Assembly: GCA_965655095.1 (NCBI GenBank)
Contig: OZ296648.1
Coordinates: 157,480,001-157,544,000, forward strand
Direction: 5' to 3'
From: Haplodiscus bocki
Taxonomy: Eukaryota
Length of the DNA stretch: 64,000 nucleotides
In this document: piece after piece, positions 1 through 64,000 of the stretch
Layout of the letters: each line of letters opens with the position of its first letter
Numbering within the stretch: position 1 is the first letter of the stretch
The notes under the pieces: model-generated
The model's database searches: none
What the model saw: the letters and a program-made list of their open reading frames with translations, nothing else
Told to the model about the DNA's origin: nothing
Translations under genes and position numbers: made by a program

Positions 1-2900
1 TTTCCCTGGTTTCCAGCTCCGTGCTCGCTTTCTTTACCATATGTAACCAATTTTTCCGAGAGTTTTCAGCTATATGGTATGTATTTAGTCAGCATTGGAA
101 GCAGTAGTGAGGCGGTGTTCTAGGAAGACCGGAGGATGAAGAAAATGTCAATTTTGCTCCAAGATTGCTGTAACACGGTTCTGGAGAATGTTTTCCTGTG
201 ATCTGTTATTATTAAATGTTTAGAAACCCCATAAGGTTTTTTGAACAGATTAATGGCAAAATCTACAACTTTTTCCTGCAGATTTTCATTTATTTTCCAT
301 AAACTTTTTCAGTTTTAGACTTATACGATGAGTATTTAAGTCGTGTCCATCCTGAAGATTTTTGGTCAACAAATTTTGAACTGTAACATTGTTCACCTTG
401 TAAAAGTTTTCTGAAAAGTCCGAGAATAGAAAATGTACAGTTCAGTTTATCTGCATCTTTCTCGCGCAAAAAGAAACTGAATAATCGGACTCGTTCGCCC
501 TGTCGTTTACCTCATTTTTGAATGCCGGCTGAGAACTGCATCAACGAAATGTTCGTTGTTGCACATATCTTTGTTCTACCAATCCTGGAAACGGTCTGTA
601 GTTTTTGCTATGTTCACTAATTCGTTCTATTTTTTTCTGGCACGTAAAACCAACCGAAAAACATTTCAACCGATTAGCAATCGAAAAAGAAAATTGTAGA
701 AGAGGATATAGAAAAATGAAGAAAGGGACGTTTCATAGCTTGGATCAAATTTTAATGGATTAAGAAGCAAGTTTCATGAAACTCTCAGACAGATCATGCA
801 ATTCCTGAGGAGAATTAAGTCCAAAACTTCAAAAATCAGCCAGATTCTGACTGATACCCTACCAAAAAATTTTTTCTCAACCAAAAGTTTTCTGGACTCA
901 AATTCTCAATTCTGAGGATTGAACTACATGCTAAAGTTTCGAGTCAGTAGGCCCATCATCAACCCAATCGGAGATCTTGCTTAAATCCTGTGGAAATTCG
1001 GAACAAATTTGGGGAAAATCCAAAAACTAGTTGAGCGAGTGGGATGTGCCTCATCAGTATCAGCTTCCCAACGGACTGGATCTGAGCTTGGCTACATGTT
1101 TAACGACGATATTCAAGTATTTTTCGCGTATTTTTGAGAAACAGCCGGAAAACAGCAAAAAGCACCGTATTTGTGTGTACCCGATTGCGCATGAGAATGC
1201 TGCTGCAACTACCGGCTGTTGTCCCTACTACCAAGATCTTTTGTTTTCAGACGAGTCGAAAATCCAACTTTGAAACTTTTCCAGTGAAACTATCAAAACG
1301 GACGTTCGAAAGTTCAAAGGCTCGGCAATGCTGCAACGTGTTGAACGGAACGCTATGAATGAGTGAGGAAAAACACAAATTGAGATTTCTGAAGACAGTG
1401 CTTCAAATCTTTGTTCCTAATATTAAAGCTTTTGCAAGTCAAATTCTCAGCAAAAACTTCAGTCCAGTCAGCTTGAATTTGAACAACACGACCAATTGAT
1501 CAACGAGGGACGCCAGAGTTTACGCGGCTTCGTTGAATACTGTTATTTTTTTTTCAAATTGTATTCGAAGAGGTTAAAATAACATTTTGAATTCATTTGC
1601 GTGAAGACATTTCTCTTCATATTTCCGGTTTGCCTCGTCAAAGTATTCTTTGAGACTGCAATTTTTGGGCATGATAATTGCAGGAAACTTTGCGCAAAAA
1701 TATCAAAATCTACCTTATGTACCACAATAGTGGCAAAGCGAGCAAGCAACAAGCAACATAGAAAAATGAGGAGTCATCTCTTAAACAATTCTAACTTTAA
1801 ACACTTTGGGTGACAAACATGGCAGACGAAATGGTGACTCACTTTGATTCAACGGGGTACTGGATTTGAGCAGAAGGGCTCACAGGTCTCACGCTTTGCT
1901 TCTTCATTCTTCCACGTAAAACAACTCCAACTACAATTATCACAAAAAAGTTCCTGGAAATTTAGAGGCTGGAAAGTAAAGATATCCCTGGAAAGTGAAA
2001 ATATGCGAAAATATGTTAGTAGAGTTCAGTTTTGTGAATTTGATATGAAGTTGAACGATATATCAGTTGATATCGTTGAACTGATGCAATTAATATCGAA
2101 TGGAGGTTTGTCTGCATCTACTGGTTAAAACTAGCATGGGAAGCTGGAATGCTTGCATTTGCAAGTGCCAAAAACCAATTGCGTAAGCTGTGAAAAAGTG
2201 GAAGATGATGACGTCAAACTTACGCAAGTTTCTTAGAAGAGTGGATGAAACTACTTCAAGTTGTAGCTTGTTCCTTCAGAAGTCGACGCGCCGGAGTGTG
2301 ACGAGAAACGTCAGAGAAGTGACGCAATCTTTTACAGGGTCAAGAACCAAGTCGCATTCCAATTGTTCCAAACCTCAAGCTTTTCAAAAATGTCTCTTTC
2401 CAGTTCAAAGCTCAGTTTTGATGATGTGAGACTAACGTTAAACTGTCAAATTCAAGCAAACATCTCTATTTGGGAAACAATACGTCTAAAGATAATGGCA
2501 CAGAACACTATGCGGAAATTCTTTATCCATATTGTTTAAATAGTTGAACTTGTCGCACTTTATGAACATTTTCGTTCGATAAAACAAGCAATTATCCATT
2601 ACATAGATGGCATTTTTGTTCCTCAAGTAATGTTCTGGCAAAACCAATTTTCTACATTCTCAAGGGCAAAAAGTAATGAAAGAGTTTACCTACTGAGAAT
2701 TGTGGGTAAATTGTTCTCAGAACCTATGGAACGTTTGATACGTCACGGGTAAAAATTGACCGCATAATTGAAAACTACCAACAAATTTGCCGCAAATTTG
2801 GTTGAAGTGTCTCTAGTATAAAGGCATTATTGCAAATCAAAACTGGCCACAAAGGTGGTTATCAACGGGAAAAATAACGGTGCCAACAGCGGTATATTGG
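1..2900 (-). mobile_element. Degenerate BEL/Pao LTR retrotransposon remnant (gag-protease-RT-RNase H, truncated by window start)
   Basis: Manual minus-strand translation gives QNRVTAILE near 160-185 (cf. Pao FVANRVxEILE), RKNFLVG near 860-880 (decayed NFYxDD), a KLAS(N)-like segment near 760-780, and FKQYG in a gag-like region near 2530. The order is colinear, with many stops and frameshifts. Confidence 0.45.
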
Positions 2901-4619
2901 ACTGAAAAAAAAACACAAATATTTTTCTGCCTGTGATAGACAACAGCTTAATTATAAAAACTTAGTCCACAGCAACCTGTTGGAGAACATAGAATCTCAA
3001 AGCATTTAATAAGAAAATAGTAATTCTAATTTTCTCATTGATAGTGTCTTGATGCTTAGTTGATATAGCTCCTGATTCATAATAATTTGCATTACAGATC
3101 ATTTATTTTTTTAACAAATTATCCATGCTGTAGGAATCTAACCTAATTTAAACTTACGGATGAATGGCGTTTATTTAATTAGCTCAATTTGTTGAGACAT
3201 GGCTCAGCCAGCCGATCTTTGAACCGAGGAAACACATCAGAGAGGGGGGGTGAGAGAGGAAGGACAAAGTCCAGATAGCGTACTTCGAGTATGTCCGACC
3301 GCGCGGAACAAAATCATTATAATCGAAGAGTTAGCTAGAACCGTTCTAACAAAATACCGAAGGATTATACAAAGTCGATACGGTGTTAACGGGTGTGGAA
3401 ATAACACTAAACAGAACTTGAAAAACAACAAAACTGAAATACGAACATGCGTATTTTGATTTTGGACACTGGGGCCGAACGCATAATATAAGATGACCGC
3501 AACAGAATTCGGTCACACAATTATCAACATAAACTTGAACTAACCTACTGTTTTTCAGCATAATTATTAGCCATGAAGATTTTGAGGCCTAAACAGTCAC
3601 CACCTGACATAGGTGGAAAACCGTGGAAGAAATTGTGCCAGGTATAAAAAAATCGCTATTTTAGAATTTTTTTCTCGAATTACCGAAATAAAACCCAGAA
3701 AACAAGCACCGTAAAGCTGGTGATGGATCGGAATAGACAACAATCTCATGATAAAAAACCTGGTAAAGAGTTTGCCCCAAAAGTTAAAATCAATACAAAG
3801 GCACATCACAGTGAAAACAGAAATGGAACGGTAAGTAAGACATACCAGCAACAAAAAATGTAATGTCTGCGGAAAAAGTTAAACTAGTAGTGCAAAGGCA
3901 AGTGCATGGAAAAACACGGCAGTTGCAACAAACTTGAAATGGAAGAACACCACTCAAAAAATACAGGATGAAGGAAAAAAACAAAACAGTTAAGAAAAAG
4001 AAGTAGTAGGAGACGAGTGGGGCCCATTCAATCGATTCATTCGCTACAATAAAAGTGGGAATTGAAAGAGTTGGTAAAAACTGCACGTAGAAATAAATCG
4101 TTAAGAAACTGAATTCGTAGTTGTTACCGCGTCACTCATCACAACATAAAGGAGAAGGTCAGTTACAACGCAAAACTTCAAAACGGTAACAAAATCAAAG
4201 AACAATTGACATGATATAGACAAATTAAATTCTGCAGGTTGGAAGACCATTATGAAGTTAAGTTCAGGAATGATGGAACACAATTTCGATTAGTTTCTTC
4301 CGGCCGCGAAAACTTGACGCCGCCACTAAATTTTTACATGTTTGACGCTTTCAAGTTCGAGCCACGGATCAGTCAGATTGCAGCCAAATAGACTGCCAGT
4401 CAGTCTATTGCTAGAAGGAAATTTAGAACAACTGCAAACAAATTGTTGTTTTATTTAGATTCAACAAAACATATGGGGCTCTGAAAGAAAAATTGCAATG
4501 ATTTTCGAGATGCAACTAGCTCAAAAGAAAACACGGATTTACCCAGCCAACTTGAAAAAAATTTTCTTCAGAAAGTCTCTACAAAACAAATGACATAATG
4601 AGAAGTTAGAAAAAAGTAA

Positions 4620-6900
4620 TGGAAGATAACTCGTCACTTGGGCTTTAATTGCAGTGAAAAAGTCGAAACAGTAAAGTTTTGATTGGACTGAATACAAAAA
4701 AACGTCAGTTGTATCACGGAACCACTACAAACGCCCAATACTGAAGATCTAGCGAGCAAATTTTTATGAGGAGTTTCGAAAATTGAAGAAAAGAAAAACC
4801 CTAGCAACACTTCTTGAACACTTATATAGACATATAGTATAGGATGAAAAAACAAGTAGACAATGGCTTCTCTAGTTAACTGATGGACGCTTAGACCATA
4901 TTATTCCTAAACAACTCGATCAATGCAACACGCAAAACAAAACAAAAGTTTTAGGCCGGACTGAAAAGTTTTTGAAAAAAGATTCAGATAAGCTGGAAAA
5001 AAGAAAAGGTCAGGATTGGTCAACTTATATCAAAAGAAGGCATTAATCCAATTTCGAAAAAAAACAGAAACAAAAGCAAAATTAAACCACCAACAAAAAA
5101 ACTAAAATGTTTTTTGGCTGATTTACTTCAATTTCGTAAAATTCAAATTTTTTCAGAAATCATAAACGAGCTACTATATTGATACAATATGGTTGATACA
5201 ATATTCAACTGATTAAGAACTTCTCGTAGAAAGGGATGTATGCTACACGGGATTGAACCGTGTGGCGTGAAGAATCCAAAGACTATGAACTAAAACCGAT
5301 ACAATTTCCGAGCAGAAAACTGAACAACACAGAAAGAAATGGTACGAAACTGGAGAATTATGAAGAACTGGGGCTCTTTGGGCATTGAAAAACTACAGTT
5401 TTTGTCCACATTTTGAAACTCTTCACAAATCATCAATCCTTACAGCCATTTCAATGGAAAACCTGTGGAAAAAACACGAAGCAGATCGTTAATGAGATGG
5501 CCGGATCAAATGCATTCTTTCAATAGAAAATTAAAGCGTTTTGTTGGGCAGTAGAAACTTTTTCGACTGAATGATTCAGTAGACAAACATAAGCGGATTT
5601 GGACATCTAGATACAATCTAGTGAAGATTACCTAACTAGTGCGCTGATACCCTTCTTTGAACGTGAGGAACGAACTAACAAGCTCACTTGGAATAAGTTT
5701 AGCATAAGTATTGACACGGCGCAAGCAACCTTGAACGGTATCGGCAAAAAGCGTCACTGAGAATTAGATTCAAGGTTACAAACGTATCAATAATTTACTT
5801 CACTAGACTCAGTCACTAAGTTCAAGCAAAAGGAAAAATAGAGTTGGCCTCAAAACTGGACAGCAGTAGCACTAGAGAGGAGTAGCGGAACCTATATTGG
5901 ACAATGTCGAACGAAGTTATTTTTCACGGATCACCATAAAACAAGTTGAGGAACAAATAAAAAACGAAGAGCCGATGAATCTTCCACCGATGAAAAGCGG
6001 GTACCAAAAGCATTTTTGGTTGCTGACAAAACATGATTTTAACGGTCGGAAAAAAGTGTTTGGATTAGACATTCAACAAATGGACCGGATGAGACGTCCC
6101 GGAAGAGAACAACAGAAACGACAACATAAACGGCACCAACCAGAATACATGTGGTCACAACACTGTGAAAAATTCTTGCAACTGGAGACTGGAACAGAAG
6201 TTATCGAAAATCGATGGAGCAAGAGGATTTGCCATGCATACTGGTGCAAAGATTCGGCATACAGAAAACAAAGTTAGAACAGCAAAGGTAACAAAAAGAC
6301 TTAATGGATTCCAAAGGGAGACAATTTTGAGGCCGGGTAATTTGACAGAAACGCCATTTCCCACTTCATGATGTGTTTGGTCACGCTGATGAAAGCATCA
6401 ACTTGAGCCAAGCAACTCATTGCAAATCGTGTCTGCCTCCAGATAGAGAAAGCACGCAGATATAAAAAAAACTAATACTACTTAAAAATGGATGTCAGCT
6501 CCGTTTTGCGGAACCATCATAGACGATGAAAATTGTTTCCGGCAGACATGCGAGAATGATTCTTACCAGGTTCACACTTCGGTAAATCCGGAAACACTAA
6601 GTTTTGTGATAAATAGAGAAAATTCATGGTGGCCGTGCACACAATGCGATCTTGTGGCAATTGAGAAGGGCACTTCCTGTGTAATTAGTGGTAAATATTC
6701 GAAAATTCATTTACATATTGCAGACAAACAAGAAAAACATTTGCACAACAGCCAGGGGAAGAGTGACAACTTGATTCCACGGGGAAGTTTTATGAAAGAA
6801 AAGGGGGGATTAACAAGGTTTTTCAACTACCTCGTTTCACCAAATAGCAAAATTTCCTTCAAACGTTGACTCCAGGATGATTTTCAAAATTTGTTGACAT
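4620..6900 (+). mobile_element. Degenerate Ty3/Gypsy pol remnant (RNase H best preserved)
   Basis: 5295-5540 reads IQFPSRKLNNTERN...LWALK/GIEK...KLFTNHQSLQP...SLMRWPDQM, matching the Gypsy RNase H pattern (FASRxLNxxExxY..ELE..W..E.F...LxTDHxxL...RLxRW). Flanks are AT-rich, coding-like and disrupted. Confidence 0.5.
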
Positions 6901-7673
6901 GTGTTTCAGTCTATGCATAAAACCAACAACAATGTGAACGGTTAAAACTTCTCCTTTTAGAAACAGGGAAACTAAAAGTTTCTGTAGAAAGTATGGCAAT
7001 AAAAAACTGGTCATTTACTTACTGTATAACCACTACATCCGGTTTTCTCGAAAGATCAATACGAAGCTAAAAGTTTTGCTAATGGCCACAATGCAAAACT
7101 GTTTATGTTTAATGGGAAGCGTAACCATGCGTTGTGGGTAATGGGACTTACTGCTCACCGGAGGAGGATGCTAACACCTTTTGAAGAGCTTTAAGGGAGA
7201 AAGCCGTCAAGAACAACCAATATTTTTCAACCCAAACTAACAAAACTTTCTTACTCGGATAAAGTTAGTGTTACCAAGAATCTGCAAAATTTCTAGTGTA
7301 CATCATGGACAACGGAAAACGAAAATTGAAACACTTCGCAAGAAGCTCACTGGAACGTTTACTCATGACAAAACCGTCAGATTCTGACTGCTCCACTCGT
7401 TTTTTGTGATCAAGTATTGAAACTGTCTGATACCACCAGCATTTTTTCCGCCCTCCAAATTTTTGAAATGCCTTTCCCAAAAAAGAAAGCGCTTTTTCTG
7501 GAAAGTACTGTTTGTCTTCATGTAAATATCGATTTTTCCAGATTAAAAATTTTTCTGATTTTTCACCAAAATATATTAATAAAAATGGCACTCGGAGAGC
7601 GCAGATCCCGCGAAAGCCCTTGATCTTTCCCTCGCCAAACAAACAAACAAACAGACGAACAAACAAAAAATTT

Positions 7674-7747
7674 TGTCCACACAGAGGTTCCAACTCTCGA
7701 CCCTCGCGTTTTTTGCACAATGCTCTTACCGACTGAGCTATAGGGCC
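7674..7747 (-). pseudogene. tRNA-like unit 1 (Ile(AAT)-type body; U33 lost; B-box damaged)
   Basis: Minus strand GGCCCTATAGCTCAGTCGGTAAGAGCATTGTGCAAAAAACGCGAGGGTCGAGAGTTGGAACCTCTGTGTGGACA; the T-loop has TTG instead of TTC. Confidence 0.75.
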
Positions 7748-7815
7748 GTACTCATCTGATTACTATTATGAGATTACTATTATCAGATTACTATTATCAG
7801 ATTAACAAAAAATTT

Positions 7816-7889
7816 TGTCCACACAGAGGTTCCAACTCTCGACCCTCGCGTTTTTTGCACAATGCTCTTACCGACTGAGCTATAGGGCC
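7816..7889 (-). pseudogene. tRNA-like unit 2 (identical to unit 1)
   Basis: Same sequence as 7674-7747, including loop CAAAAAA and the GTTGGAAC B-box lesion. Confidence 0.75.
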
Positions 7890-7957
7890 GTACTCATCTG
7901 ATTACTATTATGAGATTACTATTATCAGATTACTATTATCAGATTAACAAAAAATTT

Positions 7958-8031
7958 TGTCCACACAGAGGTTCGAACTCTGGACCCTCGCGTTTTTAGC
8001 ACGATGCTCTTACCGACTGAGCTATAGGGCC
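7958..8031 (-). tRNA. tRNA-like unit 3, Ile(AAT)-type body with anticodon AAA
   Basis: GGCCCTA-TA-GCTC-AGTCGGTAA-GAGC-A-TCGTG-CTAAAAA-CGCGA-GGGTC-CAGAG-TTCGAAC-CTCTG-TGTGGAC-A. D, anticodon and T stems pair; two acceptor-stem mismatches; A and B boxes intact; T6 downstream. Confidence 0.55.
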
Positions 8032-8236
8032 GTAATTATCTGATTACTCTTATCAGATTACTATTATCAGATGACTATTATTCTGGATCTGATTGAAATC
8101 TTGATCCAATCAGTATCTCCAGATAACTGTTATCAGGATCCAACAGGATATCCTGGATCGTAAACCAGTCGTTGATATACATTACCTCCTATTTTGAGAA
8201 ATCTTGCTAACAAACAAACAGACAAACAAAAAATTT

Positions 8237-8310
8237 TGCCCACACAGAGGTTCGAACTCTCGACCCTCGCGCTTTTAGCACAATGCTCTTACCGACTGAG
8301 CTATAGGGCC
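8237..8310 (-). tRNA. tRNA-like unit 4, anticodon AAA (loop CTAAAAG)
   Basis: A box TAGCTCAGTCGG and B box GTTCGAACC intact. One G-G mismatch in the T stem and two acceptor-stem mismatches. Confidence 0.4.
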
Positions 8311-8378
8311 GTACTCATCTGATTACTATTATGAGATTACTATTATCAGATTACTATTATCAGATTAACAAAAAATTT

Positions 8379-8452
8379 TGGCCACACAGAGGTTCGAACT
8401 CTGGACCCTCGCGTTTTTAGCACAATGCTCTTACCGACTGAGCTATAGGGCC
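8379..8452 (-). tRNA. tRNA-like unit 5, best-folding copy, anticodon AAA
   Basis: GGCCCTATAGCTCAGTCGGTAAGAGCATTGTGCTAAAAACGCGAGGGTCCAGAGTTCGAACCTCTGTGTGGCCA. Single C-T acceptor mismatch, perfect D and T stems, anticodon stem with two G-U pairs, discriminator A, then AAATTTTTT. Confidence 0.6.
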
Positions 8453-8520
8453 GTAATTATCTGATTACTATTATGAGATTACTATTATCAGATTACTATT
8501 ATCAGATTAACAAAAAATTT

Positions 8521-8594
8521 TGGCCACACAGAGGTTCGAACTCTGGACCCTCGCGTTTTTTGCACAATGCTCTTACCGACTGAGCTATAGGGCC
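8521..8594 (-). pseudogene. tRNA-like unit 6 (as unit 5 but U33 lost, loop CAAAAAA)
   Basis: A/B boxes and T stem intact; the anticodon loop lacks the invariant U33. Confidence 0.7.
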
Positions 8595-8799
8595 GTAATT
8601 ATCTGATTACTCTTATCAGATTACTATTATCAGATTACTATTATCCTGGATCTGATTGAAATCTTGATCCAATCAGTATCTCCAGATAACTGTTATCAGG
8701 ATCCAACAGGATATCCTGGATCGTAAACCAGTCGTTGATATACATTACCTCCTATTTTGAGAAATCTTGCTAACAAACAAACAGACAAACAAAAAATTT

Positions 8800-8873
8800 T
8801 GTCCACACAGAGGTTCGAACTCTCGACCCTCGCGTTTTTAGCACAATGCTCTTACCGACTGAGCTATAGGGCC
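8800..8873 (-). tRNA. tRNA-like unit 7, anticodon AAA
   Basis: A/B boxes intact and loop CTAAAAA. One T-stem mismatch and two acceptor-stem mismatches. Confidence 0.4.
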
Positions 8874-8940
8874 GTACTTATCTGATTACTATTATCAGAT
8901 TACTATTATCAGATTACTATTATCAGATTAACAAAATTTT

Positions 8941-9014
8941 TGGCCACACAGAGGTGCGAACACTCGACCCTCGCATTTTCAGCACATTGCTCTTGCCGAC
9001 TGAGCTATAGGGCC
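8941..9014 (-). pseudogene. tRNA-like unit 8, most diverged, anticodon GAA
   Basis: GGCCCTATAGCTCAGTCGGCAAGAGCAATGTGCTGAAAATGCGAGGGTCGAGTGTTCGCACCTCTGTGTGGCCA. T arm and B box damaged (TTCGCAC); downstream T-tract only T4. Confidence 0.7.
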
Positions 9015-9251
9015 GTACTCATCTGATAACTCTTATCAGATTACTATTATCAGATTATTATTATCCTGGATCTGATTGAAATCCTGTTCCAAAATCCGAC
9101 CAGTAGTTCATGAGAAACAGTTATCCGGATCTCAGATCCGGATTTCAATCCGGATCACGCCCAACTTTGAACTCGGTCTTCCTATGATCATTACCTCCCT
9201 ACTCACCAAATTTCATCAAAATCCGACCAGTCGTTTTTGAGAAATCCTGCT

Positions 9252-9286
9252 AACAAACAAACAAACAAACAGACAAACAGACACAC
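9252..9286. repeat. (CAAA/CAGA)n microsatellite of the HINE-like element; related tracts at 7636-7667, ~8209-8230 and ~8772-8793
   Basis: aacaaacaaacaaacaaacagacaaacagacacac read directly; GTTT/GTCT on the minus strand. Confidence 0.9.
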
Positions 9287-10379
9287 GAAGGTGATTGCAA
9301 TATCCCGCTTTTCGCGGGATAATAAAAGTGGAAAAGGCACTTAGAAGAATTCATATCGGTTGATGGCGTTTGTATGGTAAATTTGCCACTTTCTGGCGAT
9401 TAAAATTTTTCAAATTCAAAACCGGACGCGTGCAGCAAGTCTGACGTTGTCAATTAGCAAACACGTTAAGAAACGTTCGGTTTCAGTGTTTTGATTGAAG
9501 GATTTTGTTTCCATAATAAAAATGTGGGCTGATAATAGTAGTTTTTTGTTTATTTTGTACAGATATCAGCTACAGAAAAACTGGAAAGGAAAATACGAGG
9601 TTGATCGGATCAAAATTGTAGTAGCAAGATTTACAATAGGCTTTTTATGAGATTTTTGTTGTGCAGCAACCCTTCGAGCAACTCACAAAGGATTAAAGAT
9701 GAAAACCTTCATATTTTGGCAGGATTCCATATTCATTTGAACTTTTGAGTAATTAATTTATAGAATTTGTCTGTGCTGTAGAAAGTGAACTGTTTTGATC
9801 TAAAGATCAAATTATATTCTTCATCAGGTAACGTTTTTAAATTGATGGAGCGAAAAAATGCCACAAAATTAACGGCAGATTTGGTGGGGCAAAATAACAG
9901 TGATAAAACTAACCTTGGTAAATCATGGTGTCAAAACAACCAATGATTCACTCAAAGAAGAGGGGCAAAAAATTTCAGTCAGCGAACTAGCAACTATATT
10001 TGACATATCTGAGGTTCAGCATGCCAACTTTACTATTACATTTGTAAAAGCTTTTGTTTCCTTGTGAATTTTTTTCTCCGAAAAACTGAACAGTGTATGT
10101 TTTGAGGTTTCGTGCGGCGCGGGAATTCTATTGTCTTTTATTACTAGCGTTTTCTTTTTTCGAAGGACTTCTATTGAATTGAGAATGCTTTTATGTCGAC
10201 GTGTTGTTTTTGAGGCGTCGACTGAAACGAGAAAGCCCTTATGTCGATGTATGTTTTTCTGCTTTCTTTTGCTTTTTTGTTCTCACTTCATTCTTTTTTG
10301 CGCAAAGTTGGCGAGATCTACTACAAAAAACTTTCGGAAAACGCTCGAATCTCAGCGTAGATAACATATAGTGGGATGA

Positions 10380-13300
10380 TTTTTTCCGGTTCAACAGGAG
10401 AATGTTCTAGACTATACTCTGGCGGAAAAATTTTTCAGAGAGTTTCTGGCCTTCATGGTTTCTTCAATCGAAACATTTCGACGGTTTGCGATTTTACCTA
10501 CGTTCATAGTACCTCTAGATTGAAAACTGCATCTGTGTTGCCCTTCAGACCTGTTCCATGACCCCAATTAAAACTGTACTAACTTTTTAACGTGAACAGT
10601 GTTTTAAGTTTCAAGAGTGTTCGAAATATTGGTTAACAACTCTAATTTTCCTTACTGGTTTTTCGATTTCTACAATCAATCTGAGGTTTTTCGATCCTAA
10701 TCTTTCTTCCTCCTTGTGTCCTAGGTAACAGCAGGAGCATAACGGAAGCAGTATCTTTTTTAATTCAGTAAAAATTCTGTTGAAATTTTCTCCTACCTCC
10801 GAGAAAACTCTTCATGGTTCCTTTCAAGGAAGCAACGTAAAAAGTTGGAACATTTTTCACTAACTTTGTTGGTTTGCACATCCAGTACCTCAAAAAATGC
10901 TTCATTACTGTGTGAACTGCATGACTAAGGTCTAATGATACCTTACCGCTTCCAACTGACTACCGGAAACAGCAAAAAAAATCCGACACCAGCAATTTTG
11001 CCCGGAAATGGAACACTTTTTCGACAAAACATCGAACCTTTACACAACTTTTGTCTTCGTAATCTACTTTGTTTGAACCATTCAACAAATTTGCGCCCTT
11101 ACTTCAACGAAAATTTTTTTCAGGCTGGATGAAAACTAGTTTTCGAGTCTTCGACAGTTAAAACTTTGCAAAAAGAAATTCAGCCGAAAGGCGTCAAATA
11201 TAAGGTTGTTTTTTGCAATTCACCTCTTTCTCTTCTAATACTATTCAATTGCACGATCAAAACCTTCCGAAACGTAAAATTGCTTGTTGAGAAATAGTGG
11301 ATTTTTCCCAAAACTCTTGATGCAGGGCAAATTCTTTGTCGGTCAGCTGAAACCTCTGTAAATTCTATGTTTTAACCATACTATAAAAAAGATACGCGAA
11401 GCTGAAAATTGTCAAGTATCATGTCATTGTGATTTGTTACGATAGGTTTTTCTACGGACTAAAGAAATTCCATCACCATGGTTTCGAATCAATCCTTTCT
11501 TTGGAAGTGTTCTTCCGAGAAAATCGTTTTCATGGTTTCATTGGTCGAAACGTTTCGAAACCCAAAAATTTGTTGGTTTCCAAGGTACTTTTAGCTTTAA
11601 TCAACATGCAGTGGGTCTTGTAGCCCCCACTGTTGTCTTTTTGCATCAACGTTGACATGTTATTCTGCTTCAAGTTGAGCATTTGTTTACGTTCTGGAAA
11701 AACTGCGGAAAGTTAGTTTTCCTCTCAATGGAATCCTCGACATATTTCAATTTAATAATTGTCATTTTTTTTGAAGTGCATCTCAACTAAATAACGGCAA
11801 CGTGGCGACGTTTTAATTTGTGAGGCAACACAAACTGTAATGGAAAATTAAAATTGTCTATAGGTTTTCAGAGAAGCACCCCAATTGATGTTTTCTGTCG
11901 AAGAGAAAGTGCGAAAATGAAAGCTCATCAATTTTAGTCCAACGCTTTCCTCAGCTTCTGCTGGTTTCCCCCATTTAAAGAGACAGCTTTAAAAACAGTA
12001 TCGAGTTGCATACAAGAAGTTCTGTGACACCCCATCTACTGGGAGCCCCTGGGTGATGGTCTTCGTGCCTAAGTTTCTTTCACTTTTGCGTGACACTTTT
12101 GAACGTCACCGAACTTTTGGAGTCTCATAACGTCTGATTGAAAGAATCACGAGATGGGTTCTTTATCAAGAAAGAGTTTGGGTTCAACCATACATTTTGA
12201 TTGTGCAAACACTTTTTCGAAAAAAAATTTCCGCTGCTGAGTCATTAACGTGAGTAACGTTCAAAATGTGGAAATTTTTCTCCCCTCAGAGTTTCTGTTC
12301 TTCAGAACCCTTTAAAGCAATACCTATTGGCCCCATTGACCTTCATCGAAAACAAATATTGACTGAAGGTCGTGGTTGATGATGCCAAAGCCTTTTGAAG
12401 AACGAAATTTTTTCGCTTCCGTGAGACTCGAGGAGTTATTTGAGAAACGCTGTTTCCCAGAAAGCAAGTCGTACCTTTTTTGGGATCCTGCCGAATGAAT
12501 GGCCCAGTAAGGTTTTGAAATCGTAAAAACAACAAGAATATTTCTTCTGACAATTTGTAGAATTTTTTTGGGTTTTTTCTTCAGCTGAGTTTTGGTGAAA
12601 AGTTTTTGGGAGAAAACGTTAAAATTCCGTCTTTTTCACATTAGTGCAAAAGAGTCCAAGCAAATCCAATTGAATCATTATCTGTTAGAAAAAAACTTGA
12701 ACACCAATGCATGATATCATAGATGATAGAGATTTTTCGTGTTTTTTTCCGCACTTCTCTTTTTAGAATAACTCGTGTGAAAAACAATTTTGGTTTTCTT
12801 TGCTTTCCTAAAACCACGTGTATTCCTCAAGTACACCTCAAAAAAGTGCCTCGCAGTCCTCAGAAGAGTGCATAAAAGTGATTTATGCAGTATTCATTCT
12901 GTTTTAGTTACTATCCAGAAAGGCTATATACTTTCCGACAGCTATAAAAATGGCCAAAATCATGTTTCCGGTTAAAAGAATGAGTTCCTACCCAAAAAGT
13001 TTTTCGTGGCGTGCATATTTCCAAGCACAGTATTACGTGACTTCCATTAACTAATAAAAAACAATTTGTTGTGAATGCTCTGTCTCTGGTGACTGTCCCA
13101 AGAGTTGAATATTTCCGCAAAACAATCATTTCTGCCAAAAATCGTCTTAAAAAGAACTTTGTCATGAGAGTCACCCAATTCTCTTACCAACTGTACTCTT
13201 CAGAGTAAAGACAGAATCTGAGCCAAACTACAGAAGCATGCTCTTAACAGGCTGCTCTCTTCGATTTAACGTCATGTAGGGGCAGTTTTATCCGGCCACC

Positions 13301-14600
13301 GAGTTTTAGGCAAAGTACAAGTTACCTTAGATCGCTTGCCTTATACCTACATCCAATGTTTTAGAGGTGTCGTCACCTTGTCAGATAAAATTTCCGACCA
13401 TTTTTGGTGACAAATTCAAATTGCAACATTATATGGTCGCTGGAAAAACAACACTTATCTAATTTGATAATTTGCTGAAAGTTTTCCGACTTCTTTTGTC
13501 GAAGTTTTCGCCAAAAATTTGGAAAAATTTGTGTTTCTGCGGCTTTCGTTGATTTCAGAGGGATCCACATGGATTCACTCGATTTATGATCTGCTGGACT
13601 GAGCCTTCAAATAGCACTACCTTTTAGGACTTTTCAAAGAATGTATTCCGTTGTTTTTAGCGTATATGAAAAAAACACTTGAAAAAGGTTTATCTCATTT
13701 TATGGGACTTAACTTCCGTGAATCTCTTGTATACCTTGACTGCGCCCGCAGAATGCTACATCTTACAAATTACGGACACCTTCACCGATTTTGGTATGTT
13801 GCTAAAACGGAAATAACTTTCGTTTTTCGTTTTAGCGGTTTCTATTCGAGATTTTCAAGATGAAAAATTTGAGGGTTATTGTTTCTGTCAGAAATATTTT
13901 GTTTACTTCGACTCACCGTTTGGAGGGAGGCTGCATTTGGTAAGCTTCAAAAGTTCTCAATTCGTAAAGCGCAGCTTCTTGACGCCCATGCGCAACCAAT
14001 GAATTTCTTTTGTTTTCTTTACTCAGCTGGATCAATAGACTCTTTGCTCAATCAAACAATCCTTTTGTGTAATTGTGTGATGGTTGCCGCTTTCGTAAAC
14101 GTAACGTTGCTGTGTACAACTCCATTGATGTTTCAAGATGAATGGTTATCTTTCTCATTAGGCTATGCAGCCACTTTTTGGATGTTTTTTAAAGAGATAG
14201 CAAATTCTACACAGTTACTATCAATAGCGGTTTCGGTGTTCGTTTGAAGTCGAGTAGTTGGGGATGCAGTGAATGTATTTGCAACCTGCAATCCCTCAGT
14301 CGACATTCAACGTCTTCCAGCGAATTTTTTAAATGTTTTATTTAATTCTTCTCGATTTTTAGAAAGCAATCTCTGGGTCAATCTCTTAGAAGTATCAAAC
14401 TCAGGTAATCCAGCTGTACTAGTGTCGGACAGTCTGCTGTTTCTTCAGAGATCCGAAACTTCATAGTTTACTCCTTTTTGGGTCCTCTGGAGCTATTTCA
14501 TCAACTTGTTCAATTTTAACGGATTCATGTTCAACTTTGTCTGATTCATATCCCTTCTTCCAAGTTTGCCCAGCAGTTTCTGAAAAGTTAGTGAAGAAGG
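10380..14600 (-). mobile_element. Degenerate BEL/Pao remnant (gag zinc-knuckle region, protease, RT, RNase H)
   Basis: Minus strand gives DHHPG...VCN..(F)KAVSLN at ~11960-12065 (cf. PHHPV..KVR.V.NAA..F.G.SLN), GGYKT at ~11615-11630 (GGFxLTK), GLIRNHGDGISLVRR at ~11450-11495 (GLxWNxxxDxLxVxR) followed by TIFSFA, and WGHG..SRG near 10510-10565. Confidence 0.5.
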
Positions 14601-15760
14601 AGAATTGGGGTGGAATTCTTTGTGATTAATCTGTAATGCAATTATGAAGTTTGATGTTTTGATACAATTTTTTTTGCGGTTATTGTGCGATCACAACCAC
14701 CCAATCTCTCACTAGTTCAGAATGTAGCCTTTGTATACTTTGGGATACAAGAGTTTGAATGAGCGAAAACGTCTTTGAAACTTCTGGGTACACTTATTCT
14801 CCTCTTTCATGTTTCAATGGCGCATCGTCATGACGTTAAGAATGCGTCATATTGATGTTGTTTCAGGAATAACTTCGCTTGTTATGATCTGGATAGATGG
14901 TTTTTGATGGCGTCATATTTTTTATATTCACATATTGCTTGACATATGTGAATATACATCGCCACATTTTGTAACACGTATGAAGGTACAACTTTCATTT
15001 CAGTAAGGTAAAATAGTACCTGCTATAGCAATCATAGAATGTGTGACCTAAGGTTCAAAATCGAATGTAATGGTCTTATTAAACTATACCAAATTTGAGT
15101 TATGGACAACTCTATCTCGGTAACAGTTGTCTCTAGCTTAAATCATTAAGATTACAGAAATCTTTGGTGTACGTAGTTTGGCACATTTACATTGAAAACA
15201 AGCATGATTGACGTAATGTAGCTTTGGTAATTGACAGTTTTTACTTTTTGCGCTCAGTTACTACTATCTTTTGTAATGTACAAGTTTTCTTACTCCTAAT
15301 TTTGGCTAGCGGAAAGAAAACATTTTACATGAGCTCATTGGCAACATGTAAATAACATATATGGTATTATTATGGTCTAAGTTCACTTGACCGTCTGTCA
15401 GTTATTATTTTCCACCATATCTAAAAATATGGAAGGAAAAAATTCCTCTGAAATGGAACGCTTCTTTTTTTACCCGATGTTTGCCAATTGCGCTCACGAT
15501 GTTCGTTCACGTTTCTGATCGTGAATTTTTTCCACCAATTGTAGCACTTTAGCGGTAGAATGCGACTGAAATACTCAGATTTCTCAAAATGAAAATTTTG
15601 TTTTTTTTTGGGAAAAATAGGTGTTTTTTTCCGAAAAAGCCTTGAATTTTTTCAAAATCGCTAAATGAAAAACGTTTTTTCTTGAATGCGTCTGAAAGAG
15701 TGTTATTTCGTTAGAGTATTTTTCCACCTTTGAATTCTGTTCCCGGCCTGAAAATATTCC

Positions 15761-15886
15761 AAATCAACACAAAAATTGGCAAAGTGGCAAGAGAACAAAA
15801 AATACATTTAGCAAAATTGATCAACAAAACATTTGAAGTGATAGCAATATCATCAAAGTTATTTGATCGAGAGTCTAAAAGTATCT
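15761..15886 (+). repeat. Dispersed repeat copy A (diverged direct copy at 18810-18940)
   Basis: aaatcaacacaaaaattggcaaagtggcaagagaacaaaaaatac...acatttgaagtgatagcaa...gatcgagagtctaaaagtatct aligns by eye with aaatcaatgcaaaaaaagtcggcaaactggcaaacgaacaaaaatgc...acatttgaatcaatagcaa...tatcgaaaacctaaatgcatct. Confidence 0.75.
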
Positions 15887-16204
15887 AAAAGTATTTGGGA
15901 TCTTATGTATTGAAGATCCTGTACGCTTTGGCGGGAGTCGTACACCGAACCTTCGAATCTTAGACCGACAAGTACCTGTAGACCGTCTGTCCTTGTAAAA
16001 TCACAATTTTCTCTGGTTTATATTTTGCTTTGCAACAATCATGGGCCCAAAAAATTTGAATCTTTTCTCAGAAAACAGACAAAAATAAATGTGTTTTCAA
16101 ACGCTTTCCCAGTAGCATTCACATAATCAGATCAGCCAGATAAAGCAGTTTTGAGCAACGATGGCAAAGGATCAATGTAAAAATCTACGACCTTTCAGGG
16201 ATGA

Positions 16205-18745
16205 CAAAAATGCAAGTCTTGCAGCTGGACGTATCAGGTTTCCGGACATCGTCCTAAATTCGGCGAATCAAGCAATGTTGTCAGTACAGTGTTTTTCTTT
16301 TAACAACGCGGGCAATCGGGTAGTGTCCTTTTGAAAAAGTAGGTTCGACAGTTCGGACAAGACAACTAGTTTTCGGATCTCGATCTGCCGGAGAGGACCA
16401 TTGGGATCAACGATTCGGAGCGGCGACGTACTTTTTGAGTCATCGAATCCAGATGGCGTCGGAGTACGCATGCGCGTGTGTGTAACACATTCTTTCAAGG
16501 CATCCAAAGCTGTCACGTCGGCTCTTGCTGCAAGTATTCGACGAGCGTTTAGATTTTATTCAACTAGACAAGGTGTAGACTTCAGAATTTTCTCGGGCAG
16601 TCTTTTAATTCCAATATTAGGGCGCGAAACATGCCCAAAACTCCTCACCCGTTGTACTGAAATCCACTCGTTTTGTGGCGTTCTCGGTAGGTTCATTTTC
16701 TACCTGATAGACAATTCAACCAACTTTTGAGTCGAAATTTGCTGACTCCGATTGAGGATGTCGTTGAACATTTTCTTTTCACTGGCATTAAAAGTTGTCC
16801 CTTCATCGGACCAAATGACGGATGGAACGCATCGCTTGGAGACAAACTTCTCAAGCATCATTACACAACTACGTGTTTTTTGAAGGTGCTACTTCAAAAT
16901 GGACTGCGATAGTAGTTGAGCAAGTGACGATTAATCCGCATTTTTTTCTCAGTTGAACGTTTCACAGGCACATAAACCGACCCAATGTAATCAAGGTCAG
17001 TGTTCGTAAAGGGAAAGTATCCGAAAGCCAGGCGCTCTTGAGCATTGCAGCTTTGCGGTTTTGGCAAGTGACGCTCGTAGACTGAATTGAACTGAAAAGT
17101 AGTTCTGAGATATAGAATGACGAATTGCTGTTATATCAAGGCCCTCAGGAGCTGAACATTTTGGTGGCAGTGCTTGTTGTGTACTTTTTGCAATTCTGAT
17201 TGGACTAAAGGATGACCACTCTCAAATAGAGTAGGATGTTTCACATTTAAAAATGCGAATTCAAACTGTTTGGTATGTCCAATTGCACAATGTAGTTCAT
17301 TGGGACCAAAACAGAGAAAAAGCTAACAACACTGAAGCCCTGTTGAATGGGACTACTTCAGCCAATTCTTTTTTTCGGCAAAGAGCTATTTGGTTTTTAC
17401 AAGACCAAACAGTCTGGCCTCATCTTCTAAGAGCTCGTGTGGGTTGGTTACAGACAGATTTTTGGTTCAGTTACCTCTGAATTTTGGCAAAGTGCGTAGA
17501 ACATACGCCACAATGTGCAAAAGATTCTCGTAAGAGCTGTACTTTTGCCATTTCACAAACCATGCATTGGTGGTGACATGTGTTGAAAGTGCCGTCACCT
17601 TATGGTTCTCCTCCTCTAACATTTCGGTTCCGGGTTCAAAATTCCTTAATTTCATCATCGTATTCACATCAGTACAAAAAAAAACGGCCAGATAGAACAT
17701 CTCATGTCAAAACCTCACAACCAGCGGTCCGTGAACAGACAAGTGGCAGCAAATCCACAAGTTCCGGCATCTGCACTGCAGGGTTATCGGCCGTCGGTAC
17801 ATATTTACAGTCGCCAACTGTTGTCAAATCTAGAATTTCAATCACTTGGTTGCCGACAACAACAAGTTGTGTTTCGGGCGAGGGCAACCTTTATAGTAAG
17901 GTTGTACAGTCAGTCCACATAATGCATTTTTCATATCTTAGTGAGAAAGCACGTTGCATTCTCTGTCGCAGTCGGGATGCCAACAAAGCAGCTCTTGCTC
18001 CATTTTCGGATAGTCCCTTTTCATAGTTGGATGCCGCTCTTTTCCGAAGACAAAGGACCTTTTGGTTATATCGGTTCCTTTGGTTAAAAATGGGCTTCAT
18101 AGAAAAACTTCCGCACTGAAGCTGTCTTGCCGGTTGTCAGCAAATAAAAGTAAATCCAAATTTCCCACACTTTCTGTGAAGTAGCTTCTCAGAAGTTCAA
18201 CTTTACTCAAACGCGGCGATTTTCAGTTGCATTCCATTGGGTAACAATGGCCTCGGGTAAATTTTTGCGTTCTCTTGTTGTCGATCAATCTTCAGATGTC
18301 CTGCATTGGGAGACGGGCTTTCACGGTGTACGAACGGACGAGGCCAACGGGGTTGTACAAGGACGAGACAAAACAAGGGACTTTCCGCTGGTAATGGATT
18401 CTCCCAAGTCTGATCCTGTACCGCTACTAATAACTGGAGTGTAAGCTCGTTGATTTCAGTTTAGAACTCTAAGACATGGGAGAAATCTGTGTTGGCCTAT
18501 AGCATTTTAACATCCCTTTCGAGCATCTGCAGTCAAGTTGAAACTGAGACGGAATGCTTGGTATTTTTGTCACAATTTTGATTCGTGTAAGTCTCCTAAA
18601 GGGAGTAGTTTCACGGAATTTTGGGTTCTTCCGGTTGCCTGTTCAACAGTTTTACTAGACTTCAAAGAGACTTCATGTATAAACTGCTGCGGACAGTTTC
18701 TATAGTTTCTGGAAACTCACTCTGGTTCCTCGTGGTAGTTTAACC
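16205..18745 (-). mobile_element. Degenerate BEL/Pao pol remnant (RT C-terminus, RNase H/peptidase A17 region, integrase, C-terminal domain)
   Basis: Colinear motifs: SEFPETIETVRSSLYM; SSLYNPVGLVRSYTVKARL; AALLASRLRQ..IMWTDCTT; KYVPTADNPA; WQKYSSYENLLHIVAYVLR; ERLAFGYFPFTNTDLDYIG; AVHFEVAPS..EKFVSKRCVPSVIWSDEGTTF; LVE*NLNARR..ALDAL; AHAYSDAIWIR*LKKY; GHYPIARVVK..SGNLIRPAARLA. Confidence 0.85.
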
Positions 18746-18809
18746 AAGGAAAGTTCTGAAAACTTTTTCTCTCCTCGTATGCACTCGTTTTTTCGCTTGA
18801 ATAACATTT

Positions 18810-18940
18810 AAATCAATGCAAAAAAAGTCGGCAAACTGGCAAACGAACAAAAATGCAATATACAAAGTTTTGTAACGAATACATTTGAATCAATAGCAAG
18901 ACATTTTCAACGTTTTTCTATCGAAAACCTAAATGCATCT
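18810..18940 (+). repeat. Dispersed repeat copy B (homologous to 15761-15886)
   Basis: By-eye alignment to copy A with shared blocks GGCAAA-TGGCAA, ACATTTGAA, ATAGCAA, ATCGA and CTAAA. Confidence 0.75.
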
Positions 18941-21559
18941 GAGATCGTAAGAAGTGAAAATAGTTTTGTCTGTAGCCTGATTGGTTTTCATTGCTTTGAA
19001 TCTCATATCAACACCGTACCTCTGAAGCATAGGTCTTTGTGAAACTACATGTTTCTTTTGTTTATTTATTGCTTCGCAACACTTTTTTTGATTTTTAGAG
19101 TCATTACTGTTTTTTTCCGGTTTAGGTGTGCCTTCCTTGTTAATTGGTAACTTTTCTTCGAATTACTTGGAAGAAGGAAATGTGTTCCAATTTGTTCTTC
19201 AGGGGTCACTAAACGACGAGCAATTTTAAAAACGGCACTTGGAAAAGAAGATCTTATCGAATTGAATGTGCTTGTTTTGCTGTACATTCATGAATCTTTC
19301 CATCATTCAACTTTTTGTCAGAAAAACAGCATACGTTTGTCAGTTTTTCTTGAATCACAGAGGCAGTCACATACAAAAGTTCGGAAGTATTGGGAAATTC
19401 CATGCCGGTTTGGCTTTATGGAATCAATGATCTGAATTTATGCTAGAAGGAGGCTAAAAGCAGGTTTGACGATAAATTCAACATTTTTTCGAAAATAAGA
19501 GTAAAAATTGAGAAGCCTCCAGCGAGTTTCAAAGCAGAACGACGGGAAATTCACAAACAGAAGATCCACCATCATCTCAGAAATCAGTTGCATTTTAATT
19601 AATATCCGATTATATGTAGACTTTTCCATTTTTAAAATCTCCAAAGTTTCCTCAAACTTTTTTTGTTTCCTTTGAGTTATATCATGTCTTCGTTTGATTG
19701 GAAGCTACACTCTGAACCTCAGTTTCATGAAAAAACGTTTCAACCTATTTTTACTACGAAAAATAGACAGTTATCGAGAAAAACTAAATTTTGACAAATT
19801 AACAAAACAAAAACAAAACCAAATTTTGAAACTCTGCGAGCCGAAGAAGAGACCTTTCAAATCCAACTAGATGCCAAAACGGGAGCGAGTAAAAATAGTG
19901 CAGGTTCCACTATGTTAACTGAGCTTAATTAAAAAAAAATGCTGTCAAGCACTCTGAGAACGAGTGGATGTTTGCTACTAGCTTTGTAAGGTCGATCAGG
20001 ACGTTTTTTCAACTCATAAGGTTTTACTAGCTCAGTCATAAACAGGATTGAAACTTCGACTACTTAAGTTCTGGTGGAAAAATTGCAGATCAGATAAAGT
20101 AGCAACCAATGCAAATGACCCGAAGTCTCACAGGCCTACGAAGGCGTAGAGAACAAGGGATCAACCACAACTATCTTTAATTCAAAGCTCGTCCTATTCT
20201 TTCAAACAGCGTTTCGCAAGTGTTTCCTTAAATTGATCCCGTGAAGGGGAAGGAAAATTGTACACTTTCGAACAAGGAACTAGCTTTTTGGACAAAGAAT
20301 GGTGGCCTTTCTTTTTACTTTCCTTGTTGTGCAAAAAATTTCTCCCGAGAATTTCGACTGTGAATGATCAGAAAATTTGAACACACCAAAAAAACAGAAC
20401 GTCCAACAGCGAATAAAACTATAGACGGAATTGATCGTTTGATATTGATCAGATCAAAGTAAAATTTAGATCCTACAGAAGCAAAAGTAGGTGACTTGCG
20501 TATACTGTTAAGCGAAAGCGGCAAAGAAACAGAACGAAAACATCCATGGAGAACCCAAAGTAAAAACAAGCGAACAAAGTGACCTGAGAGGAGATGGCAA
20601 GGAAAATTTCCAAAATTTCAAGGTTACACTTTTAAACATTTTTAGGCTGTTAAATTTTTGGACTGTTTTCGTTTGGTTCCAGCTTGGTGACATCTATCGC
20701 TGACTGAAGCAAGAAAGTAAAATCTCAAAAGGTTGCAGATAGACGTTGTTTTTACTGATTTTGTAGTCTTTTATTTCAATTTGTCAACTCTGGAGGCTTT
20801 TTCAGAAGTAAAAGAGTGAGCTGATCAGATGCGGGGATTTGGAAGTCCCTCCATTTTTTTGAAATGGACAATCGGCTAGAAAAGGCGAAAGGTTCGTAAA
20901 CTTGTTGTTCGAGAATGGGTGTCTGTTTCAGCTCCAATATAAATATTTGGGTGCAATCTGTTAACAGATGGTTTGGGTATTGTGGTAGTATTCGGCCCTT
21001 TTTATGCTGGCCGTTGATTGGCTCTCAAAGTTTTTTCAACGGCCGTGTATCAAAGTTGGGAGTGATTTTTGGTGATGAATAGGCACATATTAAAAGTTCT
21101 TGCAGTGAATAAAGATGTAAGAAGAACGAAATTTTGTTCTAATACTAATTGTAGGTAGTGTGAGATTTTTGTAGAGGAAAATGGCTCATCTAATGTATTT
21201 AATGCACTCTGTTCTGTAGGTTTTTGCTCCATTCCCACCTGCGCAAATGGTTTTATTGCCAGCGAATAAAGTTTACGCTTGTCATTAATTTCTACTCCTG
21301 CGGTTAGTTATTGCGCTTGCGGTTAAGTCTTACGCCTAAGAATACTTGTTCCGCTGAGGAAAAGTCAGATCTTATACTGCATGTCTGCAACGTTTTTCGG
21401 GAAAGTGTTCGACATCGCGTATCGTTTTTCTATTGTTCTGTATATTGATGTACTGGAAAAATCTTATAACAAGCAGTGGCGTTTGGTAAGTTGTTAACGA
21501 GGAGTTTTGATTTAGTGATAAAGTAAACATGGAGTTTTGTAGCTGATTCTCGGAACTGC

Positions 21560-24500
21560 AACACCTAATGTCAGCAAAAAACTTATAGAGTTAGATTTGA
21601 AAAATGGGTAGTTAGATTATTAAGAACAATCTTTTTATGTGAACTTAGTTGACAAAATGGCATTTAAGTTCTGTAGTTTTCTTGTCAATCTTGTCTCTTG
21701 AAAGTGTCGGATCCATTACTTCGCAGCATCCTTCATAGTAGCTTTCACTCGAAAAAATGAATGAAAACGGCCCTGCGTTAAATCACACGGTGAGGCCGGC
21801 CTTTAACGCCAAAGAGTTGCTGATTTTACATAATGGTTTCAGTGAACAAAGTTCAACAACCTCGTCTACAACTACAAATCTTTCAAAACTGGGAAAACTG
21901 GAAAAAAAAGCCTTTTTCGTGTTTTGTTGTGGGTTGTGACGATGAATCAGGGAATTTTTGCATTGTTGAAGTTGGTGCAAAAAGTTTTGAAATGGTAGAG
22001 TTAGGGTTTATTCGAAAGAGCAAAAAAGCATGAGAGCCAATTTGGGTTTTGATGTAATTATCTTGCTTAAGTTAATCAACTTTCTCGGGGGTCTTCAGCT
22101 CAATTCAAAATGGAACCTCAGTCAATGCAAACATTTTGCCAGAAAATGGTTGGGAACTAAAAATGATCAATAGCATGAGAAGAGATCCGGCATGAAAGGA
22201 ATACGTTGTTGAGTGTTATCCAATTAATTTGGAAATTAACCAAAAACAAAAACTGCTTCCATAAGTGAATAAGAGTGAAAATTACAACTAAGCAACCCTC
22301 CAACGACAACATAAAATTGGCTCTTGTTTTGTAGTTTTTGGAAGCGTTCAGTCACCGAAGAACAACATCTGGTCAAAAAGGCCTACAGTTACAAAACGAA
22401 AGCCGACAAACTAGGTCTCTGACAGTTACAACATATCCCTCAAGTTCTCCATGACCAGTAAAAAAAAATTTCTTTTTGAATTGCTGGAGAAGAATTTTGA
22501 ATAAACAGGAGCTATGGTTTCAGGAGGTTGAATATGCCGAACTTACTATAAAGTAGAACGAAATCTGTTGTCATTGATCAAATCAGCACAATCCAGACAC
22601 AAAATAGAACCCATTACGATTAAAAGTGCTTTGATTGCCTGAAAATAGGGTTCCACAGTTTATATTGGGATTAATTGTTCGAGACTATCTGACTGTTGTC
22701 AAAAAACAAACGGCATGATAGTTCAACAAACAATTGTGAGACCGGTAGAATTGCCAAAAAGCTTTTCTGGGAGGTTTTTGAAGGAGTGGATAATTCGAGC
22801 AGTAAAGAGTTTCATGTCATCATCTGTTTTTGTGTTCTTAAAAATTCCTCATCCTTGTCTGTGTGCCGCATTTCTCACCGCAAGAACACTCGTTCCAATT
22901 GAGTATTAGATCTGCAACGGATATTTTTGAACGCGACGTTAAGATTGTACTAAATTAACTGTAGTAAAAGAAAAGAAGAAATTGCGAGGTAAGCGTTACT
23001 CATACAATTATAATTTTTTGAAAAATGTGCAATTAGGTGAAAAGGGTTGGAGTTTGAAATTAAAAATGATTGTTTCAGAAATTTTGAAAAAAAAAGATTT
23101 TGATAAACGGACATGTTTCCTTATCCACCTGTTTTGTAATGTACCTTTCTGGAGGCACAAACAGTTTCAAACTCGAATATTGAAAGCTTTTAGAATAGTT
23201 TTTACTTGCAAACTAAATACCAAAAGAATCCAGTTTGTCAAACATTGTTTCTGAGGTTTGAGGTACGTTTCAGGCTGAGACGTTTTATATTCCTTGACTG
23301 CATAGGTTTAGATTTCTATCCAAATTGGGTTTTTTGTTGAATAGTGTGTCACAACAAATAACACAACAGGAAGATTGGTAGATTGGAAACGTGTTGCATC
23401 TGGAAAAACACATAGTAGTCCCGTGCTGTGGCACTTTCCCCATCTGAGGAAACTATGTTCACAAGGAAGATATTGGGTATTAGTAGTTCCTCAACCTTTG
23501 AATTATTGTTCATTGGGACGCATCGGAATTGAAGCCAAACATTGTATTCTTGAAAAAAATGAAAGTTTCTTCAGGTCTTCTTCCAAGGAATGGTTTCAGT
23601 GCAAAAGAAGAGCAAGAGCGAAAAAAAACACAAGCAGGCCTTAAAAGTCTCACTTCTGTTCTATGCGGAAGTGAAGCAACTGACTGCATGTGTCTTTACA
23701 ATTGGTTTGGGTAAGACAGCCTCCTTGTGACCCAGAGGTACTTGTTTGAGCAGAGGAGCAAACATAGTTAACTTTGTCAGCTTGAATAATCTCTACTCTG
23801 TGTTCATTCTTTCTCTAGTATACGTCTCAACGACGTCATTTGTGTTGACAAGAAACTCCTGTAGCTTTGTCAAGTCATCCTACGTGCACGCAACTTTCGA
23901 TCAATGCTCTGCAGGGTATTGTTTCCGTGTTTGTGAAAATAAATAAAACTCCCATATTCCTAATACTTCAAAAAGACACCTTTGTGCTACATTTACTTTT
24001 TCAGCACAAATCAAGCTGTTTTAAAAAGTCAGGTTTATCACGCCTGTTTCTTCATTGAGAATTTCCGTTGCAGAGTTGAACTTTTCATGTCTCTCTTTTT
24101 TCAAGCTCAATTAAAACGAGGCTCCGCTTAAATGAACGCATTTTTTTATTTCATATAAACGACTTGGTTGATGATATCCATGGAAGCAACTTTTTTTATC
24201 TCATTGGGAAAGACGTGTTGAAGAATTTGATGTTGTCTTGAAACAAAAAAAGCCCGGAATAGTTCTGTATCTTGGTGTACGATTAGACGGGATGTCAGGT
24301 TTTGAAGCACTGTGTTTCGGGGCTCCATGATGCTTCAGTTCATCCGGAAAGGTTGCTCTGATAGTTAGACTTTTTGTGAATTACAGAGGTCTTATTGAAA
24401 ATCTCATATTGTGACAAGCAAGATTAAATCCAATAGTTTGCGTTTCAGAGTGTTTATAAGCACCTTTGTTTTTCCGATTGAATGAAGGCATTTCAATGAA

Positions 24501-24960
24501 AAATTTTTGAGAAAACAAACTGAAACAATCAAAATTTTTAATGAAATTTGTTGTTGCCAGGCCTAAAAAAACGTTCAATCTGAAGGAAGTGTTATCCTTA
24601 AGTGAATACGTTTTATGAATACTTTCAAGTGACACAAATTCTGCTGATAAAGAGATTTACTGTCTGAGTGTTTTATTCAATTGTAACAGGTAAGTGCCCA
24701 ATTTTAACGTGAACGTTTTTGTATAAAGAGACAAAGAATTGACGAAAAAAAGAAAACGTGACTTTTTACAATGTATGTAGTATAGATGTTAGGGGCAATG
24801 CAGTAGAAACAAGCACGACAGAATTATGCAGTGTACCAAATTTTATGAAGCAATCAAAGCTTTTAAAGACCAGAGATTAGACTATACTTTTTCAACTTAC
24901 TATTAAAGGAGGGCTTGCACCGTGCGAAAAAAATTTTAGGTACCAAAAAAATGCCCTATG
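21560..24960 (+). mobile_element. Very old APE-RT LINE remnant
   Basis: ORF1-like ELGFIRKSKKA*EPILG (~21995-22050; cf. RLGK..RPRPILV), APE-like LWFQEVEYAEL (~22512), and RT-like LFHINDLVDDIHGSNFF (~24145-24195; cf. LFLIFINDLPD). The order matches the LINE at 60-64 kb. Confidence 0.4.
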
Positions 24961-26119
24961 TCGTTGGGTGGGGATAATTGAGGACTGAAAAGGAAAACAA
25001 CCCTTAGTTGACAAGATTCCTCCGCCATAGGAAATTTACCACACCTGACACTAGAGTCGGTGCTACGGAAAACTTAAATCAATCCTTTCATGGCATAATT
25101 TTGTCGAGTTGCCTTTATGTACCGATCAAACCCGGCCGCGTTCTTGAAGTGAGCAAACAAAAATGTTTTTCAATTTGTTTCATAAAAAATTGACCTACAG
25201 TTTAGCATCAGGCGTTTCTGAAGCTATAAGAAACGAACCTAACAGACATTGGACTTTGAACAAGAATCAGTTTTTCGGACTGGAGAAGACATGGAAAGTA
25301 CAGAAGAAATCATTTCTCTCGGATCTTTTCTCCAAACTTTGCGTTCGTTGCTGTCGCAAAAGAAACTGGTTTTACACGGTGATATGCCAGTAGTTCTTTT
25401 TCCGGGAAACTGGTATCGAGAGAAGGGAAGAAGTGCTCTGAAATGTTGAAGCGCAAGTGGTAGATGCAATTGGACATGAAAATTCGAGCTTAAAAGACAA
25501 AATCTTCCGTTTAAAAATCAATTTCGTTTAACAGGGTTGCTGTGTTCACGCTGGGGATAAATACTTTGTTTTCATCCATAATTTTTGACGTCATGTTGAT
25601 AGGCTCAAAAAAGAAAACTGTGAGGCACGGAAGCAAAGAGAAACCACCTCTTATCAATCAAGCATCTGAACGTCCTACACAATTTGTTTCGTAGCTTCGA
25701 AATCGTCTCCTCAGAAAAAACTTGAGAAGCTGCCACAATCTGCTTTCAGGCGTTTTTTGAAAATGCTTTCAAAGCGCATTATATTGTACATACACAAGTA
25801 ATTAAAACGGTTTTCTCTGTTTTCTATTTGGACAAAGTGTTCGAACATGTGAGGCATAAAAAAAGATCGTTTTTTTTCGCGTACCTTTCTGGTAGCAGAT
25901 TGTTCTTGCGCTTATCAAGTTCATACAGTGAAAGCATTGATTTAACACAGCGGTATCAGAACTCGGAGTCTCCATCAAATTAGGAAATTTGGTTTCACCA
26001 ATGAACGTTTTTGCCTATGGGACAGGGATTGTTCGTGAGTTTCTTGGCAAGATGTTGTGACCTGTTCATGCGGTGGAAACAGACTTCATATGAACTTCGG
26101 GGAGGTTACAAAATTTCCG

Positions 26120-26740
26120 TTCAAGTCTGACGCGTTGTAAAGTTTTTGTTTCAAATCAGACAAGTTGTTAAACTTTGGATTCAAAATTTGACCCAATGTA
26201 TTTTTCCTAACCGAAAACCGTTTGTTTTTTTTACACAAGTTTTAAGCAGAACAATCATTTTCTGCAAGTAAACGTAAAAGGTGCAAAACTTGACACTATC
26301 ATGGAACAAAACTCGTCGGATAGTCCTTTTTTTGCACACAGAAGTTTTTTTTCGAAAGTTGGTGTCTACAAAGAATTTTCACTTCAAAATCAGACGCCTT
26401 GTAAAAAGGGCAACTCAAAAGTTATCACGTAGTGTTTTTTTATTCGAACTCGGACAGGTTGTAAAGTTTTTGATTCTAGTTCTTCTTTCTTCAAAAAGTT
26501 TCTGCAGCATTTTCAAGCTTGATAGAGAAATCACAAGGTTTGCAGTTTTTGATGTTTATGCGAAGTCATGTAAGTCTGAACGTGACTTTTTTCTTGCAAA
26601 ATTTTTATCTGTTTTCGAATTTTTTTGAGAGCGTTTCACATTAGAATCTAACGCTTTGCGAAGAAATTTAATCAAAAATGGGCGCGTTGCAAAAACTCTG
26701 ATTCATAAGCTAAAATATGTCAAAACTTTTGGGGTAAAGA
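26120..26740. repeat. Degenerate ~30-bp tandem repeat (approx. TCAAAATCTGACGCGTTGTAAAxxTTTGAT)
   Basis: Units such as tcaagtctgacgcgttgtaaagtttttgtt / tcaaatcagacaagttgttaaactttggat (26121-26180), ttcaaaatcagacgccttgtaaaaa (~26383), tcgaactcggacaggttgtaaagtttttgat (~26444) and tcaaaaatgggcgcgttgcaaaaactctgat (~26672). Confidence 0.65.
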
Positions 26741-27199
26741 ATCAGAATTAACAGACAATTCCAAGTAAAAACTGATTTCTGAATAACTTTTCAAGTTTTT
26801 CCTGAAGTTCGCCGACTAATCGTTTCTGGCTACGACGCTGAATTTGCTGTACAGTGCAGAAGTAAGCAGCAGAGTCTCTTATGAAACTAGTCTCGACCAG
26901 TATAACCTATAGTTGCAACACACTACTTTTCGCCCAACAAATTGAAAAAAAATTGTTTTTGAAGAGAGACAATCATTCACAGAGTTTCCAGAGGACAGAC
27001 TGTGGAACACATATTCTATCAATCAACAGTGTTTCTGAAAAAAAAGAGTCAAAAGAAGTGAAACCGCAAGCAATATTTGAAACTCCAACCACGCTCGCTA
27101 AGAGTTTCGTTGAGGCACAAAAGAAGTTGAACAACTGAAAAACGATAACGGGTACTCAAAAGTTATGCCTCGCTTAGTTCTGGCTGGGAACGGCATCTC

Positions 27200-28200
27200 T
27201 TGAAATCTCTATACCAGCTTTAAATAGCGATGGGTTATAGAAGGTGTACTTCTTCGGGTGTCTGGTTTGTGTTTGCTCAAAGTTTGGTGGCTTCTTGTAG
27301 TTACTAATTTTCTCAAGTTAAAGTTACTTTTTTATATTGCATTTGCAATGGGTTTTACTTTATCAATAAAAATGTTTAAACCTCTTTGATTGACACGAGC
27401 TGGAAAGTTACTGAGATATCGATTATTGATGATAGTGTCCAACTTTTGCTACTGTGGTCAACTTAAACATCTGGGAACCATTCGTTTTTTCATCGGTACC
27501 ACACCAACCTCAGTTTTTATCCTCACCTAAATGTTCCTGCAAAAACCGATTCAGTGCTCTGCTTTGAAGTTTTTTTTTGGAATGAGTTCAGAAAATGCTT
27601 TTCGACATTGTTCCCCAGGCATCTTTGTTTGCTTTGCTGGGCATTTTGTCAACTCCGCTGCTTTGATGATTGAAATCATAATGTCCACTTTTAGCAAGAA
27701 ATATTTTGAAGAATCAGCAACTGAATGGTGCATAGAGACAATCAACGGCTTGATAGTTGCAGCCAAACTAGATCTTTTTTCCGTTGCAGCTCTTGCTTTT
27801 CATCAAAAAGTAATTTAGGATGTTTGCTACCGAATGAAAAGCGCCTCTTGTAGCCCAGGCGAGCAAGGAAGAACAAATTCTCCACAAAACTTTCTGCCGC
27901 GGAAAAGTGATGCTTTTCTAGAGACTTTGAGTAAAACCTGGAAGCGCCTGTAAAATAACCGCAGCCATCTGGTTTGTCAGAAGAAACTGAACAATTTTTT
28001 TTCTGAGTTTCGACAAAAAGTTTTTGCTTTCCAAAGGAACCAAAAAAACTAACAATCTCAATAAATGGAAACTCAATGTGTTCGAGAAAAAAATTGAAAC
28101 ATATTCACATAGTGGGAATATCGTTGCCTCTTTGACCAGAAAAGAAAAGAATCTCCTCAGATAGAGCTTCGTTGTCTCAGTGAGTAAAAAAAAACTTAAT
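27200..28200 (-). mobile_element. Possible Maverick/Polinton capsid-module fossil (minor capsid C-terminus, small basic core-like ORF, major capsid N-terminus)
   Basis: ETTKLYLRRFFSFLVKEATIFPLCEYVSIFFSNTLSF (~28070-28180) resembles the penton GDTxAPLLR..F.NL.F block. It is followed by GYFTGASR..EFVLP and SMHHSVADSS. Recognition is by eye and the sequence is heavily decayed. Confidence 0.3.
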
Positions 28201-29249
28201 TCAAAGTAGGTGGGACTCGGCTAATTTTGTGCGAACGCAGCATTTGAGAACTTGAACTCTTTCTTCATAAAAAATTCTCAACAACATTTTGAAGTCTTCA
28301 CGTCAATTACCTAAAGCTCACCAAATACAACACTGCTGCTTCCTTGGACAAACTAAATTGTTCTGACTACGTTGGCTTTGGTAATTGCAAAGTCAGTTCT
28401 CGGACAATTTTGTTGGTCAAAATACGCTGCCCACTATACAGAATGTGATCGAAAAACGTCAAAAAAGATATTAACCGAGGAATTCGACCATTGCAAGTGT
28501 TCAGCCAATGCTGGCTACTACGATGTCAGCAGGTTACTGCAGGTGAAAGCTGTAGTGGAGAGCAAATCTTGACTCCTGTGCCTATCTGAAGATGTCCACG
28601 CATATGCACAAGCGTTTCTGGTTGGCTCACAAATTGGTTGAAATTATTGAAATCAAACAAGAGGTCCGGTGTGGCTGCCGTGATACTTTATGGACATTCT
28701 AGAGATTTGGTTTCCCAAGTTTAAAAACTTACCAGAAAATTGGAGGAAAAAAATTCAAACAAAATTCTGTTTTAGCTCAAGAATTGATGAAACTAAAAAT
28801 GGACTACTTTTGGTGAACCCTGTGTATGATAAGTCTTTTGTTGATAAGCCCATCTTAGAAGACTTGTGAATGTAAATGCAACTATCAATACCTAATCTTT
28901 TTTTCTATGAAATTCAAGATAAGTTTCAGTGTTGGAGACAAAAAAGTTCGGTATGAAGATGAAATCAATTTTGGGACTTTATCATAATCTATTACCACCT
29001 CCAAAATTTTCTCAGGAGAAATGTGAGCTAAGAGTACTTTAAGTGCAACACATACTTAGATCGGAAAACCTGTTCTTGCAGATGAAGTTTCTCGCCTAAA
29101 AGTACAACGAACAAGTAAAGGACAAAAGTATGTGCAGGCTTCGGGAGAGAAGTAAACAAGTTGAAAGACGTCGTATAACGTCACGAAAACAATAGACACC
29201 TCCACGAAAATGAAATCGACATGAAACTGACAGAATATCTGTTGGTGTT

Positions 29250-31900
29250 ATTGCAAAGATTAAACCTTTTGAATGGGATTCACGCATCGTTCCTGATGAG
29301 CCTTGTACCTAATGGAATAACTATTCGTATGTAAAATAAATACGGTCAAAAAAGATGTTATTTTTCTAGTTAGCACTTTCTGATACTGACTGGAACTGAA
29401 AATGGCGTTTAAACACAAAAATCTCTTCAACATGTTTGTTTCTAGGTGGACGTTGCTTCCGGAACGATGAAATCTTTTTAAAAGCCTGAAATAAAAGTCT
29501 CTAAAAAGTGGAACTTTTGATTACCAAGACTCTTTTTTGCAATTTGGATTTTGCTAGAGGAGTGCTTATATACGTCATGCCAAACCACACAATGTTGCTG
29601 AAGCAGTGCAACCACATATTGGTAATGGACTTGGCTACTGTTACAAGGCTGTTTGTAGTGGCATATCTTCTGTACTTGGTCACGATACCGTTCCTCTCTG
29701 ACTCTAGCCAAATCTCTTACTCCTTTCTATGGTCGATTCTGTCAATTTTTGAATCAATAAATTCAGCATAGCACTAGATATTGAGCTGGCAGATAAAAAA
29801 AATGTTGAGGGTTTGGAGTTTTTATCGACTGGGAAGTTCAGGTATACTCAATGTTTCCTCAAAAGAAGGACAACCCCACAAGAAAGTAATTTTAAGTGTG
29901 ATAAGATTTTGCAAGAAAACGCACAAAAAAGTGGAACTTTGAATGAACGAGGGCTCCCGAACTTTTCCCAAAGGTTCTAAAGACTAATCATATTGCAAGA
30001 GGACAGAGAAATGGAGCTGAGCAATTTATTCACCGAGAGTTCAAAAACATCGATGATAATGGTTGTCTTAACCTTCCATTTGTTGTGGGTTCTGAAGGAG
30101 ATGAAGAAAATTGACTTTGGTCATGTTACCTATTGTGAACAAAACTATATTTCATTGTGCAGAATCCAAGCTGTAAAAATATGTTGAACGAACAAAGCAA
30201 CATATCACTTTTCAAAACTTTATTGTGGAATGTTTCATCTGTCTGTACGGAATAATTTTTTCGAATTGTTTTTCAGCAGTACAATTTTAAGAAGCTGAGC
30301 GTACAGACAAGAACGATTACGAACACGTTAGTCCTAATTTGGCAGAATTGTATTTGAAAACACCAATAAGAAGATAAAATCGTAGACTTGATTTGCGTCA
30401 AACCTGCTCCAGCTCTCTGATTATCTTCCCTGTCTCAGCTTTGTGTCTTTGCGCTGATTGTTTCTGGTTCCCTCTAGTGATTAGTGACTTCACATTTGAA
30501 AACGGTGAGACCAATCAAAAACAGAAATCTTTTCATCGTCACCAAAAATATGAGCATTTTGTTTTCAAGAACGGGTCGTCTCTCTAAACACTTGGTTGGA
30601 CCACCCGACCCAAAAAAGTGCCTTATATTTACAATTAGGTAATAACTGGACCTCTGCGACTGAAACATGACAAAATTTACTGTTTGCACCAACACTTCCA
30701 AACACTCTACGATGTTATGCAGAATAAAAAACTGATAGTTTCGAACTTGTTCGAGGTTTCAATTTTGATTTTACCGATTTGCAAAATTTGAAGTCTGAAA
30801 GGTGCTTGTCAGTTTCCGTTGATCAGTATGAAGATTTTTTTCAAAAGCTTCAGTTCATATTGTTTTTGCTGGGACTTTTTGCTTGTTGAGTACTGTTCAC
30901 ATTGAACACAACTTGTTTCTCCAAAGTAAACTATGTCGGGATGTAGAATTCTAAAATCTCTTCCACCAATTCCTCATTGGGTGAGGTGAATTTAGTAAAA
31001 AAGATTTTGCTTTTTCATAGAAATCCACAGATTGTTTTCAGTGTTTTTATTTGAATTGCTTGATTTCTTCCGTGTTGTATTAGTAAAACCAATTCGGTTT
31101 GGGAACGGGTTTATTTTTTCAGTGAAAGCAATACTGGCAGCGGTCTTCGTCAAATCATGCATATATCAATACATTTTTTTGATGAGGACTTGTGATACTG
31201 TGATATTGAAACTCGGAAAGTTCTTCAAGTTCAATTAGTTGTGAGTACCATTGAGTCTGTTGTTGTTCGAATGGATTTTGCCTCTACACTACAGACAAGG
31301 TGCGAAATTCACTTTTTGCATTGTTGTTACCATTTTGGATATAGTTGGCTTTTGATCCCAAAAAAGACTATGGTTACCGGAGAAACCCAACAGATGATGG
31401 TTTCACCTGAATAAATTGCTCCGACAGTATGTTTCCTAATCAGGAGTATAATTTCCTCCGGTTATTTTTTTCAAACCAGCTGTTGCCATAACGGGCAATG
31501 TTTTCCACGTGATAACTTTCCACAAAAAAGCGCTCGCAATATTTGGGGGTTTGATCCAGTTTACTCTGTATCTCGGACAAAAACAACCGACTCCATACGA
31601 TAAAAAGTCCATTGTTTAAATTTTCCTCTTGACCAACAGCCATTTTTGAAGTACCTAACCCTTCTTGTTACCTAGGCAAGAAAGACTTGAAGCAACTTTC
31701 TCTTTTGGTTGTTCCATATATGGTGTAAAACCATGGGTACCACATGCTTCGCCCGTTTTTCTCCTCCATTGGTACAGTGAAGATGCCACTTTCTCAACGA
31801 GTGTTTCAAAACATTCTGTCAGAGATTCAAAAGTGAATTTCTACTCTCAACAGTAACGAAAGGTCCTATGTGAGAACTACGTTACACAGACAACAACAAA
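29250..31900 (-). mobile_element. Degenerate Ty3/Gypsy pol remnant (RT-RNase H-integrase)
   Basis: RNase H-like EVLVQ...LENKMLIFLVTMKRFLFLIGLTVFKCEVTNH (30474-30701) and integrase-like TKYRRY..VTVAKSITNMWLHCF (29501-29683), then RFHRSGSNVHLE. RT-RH-IN is the Gypsy order. Confidence 0.55.
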
Positions 31901-33899
31901 AAACAAAATTTTACGCCGCGAGAGCAAATGTTGAGTTGGAATCCTGTGCTGTATTACAGGTACCATTTTCTCAACAACGTACCAGAAAGACGTCACCTTT
32001 ATTCTTCAAGTTTATCAAGTTTTTGTTGAATTACAACTCAGGCATTTGTGCACAATCAACCACTCTGGAAATCTGGAAATTTTTTCCATTGCAATTTTGA
32101 ATTCTGTAGGTTTTGTTACGTCTCTGGATTCTGCTGGTTTGGTCAGTGGGAAAACACAGTGTACTCATGTAAGGTTAAGTTAAGCATACCTTTTTTTAAT
32201 TTTAAATTTTGTGTTCTCTTTAGATTTTCTGCAGTAGTGAAAAAATGAATGTTCATTTTTAATTAATAGTCCTGAGTAAATTGAGAGATATGTTGTAAGA
32301 AATGGAGACTTGGATCGTTGGCATAGGCTTCCAGCCCGTAAACGTATTCGACCGGATGTTTTTTTTCAGAGAAAATATTTTTGATTACCTTAGAAGGAAA
32401 CCCAAGTGTCTTTTTTTCGGAAATCTTTCACTGACTGTATAAAAAGTTAGTTTTACATTTATAGAAGCGTCTTTTGTTTTTAAGAAAAGGATTTTTGGAA
32501 AACTAACCATCGATATGCTCGCTCCACGCACAATCCTGTCGCTGTATTTGGACCCCTCCGAGTTTTCAATTAGTTTTTGGACAAATTATAGTTTTTTGAA
32601 AATCATAAATGAGCTTTCAAAAAGTGTTTCATTTTGACCGACCCACAAACGTTCCTTTCACCGAAACAGGTTTTATTTTCTGGCCAATCGTGTACGTCAA
32701 AGTCAAATGTTTTTTGATTGTAATTCAGCCAAGTTTTTCAAAACCTGAGAATCATTGGAGGAGACAAGTTGGGTTACAAGCAAAACCCGTTCTTTGCATT
32801 GTTTTCACGAAACTCCATGTCCATTTCTGCAAATCAGATTGAATGAAGGACCTAGTTACGAGCAAGGATGCACTGCGAATCACAGTTCGGAAAACGGTTA
32901 CCCTCTGATTGCCGTTACCATTTACTACCATTTCAAAAAACGGTGAAGGAGAAATGTCTCAAAACTTCTTTGACGTGCAGGTCAACAAAAAAATTGAGGA
33001 TCCTTCCGAAATTCTGGTCACATTCAGTTTAAATTAAAACGTTTTTAGAGAGAAGACAACTTTTTGATATTTTGAAGAGAGTTCTAAAAATAACGAACAC
33101 TTTAAGGGATTTGGACAGAAAGAGACTATTGAGGAAAAAACCAAGAGGGGATTGGAAGTGTGTGGTTGGAAGTGCAAAAGACTAAATAAACAGTTTGTAA
33201 TTTCTTTTTTCTAAAGTTTGCTACCGTGCCGAAATGAAGTAAGAAAGGTAACTCCGTATCATTATGAATTGTGAAGCCCCCTAGATCACTGAGTACCGTT
33301 TCCTTGTGATAACCTTGCCGTCTGTAAAAAACTGTCGGCAGTCAATCCAATACCAACCTTTTTAGTACATTGCACTCACGTCATAACTGAGGTACCCAGA
33401 CAAGACCTCAACTTCAAATTTCCGCTTTATCCACCTATCCAAACCGAGAGACTATTTTAATACAAAAAGGATTCATAACCCCTCCCCAACTGATCAGAAC
33501 ACACATTTACAACTCTTTTCGATGAGGACAAGGAATCAGTTTTTATGAACAATTTACTGTGTGCATTTGTTGAGTATGCCAACTGCGGTGTATAAAGATA
33601 TACCACGGAGCACAAGAACTTGGTAGTGCGATAAAAGTACAGGTGAAATGAAGGCTATAATAAAAACTGTAGAAGGTTCAAAATTCATGACTAAAAATCG
33701 CCAAACACAAATGGCATGCTCACAACGTCAACTTCTCTGAAAACGCCTTGGAATTACTTCTACTACTCAATGAGCGGGTTGAGTTAACGTCAAGGCCCAA
33801 ACGGTTTCCCAAAAGAAAAAACCTGAATAGATACCATCGAGTTTTCACTTGATGGTGACAAAACCATTGGAGGATATACTTTTAAAATCTGGAGTGCAC

Positions 33900-36800
33900 C
33901 AACAAACAGAACACATTTTGAACCTCAAAAACATAGTTTCTCTAACAGACCTAAGGAAAGCAAAACCATCGACTCGAAGAATTATTTCAATGCAGACCTG
34001 AAATGAATGAAAAGTTATGTGGAAGCCTAGAAATTGGCGCCACAAAAGTCAAAAACTGCTCCAGGCTGAAGCAACTTTATCAGGTCCAACCAATCACAAT
34101 ACCACAGTTGAGACTTCTACGTGCCGTAACGATGGATACTACTGAATATACAGACTACATGTTAACAAATCAGACGTAATTTGAATTCGGCCTTGAAGGG
34201 CCTAGGAAATTGATAAACATTAGCAGATTTACTTGGAATGTCATAACGTTTGGTATCTAGTTCCGAGACGACCGAAATCTCAGAATTAAAAGAAACAGAA
34301 CGGGTACCAACCATCCACGGGAATGGAGAAAATCTAAACTCGGGCTCGGAACTTTTGAAATCGTGTAAATGGAAAAATTGCCCAAACTGAAGCTGCGGCC
34401 GAAACATTTTAAACTCTCACCACTTGTGACGGCAAAATGTGAGGCGAGCGGCTAGCTAAGCCAAAGAAAGCAATGTTTGGTAGAATCCTAACGTGGCACA
34501 ATTATAAAAACATTTACAGGATAATAAATGTCAAGAACACTGATGAAAAAGGCAGAGAGACGCTGTTAACACTTCCGTGAGGACATAAAGTTCAAAGAAA
34601 TCACAAAATAGTGCTGTTTTGAAGACTTTTAATTGCACGAAAAGATTCCTGTGAAAAGAAAAATGTGGTTGCCCCTATCAAGAGAAGCTCAATTTCGACT
34701 GCTGAACACAACAGTAACCTAAACCACATCCTCCAAAAGTTTAAGAAAAAAATCCAAAGAAAGATAATGTGTTTTGTGACGAGTTCTTGGGAGATTAATC
34801 GACAACTTACGAACGGGGACCATGACGAGGTCTTCGGAGAACAACAAAATCCAGAGGCATTTGAAGTCTCTTACTTGGACAAACACAATATTCATACGAG
34901 AGTTGCAAAAAAATTGTCCTTTCTTAGTTTGACATGCAGCAACCAACAGATAACTCTTTAGAGCCTTAATTCATCGCATACACCTCTACTCCAGAGAACA
35001 TCGATGACACGCTATATTCAACAAAAAGATTGTGGTTTGAACAAAAACATGATTAAAGTTTAGTAGAAAAAAACTAAAACATACTCAGTGAAAGAAAAAT
35101 GAATCTTTCTTCAACAAAGCTTTGTCAGTATAAGAGAACCGGAATAATATGAAACCGGAACGGTACGTGCGACAGAGAATTTCTCCCAAATGATATATTT
35201 TCTTTGCAGAACCAAATTTATATGCCATTAAAGATAAAAAAATTGATTCAATTGTTGCAAACAAGAAATGCAAAAAGCAAAAATATATCCACTGCCACTT
35301 AGACACCAAAAAATATCACACTGCTTGCGAAGGTAGGTACAAAGTGGGAACATTAACACCGGTAGTCACCTTGTGCCATGAAGTAGGGCTATCAAGTTAC
35401 ATTACGCCCAAGCAAAAAATCATCTGGAATTCATCGAACAAGAAAACGGAAATCGACAAAAGCAACTGAGGAAAGGCCACATCAATAGAAAAGCAGGGGC
35501 CCTTCGCAAGTTTTTTTCCAGCTCAGTCCTTACAGAGGAAAAGTCTAACGACTAAATTGTCAACAAAAATTAAAAGCAGCGACTACAAAAGAAATTAAAT
35601 GGAACAAATTTTCATGTTTGAGTTTGAAAGTTTGATTATAACCAACTCATTGGAGTCAGATAATAAATGGTTTCTATACGAAACAAGAATCGAATTGACT
35701 CCAAATATGCGCCAAAATTTCAAACAATCATGGCTAATGGTGAAATTTTGTCAACTGGAAATGTGTTAAAACAGCGGTGACAGAAGAAGACAAAAACTTG
35801 ACCCGTACAACTGCAGACCTGCGAACTTCACATCAGTTTTTTGCAAACTAACGTAGAAAACCTCTAGGAGACGCAAGTTTGACGTTTGAAACCAAAAGAA
35901 TGAGATCAATCGTTTGGACTTGTACTCAGCAGTTCAACAGATCTACTGCTTCTCCTCTGAGGACTATAGAGGACAGGACTTTGGAATTAGATGAAATCAA
36001 GGGAGTGGACGTTGTATGCATTGATTTCCGAAAGGCATTCGTTTGCGTTCTGCTCAACATACTGGTACAATTAATAACAAGACAGAGAAAGAAGGTAGAA
36101 CACTTGACTTGATTACCTCGTTCATGACCAATCTGACAAACGGACTGGCAGCGATTGAAACTTACTCTTCATGGTTATCCATTATGAGTGGTTATGCACG
36201 CGGTTCGGTCCTTGGACTACACTTTTTGTACTTTATAACAAATCATTGAGAGAATGGGTAACGTCGGAATTTTTCCTTCACAGTGATAGAAAATATTACA
36301 GAAGGAATGAAAGTGCAGAAACGCGAATAAATTCCGGAGTGACGTCAAAACATCTCGTTTTGATTCGAGGTAAGTGTACTAGACTTCAAATTATCGAAGT
36401 GTCACAAACTCAATTTGAGGAAAGAAATGATTATTTTGAGCGCAAGTGTTTCCTTGCTCTGTAAAGCTAATGTCAGAGACGTCAAAAACGACAAAAATAT
36501 GGGAAAGAAAGTTGATTCAAAACACTTTTTGCGAGATCACATAGCTATAGAAAATTTTTTAGAAATCAGTAGCATGATCAAAATAATAAAAAAAATGTAA
36601 AAGTTCACAAATATACCATGAGAACCTCTTATATGTCGCTGCTGAGGCCACAGTTGGAATCGCAAAGCAGAGAATTAAAGAATTAACCTCAAAAAGGAGT
36701 ATTTAATGAGTCAGCATATACAAGGGCGAGCAAACTTGCTGACATAATTCTGAGGAAATTAGGCTACGTCGAAGGTCCTGATGATTTTGAAGCTGCTGAA

Positions 36801-37150
36801 ATTAGAGTACCCAAGAGGACTTGGACACAGGATGGAAGTGTTCAAGATTTTGATGAGAGAATTTGATCGTGCAGCAACTGTTGGAATGTTCATTATAGAC
36901 CATAAAGACACCAGAGGAATGTCACACAACTTCGTTGCTAGAGAACTGAAATCCATTTGAATTTTTTTCCAGCATTACACAAACGAAAGACTGGAACTCA
37001 TTACCTGAAGATGTAATACCCAGCGACAATATCAAAACTTCAGAAACAAAACTCCTTGACACTTGTAAAAGAAATGTGTAATGCCCTTTTCTCAATGTTA
37101 TGGACGTTCAAAGAGGGAGCTGATTGACAAAGGCCAAACAGCTTGCAAAT
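33900..37150 (+). mobile_element. Degenerate CR1-like LINE (RT and 3' end recognisable)
   Basis: DPYNCRPANFTSVFCKL (~35800), VDVVCIDFRKAF (~36005-36040), SSWLSIMSGYARGSVLG (~36165-36215; GVPQGSVLGP), LLRPQLE (~36640), and the CR1-type tail WNSLPEDVI (~36993-37020). The 5' boundary is uncertain. Confidence 0.75.
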
Positions 37151-38339
37151 CAAGAACTGACCATTGCACCTGTGTAATAGTTTAACCAGCACGGTCAAAA
37201 TGTTGGAGGGTAATTCAACAGACACTTCTCAAAAAGTTTGCCTCCATTTTTAGCATAGTGATTCCTTGTGATTGGTGTTGGCAGGTACAAGCTACTGGTC
37301 GCTTCTAATGTGTTCCGTAGGTAGCTACGTAGTTTCCAAAATCAAAGTTACTACAATTGGCTGTTTTTGACGCCCGGGCTCCATGATGGAAGGTGTTGCT
37401 TTTGTTTTCTGCGGCCAGAAGTAAAATTTTTCACTACTGCAGACTCGATTTGTCTATTTCAGAAGGACAACTAGTTTAGTAAAATAAAAAAAAACAAAAA
37501 AAATGGAATTAAGACTGTGATGGGGTTTTAAGATGCCATCGAAAAAAGTTATGGAATTTCTCCATAAGCGGATTTTATTTAACAGACTGGCAGCAGGACA
37601 GATATATGGGCTGGAGGAGTAAACATCCTAGAACTGATACCTGTAACCATTACATCTCAACTGCTAGTAAGACTACCGTTTCAATTCAAGTTAGGAGCCG
37701 TAGCCGGTTACAGTTCCTGTACTCCGTCATACTTAGGCTGAGATCTCTTAGGCTTAATCATACTTAGGCTAGCTTGTGGACAATTGAAGAAAGATATGAA
37801 TGATGTAACACAAAATCACGTGAGTGTGTCTGAGATTTAGCTGTTTTAATTGTCAACAAGCGAAAGAGAACAGATACTTCTCTGTATTTGAACTGCTCTT
37901 TTTCGGTGTCGACCGTGAATGTGATTGAGTATTTATGCCCCATCAGATTATCGGAAAGCGATAATCCCAGAACACTTCGAGTAAGAATGGTTTTCGAACG
38001 TGAATCGTGAATATTGACGAAAAGTCTGTTAATAATCTCCTGAATGAAGCCTAAGTCTTGCTGTCAATAGGAATTCCTTTTTTTGTATTTTTGCTATCAT
38101 TTTTTGTTGTAAAAATGGAGTGTAATTGAATTTTGCCATTATTAGATTTTCAATTATCGCAATACTTGTTGCAATTGATGGTCTATGTGTCCCAGTATCG
38201 AATATTCTGAACATTTGATTGCAATTAACAACTGATCGCTGCTGCCATGGTGATCAATTCTACTCCAAGGCTGTAAACATTACAAATTTAAGGAAATTTT
38301 GAAAAAAAAAAACGTTTTGAACTGATTTTTGACTTTTCG

Positions 38340-39450
38340 GTAAACGGTAGCGAAAGGAGATGTCGTTGTTGTTGTAATCGGAGTCGGCAAGTCATGTAGT
38401 TTCCAATAACTATTGGCATCTTTTTAGCCCAATGCTTAACACAGTGTCAAACAACCACAGCCGTCAGAGCTACTTTCGGAGGACGTCAGATCTACTATGA
38501 TTGGGGGGGGGCTCCCCCGTCTACTGCTGTTTTAGTTAAACGCTGTTCTTTCGTTTGCAGGCCAGGGTGGCATCTTGACCTAGATTTTGAAGGATTTAAG
38601 GGCCAAGACAAATGGTCAATTTGGCTTGAATTCTCGTGATGAGCGAACAAAATTGGTGAACATCAGTTTAGACGGGAAGGTGCCTGACGTACTCCAGGCG
38701 TTTCTCATCGGTGCTGATTTTATAGTGCTCAAAAAACCAGACAGAGAACTGCGTTCGATCACAATTGGAAATACTTTTAGTCGATTGTCAGCGAAAATTG
38801 ATTTTTAACGTTTTTGAAACTCTTGACACGAAGTATGAGGAAACTGCCAAGTAGGTGTACGTACGTACTAAAAGAGGAGCCGCAAAAGAATCACGCGTTT
38901 TTATTAGTTTCGCTGAACACAGCCAGCCGAGAGAGAACATCAAATTGTTGATCGAAGACGCAGTCAAATCCGTCAGTGGACAAATGACAAATAGTGCCGG
39001 AAGGTACAGCTAAAATTCATCCTGAAAAAAAATAAATGTTAACACTCTGCGTATAGTCAATCGAGTTTCTAACGGCGAGTTGTACCTTATATCATGCGAA
39101 GTTACCGAACAAAGGGAGCCTGAAAGAAAACCTTGGCACCTCGGCGATGGCAATATAAGCTATAACAAGTTAGTGGTGAAAGAACTTCAATCTTTGACGG
39201 TGCGGTGAAAACATTTTTGACTCAACTGTCTAGACCACGAAATGCGAAATACTTTTCTTCGGTGACGACCAAAAAACACGGTAAAACAATGAAAGCCTCG
39301 TTCCGAAAGCTCTGCCCGGGAATCAAGACACTGACGGAAGACGCATTTTGACGAAATTCTTGGATCCTTCTTGGATCACAGTCTCAAACAGATTGGTTGA
39401 AGAAAAATAATATATTGCCATGAACTGGAACAAAATCTTTTAGTTCGAGA
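38340..39450 (+). mobile_element. Degenerate CRE-like (RLE-type) non-LTR retrotransposon RT
   Basis: LKDL..TKLVNISLDGKVPDVLQAFLIGADFIVLKKPDRELRSITIGNTFSRLSAK (38587-38808; cf. GAxLxALxKxDGGxRPIAVGxTxRRLxAK), then QVGV, HSAYSQSS, SCEVTEQREPE (GxQQGDP) and WHLGDGN (WYLDDG). Confidence 0.75.
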
Positions 39451-39499
39451 CAGACGAGCTTGAGATCAAACTTCCGAAGTTGACATTTAAATTTTTTAC

Positions 39500-41800
39500 T
39501 GATGACCTTTAAACAAACTTTCAAATTTACTCAGAATGCTTACTCAAACATTGAAGAGAGAATGAGCATAAAATAACTACCCACGTGAAGACATGAACAA
39601 CATGGTTTGTAGTATTAGGCAAAAAATTGATTGTGACCATCCGAAGTACATTTCCGCTGGCCAGATTTGAAAACTCCAGAAGTAGAATCAATTAAAACCT
39701 GAAATACAGATACATAAAGTGTTGACGGCTCGGAAACATTTCTAATGCAATAAACCAAGATTTACCCTTTTCGGGCTAAAAAGTCATCTTGAAATTCCTA
39801 TCAACCACCCAGTTCGATAATTCCATGAAATCCATATCATGATCCACAAAATTTTTAAAACTCAACTGTGACGCAGAAAACTTAAGTGTCGTGTTGGCGG
39901 ATTGTTGACTTTTGCTCTGTATACCAATCAACTTGAAAACTGAACTAGCAGTCGAGTTTCAATGGCATCATTCGCAGACTGCGCTTTCATCGAGTGCAAG
40001 TGCTGTTCCAATTTTGAAAGTTCAATCTGACAACGGCAACCATTTTAGAATTCATTTCTTAAGCAGACGGATGTTAAATATTATTTTAAAATTGAGTTTC
40101 AGCGGCGTTAGTAAGTGGAAACCAGTCTGATGTAGTAAATTTGAAAAGTTTCTAAGTTTTTCAATTCTTCAACACCTGCTGCCATATTATTTGGGGAGTA
40201 TGAAACTCCCATTTTTATCGTCTTGTCTTGTTGATGTTTTTTTTCCAATACTGAAACGTTTTAATCAAGCTTTTCAAGCAAGTTTCACCGGAAAAATGGA
40301 CTTTTTGTACTTTTCCTCTAACAAAAACCTGATTTACCAATTTCTTCGATTTTTAAGTCAACCTTTAATGAATGGTAGGCTCACAGTCGGCGTCACAGCC
40401 AAGTTTTTGTCCATTTTAGATCTTTTCACGGTTTTCATCAAAATGTGACCGACCTTTTCTCAACTGGATTCCATTTTTAGCAAACTATCTATTTGTTTCA
40501 ATCTTCTTATTTCAACTTCAATTCATTAATCAAAGCTGAACCTCAAGTCACGCTAAGTCCTTTTTGTGGTTTAGAATAAAAGTTTTCGCGAAATTCACTT
40601 TCTACTACCAGTTATTTTCAATAACGGCCCATCGTCATATTTTTTTTTGCAATCGACAGTCAAAAGTGTGGAAGCTGACTTGAACACTGACAATTCGGAG
40701 ATGTTTTTAGTCACTTCACAAACTAAGGATTTGAAGGCGCGTGCGGATCCAGAACCTCCAGTTGTTGCCTCAACGGACGTCAGCACAGCGGAAGTGGCAA
40801 TTGAAAATTTGATCAGTGCACAGCGCCTTGTTCACAATTTTTTTTCTGCTCAAGTAACACGCTCTGTTAGAATTTAGCGTCGAGTTTTCAAGAACAACCT
40901 GGTTCGTTTTGTGCAGAGTTGCCAGAATAACTTGGAAGTGCTTTTGAACAACTTGATGATGATTTGGAGGAAGTCGCACGAAAAGTGAAATCAGATAAGG
41001 AGGATGCACAGAGCAAAACAACGAAACGTAAGATCGAGGCTTGTTCAAAAGTAAGAAGTTTTAATGAAACACGGGATTCGCAAACATCTAATCCCAAAAT
41101 CCTATGTCGAGATACAAAACATCGGTCATTGGAATCGCTGAAGGCAAAGTGCAACCAGGTTGGGTTTGGTATATGCTGACACTAGCCAAGATCGCTCGGA
41201 GCGATTCCAAAGGAAAACGCGACATCACCAATTGTTATTAGAGCAGAAATCATAAAAAAATGCAGAAACTAGAAACGAACAAAACCGGTTTGTTTTTTTT
41301 CACGCTGGCATGGTTCATTGCTATGAGATCAAATTTGAATTTGCTGATTCTTAAGAAGAAACTGGTCATAGTTGGAAAGAATGTGGAAATTTTGCTATTA
41401 AGCACTCAATTTTTCCATAACAAAGGAATGACTTCTTTCAATATTAAACCTCTGTCGTCCCTCAATGTCACGTTTGCAAGTCGTGTGCTCCATATTTGTT
41501 TGCTCATCTACTTCTGATGTCACAAAATCAATACTCTTTTATCTTTCAACTTTTTACAAACTGCCATTCATAACGTTTTTTCAATTTGGTCCTGAAAGAA
41601 TTCAACCTTCTTCCCAATCACTTTCCTTGATTTTTGTAGCTTCTTTCGACTTTCTCGTTAAAACTACTTTTCGTTAATCTTTATTAGCATTCAACATTTT
41701 GGAAAATGTCTGTTTGATTTGGCTTTATCTGCGTCTTCATCCTCTTTCGCAACTTGTTTTCTTGTTTTTGTTTGAAGCTGACTCAACAAGTATTTTCAGA
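39500..41800 (-). mobile_element. Degenerate Ty3/Gypsy remnant (gag zinc knuckle, protease, RT)
   Basis: EKVGHI...AVTPTV near 40380-40460 (RT N-terminus) and QTGFHLLTP near 40100-40130 (cf. TGFYGLTDMP). A Cys/His-bearing gag-like stretch lies at ~41075-41190. Confidence 0.45.
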
Positions 41801-44800
41801 GCCGCCTCCTCAACTACCTTGTAAAAATGATGTTTGCTGTGAAAGGCAACTATTGCCAAACTAAGGATTCTCGTCAGATTTCACTCTGCTACGTACTACT
41901 TGATATCTGTGTACCTAAACTTCTCCTTCACAATGGATTTTCTGTCCAACTGGACCAACACGGCGCGTATTGGACAGTTTTCCCTGTCTTTTTGGATTTT
42001 AACAAGTTGTTAAGTTGTTTTCCCAGCCTGAAACACTCTGTCGGAAACCGAAAGTCTACGTCGCTTCCAAAGATTGATAGAATATAGAGTGACGCGAGAA
42101 GTTGTTTTTGGCATGAAAGTCCAAACCTTACGATTCTGGCCGGCCTCAATCATTATCTTTGCATTTCATATTTATTGCTTTCTGAAGCCTCCGAACATAG
42201 TAAGAGTCTCTCACTCCTTGAATGGAAATCTTAGAATCATGCTGCACAGATAACTTCCCGTGTTCACCTGGACTTCAATTGTACATTTTTCAGCAGTTTC
42301 GGAACTCTTGAATCAATCCTTTATTTGCTTTTTCGTTTGAGTACATTGAAAATTTCGGCTACGGCCGTAACGTTTGCAAAAAAAGTTTTTGACTAACTTT
42401 TTTTTCTATGGTCTACATTTACCTTGGTTACGTTTACATGTAATTAACTTTCATGAAAACGAAGTAGGCAGTCACAAAGTACCATGGCACGCTATCGAAA
42501 CAATAGTCCTGAACACTATCGCTACAACTAAATATTAACACCGCTTGGTTTGCCACCTTCGATGCAGTTATAGTACAAAACAGACTTATATCTATTGTCC
42601 ATTCCCATTTTTCTTTATTGGCCTGGTTTGCAGAGACATTAGTAGGTCAATGGACTTTATATCTCAATTCTGAAAATTTCCAGATAACAGGCCATTGCCA
42701 TTGAGATTGTATGTCCAATAGCTAGCTTTCCCATTGTCCAGTTCTTCATTTTGAGCACTGAAGGGCTCGATTTAAATCATAGTCTTCTCTAGAAGGGACC
42801 CTGTTCAAACATTCTGGAACCCAGTCAAAATCCGCACCGTCAACCGTTACCTTCAAAGTATACATTCAAAGTACGAAGAAAAGAAGAGTTTCTTTTTGCT
42901 TTGACTTTTGCAGGTCAAATTCAATGTACAACCTAAAAACAGGTGACATCCGGACGTGCGACCTAAAGAAATCCGATATTTATTTTATCGGATATTTTTT
43001 AAGGCTTGATATTTTTTTAATAGTTTATTTGAATTTCTGTTGATATTCAAGGCTTGTTTTGTCAAATTTTCGCTTCCCTAGTTTTTGGATAGAACACCGG
43101 ACAACTGGCATTGTGAAGTATTTCGACAGTTTGTGCACTTTTTGTTCACCTCAGATTCTTTCGCCATGGGAACAAGCATTAAAGTTTTGAAACTTGGAGC
43201 ACATTCAAGCTGATAATATATAGATTCGCTTTTTAAAGTTGTTCATTTTCACTCCCTATTCGAAGTAAATGGGCTTCAGTCACTGAATTCTTCACTAACC
43301 CCGTTGATTTGATGTAAGGAGGTATCCTGTTCAATGAAATCAACAATTTTTACAGATTTTTACAGACAGAGAAAATTCGAGTGAAATTTTCTCTGCGTCT
43401 CCCAACTCTCCAATTCTCAAGGAAACTTGATGTCCAAAAAACACCTTTCTCAAGTAATTTCTCCCTCCCACGCCAAAAAAATTTTCCAAAAAGTTCGAAA
43501 CTAACACTTCGTGATTAAAAGTTCACTAGATGTTCCACCAAAAGCTTCAAAACTTCTCGGAATTACAAAAGACCCTGTGATTATAGAAAAAGGAACCGCA
43601 ATGTTACTCTCGCTTCGTGTTCTTATCGGGCTTCTCGGACAAAACGCGGTGCAAACCAGAGTCTTGGTGGCTTTGCCACTGCTGCTTCCTCGAGAGCTTT
43701 TGCTATTGGCAGAAGCTGCGAGTGTGGTTTGATGCTTTTTGGGCCGTTGTCAAGAGCAGTCGAAGGCCTAAGCTGTGAGTGTACAAATGTAAGCTGACTT
43801 TCAGGTCTCCTCAGAGGAGTTGATCAATGTATATACAACCAACACTGTTTGTATGTTTTTCAGTTGAAAACGAACTTCCAGTTTTAGATAATTTCCAAAT
43901 CACCTTGACCTAAGACAAGAATGGCTATTGCCTAACAACAGGAAGCAACTTTCGGCAAAAGTTTCATATTTCTCGCAACTGTTACCAAATTATTTTGACG
44001 AATCAGCAACTCAATTTTGTTTTTGATAAGTTTTCTCCCCTACTAGCATTGATTGACGCTACTATGAAAATAAAATCAAACAGTTTTGTCTTTTTGGTTT
44101 TATCATTTTAACTTCTCTCTCTTTTTTGCCTCAATAGCAGTTGTTGATGTCACTTTTTCTTGTGGACTTGTTTTTAGCAAAGTTGGTTAGTGTCAGCTTA
44201 CGGCAAATCATAACTAGAGACCGCTCGTCGTCAGTTGTTCTAATGAGCGATGTTTTCTCCTACGACGGTTCACGTTTACATTAAATGCCTGTGAAAATTC
44301 TGTCAGTTTTGCACCTATCATTAAGAAAACAAGGATTTTGGTGTTTAGCTCAATCCATCCACTTCATCTGATTTTCTTCCTTTATTTTCTTACCATGTTA
44401 TCATCAATCTCTTCAAAACCAATTTCTCCCCCTTCTATTTTTCTCTTCACCTTGGCGTGTGTGTGGAATGCATTTACACTCAGGTATTTATTCTTTTAGC
44501 CTAGACCTCACATCGTTTTTGGAAAGGCCGCCAATGGAGTTGCGAGTCTTCTTGCTGCAAGTCCTTGATCAGGCAAGTCTCCCCGTTGTGAGCCGCGGCA
44601 GCCAAATTAGGAACGACTCTTTCAAAAAAGACCAGAAGAAGCTGATAAGCAGCCCGAGAGTCCGGCAAATCAATCAAATGGTACGTTTTCTACAACCATT
44701 TACACAAGACATGAAACTACTAAAACCCTCCTTGACCCGTGAGTTCAATCATTATGTACCTATCAAAGTATCATTCTTGTTGAATGTGATCGTTTCTTTT

Positions 44801-47800
44801 GTTTCGAGAAGGCCGCTTTTCCTTTTGATGTGACCCTACCGTCTACGTTCGTTGAAAACACCTTAAAGAAAGAGAGATATCAAGCCAAACCTTCAGTTGC
44901 CCGCAGAGTTGACCAAAGACTTTACGGTTTTTGCCAAAGGAAGGCCATAACACCATCAAGGCTTCAACAACCGCCCTGCCAAGGTCGTGTTTAGGATAAC
45001 GAAAACAACGCCAGATTTTTGTGTAAACTTAAAACAAACCTCCTCTGGACAGTTCGACACACTGTGGAATATGAAAATTAGTCACTTTGTCCCAGTAGCT
45101 TCATTGTCTTATTGGAACACGCCGAAAATTGTTCTTAAAAGTACCCAACAAAGCTCGCTCTGACTTTGCACTTTGTTCGGAGAAGGAAGCTTCATTAGCA
45201 AACTCCACGAAATGCTGCCATTTGATTTTTGACTTCATGTATGTCTCCTCCATATAAACTACAAAATTGTTCAAATATATGCAGCCGTTAAAGTCTTCGG
45301 ATAATTGATTCTTTTCAATGTAAAATGTGATTGCGGTAAATTTTCGGTTACTTAGAACACAACAGCTTGGGTTTGGCACAAACAATTATTTCACAATACA
45401 AACAGCCGACAATTTTTAAATATTGAAAACTTGTGCTGGTTTTCCTTTCTTTGGATTATTTTGACCAAAATTTCGAGTTCTTTTGGGTTTTACTCGGAAT
45501 TGATTTAAATCGTTCTTTCGCTTTGTATCATCCCAACTTGGGTGTTGCAGTCATTTCAGTTCAACATCTACTCTGGATACCTCAAACAGGAAAGTCGTTT
45601 TCGACAGGCCGGAAATGTTTAAAGGCAGGAAGTATTACGTAAAGGTACAAAGTGCTTTACCAGGACAGATGACTTCGGGGTTCAAATTCGAAGTCCTTTA
45701 CAATCAAACTTTTTAATAGAGGCCTTGAGACAACCTTACTGATTTTTTCGGCAAGTTTATTCATAGTTTCAAGAAATGAGCATAAATTAGCTGTCTGAGA
45801 AAAGATATGATTTGTTTGCAGGGTTTATTTCACTGAGCAACAAAACGAGATTTGGACCCAAACTCCGATGTACTTGTCCGCTGGCCAAAAATGTAACCGT
45901 CAGAGATAAAACCGAACAAGGCCCGGAGTAAACATACAAAATTTACTTTGAAGAGTCTTTTTCTTTATTGAATCAAAACTTCCTGGATCCCTGCAATCAC
46001 TGCCAGAGATAATGAAAACCAAAAGAAATAAAAATATACCACTGGCTTGTCATTAGGTACTGTTTACAGACGGTTCTTCTAGGAGTTCAAGTTCAACTCT
46101 TGGATAGAATTAGAAAAGTGTTATTGGGAGAAATCAATTACTTACATTTTATCTTGTGCATGTGTAGCGTAAGCTTTCAATATGTTTGGCATCTTTGATT
46201 TTTCTCACTTTGAGGCTGCTAATCAAACCTGGAAAGTTTTTTTGATCTCTGGAGCAGGTATCGTCTTCGGTTTTGTTTTTAGGGCAACCACTGTTTGTGC
46301 CAACTCCCCAGACTATGCGCATTTGAAGGGTGTAAAGATTCATGTCGATAATTCATGTTGTCTGGTGACAGGTGAAAAGAAGTGAAGGAAAAATGTATAA
46401 TGAAAACTTCTGCTGAGTCCATATTAGAACAACTACAAGACGCCCAGCACACTCGAGATATCTTCCGCTTCACTATTTGGGAAACGGTTATTAGAAACAT
46501 TGTAATTCAAAGCAAAAAGTTTCAACGAACTTCTCATAAGTTTGTTTTCAAACTGGAAAATGATATACTCCACCTTCCGTATTCTTAAAGAAAACCGTGA
46601 TTTCCTGCGAGAAAAAAGGAGGAAAACTGGTGTAAAAAGGGAATTCTACGGAAAGTTTGGAACAAACTGGTTTTTTGAAAGATCAGAACAGAAAATCATG
46701 TTTTTTCCCAAAACAAAAAAATTTTCGGGAGAGAAAAGATAATTTTATGTGGAAAGAATTGCTCTACATGAATTGATTTCCGAGCTTGAAGTGCGAATAA
46801 AGTGACAAAATCAAGCTTTTGTAGGTTACAGTTCTGAACAAAAATTGAATGAAGTCTCATCAAGAGTGAATAAGTTCTAACTAGAGTTGATGAGAAATGA
46901 AATTGACAAATTGTGTCGGAAAGAAAAAAGAAACAAATAAACACTAGCCACTAATTCAATTCCTTTTACAAATTTATCACTTTTTTGAAAGGTGAAAAAC
47001 GCTTTAGAGTAATTTAAGTCAAAAAATTTGGATGAAAATCCTCTTGTGCATCCGGGAGTCTTTTCTAAATAGCGCAGTTGAGTCATTTGGATTTTTTCGC
47101 TCGAAGTCAATCATTCAAGCGAGTCATTTTCTTCCCATTATACATAGGCATCAATCTGTGTCTCATACATTGAAGCAATAGCTTCGGTTGAGGAAAAAAA
47201 CTAGAATTTTGGGTCTGGGGTACTTTGACCTTTACACACATTACCACAAACGAACTTTTACACTATCTCAACTATATATTCTCCATAATTTATCTAAACA
47301 CTAAAGAAAACTGAGCAAAAAAGAACAAAAAAACTAGCTCAGAGGAGAGACTAATTCAAAAATTGAAAGCATTTTGTTTTCGGAACGATAAATAACCAGA
47401 GGTTTGTGATCCATTCATAAAAGTTTCCTATCGGCTCTTCAAAACTGCTCTCTGCAAAAGAAGCCAGAAAAGACAAGATTTGAAAAACCAAATTAAAAAA
47501 TGTTGAGTGGAGGGGAGAAATCTTATAATGCAATACGGAGAAAAACTATGGTTTTTCTGAGGAAAAGCACAGTTGGTGCTACCTACCAGCCAGCCAATGC
47601 GATCGCTTAGCGTCATCCACAACCCAATGTAGCTGTGCGTCATCCACACGCAAATCCATTTCCACATAGGCGAAAATAAGCTGCAGAAAAACAGGACGAG
47701 AATCGGCAGTATCATTGAATATTGACAAAATTGAATTTTTTCTTTTCGTGAGTTTTGTGTGTTCCAGAAAAAAAATTCCAGAAAAAAAAGAACTTCAATG

Positions 47801-50349
47801 CACTTCACTCAAGTTATCAAAACTTATCTTGATGCAAAAGCTTGGAACCATCTGTCTAATAGCAACATAGAATCAAAGCAAGCCTCACTTACACATAGAT
47901 GATAGAAGTTTATTTCAAGGAAAGTTATTTGATCTTCAGTTTGGAGTAAAACCACGACACATTTGTTTTTCAATTTTAAATTAGGTGCATGATGAGATGC
48001 GTCAGAACACTGACTTATTACACAAGTTCTATTAAGTGAACAGGCAGTTTTATGGTTCAATATATTAAATTGTTTTGAGCGTTTGTTTTTCAAACATTTT
48101 CGTTCAATTTCGAACAAGGTTTTCAACTTTTAAAACTCATTCTGGATCTTCCTCAAATCATTTTCAGTTTCAACAGTGTTTCCATTGTTTCCACTGCAAC
48201 TTTTGATTTTTTTATTTACATCCTCAAAAAGAAATTGAAACAATTCTGAGACTCTAGCAAAGTTTTTTTCTTTGAAGATTTGGCACTTTCTCTTCATCTA
48301 GATTTTCCTCATCTTCTGTTGGTCCTCCAGCAGTTGTCAGAATGAAACTGACATCAAACGTTTCAAAGAACTTCTGTCAAGCAGAAATTAGTTTTGCAAA
48401 TATTCTTTCAATTCGGACAACAAGTGTTTTGCGAGCAGTCAATTTCTTTTTCCAAATTCCACTTTTTAGATAAGTTTTTAGTAAATTCTGTTTTCTTTTG
48501 GTGTTAGCTTTTTCCCTATTTCATTTTTAGGGACTGGGAACTTTCAACATAATGCGTGCTAAAGGTTTGATCTCAGCTTTCACTGATTTTTTCTCTTGGC
48601 TCAGAGAATGAGACCTTTTCTAATTTAAACAATTACTTCAGAATAACTTGGCTTCCACTGCACTTCCTGCAGATCAACAACGGAAATTTCTGCAAATTGA
48701 ACTTCATGATGCAGCTCTACGTTTTTCCAGATTTCTGCTACCACCTACTCGTCCGAAATTAGAACTTTCAGTAACTGCTCTTCTTGATAAACTTTGCAAT
48801 CTAAATCTACCATAATGACATTTTTTGAATTTTGAAAAATTCAAAATTGACTGGAAATCAGACAATTCGGAGAAATTTTCGCTAGCCTTGTGGAAACATG
48901 CAATGAAGGCTTATTGCAGTGCTGATCGTCTACCGGTTGCTACTACCGATGGACGTACAGTGGATGTGACAATCGGATTTTCTCGAATCGGTTGAGGGAC
49001 GGTGTGTCGCATAGAAGTTTAACGTTCTGTTCAAAGGGTCATTTGATTCAAACTGGGCCCCAAGTTTTCGCAAACAGGTCGGGTTTGCAACGTGCAAAGT
49101 TGCTCGAGCAAACTAGAAGCACCACAGTTGAAAATCTATGTGTTTCAGCCCAAAAACAGCTATCCAGTACCATCCTCTGTAAAACTAATGTCTCAGTGTT
49201 GATTGCGTTACGTGAAATGGGTTCTTAAGCAACAGATAAAATTCCATCAGCTGCGAAAATGCTGAAAACAAATCAAGAAGTTTTGAATAAATGCTCAAAC
49301 TAGATGTCCGGGAGGTTTGAAGAAGGCAAAAGTACCTTAAGTATCAGGTTGAAAGTTTTTGGAAAAAAAACCAATAGAAACAATCTAAGCGGGGTTCTTT
49401 TCCACAAAAGCGTGGAAAAAACTCGAATTCTTCCGAAATAAAACAAAGAAAACTTCGCGGACACTTCGGGGGTAAAAGAAACCGGATTTAGACGACATCG
49501 ATTTTTTGTTCACAAACCCCTGTGGCAAAATCAAAATCAAAACAAACAATAACTGTACTTAATCTCAAAGACAAAGTTCTTTTTTCCAGCCACAACAATC
49601 AGTTTTACCGGCCGCAAAACCGACACTTTCAACAATAAAACAAAACTTACAAGCTCAGAGCTTGAAGTTCAACCGAGGCCTCCGTTCAAATATTTCAGGC
49701 AGGTTTTGAATATGTGGCTGACACGCTGCACTCAATAACTACGTATCATAAATGTAGTTATCGTCTTCATTTAGCAACCATTTCTGTTTTCAGAGGAAAC
49801 CCGCCAACACGCGGATCGTTAAATTCAATGAACCAAATATCAATAACTAGATAGGCACCAGAAAAAAAAAGATTTCCTAATCAAGTAAAGAAAGTCGCTT
49901 TAAAAAGTTCAATAAACCAGATTTTTGTCATGAGTTTTCTCATGTTGACCGGCTAGAATCGTAATTTGTTCCTCCTTTGGAGGTAGGAATCCTCTCTCAA
50001 GCCAGACATAGTTTTTATTTCCGAACCAAACGTCAAGCCCCCATATATCCAGCTTTCTGCGTGAATGTTATGATTGAATCATTTTTCTCACTCTCGCATT
50101 TACTCGTGGACTGTTACTCTTCAAAGGACTATGGGTCAATTTTGTATTTTGTTTGAGTCGTCTCCTGTCAGAGAAATCTCAAAAAAGAAAAATCAGGCTC
50201 AATTTGTGCTTCAAATTGCACCTCATCTTCTGCTAGTTTTTTATTGTTATCGACTACGAACAGTGCTTTTTTCGGAAACTTTTCATCGAGAATTTCATTC
50301 TGATCATTGGTCCCAGACAAAACTTGTTGCATTTGCCAGATTATCGAGT

Positions 50350-51200
50350 TAAATTGACCCAAAGGTACACTTAATGGGGCAAAAAAATATAGAGCACGGA
50401 AAAAGTGCGGAAACTCCATTGGTTTTGACGGAAAACTTGTAGATTCCTTCCGCCTCAATTGCAATTATTGTAAGGACTCTTAGACCAAAAACTGTGAAGT
50501 ATTTAATGCTTTCTGAACAGTACAAATCTTGTAAAAACTTCCAATTGTAGCATCTCTCTGACCTTGTGTCATAGTAAAAAAGCAAATGATTGTGAAGTTT
50601 TTGTACCACCCATAGTTTACACCAAATTTCAAGCCGCTTTGAATTTGTGAAAGAAAAAACCCAAATCAGACTTTTGAATGCAACGCAAGCCAATAACTCC
50701 ACTAAAATTGACCCAGATTTGATTACAGTATCAAAAATGCTCAAATCGTATGATTCTGAACACGAATTAAAAAAAAGTTAGTTCGAGACTTCAGTTTTAA
50801 AAAATTGACACCCAAATAGGTCGACGACCTCCAGGTTTTTCGAAACTCTGGTTTGCAACTCCAGAGACATGAAATGATTTCATAATTCTCACCTCTCGAA
50901 AGAGACAGTTTTGATCAAAAATTGCACTTTCAACGCCTACAAAAAAAGTGGTGTGAAAACAATGAGTCATAAACAAAATTGATTTTTTGGAAAAATTATC
51001 GTGGGACCCTTTTCTCCGGAATGCTGAACCATAAACACAACCTGAAGAAAAATTCCGAAAACCATGATGTGTTTTCTAAACATCGCTTTGTTGTGGATTG
51101 TAACTCAAAACTCAGGAGCACCCCAACGGATGAACACCCAGTTTGAATGTATTTTCAATGTTCACCGGCTCTAATTCATCTACGTCATGAAAAATCGATT
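50350..51200 (-). mobile_element. Degenerate Gypsy integrase fragment
   Basis: NWVFIRWGAPE...MFRKHIMVFGI (~51050-51150) resembles the integrase core WIxRFGxPxxIxSD...F...LGI. Confidence 0.4.
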
Positions 51201-51299
51201 GGGCTTGCGTTATTGCAACACTTTATTATTCTTTCAACCTTGTCACTTTCTAAGTAGAGTAGCTTAACAATTGTTCACCTTAAATCATCTGGCAGTCTG

Positions 51300-52620
51300 A
51301 AATTGCTAAATGACGTACGCCGCGCGAATCATATCGTACGCCGTGAAAACTCAGATAACATTTTGCTAAATTGAATAGGATGGACGCCACAAAAACCATC
51401 GCCGGGAAGAACTGAAATCTTTGTAAACTTTTTAACAACCAAAGTTTTGTTTTCAAGTACCGGATGACGTTTCAGTTCAAATTTGGCATGTACCTTCGCT
51501 TCTCGAACAAGGCTCAGGTCTTGCTTTGAAAAAACTGACACTTTTTTGGTCCATTTGTGGAACATTACCTTAACTCATACATAGTCGAGAAGTTTTCGCG
51601 GGCAATGCACGGTTGACATTGCTGCTGATGTTTAAATGTATGAAAGAATGATTAATGTTCTTTGAAAAACTTTTGAATGTGGGGAACAACCGGGTTGGAA
51701 ATTCGTTTCACATAAATGCCGATTTGGAAAAACATCAGCGGACCACTTTTGGAAATACAATGACTCCTACAAGTTTTCAACCTGAAAGTCAATAAATGAA
51801 AAAAAAATACAAGTCGGATTACTGTGAAACAATGGAAATGCTTAATTGGCTTCGTCGTCCAGTTTCTTCTTTGTTTAATACCTAATGTTAGTGAAAGATT
51901 GCCGCCACTCGTTTGTTTCGTTAAAGAGTAATGAATCACGCAAAAAAAAAATCAGGTTTAACCCTTGCCGCGAACCTCAATTCATATTTACCAAAACCTG
52001 GCCAACGTTGTGTAATCTTCTCTAATTATAGTTATCATGGCATTGGATATGTTTTAATGGTTGAACATTATCATATTCACAAAAATTATAATAAAAAACC
52101 TACAAGACAATTGTTTTTAGTTCAAAATTCTTGAGTTTTACCCCAAAAAAACCTTTGAAGAAAACTAAAAACTTTTGGCCTTGTTTTTCGCCTTAGATTA
52201 ATATCCTCAGTTCTGTTGAGGTGAAACGTAACTTCTCCAAGTTTTATTCAATAACCAAAATTAACTCAATTATACCAGTTAAAAATGTTCATCCACCTTC
52301 ACGGAACTGTTGAGACCAGAGTTCTAATGCTCAACAGTTTAATTGCTCACATTACTGGCTGCAGGAATGCAGCTCTCTCACCAATTCCGTCCTCTACTAT
52401 TTTGAGTCCATAGATGACACCTGCTGAACATGTACTTATAAGTAGAATTGAAATTGGAACGGAAGCAAAAGCACCTGATGTACGTTTGCATATCTGGCTG
52501 AACTAGACCAAGTTTGCGACAAAATAGCTTATGTTAGTGATGAACAGTTCCTCAACGAGTTAATAAATCGTTTTCTATATGACCAACTCCTAGCGGAGAC
52601 GCGTACTGTTAGTAGAATTT
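51300..52620 (+). mobile_element. Degenerate Ty3/Gypsy pol remnant (RT-RNase H)
   Basis: GPFVEHYL..VDIAA..SHKCRFGK (~51545-51735), TVKQWKCLIGFV..IPN (~51820-51890), LPKPGQRCVIFSNYSYHGIGYVLMVEHY (51931-52134; DASxxGxGxVL), KLLALFFALD, HPPSRNC and IAHITGCRNAA (~52340-52375). Confidence 0.75.
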
Positions 52621-52627
52621 ACCTTTT

Positions 52628-54360
52628 TCAGGTTCTTCTTCCTCGTGTACATGGGTACCACAATCTTATTTGAAAGTAATGACTCTGAGAGTATGTTAAA
52701 CGATTTACCTGGCCGATCAAGACCTCTATGCCTAAGGCAAGAACAACAACTTGAAGAAAATTTTCAGGATGTGTTTTTTTGGAAAACCTAAGGTGCTTTT
52801 GACCACTCCCGTAGTTTCTTTGTTGCTCCGAGTAAATACTCAATCTGCTCAGCTGCTCAAAAGTAGAAAATGATTTTCCATGAAGTCTCGTCACCGAAGA
52901 CATTTGCAAAATACAGTAGTAAAAGTTTTGTATATCAAAAAACTTAAAGCGCGATTTTGTGTTCCGCCAACCGAATCAAAACAGCTGAATGTTTTGGCAA
53001 TAAAAAAACTGTCAAAGGACTTACCGAAGTCTTTAACTTTACTAATTCTACACCAATGTTCTATGCAACGATCGAAAGTAGCTTATTTTGTCTACATCTT
53101 GACTCGTTGCCGAACCCGGTGTACTGGTGAAACGCTTCAACTTGATCTACTCGAACCACAATGATCACCATTCTATTGCTCTGCTTTGACATTTTTTGGT
53201 ATCTGTACGAATTTTTTTCCCTGTGCCTCAGACAAAAACAGAGCAGATACAAAAAACCCAAACACTCTCCTCAATTGCTTCCCAACGCAAATATTAACCA
53301 CAGACTTTTTTTCTGGTTTCGGGTTCGTCTTTTGTTGCCACAAAAGCATAAAGTCACCAAATTACATAAAATCTAATCCAAGAATGCAAGTTTAAATTAC
53401 ACACGAAAAGTGCGGGTTGTTGAACGCCGTTATAGGAACTGAAACTTATTACCAAGTTCAATACGAAAAAGCAATGGAAACATTGGTACAATTAAGGGCT
53501 ATTAGCGAAGTTTGTCCATCATAAGTCCTCTCTTTGGGTGGTTGACTCTCATCCTGCGGTGCTTTTACCTGAAAATGACCCTAATAAATCATTGGACTCG
53601 GGCCTCAGTTTTTTCCTCAATGCACAGTTTTCTCCCAAAGTAAATTTTCTTTGACATTACAAGATGCAATGAACAAAAAGTTTCTCTGAGCGAAGGTAAA
53701 ACCCATCGAAAAAAATCACAAGGACCGTGCTTATTACGGTTCTAAATCTGAAGCCGATCCTGTAGTTGTTTTTCAATACTGCTTATTGGCTCATCCTAAA
53801 TTAGTAAATCAATCTGTTTTCGCAGGTAACTGTTTTGCAGTTGGGCTTCCATTTCAACGTGTTGAAAAAAAATTGAACTTTTTTCAACAACATTGTTCGA
53901 ACAGTTGGAACAAATTAGGCACAATGATTCCAAGGTATTCGATTAGGACTTGTAACTCCGCAACCTGCAGGTGATGGTACCACGGTGATCAATTTCAAAT
54001 ACCTTCAATGCGATTTGTCATTAGGCCACTTTTGCACGGAACAAAGTTTTTTATATGAAAGCACTCCTTCCTTGTTGAACCTTCTCACCAAAATGGTTTC
54101 AAAACACAATGTGACGGATGATGCGCTACGTATAGCTGTCAGTCTTCGCTTTGCTATCACTCCAGCACCTGTACCAGTCAAACTGGTAGCTGGGTCAACT
54201 ACTGAAACCCCATCTAATCTGGCGGTAGCCACAGCTGCAATGGAAGTGCCTAAGCCCAGAGCAGATGAAACGGCAGAGCTACCACCCCCGGAAGGATTTC
54301 TAGACCTTCGCGAAAATCTGATTTTTCCGATTTTTCTGACAACTCCTAATCTTTTCAAAT
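52628..54360 (-). mobile_element. Probable Maverick/Polinton fossil: Gly/Ala/Ser-rich hydrophobic ORF, FtsK/A32-like ATPase remnant, small ORFs, integrase N-terminus
   Basis: ORF 54005-54358 (GGGSSAVSSALGLGTSIAAVATA..TSLTGTGAGVIAKRRL) is immediately followed by LITVVPSPAGCGVT (53952-53995, decayed Walker A GPSGxGKT), VLVIFFDG (~53705-53730, Walker B-like) and KAPQDESQ (cf. KxPRDxxQ). Then come KFVQIP and NYGS..QVNRL (52628-52830). Confidence 0.45.
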
Positions 54361-55139
54361 CCTAAGTAGTCCTAGAGCGCTATCAGAAAACTTTTTTGAA
54401 CCGTTTTTGCGTGGCAAAAAATCCCGGGCGAGGCAGTACCTACTGACAAACAGCTCCCACTACCAAACCTTGGAAAACGGTCACAAACAGTTAACAATTT
54501 CGACAGTCAAATTAAACAAGAGTGAAATCTCCTATAGTCTACCCTCATTCAGCGAATTTCTATTGTCGAACAGAGCAGTTTCCCGAAAACTCCGGTTGAC
54601 AAATGTCAAACAGTTTTCGCGTTAGTTGAACGAAGTCATGTAACAACTTAGACAGGCTCTCTCAGTGGACACATGTAGATCGACAACTGCTTCTAGTCCG
54701 GGAAGTTTTAGTTAAACAGTACGACCGCAGACACCAATTGAATATCGAGAGAGACAAAAAGGAGTCCAATCTGGCCACTCATTGAAGAAATTAAAGAAAC
54801 CTTTGTTGTCATCGAATTATGCTAATACGCGCAAGGGAAATATTATTCCGCCAAGTATTTGTTATTCCCAACCTAAAATCTCTACAATTGCTACATCCCT
54901 AACACACTTTGTGCCTTTGGATTTTGCTATGGGAGAGGTTTAGCCTTTGCGATAGCTTGCTGCTATCTTGAACTTCGGAAAATGCGCAACTTTTTCATCG
55001 TCAGTTTCCTACTGGGCCTTTTTTCACCTGCTTTGATCAACTGAATAATCATTCTATCTAGCATTTAGTGACAAAAGACTCTATTTTAGTGAACTTACCA
55101 ACTGAGCACTTCAATCTAGCCTCCAAGTCTCAAAACAAC

Positions 55140-56900
55140 ACTTGGAGCATTTCAAATGCAAAGAAAATAGTCTGTCCCAAACTTGCATGAGGCTAAGATT
55201 TGTCACGCCTGTTACTTTAGCGCACAATTTTCTCCATCAAATCAAAAGTTTTTCGCGGTCAACTTTGGAAATCAGAGTTTTCAGCCTAGTCGCTAGCATG
55301 GCATGTCACCATACCAGTCAGCAGTTTTTTCTGCCAGCAGTTCTATGATTCGGCTATGAGAACTGGGGTCAAATTCCCTCAACTTTCAATATTTTGGTCT
55401 GACCGTCAAACGCGCTTTTTTTAATGGAAGGCTGAAACATAAGAAACATAGGTGCCCCAGCATAAGTTCGCACGTTTTGTTGGATATCACCATGCCAATG
55501 GAAGTCTGTGACAAAATGTATTTTTCCTCGCACTACGGGAGGAAAATTTGTAATAATGCAGAAAAATGCCGACTAATGTGGTGTTTCTTGGGCCTAGTTT
55601 TCAGTTCCACCATTCTTGACGTCTGTGTTGCTCGTCAATTGTTTGAACAATTTTATAAAAACGAAGCAAAAAGAAAAATTTTGCTTTTGTGAGATGAAAC
55701 AGTCCTTGAAACCTGAAACTCACATACATGGTACTGTAAATTAGCCAAGGATTGGCTTTATGACCATCGTGGCCTTGAAAATTTTGTGAGGTTACTGTTT
55801 CGAGCCTCGTGAAATCTTTCGTATGCATTGTTTCTGCTTCATCCAAGAAAATGTGATTCAAAAAATTCCACAATCAGTTGCGACTATTCAGAGTAAATTA
55901 CTGAGTCTCCCAGTGATGACTCCACTTTTGCTATGCAGTGGAACATTCTTTCCTTTTTGGAAGGCACCCACTGAAAATGGCGGTCTTGAGCATATATAAA
56001 AATAAGAACACAATAAACTGTCTTATCATCAAATCCGCTTTCTTCATCCAATTGCATCAACCATGTTTTCCCAACAGTTGCATTTAAAAGCTTTACCGCT
56101 TCTCCCCTGTCGTGGTTTTGCTGACTTTGTTGATATATTCCATGACAACTCTTCAAATTTAGCGTCTATCCTCTGTGTTGAATCCTGGTTGTTTCTTTTT
56201 GCCCAGAATCTCCACCATTGGGGTTTGACACATTACCCTTGTTTTTTCTTCTGTTTTTTTGTCTGTGCAAACACCGCTTTTTGCCCTACTAACAGATGGA
56301 ATTTTAATGAAAACCACCTTTTCTTACGTTTTCTGCCAATTTCCTCTCACATCCTCTTAGCCTGGGATCTTCCATTGGAAAGTGCAGTCCCTTAAAACAG
56401 TTGTCGGGGACTTCGGAAAGATTTAGTTGGAGTTATCTGCAATTTTTTCCGTGTCTGCTCGAGTTCTGCTGCTGCTTGTTACCATTGATGGCCTTTGTGA
56501 AAAATTGACAAACAATTCTCGCAGCCTTGCATCTACCTAAAACTTAAGTATCAAAAGCTTCAGCTGTACTTTACCTCACCATTACTTTGACAATACCAAC
56601 TGTTGGCATGCCAACCCTAACTCCTCTCGAAATGGTGAGAAAACAAGCCGGCGATGACCTAGGGCCTAACCTGAATTTTTCAAACCTTGCAACGTTTTCC
56701 TTCATGGACCTATTCGATTGTTGCATGGTATGAACTTTCATGTTACTAACTATTAGAGCAAAATTGTCCGGCGCAGTGGAACACTCCAATTTTCTTGTCC
56801 ATTTTTGTCAGCTCCATCCAGTCTGCTTTCTTTCAAGTTTTCAATGTTTTTATTCTATTGTGGTCCTGCGTACAATTGAGGCTCCAATTCAATTCCTGAT
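55140..56900 (-). pseudogene. Possible fossil of a UPF1/IGHMBP2/HELZ-like SF1 helicase
   Basis: In order on the minus strand: LYAGPQ*NK (~56845-56875, decayed motif I), HIFLDEA (~55835-55855, motif II), GHDGHK..PWLIYS (motif III GDHxQLxP), IDEQHR (QYR), and FQ/REK (~55248-55273, FQGREK). Heavily disrupted. Confidence 0.4.
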
Positions 56901-58079
56901 TGAAACTTCTTTATCAAAAGACCTCACAAAATGTTGCGATCTTGATCTATAAGATTACTGAAAGTTCCATTTAGTTTAATAAAGACTTCGGTTTTCCCCA
57001 TGCTTTCAGCTTTATTTCGAACACTTTTTGTTGTTACGTCTCTTACTGTTTGTTTACCTGCTAGTTGTTCAAGTCATTTTCCGTGTTTTTCCCTCAAAGG
57101 TTCTCTACCTTGAAAGTTTCAATAAGTCTATTCTCAGTTTTCAATTCAGTTTCTCTTTTCACCCCCAGAAATTTTCTGACTGCTCTTACAAGCTATAGGT
57201 CACTTCGACGACGTGCTTCATACCATAGAGCTCCCTGTCCATTTCACTTGCACTTCGATGCACAACAATCCTGCCTGTAAAGATACAAGCTTCAGCGTAA
57301 GACATACAATGATTCAGCAATGAATGTAATAATTACGCAAAATGCTGGCAACAGCACTAGTAATGTTGTTAGAGACGCCAGGTGGTAAAAATTTGTCAAG
57401 CTGCTCCACTGTCCCAAGTTGTGGCTCAACTGTCCCAAATTCATCTGGATTTTGCGGCCTCCTCAACGTCTTTAAGATCAAAGAAAAGGTGGTCAGCACC
57501 TTGAGAGAACTGAAGTTACCCTACAACATGGATCACATGGTTTAAAATCCAATGTAGATGAACTCCTGAAAATGTTTTTCCTTCACTTCACTCACTTGTG
57601 GATGAATTCAACTTGTAGATTCTCTTCTCTCGATGTGCAAATTGAAAGACTGAAGCAACAAAGAGAATCCGTGCCAAAAAGTCTTTTCAGTTTCATTTTT
57701 CTTCAAAAACGTTTGTTAATCTTAACACCTAATTTGTTTTGAAACTGGTTGTGTTATTGAAAGTTCAGCTTTCACCCCAGGTTATCAGACAAACTTCACA
57801 ACACGATTTTACTTCGAACACATACTACTGCACTTATCAGTTTCCGACAACTTAGAGTATTCAAAGTTTCATTTCCTTTTTTCGCGATTGTCCTTATGGG
57901 CGTTTTTCAATTTTTTCCTTACAATGTGGGCGCCATCGCTACTGGTGACGTAAAATCTGCTAGAATAAGCACGCTGTGGTGTAATTAAAACATAAGGCAA
58001 ACAATACATACATTTGCTCCTACAAAACCAGCAAGCATGATTTCACATGAGTCGTGCTAAGCTGCAAAATTTATTCCTG

Positions 58080-59400
58080 CAGCGCTTCAAATGAGTGGCG
58101 ACTCTTTAGTGCTCATCAATCCTTTGTTTTCTGCCATGATAACAGTAAAGTTTTTCCAGTACATCATTTCGTGGTTTCGCAAAGGCTTTTCTAAGCCCCA
58201 TTCCCGGTTCTAGTATCAAACACACCACTGTATTTGTGCGTATTTTTTTTGCTTTTTCACGCTCGTAGACGCGAACTTTCTTCAGACTTTGTAACAAGAA
58301 AATCTCAAGATCTAATGGCAGCAGAAAATTTCTTCGTAAACGGTTTTCTCGGAACTGTGAAATACTTCAGTCTCTCATGCCTGTCAGTCTTCACAGCCAG
58401 ATAACCAAACGTCAAGTCCTTGACATTTTACTTTCGACTGCTCGAGCTGAAAGTTTCCGATCAAAGACGACTTTTGGAAAGATTTTAAGTATTGGACGGT
58501 AAGAATCATGATTTATCTGTTCAACCTTTTTCATCCACAAGCTTTGACAACAGCATCGAACAAACACTTTTTAAAAAATACTTCGACGAATTTCGAGCAT
58601 TTTCTCAAGTTTCTTGACTTTTGTTACTTTTTCCTGGTTCACAACAAGCTGAAACAACAATTGGAAAAAAAAACTTCTTTTATACTGATGGCACTTTTTT
58701 AGTTAGATTCTGTTGTCACTTCTGCTTCCGTTCGATGTCGAGGAGTCTTCGAACAAACGTATTGATTTACGTACGGAGGGGATATTGTCCAACGAACAGA
58801 AGAAAGTCTTGTTTACGGAAACGATTTTCGTGCCAAAATTTTGGTTCCTTTTCCAAATTGAGATTTTATCTTGAAAGCAGACTCTGAACAGCTAGTCCAA
58901 TGAATTCCTTCAATGCGCCAGCTTCCTTGTCTTTTTTGCCCACTGAGTTTTTAGAACGCTTTTGTTTTCAAATCTTCTGGTTTCATTGTTAACTGGATTC
59001 CTGGATTCTTTTTCGAAATTATCGAGAATTTCATGACTCACAAAACGATTTTATTAATGTTCGCAATGTGACATCAGTGTTTTTGCTCGCTTGCTTTGAT
59101 TTCCAACCAATAGACATCGAAGCGGTGCTAGTATAAGCTTAGCTGCTCCCGGTGTCCTGTGTTTCTCCGGTGGCGATGAGGCTACTGATTTTTTGGCCAA
59201 AGCCAATATGAAGGCAAAGCAAAGGCCGCCAATACCTGCAGTCTTTCGGACTACCAAGGAATCTTAACAGAATTCGCTACTGAACGTTCAACGGACAACG
59301 ACGAAAGTTTACTTCCCGTTAAAAAGGAACTGCATGTTCTAGTTTTCACCCAAGAAGTTATGGCGTCCAATCGCGACCGTAGTTGAACAACAATTCAAGA
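58080..59400 (-). mobile_element. Degenerate BEL/Pao RT-RNase H remnant
   Basis: ILLRFLGSP (~59250-59280; LRFLW), LHIGFGQKIS (RHIFGAKSSP), SLIGNFQLEQSK (FxxGKxRxAPxK), and LQSLKKVRVY..KIRTNTV..PG (58106-58297). Confidence 0.5.
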
Positions 59401-60136
59401 ACAGTTTGATAAAATCAAATAGATTTTTCATCTCTCACCATTATTTGGAAATGGTATGGAAAATCTAATCAACAGCTGTTTTTTTGGTTTTGACACTGTG
59501 TTTTTTCTGCTTGCTGAGATTCGTGCTAGTGTCAAAAGTTATTTTGCAGCCTTGTTTGCTTTTCGCGTTAATGATCTCATATCGTTTACCCAACTTTCGC
59601 GAGGTTTCCTACCGCTGTTGCTAATTCGTGTGGATTCGTTTTTACTATTCTTAGAAAGTGTCGTGATACAAAACGAAAGAAATAAAATGTTCATTTATAG
59701 CTTTGCCGTTGAAAGATGTTTTATCCTAGTAAGCCTAGCATTCGCTCTACGCTGCTATCACCGTACCAGAACTCTTGTTGACCCGTTACCAACCGCTAGT
59801 TTCTTGTCAAATAGTTTTCATTTTTCTGAGGTCAAACTCGTCCCACTGCATCATCCTAAGGATCCTCAATAGGTTCTTACATTCTATATTAAATAATAAA
59901 CTTATTAAAGAGATTTTTTTCAGGAATCAAATGCGGGAGTGGCAGTTGACACTTCAGTCGGTTGATTCTTCACACAATTTTTACCAGTGGTAGTTTGTAC
60001 GTACCCGTCTGCCAGTCTATTCTTTATTCTTATCCTCTATTCTTTCCTTACCTTTATTTGCTTATTCATTAAATTGCCTAGTGTTTGTTTCCTAGTGACT
60101 TTTTAGAGTTCTTTGTTGATCTCGTTGTTGCCTTAT

Positions 60137-60176
60137 TATCGGTATTGCCGTAGTACTATCGGTATTGCCGTAGTAT
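60137..60176 (+). repeat. 20-bp tandem duplication in the LINE 5' UTR
   Basis: tatcggtattgccgtagtac tatcggtattgccgtagtat. Confidence 0.9.
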
Positions 60177-60351
60177 CATCGGCGGCATTTATAATAGGCT
60201 AGATCATTTTGGTGGTGAATTGGATTACTGATTTCTTTTATCAGTGTCAAAGTAAAGTTGTTCTTCTCTTTCTCCCCAGTGCCGTCTTAGGTACTACTGG
60301 AGATTGCAGTCTTATAACTTTATTAATTGAATCCTTTTGAATTTGGTGAAC

Positions 60352-61167
60352 ATGGACCCAACACATTGACACCGACAACGACTAGACTCCCAGTCCGTAG
60401 ACTACTTCCCCACGATCGCTGAAATCCTGGCAAATGACGATGAAACTGTGAATAAACAGTTGAACAAGATGAAAAAAGAATCCGTCCTGTGTCTTTTCCG
60501 TGAAATGCTATCATAAATTCGCGAATCTACAGAAATGAACAATATTTTGCTAAAAACAAAGAATGAGATAAATGCCTTCACAAAACAAGTTCAGGAACTT
60601 AATGAAAACTCCGTCAAAACAATTCAAGATACTGTACATTCTGTTATGACAAGTGCACCGTCACAACAAACTGCTGCCACAACTGCCCCTATCCATAACA
60701 AACCTGTCAATAACCAACATCTATAACAGGTACGCACAGATGGTATATTTGAATCAAACTCGAAAAAACGTGCAGAAATTGACCAACACTAGTGAAAAGA
60801 ATTGAACGACGTTCTGAACTCCCTTGAAGAAACTCCACCTATAGAATTGTTACGAAGACTTGGAAAGTCACGACCTGATAATAACGCTCGACCCCGTACA
60901 CTGCTTCATACTCTGAAGTCAAATTGGGACGTTCGCAAAATAATATCTAAATCAAATAAATTGAAAGACTACGCTGGCAGGAGTATCTATTAATCTCGGG
61001 GACTATCGGAAGTTGAAAAAAACAAAAACAACAAAGTCCTCCTTAAACGACGTGAATTTATAGAAAAAGAAGGTGTAGAGCGAAGCAAGATAAAGATCAG
61101 ATCCTTTAAACTCTTCGATGCAAAAGAAGTGCGTCTGGAAGAGGACACAAACCAAGTTTCCGAATGA
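60352..61167 (+). pseudogene. LINE ORF1 (coiled-coil + RRM-like region), single frame with internal stops
   Basis: ATG at 60352 is in frame with ORF fragments 60535-60726 and 60802-60993. Motifs include KNEINAFTKQVQEL, QVRTDGIFES, LRRLGKSRPDNNARPRTLL and VLLKRREFIEKEGVERSKIKIRSFKLF. It ends at TGA 61165-61167. Confidence 0.8.
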
Positions 61168-63975
61168 CTAACTACATTAAACTTTCTATTACTAAATGCC
61201 AAAAGCTCACTACGACTTGAAGGACGTCAAGGTTTTTGCCAATGCCATCCTTATTTCTAATCCAAAAATTTTCTGTGTGACTGAAACTTGTCTCACAAGC
61301 AATTCATCCTCATCCCAAACTTTCCTTCCTCGATATACAATAATACGAATTGAACGTACTCTTAATAATTCCTCATCAAGACACGGAGGTGTCATCATCG
61401 GAATATCATCTGAATCCAATTTCACGGTGCATGACTTGTCCCAGTTTTCCTCGACAATTGGCGAATCTTTCCTTTGGGTCTCCATAAGAATTCAAGATAA
61501 TGAACTTAATATCTGTTGTCTTTAGAACCCCCCAGCCAAAAGCAAGTATCGTATCCCTCAGAACGAACTTAATGACCTTTTACAGCATATTAGCAATACA
61601 AAACCCCATCAACTTTGTTACATTGTTGGAGATTTCAACCTCCCGAACATGGACTGGAGATCTCTTAGTAGCCCAGGCGAATACGAAGACAAAATTGCTC
61701 AGACTTTTTCGGTTTTTAATTGGACACAACTAATTGACTTTCCTATTGTGGGAAAGAATACGTTAGACGTCGTCATCACGAACTCACCCGAGTCAGTGAT
61801 CTCTCTGGAAAAATCAGAAGTTCTTAAGAACTACTTTGTATCAACTAACAAACCGTTACTTAAGTGACCACATTCCAATCATGATTGACGTAAGTTGGAA
61901 AAATGAGTATGCATCAAAAACCAGCATAGTAAAAGCGTTCAGTTTCTCTGTCGTGATGATCTTTCTCTTCTGCGAAACCTCATGACTCAAACCCTTTTAA
62001 CCCGAACTGTTATAGTAACATAGACGTAATGATCGAGGAACGGTATTCCTGGTTACTTGATCTACTTCAGAAAAACGTCCTAATGAGAACAAAGCACCGA
62101 CAGTCCTTACCACTTTGGATTAGCCCTTCAAAATCTAATATTACGCAAAGAAAAGAAACTGCAATCAAGAAACTGAATCGTGGCGTCCGTCCTTCATCAG
62201 ATTTATAACTCAATGTACAAAAGCTTTCGCAAGAGTTAGAAGGAGCAGTAACCAACGACAAAATAGAATACGAAATATCTCTCCCTGATAGTTTAAATCT
62301 TGCTATAAAATTCAATTACATCAACTTTGTTAAATCTGACAAATCAGCTCTTCCTACACTTTTAAACAATGGTGATAGTGCTGTCACCGATAAAGAGAAG
62401 GCTGACCTCCATAATGAGTACTTTGTATCTGTCTTTGTAAACCCAAATGGTGCCGACTCAAACCATACAACCACAATCAACAGACATGTACTATCAACGA
62501 CTACTGCATCGAGAAAACTACGATTGCCAAAATTTGCAAAGATCTCAACAGCAGAAAAAGTCGAGGACCCGATAATGTGCCTCCAATTGTTTATAGAGAG
62601 ACAGCAGAGGCAATAGCTTCTTCTTTACACAATGTCTTCAAAAACATCAAGCGTCTTGGCAAGTACCCGTCGAAATGGAAAAATGGAATTGTTACTCCCG
62701 TATTCAAAAAAGGCAGCAAATCAAAGGTAGAAAACTACCGACCTGTAACATTGCTAGATATTGCTGGCAAAATCCATGAGTGATGTATATACATTCCACT
62801 ATAAAATTATTTCAAAAGTTTGTGTCATCACACCACTTTGGCTTTCAATCGCGTAAATCAATTATTATTCAACTTTTAACCTGCCTCCATCATATCCACT
62901 TTGATAACGCCAACAATAAAAAAGGCCTTTTATTCTTCGACTTTGCCAAGGCATTTGATAAAGTAAACCACAAAGTTCTTGTGACCAAACTATCATCACT
63001 TGGAGTGCAAAAATCTATGTTAGCAGTTATCACAGACTATTTACAAAATCGACGCCAAGCCGTCAGAGTCAATGATCAAATTTTCCCGTGGGCGGACTTT
63101 CTCAATGGCGTTCCTCAAGGGTCACTTCTTGGACCCCTACTTTTTCTTATTTTCATCAACGATATACCTGATTTATTCTTCTCTTCGACTGCATACCTCT
63201 TTGCGGGTGACCTAAAACTCTATAATTTGACAAGTGAATCAGACAGACTAGATCCTAGTCAGGAAATCGATGCAACTATGGAATGGATTTCGACAAACCA
63301 AATGCAATTAAACATATCCAAACGTCAGTTCCCCCCGCTTTTATCTTCGCGTCATGAACCAATCTTGCTGGACATTATAACTGTAACTCCTTCTGGCCTA
63401 GTAAACGACCTAGGCCTAAAAACTGAATCGAACCTTAAGTGGGCAACTCACATGAAACATTCTATTAGAAAAGCAAACAGAGCATATCAACTTATTTGAC
63501 GAAATTTTTAACCATCTCTGCCACGCAGAAGCAGACTAAATGTTTTTAAAACCTCTATACTACCTATAGTTTGCTATGCCAATCACTGCTGGTGTCCATC
63601 AAAAAGCAGGGTTGGCGAACTCGAAAAGTTCCATCAAAGGATAATGACATGGATTCTGCCATCCCACGATTACCAGTCCGCATTGATTATATTAAACGCC
63701 TTACCTCTGCCTTACTATATGGTGCTAATGGACTGTCTAACATTATCCCGAATAGTAGACAACTAAGGCGAACTAAACTGGCAAAGCCACTGCAAATTAA
63801 ATCAGTCAACATCCACCACAAATACTAGATGTACCTTATTCCATCTGCGCACTATCACTAAAGAGTCCCAGCGAAGCGACTTTTTTTACAGAACCTGCAA
63901 AATATTAAACAGAATGGACAAACATTTGAATTTCATGGACACTCGAGGACTGAAAGGCAGACTCCTAAAATGATT
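61168..63975 (+). pseudogene. LINE ORF2: apurinic endonuclease + reverse transcriptase, disrupted
   Basis: APE: LLLNAKS, IFCVTETCL, RHGGVIIGI, VGDFNLPNMDW, NTLDVVITN, SDHIPI. RT: KSRGPDNVPP, WKNGIVTPVFKKGSKSKVENYRPVTLL, FGFQSRKS, FDFAKAFDKVNH, GVPQGSLLGPLLFLIFINDIP. The catalytic motif is mutated to FAGD (63200-63211). Confidence 0.93.
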
Positions 63976-64000
63976 ATGGAAATTTTACAACGACCAATAC

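Follow-up and report, generated by a model that had tools for sequence, protein, structure and literature searches.

Within the window (the whole 64,000-nt stretch of Haplodiscus bocki DNA that was analyzed), positions 7582-9322 constitute one copy of a dispersed element whose conventional 5′ to 3′ direction is the minus strand of the window. We consider it very probable that this is a HINE/DINE-1-like element that carries an array of tRNA-derived units and is moved in trans by a coding Helentron of the same genome. The first-pass annotation had called the locus a Helentron/DINE-1-type nonautonomous element; the assignment is supported when the minus strand is taken as the reading direction of the element, which then matches the published HINE layout. 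In this orientation, the modules are TT, the 5′ subterminal inverted repeat (subTIR) with a complementary inverted repeat (IR), a microsatellite, a left flank (LF), tandem repeats, the 3′ subTIR, a palindrome, and CATTTTCTAGTT. HINE membership is indicated by the subTIRs, the position of the 5′ subTIR near the end with its IR, the microsatellite together with central repeats, the T-rich or TT insertion sites, and a coding partner that shares the ends. The features of the window copy, from its 5′ end, are as follows.

9301-9322, minus strand: 5′ terminus of the element, with TT, the 5′ subTIR ATCCCGCGAAA (9310-9320) and the complementary IR, which jointly form an 8-bp hairpin
9252-9283, minus strand: left-flank microsatellite, (GTCT/GTTT)n on the minus strand, period 4, 8 copies
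9066-9251, minus strand: LF, placed by alignment; the shared block ends near 9090
7662-9065, minus strand: central tandem repeat with a 142-bp basic period (14-bp minisatellite, 74-nt tRNA-like unit, T-run); eight units
8379-8452, 8521-8594, 8800-8873, 8941-9014, minus strand: tRNA-like units 5-8 (74 nt)
8645-8799, minus strand: second internal LF-like piece with microsatellite, of the same type as that at 8082-8236
8082-8236, minus strand: internal LF-like piece with microsatellite, which separates unit blocks and is part of the higher-order repeat
7674-7747, 7816-7889, 7958-8031, 8237-8310, minus strand: tRNA-like units 1-4 (74 nt)
7636-7667, minus strand: second microsatellite, separating the last unit from the right flank
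7605-7615, minus strand: 3′ subTIR, TTTCGCGGGAT on the minus strand; pair I21
7588-7602, minus strand: 3′ palindrome, GCGCTC-TCC-GAGTGC; sequence conserved, fold weak
7582-7587, minus strand: 3′ terminus of the window copy, CATTTT; the family-final CTAGTT is absent here

The 11-bp subterminal inverted repeats described earlier form a perfect pair (I21; ATCCCGCGAAA at 7605-7615, TTTCGCGGGAT at 9310-9320), and this pair is conserved across 45 complete copies. All but one of the 45 start with TT directly before ATCCCGCGAAAA, and the pattern of the copy start is TT followed by ATCCCGCGAAA-A-GCGGGAT. Folded as single-stranded DNA, 9301-9322 adopts a hairpin whose stem has 8 bp (−8.7 kcal/mol, z = −3.8, 0 of 200 shuffles equal). 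The hairpin noticed at this position is thus present, as the 5′ subTIR with its IR and not as a 3′ hairpin. Conversely, the GC stem-loop reported at 7588-7602 is probably the 3′ palindrome, with 6 bp (one a nonstandard pair) and located 12 nt from the consensus end, although shuffled versions of the surrounding 49-nt stretch fold equally well (z = −0.12). At low coordinates, the window copy stops 5-6 nt short of the family consensus: 39 of 45 copies finish in CATTTTC.., mostly CTAGTT, and the remaining six, window copy included, stop in the T-run. CTAG is present near the 3′ end of the element. Both flank junctions of the window copy are crossed by short-read contigs from four runs (two samples, one study): those entering from the left flank extend to 7607/7608, and those leading into the right flank begin at 9301. 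The same termini and units were found together at many other loci, the termini being paired in 44 further distinct complete copies, and their association is therefore not due to chance.

The GTTT/GTCT microsatellite of the earlier description occurs twice, at 7636-7667 and 9252-9283. The LF is ~98-99% identical to that of a short HINE subfamily and of the coding Helentron, and contigs branch off at 9090. Tandem-repeat analysis of the central array yielded a period of 142 with 10 copies, and periods of 279 and 563 that correspond to the higher-order repeat. The internal LF-like piece has 12 occurrences in the array of the coding element.

The array contains the eight 74-nt cloverleaf-like units first proposed, and every feature named in the first-pass annotation lies where it was placed there. 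Six of the eight score above the gathering score of the Rfam tRNA model (30.9-56.3 bits), and ARAGORN calls five, all with anticodon AAA. The two leftmost units, in which the anticodon loop and B-box are changed, received no call from either the Rfam tRNA model or ARAGORN. Across 286 units, the consensus has mismatches in the acceptor and T stems (C5-U69 and G50-G66), most stem changes break pairs, and compensatory cells number 2 in total. The compensated cloverleaf and standard anticodon set of functional tRNA genes are absent from the units, which, as judged from their sequences, look like decaying pseudo-tRNAs; we refer to each as a decayed tRNA-derived unit. This term replaces the Pol III tRNA cassette of the first-pass annotation.

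Exact matches in the genome numbered 1008 for the 25-nt 5′ end, 870 for the 25-nt 3′ end (subTIR and palindrome), 455 for the 3′ 40-mer, and 702 for the unit core, with 0 matches for the reversed-pattern controls. From the 702 exact cores, we estimate ~2800 units in the genome. The 45 distinct complete copies measure 446-1739 bp and carry between 0 and 8 units, so that the element occurs both with and without its array. Over the 5′ 235 nt of 64 copies, the median difference from the consensus is 2.5%, in a sample biased toward close copies; because loci were chosen as best matches, youth and uniformity are overestimated. These data support a young family of roughly a thousand copies that has probably been active recently, in keeping with the recent insertion or amplification originally suggested. 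Insertion sites are T-rich, and among the 45 copies no repeat longer than a possible TT is present at the flanks (TT precedes the subTIR in 44 of 45). Two extra T are present at one nested insertion (L052) within a (GTTT)n tract. No true empty site was recovered, which leaves the precise ends of the element, and the standing of the flanking TT, provisional. A short subfamily (446/663 bp) with a different core has also spread, as have zero-unit copies. The core of this subfamily had no match in the part of the coding element that was read as sequence, and its B-box-like piece received no tRNA call from Rfam. A 2.4-kb deletion intermediate is located at C1:16548680-16551052.

A coding Helentron with the same subTIRs is present at C1:147361954-147374416 (G000). 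It has the 5′ end (terminus at C1:147361954) and LF of the window family, as well as the 3′ subTIR and palindrome (C1:147374377-147374401, same strand as the gene), and its array comprises 23 tRNA-like units upstream of the gene. The order at this locus (L071) is LF, 23 units, LF again, and, 199 nt further on, an open frame of 2203 codons with no stop. The element was read over ~7.5 of its 12.5 kb (L071 positions 1-10000 represent its first 10 kb less 46 nt, and the final 15 nt are unseen); the PIF1 and endonuclease regions and the last 40 nt are known from search matches. The frame carries DUF6570, OTU, and Helitron_like_N, with Rep scoring 115.5 bits in the part that was read. Over its last 867 residues, the encoded protein shares 60% identity with the PIF1 and Exo_endo_phos part of an amphioxus Helentron protein (the alignment covers residues 1-867 of P0003:1350-2218, where PF05970 and PF03372 are located), and the nearest full-length homologues carry PF03372. 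The partner would therewith combine Rep, PIF1 helicase, and a C-terminal AP endonuclease in one protein, the latter two by homology, and this copy is apparently intact. The junction of LF and gene is conserved at 12 loci or more, LF repeats also precede at least two other gene copies, and at two further loci, the endonuclease end is followed ~295 nt on by exact 3′ ends. Copies of the coding element also lie on C8 (~4.7-19.7 kb) and C2074. The closest foreign Helentron (60% identical protein; contig L074) has a GACG-type microsatellite upstream of its gene and no tRNA-like units on its contig, indicating that the array is not shared throughout this Helentron clade. Neither the 5′ end nor the unit core had an exact match among JGI metagenome contigs. 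Coral and reef metagenome runs shared 5-9% of sampled words.

We propose that the coding element captured a tRNA gene and, with it, the terminating Pol III T-run and a 14-bp minisatellite spacer, and that this capture preceded the short derivatives, which would arise through internal deletion of the coding element. The Rep/PIF1-helicase/AP-endonuclease protein of the coding Helentron would then move the element in trans, with transposition presumably occurring by rolling circle, and the array would grow and shrink through unequal exchange or slippage. The units would drift as pseudo-tRNAs that may keep Pol III promoter boxes without serving translation.

A different account of the units is that they are working Pol III genes kept for the benefit of the Helentron: TFIIIC/Pol III bound to them could insulate the transposase gene against silencing or open the surrounding chromatin, or the units could give rise to small RNAs. 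Such a functional module would account for the retention of 23 units directly upstream of the transposase gene in an apparently intact element, alongside the at least two other gene copies with upstream LF repeats. It is also favored by the unit consensus, with its good A-box, a B-box matching at 10/11, and a T-run behind every unit, and by lower variation at A-box positions than in the remainder of the unit (0.029 versus 0.061). However, conservation of the units does not exceed that of their 14-bp spacers, their stem changes are uncompensated, the B-box of common variants is altered (GTTGGAA) at a position that is normally invariant, and copies with zero units or with the other core have spread as well. 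On balance, we regard maintained function as unlikely; if the units were functional, the family would be a DNA-level vehicle seeding thousands of Pol III sites over an animal genome.

If the units were instead copies of a tRNA-derived SINE, single or clustered, that had spread by retroposition, the inverted repeats would be incidental; a tRNA-like unit with internal promoter boxes in thousands of copies would fit this reading. The first-pass annotation had already argued against a retroposed SINE, and the genome bears this out: in every locus examined, the unit sits inside such elements or their arrays, never free, and it has neither an A-rich or LINE-derived tail nor a target duplication of its own, but is followed by the T-run and the next spacer. 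Moreover, units always lie head to tail between fixed ends common to the 45 copies, and the same ends bracket a Rep/helicase gene, making retroposition extremely improbable. Nearly as implausible is an immobile host tRNA gene cluster or plain satellite, or an array produced by misassembly. Tandem tRNA clusters are documented from other eukaryotes (PMC10701932), this genome has unit-rich stretches tens of kb long, and short contigs cannot verify the internal array. Against this stand hundreds of copies dispersed on all large contigs with identical ends and different flanks, the AAA anticodon, the mismatched acceptor and T stems of the consensus, and the crossing of both window junctions by independent short-read contigs. 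As to other classes of DNA element, a canonical Helitron (5′ TC, 3′ CTRR, 3′ hairpin, A/T insertion) was rejected on the 5′ end TTATCC, the subTIRs, and the T flanks on both sides, and a MITE with terminal inverted repeats was likewise rejected. The HINE/DINE-1-like reading is the one that we carry forward.

The closest layout is that of Cg_HINE from the Pacific oyster, in which a 5′ subTIR with a nearby IR, a GTCY-type 4-nt microsatellite in the same position of the left flank, and a variable spacer precede a central array in one orientation, followed by the 3′ subTIR and palindrome (PMC7492417). Also shared are T-rich or TT targets without target duplication, related flanks with unrelated cores, and the occurrence of arrays as longer satellite-like stretches (PMC7492417). 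The likeness noted here is one of layout. Cg_HINE has an anonymous 160-170-bp monomer, whereas the family described here has a tRNA-derived Pol III unit with a terminator (≤56 bits in Rfam) and a located coding partner with the same ends and array. The window family resembles DINE-1/INE-1 of Drosophila and HINE-Mo of the mite Metaseiulus, in which subTIRs measure 11-15 bp, the 5′ subTIR is placed 2-4 nt from the end, and a 3′ palindrome, weakly folded in the window family, lies 8-35 nt from the end (PMC4067079). They further share a microsatellite with central repeats, terminal T in variable number, and mobilization by Helentrons with common termini (PMC4067079), a relationship that we infer here. 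In contrast to these elements, the present family is without the DINE-1 core block, its palindrome is weak, its 3′ subTIR lies nearer the end (~29-39 nt from the terminus), and its cargo is tRNA derived.

Short tandem tRNA units are tied to Helitron-superfamily sequence in the tRNA-Cys cluster of Arabidopsis chromosome 5, for which the authors raise tRNA capture by a rolling-circle element (PMC10701932). That case concerns one locus, with an element unconfirmed by Helitron prediction tools and no mobile copies shown (PMC10701932), whereas the array described here occurs in hundreds of dispersed, bounded copies as well as inside a coding Helentron. With tRNA-derived SINEs, the family shares a tRNA-like head with A and B boxes and a high copy number; it differs in the absence of a tail or target duplication and in its tandem units bounded by Helentron termini. 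We found no published description of a Helentron family with a tRNA-derived array.

Helitron-superfamily elements are known to capture fragments of protein-coding genes, and HINEs carry anonymous satellite-like repeats. What is new here is a coding parent with the same ends and the same array, beside bounded dispersed copies and intermediates. Parent, deletion intermediate, and short derivatives together make a good system for studying the origin of HINEs. Families of this kind will inflate the tRNA counts of genome annotations, their arrays can seed satellites, and they may scatter TFIIIC or insulator sites. Unlike SINE retroposition, this would be a DNA-based route by which tRNA-like Pol III units reach thousands of copies.

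The element in the window occupies positions 7582-9322 and carries eight 74-nt tRNA-like units, all on the minus strand, with the following features.

7605-7615 and 9310-9320: perfect 11-bp inverted pair, ATCCCGCGAAA/TTTCGCGGGAT
7636-7667 and 9252-9283: microsatellites
7674-7747, minus strand: tRNA-like unit 1
7816-7889, minus strand: tRNA-like unit 2
7958-8031, minus strand: tRNA-like unit 3
8082-8236: left-flank-like piece inside the array
8237-8310, minus strand: tRNA-like unit 4
8379-8452, minus strand: tRNA-like unit 5
8521-8594, minus strand: tRNA-like unit 6
8645-8799: left-flank-like piece inside the array
8800-8873, minus strand: tRNA-like unit 7
8941-9014, minus strand: tRNA-like unit 8

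Six of the eight units exceed the gathering score of the Rfam tRNA model (30.9-56.3 bits), and ARAGORN called five of the eight, each with the anticodon AAA. On its own strand, every unit has a T run after it and ∼3.5 copies of a 14-bp minisatellite ahead of it, so that the array repeats with a 142-bp period; the two left-flank-like pieces interrupt the array and create a higher-order repeat. Window 9301-9322 forms an 8-bp hairpin (-8.7 kcal/mol, z = -3.8 in folding against shuffles). A stem is also present at 7588-7602, and the stretch surrounding it folds no better than shuffles. Thus, the eight units, inverted repeats, hairpin, short stem, and GTTT/GTCT microsatellite described by the first-pass annotation are all present. 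Both junctions of the window copy are spanned by short-read contigs (four runs from two samples of one study), whose summed word depth rises several thousand-fold within the copy. The only other sequencing runs that have words in common with the window stretch are coral and reef metagenomes.

Matches to the unit and to each of the two ends are numerous and occur on all large contigs of the 1.5-Gb assembly of this eukaryote (window: C1:157480001-157544000). At ten loci fetched by the unit alone, the same two ends flank every unit. The 70 loci examined include 45 distinct complete copies, which measure 446-1739 bp and carry between 0 and 8 units; of these, the window copy is the longest and shares the maximum unit count with locus L010. 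Whole-genome exact-pattern counts gave 1008 matches for the 25-nt 5′ terminus, 870 for the 25-nt 3′ subterminal inverted repeat (subTIR) plus palindrome, 455 for the 40-nt 3′ end, and 702 for the 40-nt unit core, with 0 for reversed-pattern controls. Because the exact core is found in one-quarter of sampled units, a rough extrapolation suggests a genome total of ∼2800 units. The element belongs to a dispersed mobile family and is no local peculiarity. Another complete copy, with six units (∼157478049-157479361), is found just left of the window in L027 (C1:157476545-157479711); it is 8.2 kb away from the window copy and oppositely oriented. Elsewhere, C1:14078193-14099173 contains three exact 3′ ends on one strand, 10,470 bp apart, with no Rep match in the genome search with Helitron_like_N; it is probably a tandem segmental duplication with one element inside.

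Read on the minus strand of the window, the element begins with a T-rich flank, TT, the 5′ subTIR ATCCCGCGAAA, an A, and the inverted repeat GCGGGAT, followed by a (GTCT/GTTT)n microsatellite and a left flank of ∼185 nt. The tandem repeats come next, with all units in the sense orientation, and then a second microsatellite, the 3′ subTIR TTTCGCGGGAT, the palindrome GCGCTC-TCC-GAGTGC, CATTTTCTAGTT, and a T-rich flank. In DINE-1, mite HINEs (nonautonomous Helentrons), and oyster Cg_HINEs, a subTIR located 2-4 nt from the 5′ end has a complementary inverted repeat, the left flank contains a 4-nt GTCY-type microsatellite, central repeats have a fixed orientation, and the 3′ subTIR precedes a palindrome; targets are TT or T-rich and are not duplicated (PMC4067079, PMC7492417). 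The window element has this same layout, with a palindrome that folds only weakly, and this bears out its earlier assignment to the Helentron/DINE-1 type.

TT precedes the subTIR in 44 of the 45 complete copies. Thirty-nine end in CATTTTC.., with CTAGTT in most, and the other six, including the window copy, terminate within the T-run. No repeated flank was found beyond TT on both sides of these 45 copies. At L052, where a copy has inserted into a (GTTT)n tract, exactly two T are surplus; one TT is therefore either element sequence or a 2-bp duplication. The same ambiguity exists in the literature. Successive 5′ ends without intervening 3′ ends occur at six loci (L013, L014, L016, L023, L024, and L026), and L044 is a head-to-tail pair with the inner copy cut in the T-run; 3′-truncated tandem copies are known in the Helitron superfamily (PMC7492417).

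A genome search with Pfam Helitron_like_N returned 147 matches, including one near-identical group with long open frames, from which the 10-kb locus L071 (C1:147362000-147371999) is drawn. L071 starts within the left-flank microsatellite and left flank and continues, on the gene strand, with an array of 23 tRNA-like units and 12 left-flank-like pieces, after which the microsatellite and left flank are repeated to the point equivalent to window 9090. Past this point the sequence diverges, and an open frame runs from 199 nt on to beyond the locus end. The part of the frame contained in L071 encodes DUF6570, OTU protease, and Helitron_like_N (115.5 bits) domains. Its closest relatives (54-66% identity; proteins of 1.9-2.2 thousand residues from amphioxus and metagenomes) show the Rep, PIF1, and Exo_endo_phos domain arrangement of Helentrons. 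The full 5′ terminus TTATCCCGCGAAAAGCGGGATATTG is located at C1:147361954-147361978 on the gene strand, 22 nt upstream of the L071 start, and coordinates give a stop-free frame of 2203 codons. The PIF1 and endonuclease part of an amphioxus Helentron protein (P0003:1350-2218) matches C1:147371536-147374082 with 60% identity over residues 1-867, and the 3′ subTIR and palindrome follow at C1:147374377-147374401, gene strand, ∼290 nt past the frame end. No further exact 25-nt 5′ or 3′ end lies between the two termini. By these coordinates the coding partner is ∼12.46 kb long (5′ end, left flank, 23 units, left flank, gene, 3′ end), its last 2.4 kb known from search matches and coordinates; the search for an autonomous Helentron with shared subTIRs that the first-pass annotation proposed thus has a positive answer in this apparently intact coding element, at C1:147361954-147374416.

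The junction of left flank and gene is kept at at least 12 loci. At C1:16.55 Mb and C1:139.84 Mb, the end of the endonuclease is followed ∼295 nt on by the exact 40-nt 3′ end. From coordinates only, C1:16548680-16551052 comprises the 5′ end, one unit, a partial helicase/endonuclease region with stops, and the exact 3′ end, a structure that suggests a deletion intermediate of 2.4 kb. The interval L071:5283-5480, which separates the shared left flank from the open frame, holds a 68-nt repeat in tandem, about threefold; the repeat number apparently varies among element copies, as judged from overlapping matches.

The consensus of 286 distinct units has a good A-box (TAGCTCAGTCGG), a B-box matching at 10 of 11 positions (AGTTCGAACCT), and a terminator; its cloverleaf is mismatched at 5-69 and 50-66. 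Across these units, pair-breaking stem changes far outnumber pair-keeping ones, double-sided changes occur in only two cells over all stems, and variation is not below that of the 14-bp spacers. The anticodon loop is CTAAAAA in most units and CTGAAAA in some, U33 is lost in some, and a frequent variant, which includes the two leftmost window units, has a change of the normally invariant B-box C. We read the units as pseudo-tRNAs drifting within a repeat; Pol III may still use some of them as templates. Exact unit cores are dense over 12-44 kb at C1:36152353-36196134, 116715782-116728311, and 133400004-133433255; in these stretches the tRNA-like repeat has expanded in satellite-like fashion.

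The genome holds other rolling-circle genes. L073:4990-9963 (minus strand; C3:133952989-133957962) has a very long open frame, with 1658 residues inside the locus, that encodes Helitron_like_N, PIF1, and, at the C terminus, a GIY-YIG nuclease in place of the AP endonuclease; matches of this type cluster at ∼15-kb spacing on C3, C9, C1, C4, and C23. The 2225-codon frame of a rolling-circle gene at L072:4098-9998 (plus strand; C6:63144097-63149997) encodes an N-terminal UCH ubiquitin hydrolase, DUF6570, Rep, and PIF1, and no tRNA-array element sequence was found near it. Members of a short HINE subfamily, with lengths of 446 or 663 bp (L012:990-1672, L017:1496-1962, L022, L031, L036, L039, and L040), have their first ∼240 nt and last 41 nt in common with the tRNA-array element. 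Their core differs and contains a B-box-like piece, GGTTCGATCCCC, in both orientations, which Rfam does not call as tRNA.

When classes were compared, the element had the characters of a HINE apart from a weak palindrome. It did not conform to a SINE, the marks of retroposition being lacking, or to a canonical Helitron, and the units did not conform to functional tRNA genes. Full-text literature searches turned up no report of a tRNA-derived repeat in a Helentron or HINE. The nearest published case is an Arabidopsis tRNA-Cys cluster, whose authors state that capture of this kind would be the first noncoding RNA cargo in a Helitron-family transposon and could not confirm an element at that locus (PMC10701932).

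The family and its coding partner have common ends, the array varies in unit number, and signs of retroposition are absent. In the Helitron superfamily, Rep nicks the ends, a PIF1-type helicase displaces a single strand, and insertion takes place at a T-rich site. We infer that a coding Helentron took up a tRNA gene with its terminator, and that the unit would have been amplified inside it by unequal exchange or slippage. Composite arrays and the unit-rich stretches of tens of kilobases, among them C1:36.15-36.20 Mb, may have arisen through failed termination or through nested insertion of copies into the T-rich microsatellites that the element itself carries. Internal deletions would have produced the short derivatives, which now appear to be far more numerous than their parent.

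What the first reader, a model, noticed from the sequence alone, without database searches (positions are those of the whole stretch)
7958..9014. Anticodon-shifted tRNA: Ile(AAT)-type body carrying AAA (four copies) or GAA (one copy), i.e. Phe anticodons
Seen: the anticodon arm is T(C/T)GTG-CTAAAA(A/G)-CGCGA in units 3, 4, 5 and 7, the loop is CTGAAAA in unit 8, and CAAAAAA in units 1, 2 and 6. No unit has AAT. Established: the body (GGCC..TAGCTCAGTCGGT.AGAGC..TCGTGCTAATAACGCGA.GGTC..GGCCA) is typical of animal tRNA-Ile(AAT). Functional tRNA-Phe normally uses GAA, and A34 in Ile(AAT) is deaminated to inosine by ADAT2/3. Inference: a single T36->A change fixed before amplification may have made the RNA non-chargeable, and thus harmless to amplify. 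Alternatively it created a potential Ile/Phe mis-decoder or a source of tRNA fragments. The T stem in units 3, 5 and 6 (CAGAG/CTCTG) still pairs perfectly.
Basis: partly seen in the sequence, partly recalled or inferred. Interest (0 to 1): 0.7.

Follow-up and report, generated by a model that had tools for sequence, protein, structure and literature searches.

The report
Transposon-borne decayed tRNA-Ile copies (anticodon AAA)
The eight "tRNA-Phe(AAA)" genes are decaying copies of the host's isoleucine tRNA gene, carried as the internal tandem repeat of a jumping element with about 1,200-1,350 copies, so the odd anticodon marks one founder mutation and not a new decoding system.

Summary

The Ile(AAT) origin is supported. 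The units differ from the host's own tRNA-Ile(AAT) at 7-12 of 74 positions. They are only 65% identical to the host's tRNA-Phe(GAA).

The array is not a tRNA gene cluster. It is the central repeat of a 1.75-kb non-autonomous rolling-circle element of the Helentron/HINE type (7577-9322). Exact-pattern counts give 1,348 copies of its 5' end and 1,194 of its 3' end in this 1.5-Gb, probably coral, genome.

- **AAA anticodon:** it is a founder mutation. The AAA arm occurs 2,335 times exactly, against about 15 dispersed AAT arms on the same body.
- **GAA in unit 8:** it is a private A-to-G change in a degraded end unit.
- **Selection:** 87 distinct family units show no sign of selection for the cloverleaf (83.0% of cells paired, 82.9% after shuffling).
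- **tRNA scores:** the window's units score 27-56 bits on the Rfam tRNA model. Host tRNAs score 63-67.

Five units keep the host's A and B boxes and a T6 terminator, so Pol III transcription is possible. It could not be tested, because no RNA run was available.

The scan has already reported this family elsewhere in the same genome. I found no published description of tRNA-derived HINE repeats.

The parts
7577..9322 (-). Whole non-autonomous Helentron-type (HINE) element; its 5'->3' direction is that of the tRNA-like units (window minus strand)
   Evidence: Similarity to 30 other genomic copies starts and stops sharply at about 7577-7582 and 9322. The last 6 nt of the family's 3' end (CTAGTT) are not recognisable in this copy.
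9302..9320 (-). 5' subterminal inverted repeat ATCCCGCGAAA (9320-9310) with its adjoining complementary repeat GCGGGAT (9308-9302). They form a hairpin 2 nt from the 5' terminus.
   Evidence: The DNA fold gives -8.7 kcal/mol, z -3.07, and 0 of 200 shuffles fold as well. The 31-nt 5'-end pattern has 1,348 genomic matches at up to 1 mismatch.
9252..9283 (-). Left-flank microsatellite, (GTTT/GTCT)n in element orientation
   Evidence: Tandem Repeats Finder: period 4, 8 copies. A microsatellite in the left flank is a listed HINE feature (PMC7492417).
9015..9251 (-). Rest of the left flank, including 14-bp ATCAGATTACTATT-type repeats next to unit 8
   Evidence: Shared by 28-30 of 30 family copies; TRF rows at 9021-9065.
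8941..9014 (-). Unit 8, first in element orientation: loop CTGAAAA (GAA), 12 differences from host Ile, 4 unpaired stem pairs, T4 terminator
   Evidence: Rfam 30.9 bits; cloverleaf -9.1 kcal/mol. The family's first unit normally reads CTAAAAA-TGCGA.
8800..8873 (-). Unit 7: loop CTAAAAA, 7 differences from host Ile, 3 unpaired pairs
   Evidence: Rfam 39.9 bits.
8521..8594 (-). Unit 6: loop CAAAAAA (U33 lost), T stem C-G restored
   Evidence: Rfam 47.7 bits.
8379..8452 (-). Unit 5: the best-kept unit, loop CTAAAAA, 7 differences from host Ile, 1 unpaired pair. Identical to at least 44 other genomic copies.
   Evidence: Rfam 56.3 bits; 100%-identical hits on nine chromosome-scale contigs.
8237..8310 (-). 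Unit 4: loop CTAAAAG, 8 differences, 3 unpaired pairs
   Evidence: Rfam 35.5 bits.
7958..8031 (-). Unit 3: loop CTAAAAA, keeps the host-type C28 (TCGTG stem), 7 differences
   Evidence: Rfam 50.8 bits. The host-type stem with AAA occurs only 39 times genome-wide.
7816..7889 (-). Unit 2: loop CAAAAAA, T loop TTGGAAC (C56 lost), 9 differences
   Evidence: Rfam 26.7 bits, below the gathering score.
7674..7747 (-). Unit 1, last in element orientation: identical to unit 2
   Evidence: Rfam 26.7 bits.
8032..8236 (-). Long spacer (the 279-bp step) between units 4 and 3: 14-bp repeats, a segment like the left flank, and a microsatellite. With two 142-bp steps it makes a 563-bp higher-order repeat.
   Evidence: Spacings of 142/142/279 recur in the window and in other copies; TRF 279-bp period.
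8595..8799 (-). Second copy of the long spacer, between units 7 and 6
   Evidence: Same as above.
7636..7667 (-). Microsatellite at the junction between the last unit and the right flank
   Evidence: TRF: period 4, 8 copies.
7605..7615 (-). 3' subterminal inverted repeat TTTCGCGGGAT, the perfect complement of the 5' one
   Evidence: the repeat finder pair I16: 11 nt, 100% complementary, arms 7605-7615 and 9310-9320. The 30-nt 3'-end pattern has 1,194 genomic matches.
7588..7602 (-). 3' palindrome GCGCTC-TCC-GAGTGC between the 3' inverted repeat and the terminus
   Evidence: Present as a 6-bp stem in the minimum-energy DNA fold. On its own it is weak (z -0.33 for the 64-nt stretch).

Best explanation
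The units are pseudogene-like copies of the host's tRNA-Ile(AAT) gene. They became the central tandem repeat of a non-autonomous Helentron-type rolling-circle transposon (a HINE).

A founder copy of the repeat had already acquired T36-to-A (anticodon AAA) together with about five other substitutions. Every later copy inherited them. Two processes then multiplied the unit:
- Transposition of the element, presumably by the Rep/helicase of an autonomous relative. This step is inferred.
- Expansion and contraction of the array inside each copy, seen as a 563-bp higher-order repeat of two 142-bp steps and one 279-bp step.

The variants in this window are later neutral damage. CAAAAAA has lost U33. 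CTAAAAG has changed position 38. GAA in unit 8 is an A34-to-G change in the already degraded first unit.

The units most likely play no part in translation. Some may still be transcribed by RNA polymerase III, because five of the eight keep the host gene's A and B boxes and a T6 terminator. Transcription is not shown.
For: - **Ile origin.** Host Ile(AAT) genes were recovered from this genome: a tandem array on C5 at 79.5 Mb and a singleton on C1. They form a perfect cloverleaf and score 65.6-66.8 bits. The window's units differ from them at 7-12 of 74 positions. Host Phe(GAA) is 65% identical, Lys 70%, Trp and Tyr 61%.
- **Mobile element.** Similarity to 30 other copies starts and stops sharply at about 7577 and 9322. 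The flanks outside differ in every copy. The 5'-end pattern matches 1,348 times (680 forward, 668 reverse) and the 3'-end pattern 1,194 times, on all large contigs.
- **HINE anatomy.** The anatomy fits the features listed in PMC4067079 and PMC7492417: a 5' subTIR 2 nt from the end with an adjoining inverted repeat, a left-flank microsatellite, central tandem repeats, a perfect 11-nt 3' subTIR, a 3' palindrome, T's at both boundaries and no target-site duplication. The genome holds at least 147 Helitron_like_N matches, many in open frames of over 2,000 aa.
- **Founder mutation.** There are 2,335 exact AAA arms against 20 AAT arms on the same stem, 5 of them in the host array. Among 109 units in 31 copies, 93 read CTAAAAA, 11 CAAAAAA and only the window's unit 8 reads CTGAAAA. 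Contigs from a run labelled coral metagenome and from a run of another coded organism keep AAA (records 17 and 26).
- **Neutral decay.**
  - On 87 distinct units, 83.0% of cells are paired against 82.9% after shuffling (192 of 500 shuffles as high), and the covariation score is 0.042 against 0.043.
  - Pairwise diversity is 0.032 in the tRNA part and 0.044 in the spacer.
  - Cloverleaf energy is -9.1 to -18.4 kcal/mol against -24.4 for host Ile.
  - Rfam scores are 26.7-56.3 bits.
Against: - No autonomous partner with the same ends was identified. One candidate on C1 had a 5' end 7.8 kb upstream of a Rep match, but no matching 3' end follows it.
- The 3' terminus of this particular copy is degenerate.
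- Five units keep host-identical A and B boxes and a T6 run, so calling them dead rests on structure and population pattern, not on expression data. No RNA run could be examined.
- The T-stem pair 49-65 shows a full compensatory path: host G-C, then G/G in most units, then C-G in the most abundant identical variant. This could hint at some structural selection.
- GAA variants sit at about 24 loci, against 10-11 loci for the equivalent A-to-G changes at positions 35 and 36. This is a weak, unexplained excess.
- The diversity sample is biased, because the loci were chosen for holding a copy identical to unit 5.
- Host tRNAs of only five isotypes could be compared, and tRNAscan-SE isotype models were not available.
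Confidence: 0.85

Rival explanations
1. The units are transcribed by RNA polymerase III and act outside translation. They could be a source of tRNA-like small RNAs or fragments, or TFIIIC/Pol III binding sites that act on chromatin. This is compatible with the transposon origin.
For: u3-u7 keep an A box (TAGCTCAGTCGG) and a B box (AGTTCGAACC) identical to the host Ile gene, followed 3 nt downstream by T6. The most abundant variant has a restored 49-65 pair. The family supplies thousands of such units.
Against: There is no expression evidence. No listed run is on record as RNA, and the contigs laid cannot show transcripts. Pairing is not conserved beyond chance, and the tRNA part is about as variable as the spacer.
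Confidence: 0.2
2. The units are working tRNA genes with a shifted anticodon. They would be charged with Ile (Phe-to-Ile mis-decoding) or with Phe (an extra Phe decoder), and A34 might be edited to inosine.
For: ARAGORN calls five units tRNA-Phe(aaa). The best unit scores 56.3 bits. A35, A36 and A73 are three of the five yeast Phe identity elements (my own knowledge, not tested). Alloacceptor anticodon shifts are documented in eukaryotes (PMC3923123).
Against: The units sit inside a transposon with about 1,200-1,350 copies. All carry an unpaired 5-68, and most also an unpaired 49-65 or 2-71. They score 10-40 bits below host tRNAs. Three units lack U33, and two of these also lack C56; unit 8 lacks A58. 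There is no selection for pairing. The host has canonical Phe(GAA) genes of unrelated sequence. U36 belongs to the Ile anticodon, which the literature treats as an identity determinant (Senger 1997, cited in PMC3923123).
Confidence: 0.03
3. The units are a tRNA-derived SINE spread by retrotransposition.
For: A tRNA-derived head with Pol III boxes, high copy number and dispersal.
Against: The units occur as tandem arrays of 1 to 10 or more inside an element with subterminal inverted repeats and hairpins. There is no poly(A) or LINE-like tail and no target-site duplication.
Confidence: 0.02
4. The array is a local tandem duplication of a host tRNA gene cluster and is not mobile.
For: This genome does hold very large tandem tRNA arrays.
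Against: The same 1.75-kb unit with the same two ends is found on all large contigs in both orientations, each time with unrelated flanks.
Confidence: 0.01

Closest known systems
HINE / DINE-1-like non-autonomous Helentrons with central tandem repeats (Thomas et al. 2014, PMC4067079; Cg_HINE of Crassostrea gigas, PMC7492417; pearl and DTC84 of bivalves, PMC3879986)
   Same: A 5' subTIR with an adjoining inverted repeat, a left-flank 4-nt microsatellite, a central array of about 140-bp repeats of variable number, a 3' subTIR followed by a palindrome, T-rich boundaries, no target-site duplication, high copy number and dispersal in both orientations.
   Different: Here the central repeat is a recognisable, nearly complete tRNA gene with A box, B box and terminator. 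[quoted passage not shown] The Cg_HINE paper never mentions tRNA. The host appears to be a coral, not a bivalve or insect.
Alloacceptor anticodon shifts in nuclear tRNA genes (Rogers and Griffiths-Jones 2014, PMC3923123)
   Same: A tRNA body of one isotype (Ile) carries an anticodon of another (Phe) through a single anticodon substitution.
   Different: Those cases are syntenically conserved genes not flagged as pseudogenes. These are transposon cargo with damaged stems and neutral decay. An A34 Phe anticodon (AAA) is not a normal decoder, as far as I know.
tRNA-derived SINEs
   Same: A tRNA-derived, Pol III-type module multiplied to thousands of copies by a mobile element.
   Different: Spread here is by a DNA (rolling-circle-type) element carrying the units in tandem, not by reverse transcription of single units. 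There is no LINE-related tail, poly(A) or target-site duplication.
The host's own tandem tRNA-Ile(AAT) array (C5, about 79.5 Mb)
   Same: It is the source sequence: 62-67 of 74 positions are shared, including the D arm and most of the anticodon and T arms. That array also holds copies with mutated anticodons (ATT, AAG, AAC, AGT).
   Different: It is a 379-bp period at one locus with an AAT anticodon and a perfect cloverleaf scoring 66 bits. It lacks the element's flanks, its 14-bp spacer repeats and the six diagnostic substitutions.

Membership tests
tRNA-Ile(AAT) gene | Anticodon AAT | tested here: not met
   0 of 8 units. Positions 34-36 read AAA in seven units and GAA in one.
tRNA-Ile(AAT) gene | Body closest to the host's Ile(AAT) genes | tested here: met
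   62-67 of 74 positions identical. Other host isotypes sampled: Lys 70%, Phe 65%, Trp and Tyr 61%. Only five host isotypes could be sampled.
tRNA-Ile(AAT) gene | Intact cloverleaf and a score like host tRNAs | tested here: not met
   1-4 unpaired stem pairs per unit; -9.1 to -18.4 against -24.4 kcal/mol; 26.7-56.3 against 65.6-66.8 bits.
Cytosolic tRNA-Phe | Anticodon GAA and a body like the host's Phe(GAA) | tested here: not met
   GAA occurs only in the most degraded unit, u8. All units are about 65% identical to host Phe(GAA) at C4:12.60 Mb.
Cytosolic tRNA-Phe | Aminoacylation by PheRS | not testable with these tools
   Needs charged-tRNA-seq or an in vitro charging assay.
HINE (non-autonomous Helentron) | 11-15 bp subterminal inverted repeats, the 5' one 2-4 nt from the terminus | tested here: met
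   ATCCCGCGAAA at 9320-9310, 2 nt from the end, and its perfect complement at 7615-7605.
HINE (non-autonomous Helentron) | [quoted passage not shown] | tested here: met
   The 5' hairpin has z -3.07. A 6-bp 3' stem appears in the minimum-energy fold but is weak on its own.
HINE (non-autonomous Helentron) | Left-flank microsatellite and central tandem repeats | tested here: met
   Period-4 microsatellite at 9252-9283; 142-bp repeats with 10 copies.
HINE (non-autonomous Helentron) | Insertion at TT / T-rich sites without target-site duplication | tested here: inconclusive
   Family copies begin TT... and end ...CTAGTT, with variable A/T-rich flanks and no duplication. No empty site was recovered to fix the exact junction.
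HINE (non-autonomous Helentron) | An autonomous Helentron (Rep/helicase, with endonuclease) sharing the termini | tested here: inconclusive
   Helitron_like_N is present in at least 147 places, with long open frames. The one Rep match near a 5' end (C1:147.36 Mb) has no matching 3' end.
tRNA-derived SINE | Single tRNA-related head, LINE-related or A-rich tail, target-site duplication | tested here: not met
   Tandem units inside an element bounded by inverted repeats; no tail and no duplication.
Alloacceptor anticodon-shift tRNA gene | A functional, syntenically conserved tRNA gene whose anticodon changed isotype | tested here: not met
   Transposon cargo with neutral decay of pairing. Synteny across species could not be tested.

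The most novel reading that the evidence does not exclude
Thousands of transposon-borne tRNA-Ile-derived units with host-identical Pol III boxes are actually transcribed in this coral. The element would then seed the genome with active Pol III/TFIIIC sites and produce an A36 tRNA-like RNA. That RNA would feed small-RNA pathways or, in its best-kept and GAA-bearing variants, enter translation at a low level. The restored 49-65 pair and the roughly two-fold excess of GAA loci would be traces of selection on that RNA.
Probability: 0.1. Interest if true: 0.75.

Novelty: new variant of a known kind. Interest (0 to 1): 0.4.

Why it matters
For annotation: tRNA finders will report thousands of false tRNA-Phe(AAA) genes in this genome. 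There are at least 2,335 exact anticodon arms, and a loose Rfam first look gave about 138,000 tRNA-like candidates. Codon-usage or tRNA-pool analyses of this coral would be misled unless these are masked as transposon cargo.

For biology: this is a clear case of a rolling-circle-type DNA transposon adopting a whole Pol III gene as its internal repeat and carrying it genome-wide. It links three kinds of repeat: tRNA genes, satellite-like arrays and Helentrons. It also offers a natural test of what thousands of extra A/B-box sites do to a genome.

It does not indicate a change in the genetic code or a mis-decoding system.

Tried and rejected
- **tRNAscan-SE isotype models.** Not available. I compared the units with the host's own tRNAs instead.
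- **Host Phe(GAA), first attempt.** A longer pattern found two real Phe(GAA) genes on C4.
- **Expression.** The look-up of sequencing runs listed no RNA run. Read laying returned contigs only. They show that the same organism (X1, X2) and two other data sets (X5, X8) hold the units, but nothing about transcripts.
- **Ancestral AAT-bearing element.** The roughly 15 dispersed AAT arms on the element-type stem are no more than back-mutation plus one local duplication (C1:133.43 Mb) would give, so they are not evidence for an older AAT subfamily.
- **Autonomous partner.** A 5' end at C1:147361956 lies 7.8 kb upstream of a Rep match in the same direction. No 3' end follows within about 1.2 Mb, and such a coincidence has roughly a 1 in 10 chance on this contig, so I rejected it as evidence.
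- **Selection for the cloverleaf.** Not detected.
- **JGI metagenome contigs.** No exact match to a 28-nt AAA-arm pattern.
- **Literature.** Searches for tRNA-derived repeats in Helitrons or Helentrons, in corals or in satellites found no description.
- **SNORD109A hits in the long spacers.** At 24.1 bits they are below the 35-bit gathering score and are treated as chance.
Full report
**1. Observation**

The window has no N. On the minus strand lie eight 74-nt tRNA-like units: u1 7674-7747, u2 7816-7889, u3 7958-8031, u4 8237-8310, u5 8379-8452, u6 8521-8594, u7 8800-8873 and u8 8941-9014.

- ARAGORN calls u3-u7 tRNA-Phe(aaa).
- The Rfam tRNA model gives 26.7, 26.7, 50.8, 35.5, 56.3, 47.7, 39.9 and 30.9 bits for u1-u8, against a gathering score of 29.
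- Tandem Repeats Finder reports a 142-bp period with 10 copies and a 279-bp period over 7662-9065.

CTAAAAA is in u3, u5 and u7, CTAAAAG in u4, CTGAAAA in u8, and CAAAAAA in u1, u2 and u6. AAT occurs nowhere. The CAGAG/CTCTG T stem pairs perfectly in u3, u5 and u6.

Two corrections apply. The stated range omits units 1-2. Positions 34-36 read AAA in seven units, not four.

**2. Which tRNA is it derived from?**

I recovered the host's own genes from the same 1.5-Gb genome. The motif GTGCTAATAACGC occurs 332 times. Most hits are in one tandem array on contig C5 near 79.5 Mb, spaced at 379 bp and its multiples.

ARAGORN finds tRNA-Ile(aat) genes there, plus a singleton on C1 at 9.49 Mb. Their consensus folds into a perfect cloverleaf at -24.4 kcal/mol and scores 65.6-66.8 bits.

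The window's units differ from that consensus at 7 (u3, u5, u7), 8 (u4, u6), 9 (u1, u2) and 12 (u8) of 74 positions.

The host's tRNA-Phe(GAA) has two copies at C4:12.60 Mb and scores 63.3 bits. It is only 65% identical to u5. Lys(TTT) is 70% identical, and Trp and Tyr are 61%.

tRNAscan-SE isotype models were not available.

**3. What the array really is**

Unit 5 has at least 44 identical copies on nine chromosome-scale contigs. In 30 fetched loci the units again form short tandem arrays with the same 142/142/279 spacing.

Similarity between the window and these loci begins and ends sharply at about 7577-7582 and 9322. Outside those points every locus has unrelated sequence.

Read in the direction of the tRNA units, the element has the following parts:
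- TT, then an 11-nt subterminal inverted repeat ATCCCGCGAAA with an adjoining complementary GCGGGAT. Together they form a hairpin (z -3.07).
- A (GTTT/GTCT)n microsatellite and a left flank.
- The tRNA-like array.
- A right flank with the perfect complement TTTCGCGGGAT.
- A short palindrome GCGCTC/GAGTGC.
- In the family, the end CATTTTCTAGTT. This window's copy has lost the last six bases.

No target-site duplication is visible.

This is the anatomy that Thomas et al. (PMC4067079) and Vojvoda Zeljko et al. (PMC7492417) give for HINEs, the non-autonomous partners of Helentrons.

Exact-pattern counts give 1,348 copies of the 5' end (680 forward, 668 reverse) and 1,194 of the 3' end. The genome also holds at least 147 Helitron_like_N matches, many in open frames of over 2,000 aa. 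I could not link any of them to these termini.

**4. The anticodon**

Genome-wide exact counts:

| Pattern | Count |
|---|---|
| Element-type arm with AAA (ATTGTGCTAAAAACGCGA) | 2,335 |
| Same arm with AAT | 20, of which 5 lie inside the host C5 array |
| Host-type stem (ATCGTG) with AAA | 39, one of which is u3 |

A36 is therefore a family-wide founder substitution. It comes together with G5C, T21A, C29T, C66G and A68G in linear numbering. "A single change" is not.

The remaining loop variants also follow the family's architecture:
- The family's last units typically read CAAAAAA, and its first unit reads CTAAAAA with a TGCGA stem. The window shows the same layout.
- The window's u8 is that first unit plus a private A34-to-G change. 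Among 109 units from 31 copies it is the only CTGAAAA.
- Genome-wide, the GAA variant occurs 47 times at about 24 loci.
- As controls, the A-to-G change at position 35 occurs 14 times at about 10 loci, and at position 36 it occurs 26 times at about 11 loci.

GAA is thus a rare mutational variant with a weak, unexplained two-fold excess of loci.

**5. Are the units under tRNA-like constraint?**

I aligned 87 distinct family units and counted pairs on the cloverleaf.
- 83.0% of cells are paired, against 82.9% after shuffling. 192 of 500 shuffles reach the observed value.
- The covariation score is 0.042 against 0.043.
- Pair 5-68 is unpaired in 85 of 87 units, pair 49-65 in 76 and pair 2-71 in 51.

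Among units at 142-bp spacing, pairwise diversity is 0.032 in the tRNA part and 0.044 in the spacer. That sample is biased towards conserved tRNA parts.

The one structure-restoring event is pair 49-65. It is G-C in the host, G/G in most units, and C-G in the abundant identical variant. Overall the copies decay as neutral DNA.

**6. Could they be expressed?**

u3-u7 keep A- and B-box sequences identical to the host Ile gene. A T6 run follows 3 nt after the 3' end; in u8 it is T4. Pol III transcription is therefore plausible.

It could not be tested. None of the 24 runs that hold the stretch is on record as RNA, and only contigs could be laid.

Those contigs do show three things:
- X1 and X2 are the same organism, with 0-1 differences over the unique flanks.
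- A run labelled coral metagenome (X5) and a run of another coded organism (X8) hold the units at 3-7 differences per 70-80 nt.
- AAA is unchanged in both (records 17 and 26).

The run labels are my only basis for calling the host a coral.

On identity, the following rests on general knowledge and was not tested here. U36 is part of the Ile anticodon recognised by IleRS. The units have A35, A36 and A73 but lack G20 and G34 of the classical Phe identity set. Neither charging route is favoured.

**7. Comparison with what is known**

HINEs with satellite-like central repeats are well described (PMC4067079, PMC7492417). For pearl and DTC84 the authors state that complete pol III A and B boxes were not found (PMC3879986). 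The Cg_HINE paper does not mention tRNA.

Four literature searches found no description of a tRNA-derived central repeat in such elements.

Alloacceptor anticodon shifts are known for conserved genes not flagged as pseudogenes (PMC3923123). These units do not qualify.

**8. Earlier notes of this scan**

Other windows of the same genome have been read the same way.
- s1-376388 covers this same stretch.
- The follow-up to s1-376412 estimated about 1,500 copies, built from tRNA-Ile.
- The follow-up to s1-382650 called the units dead, freely mutating Ile copies inside a transposon.
- The follow-up to s1-382578 suggested a coral host.

I reached the element boundaries and the Ile origin before reading these notes. 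My counts agree with them. The finding is therefore not new to the scan.

**9. Verdict**

The Ile origin and the pre-amplification fixation are supported. The mis-decoder idea is not.

The finding is a new variant of a known kind: a HINE whose repeat is a tRNA gene. Its interest is moderate, and its main practical value is as an annotation warning.

Noticed in passing
L044-L060 (G000:C5:79.526-79.61 Mb): The host's tRNA-Ile(AAT) genes form a 379-bp-period tandem array with over 300 copies. Many copies carry the same body with mutated anticodons: AAC in at least 10 identical copies, and also AAG, ATT and AGT. Some also have A-box or T-stem damage. The host's own array therefore also holds anticodon-shifted, apparently decaying copies.
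   Followed up: partly
G000:C1:36,143,647-36,200,661 (not fetched): A run of about 57 kb of the same tRNA-like units on one strand ends in a single element 3' end at 36,200,632. It includes local sub-arrays with AAG (16 copies) and AGA (4 copies) anticodons. It looks like one element's central repeat expanded into a satellite-like block.
   Followed up: no
G000:C2:122,756,637-122,762,674 and C10:46,181,612-46,211,863 (not fetched): Two local clusters of eight units each carry the true Phe anticodon GAA on the Ile-derived body. Genome-wide, GAA sits at about 24 loci, against 10-11 loci for the matching A-to-G changes at positions 35 and 36.
   Followed up: partly
L033-L037 (G000:C1:133.43 Mb): An older, more diverged array of the same element-type units mixes anticodons AAA, AAT, AGG and AGA, with irregular spacing of about 300-600 bp. 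The AAT units there are five copies of one variant and look like a local duplication.
   Followed up: partly
whole genome G000: Very large tandem tRNA arrays occur at several loci (C7:23.68 Mb, C4:107.9-108.1 Mb, C11:32.1 Mb, C10:2.0 Mb). The loose first look of the Rfam tRNA search gave about 138,000 candidates. tRNA-like DNA appears unusually abundant in this genome.
   Followed up: no
G000:C1:157,478,051-157,479,121 (about 1-2 kb before the window start): Another copy of the same element lies in the opposite orientation, with at least three units identical to u5. Two further 5' ends lie at C1:157,458,275 and 157,458,947.
   Followed up: no
window 8085-8141 and 8648-8704 (minus strand): Weak matches to SNORD109A (24.1 bits, gathering score 35) lie in both copies of the long spacer. 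They are most likely chance.
   Followed up: no
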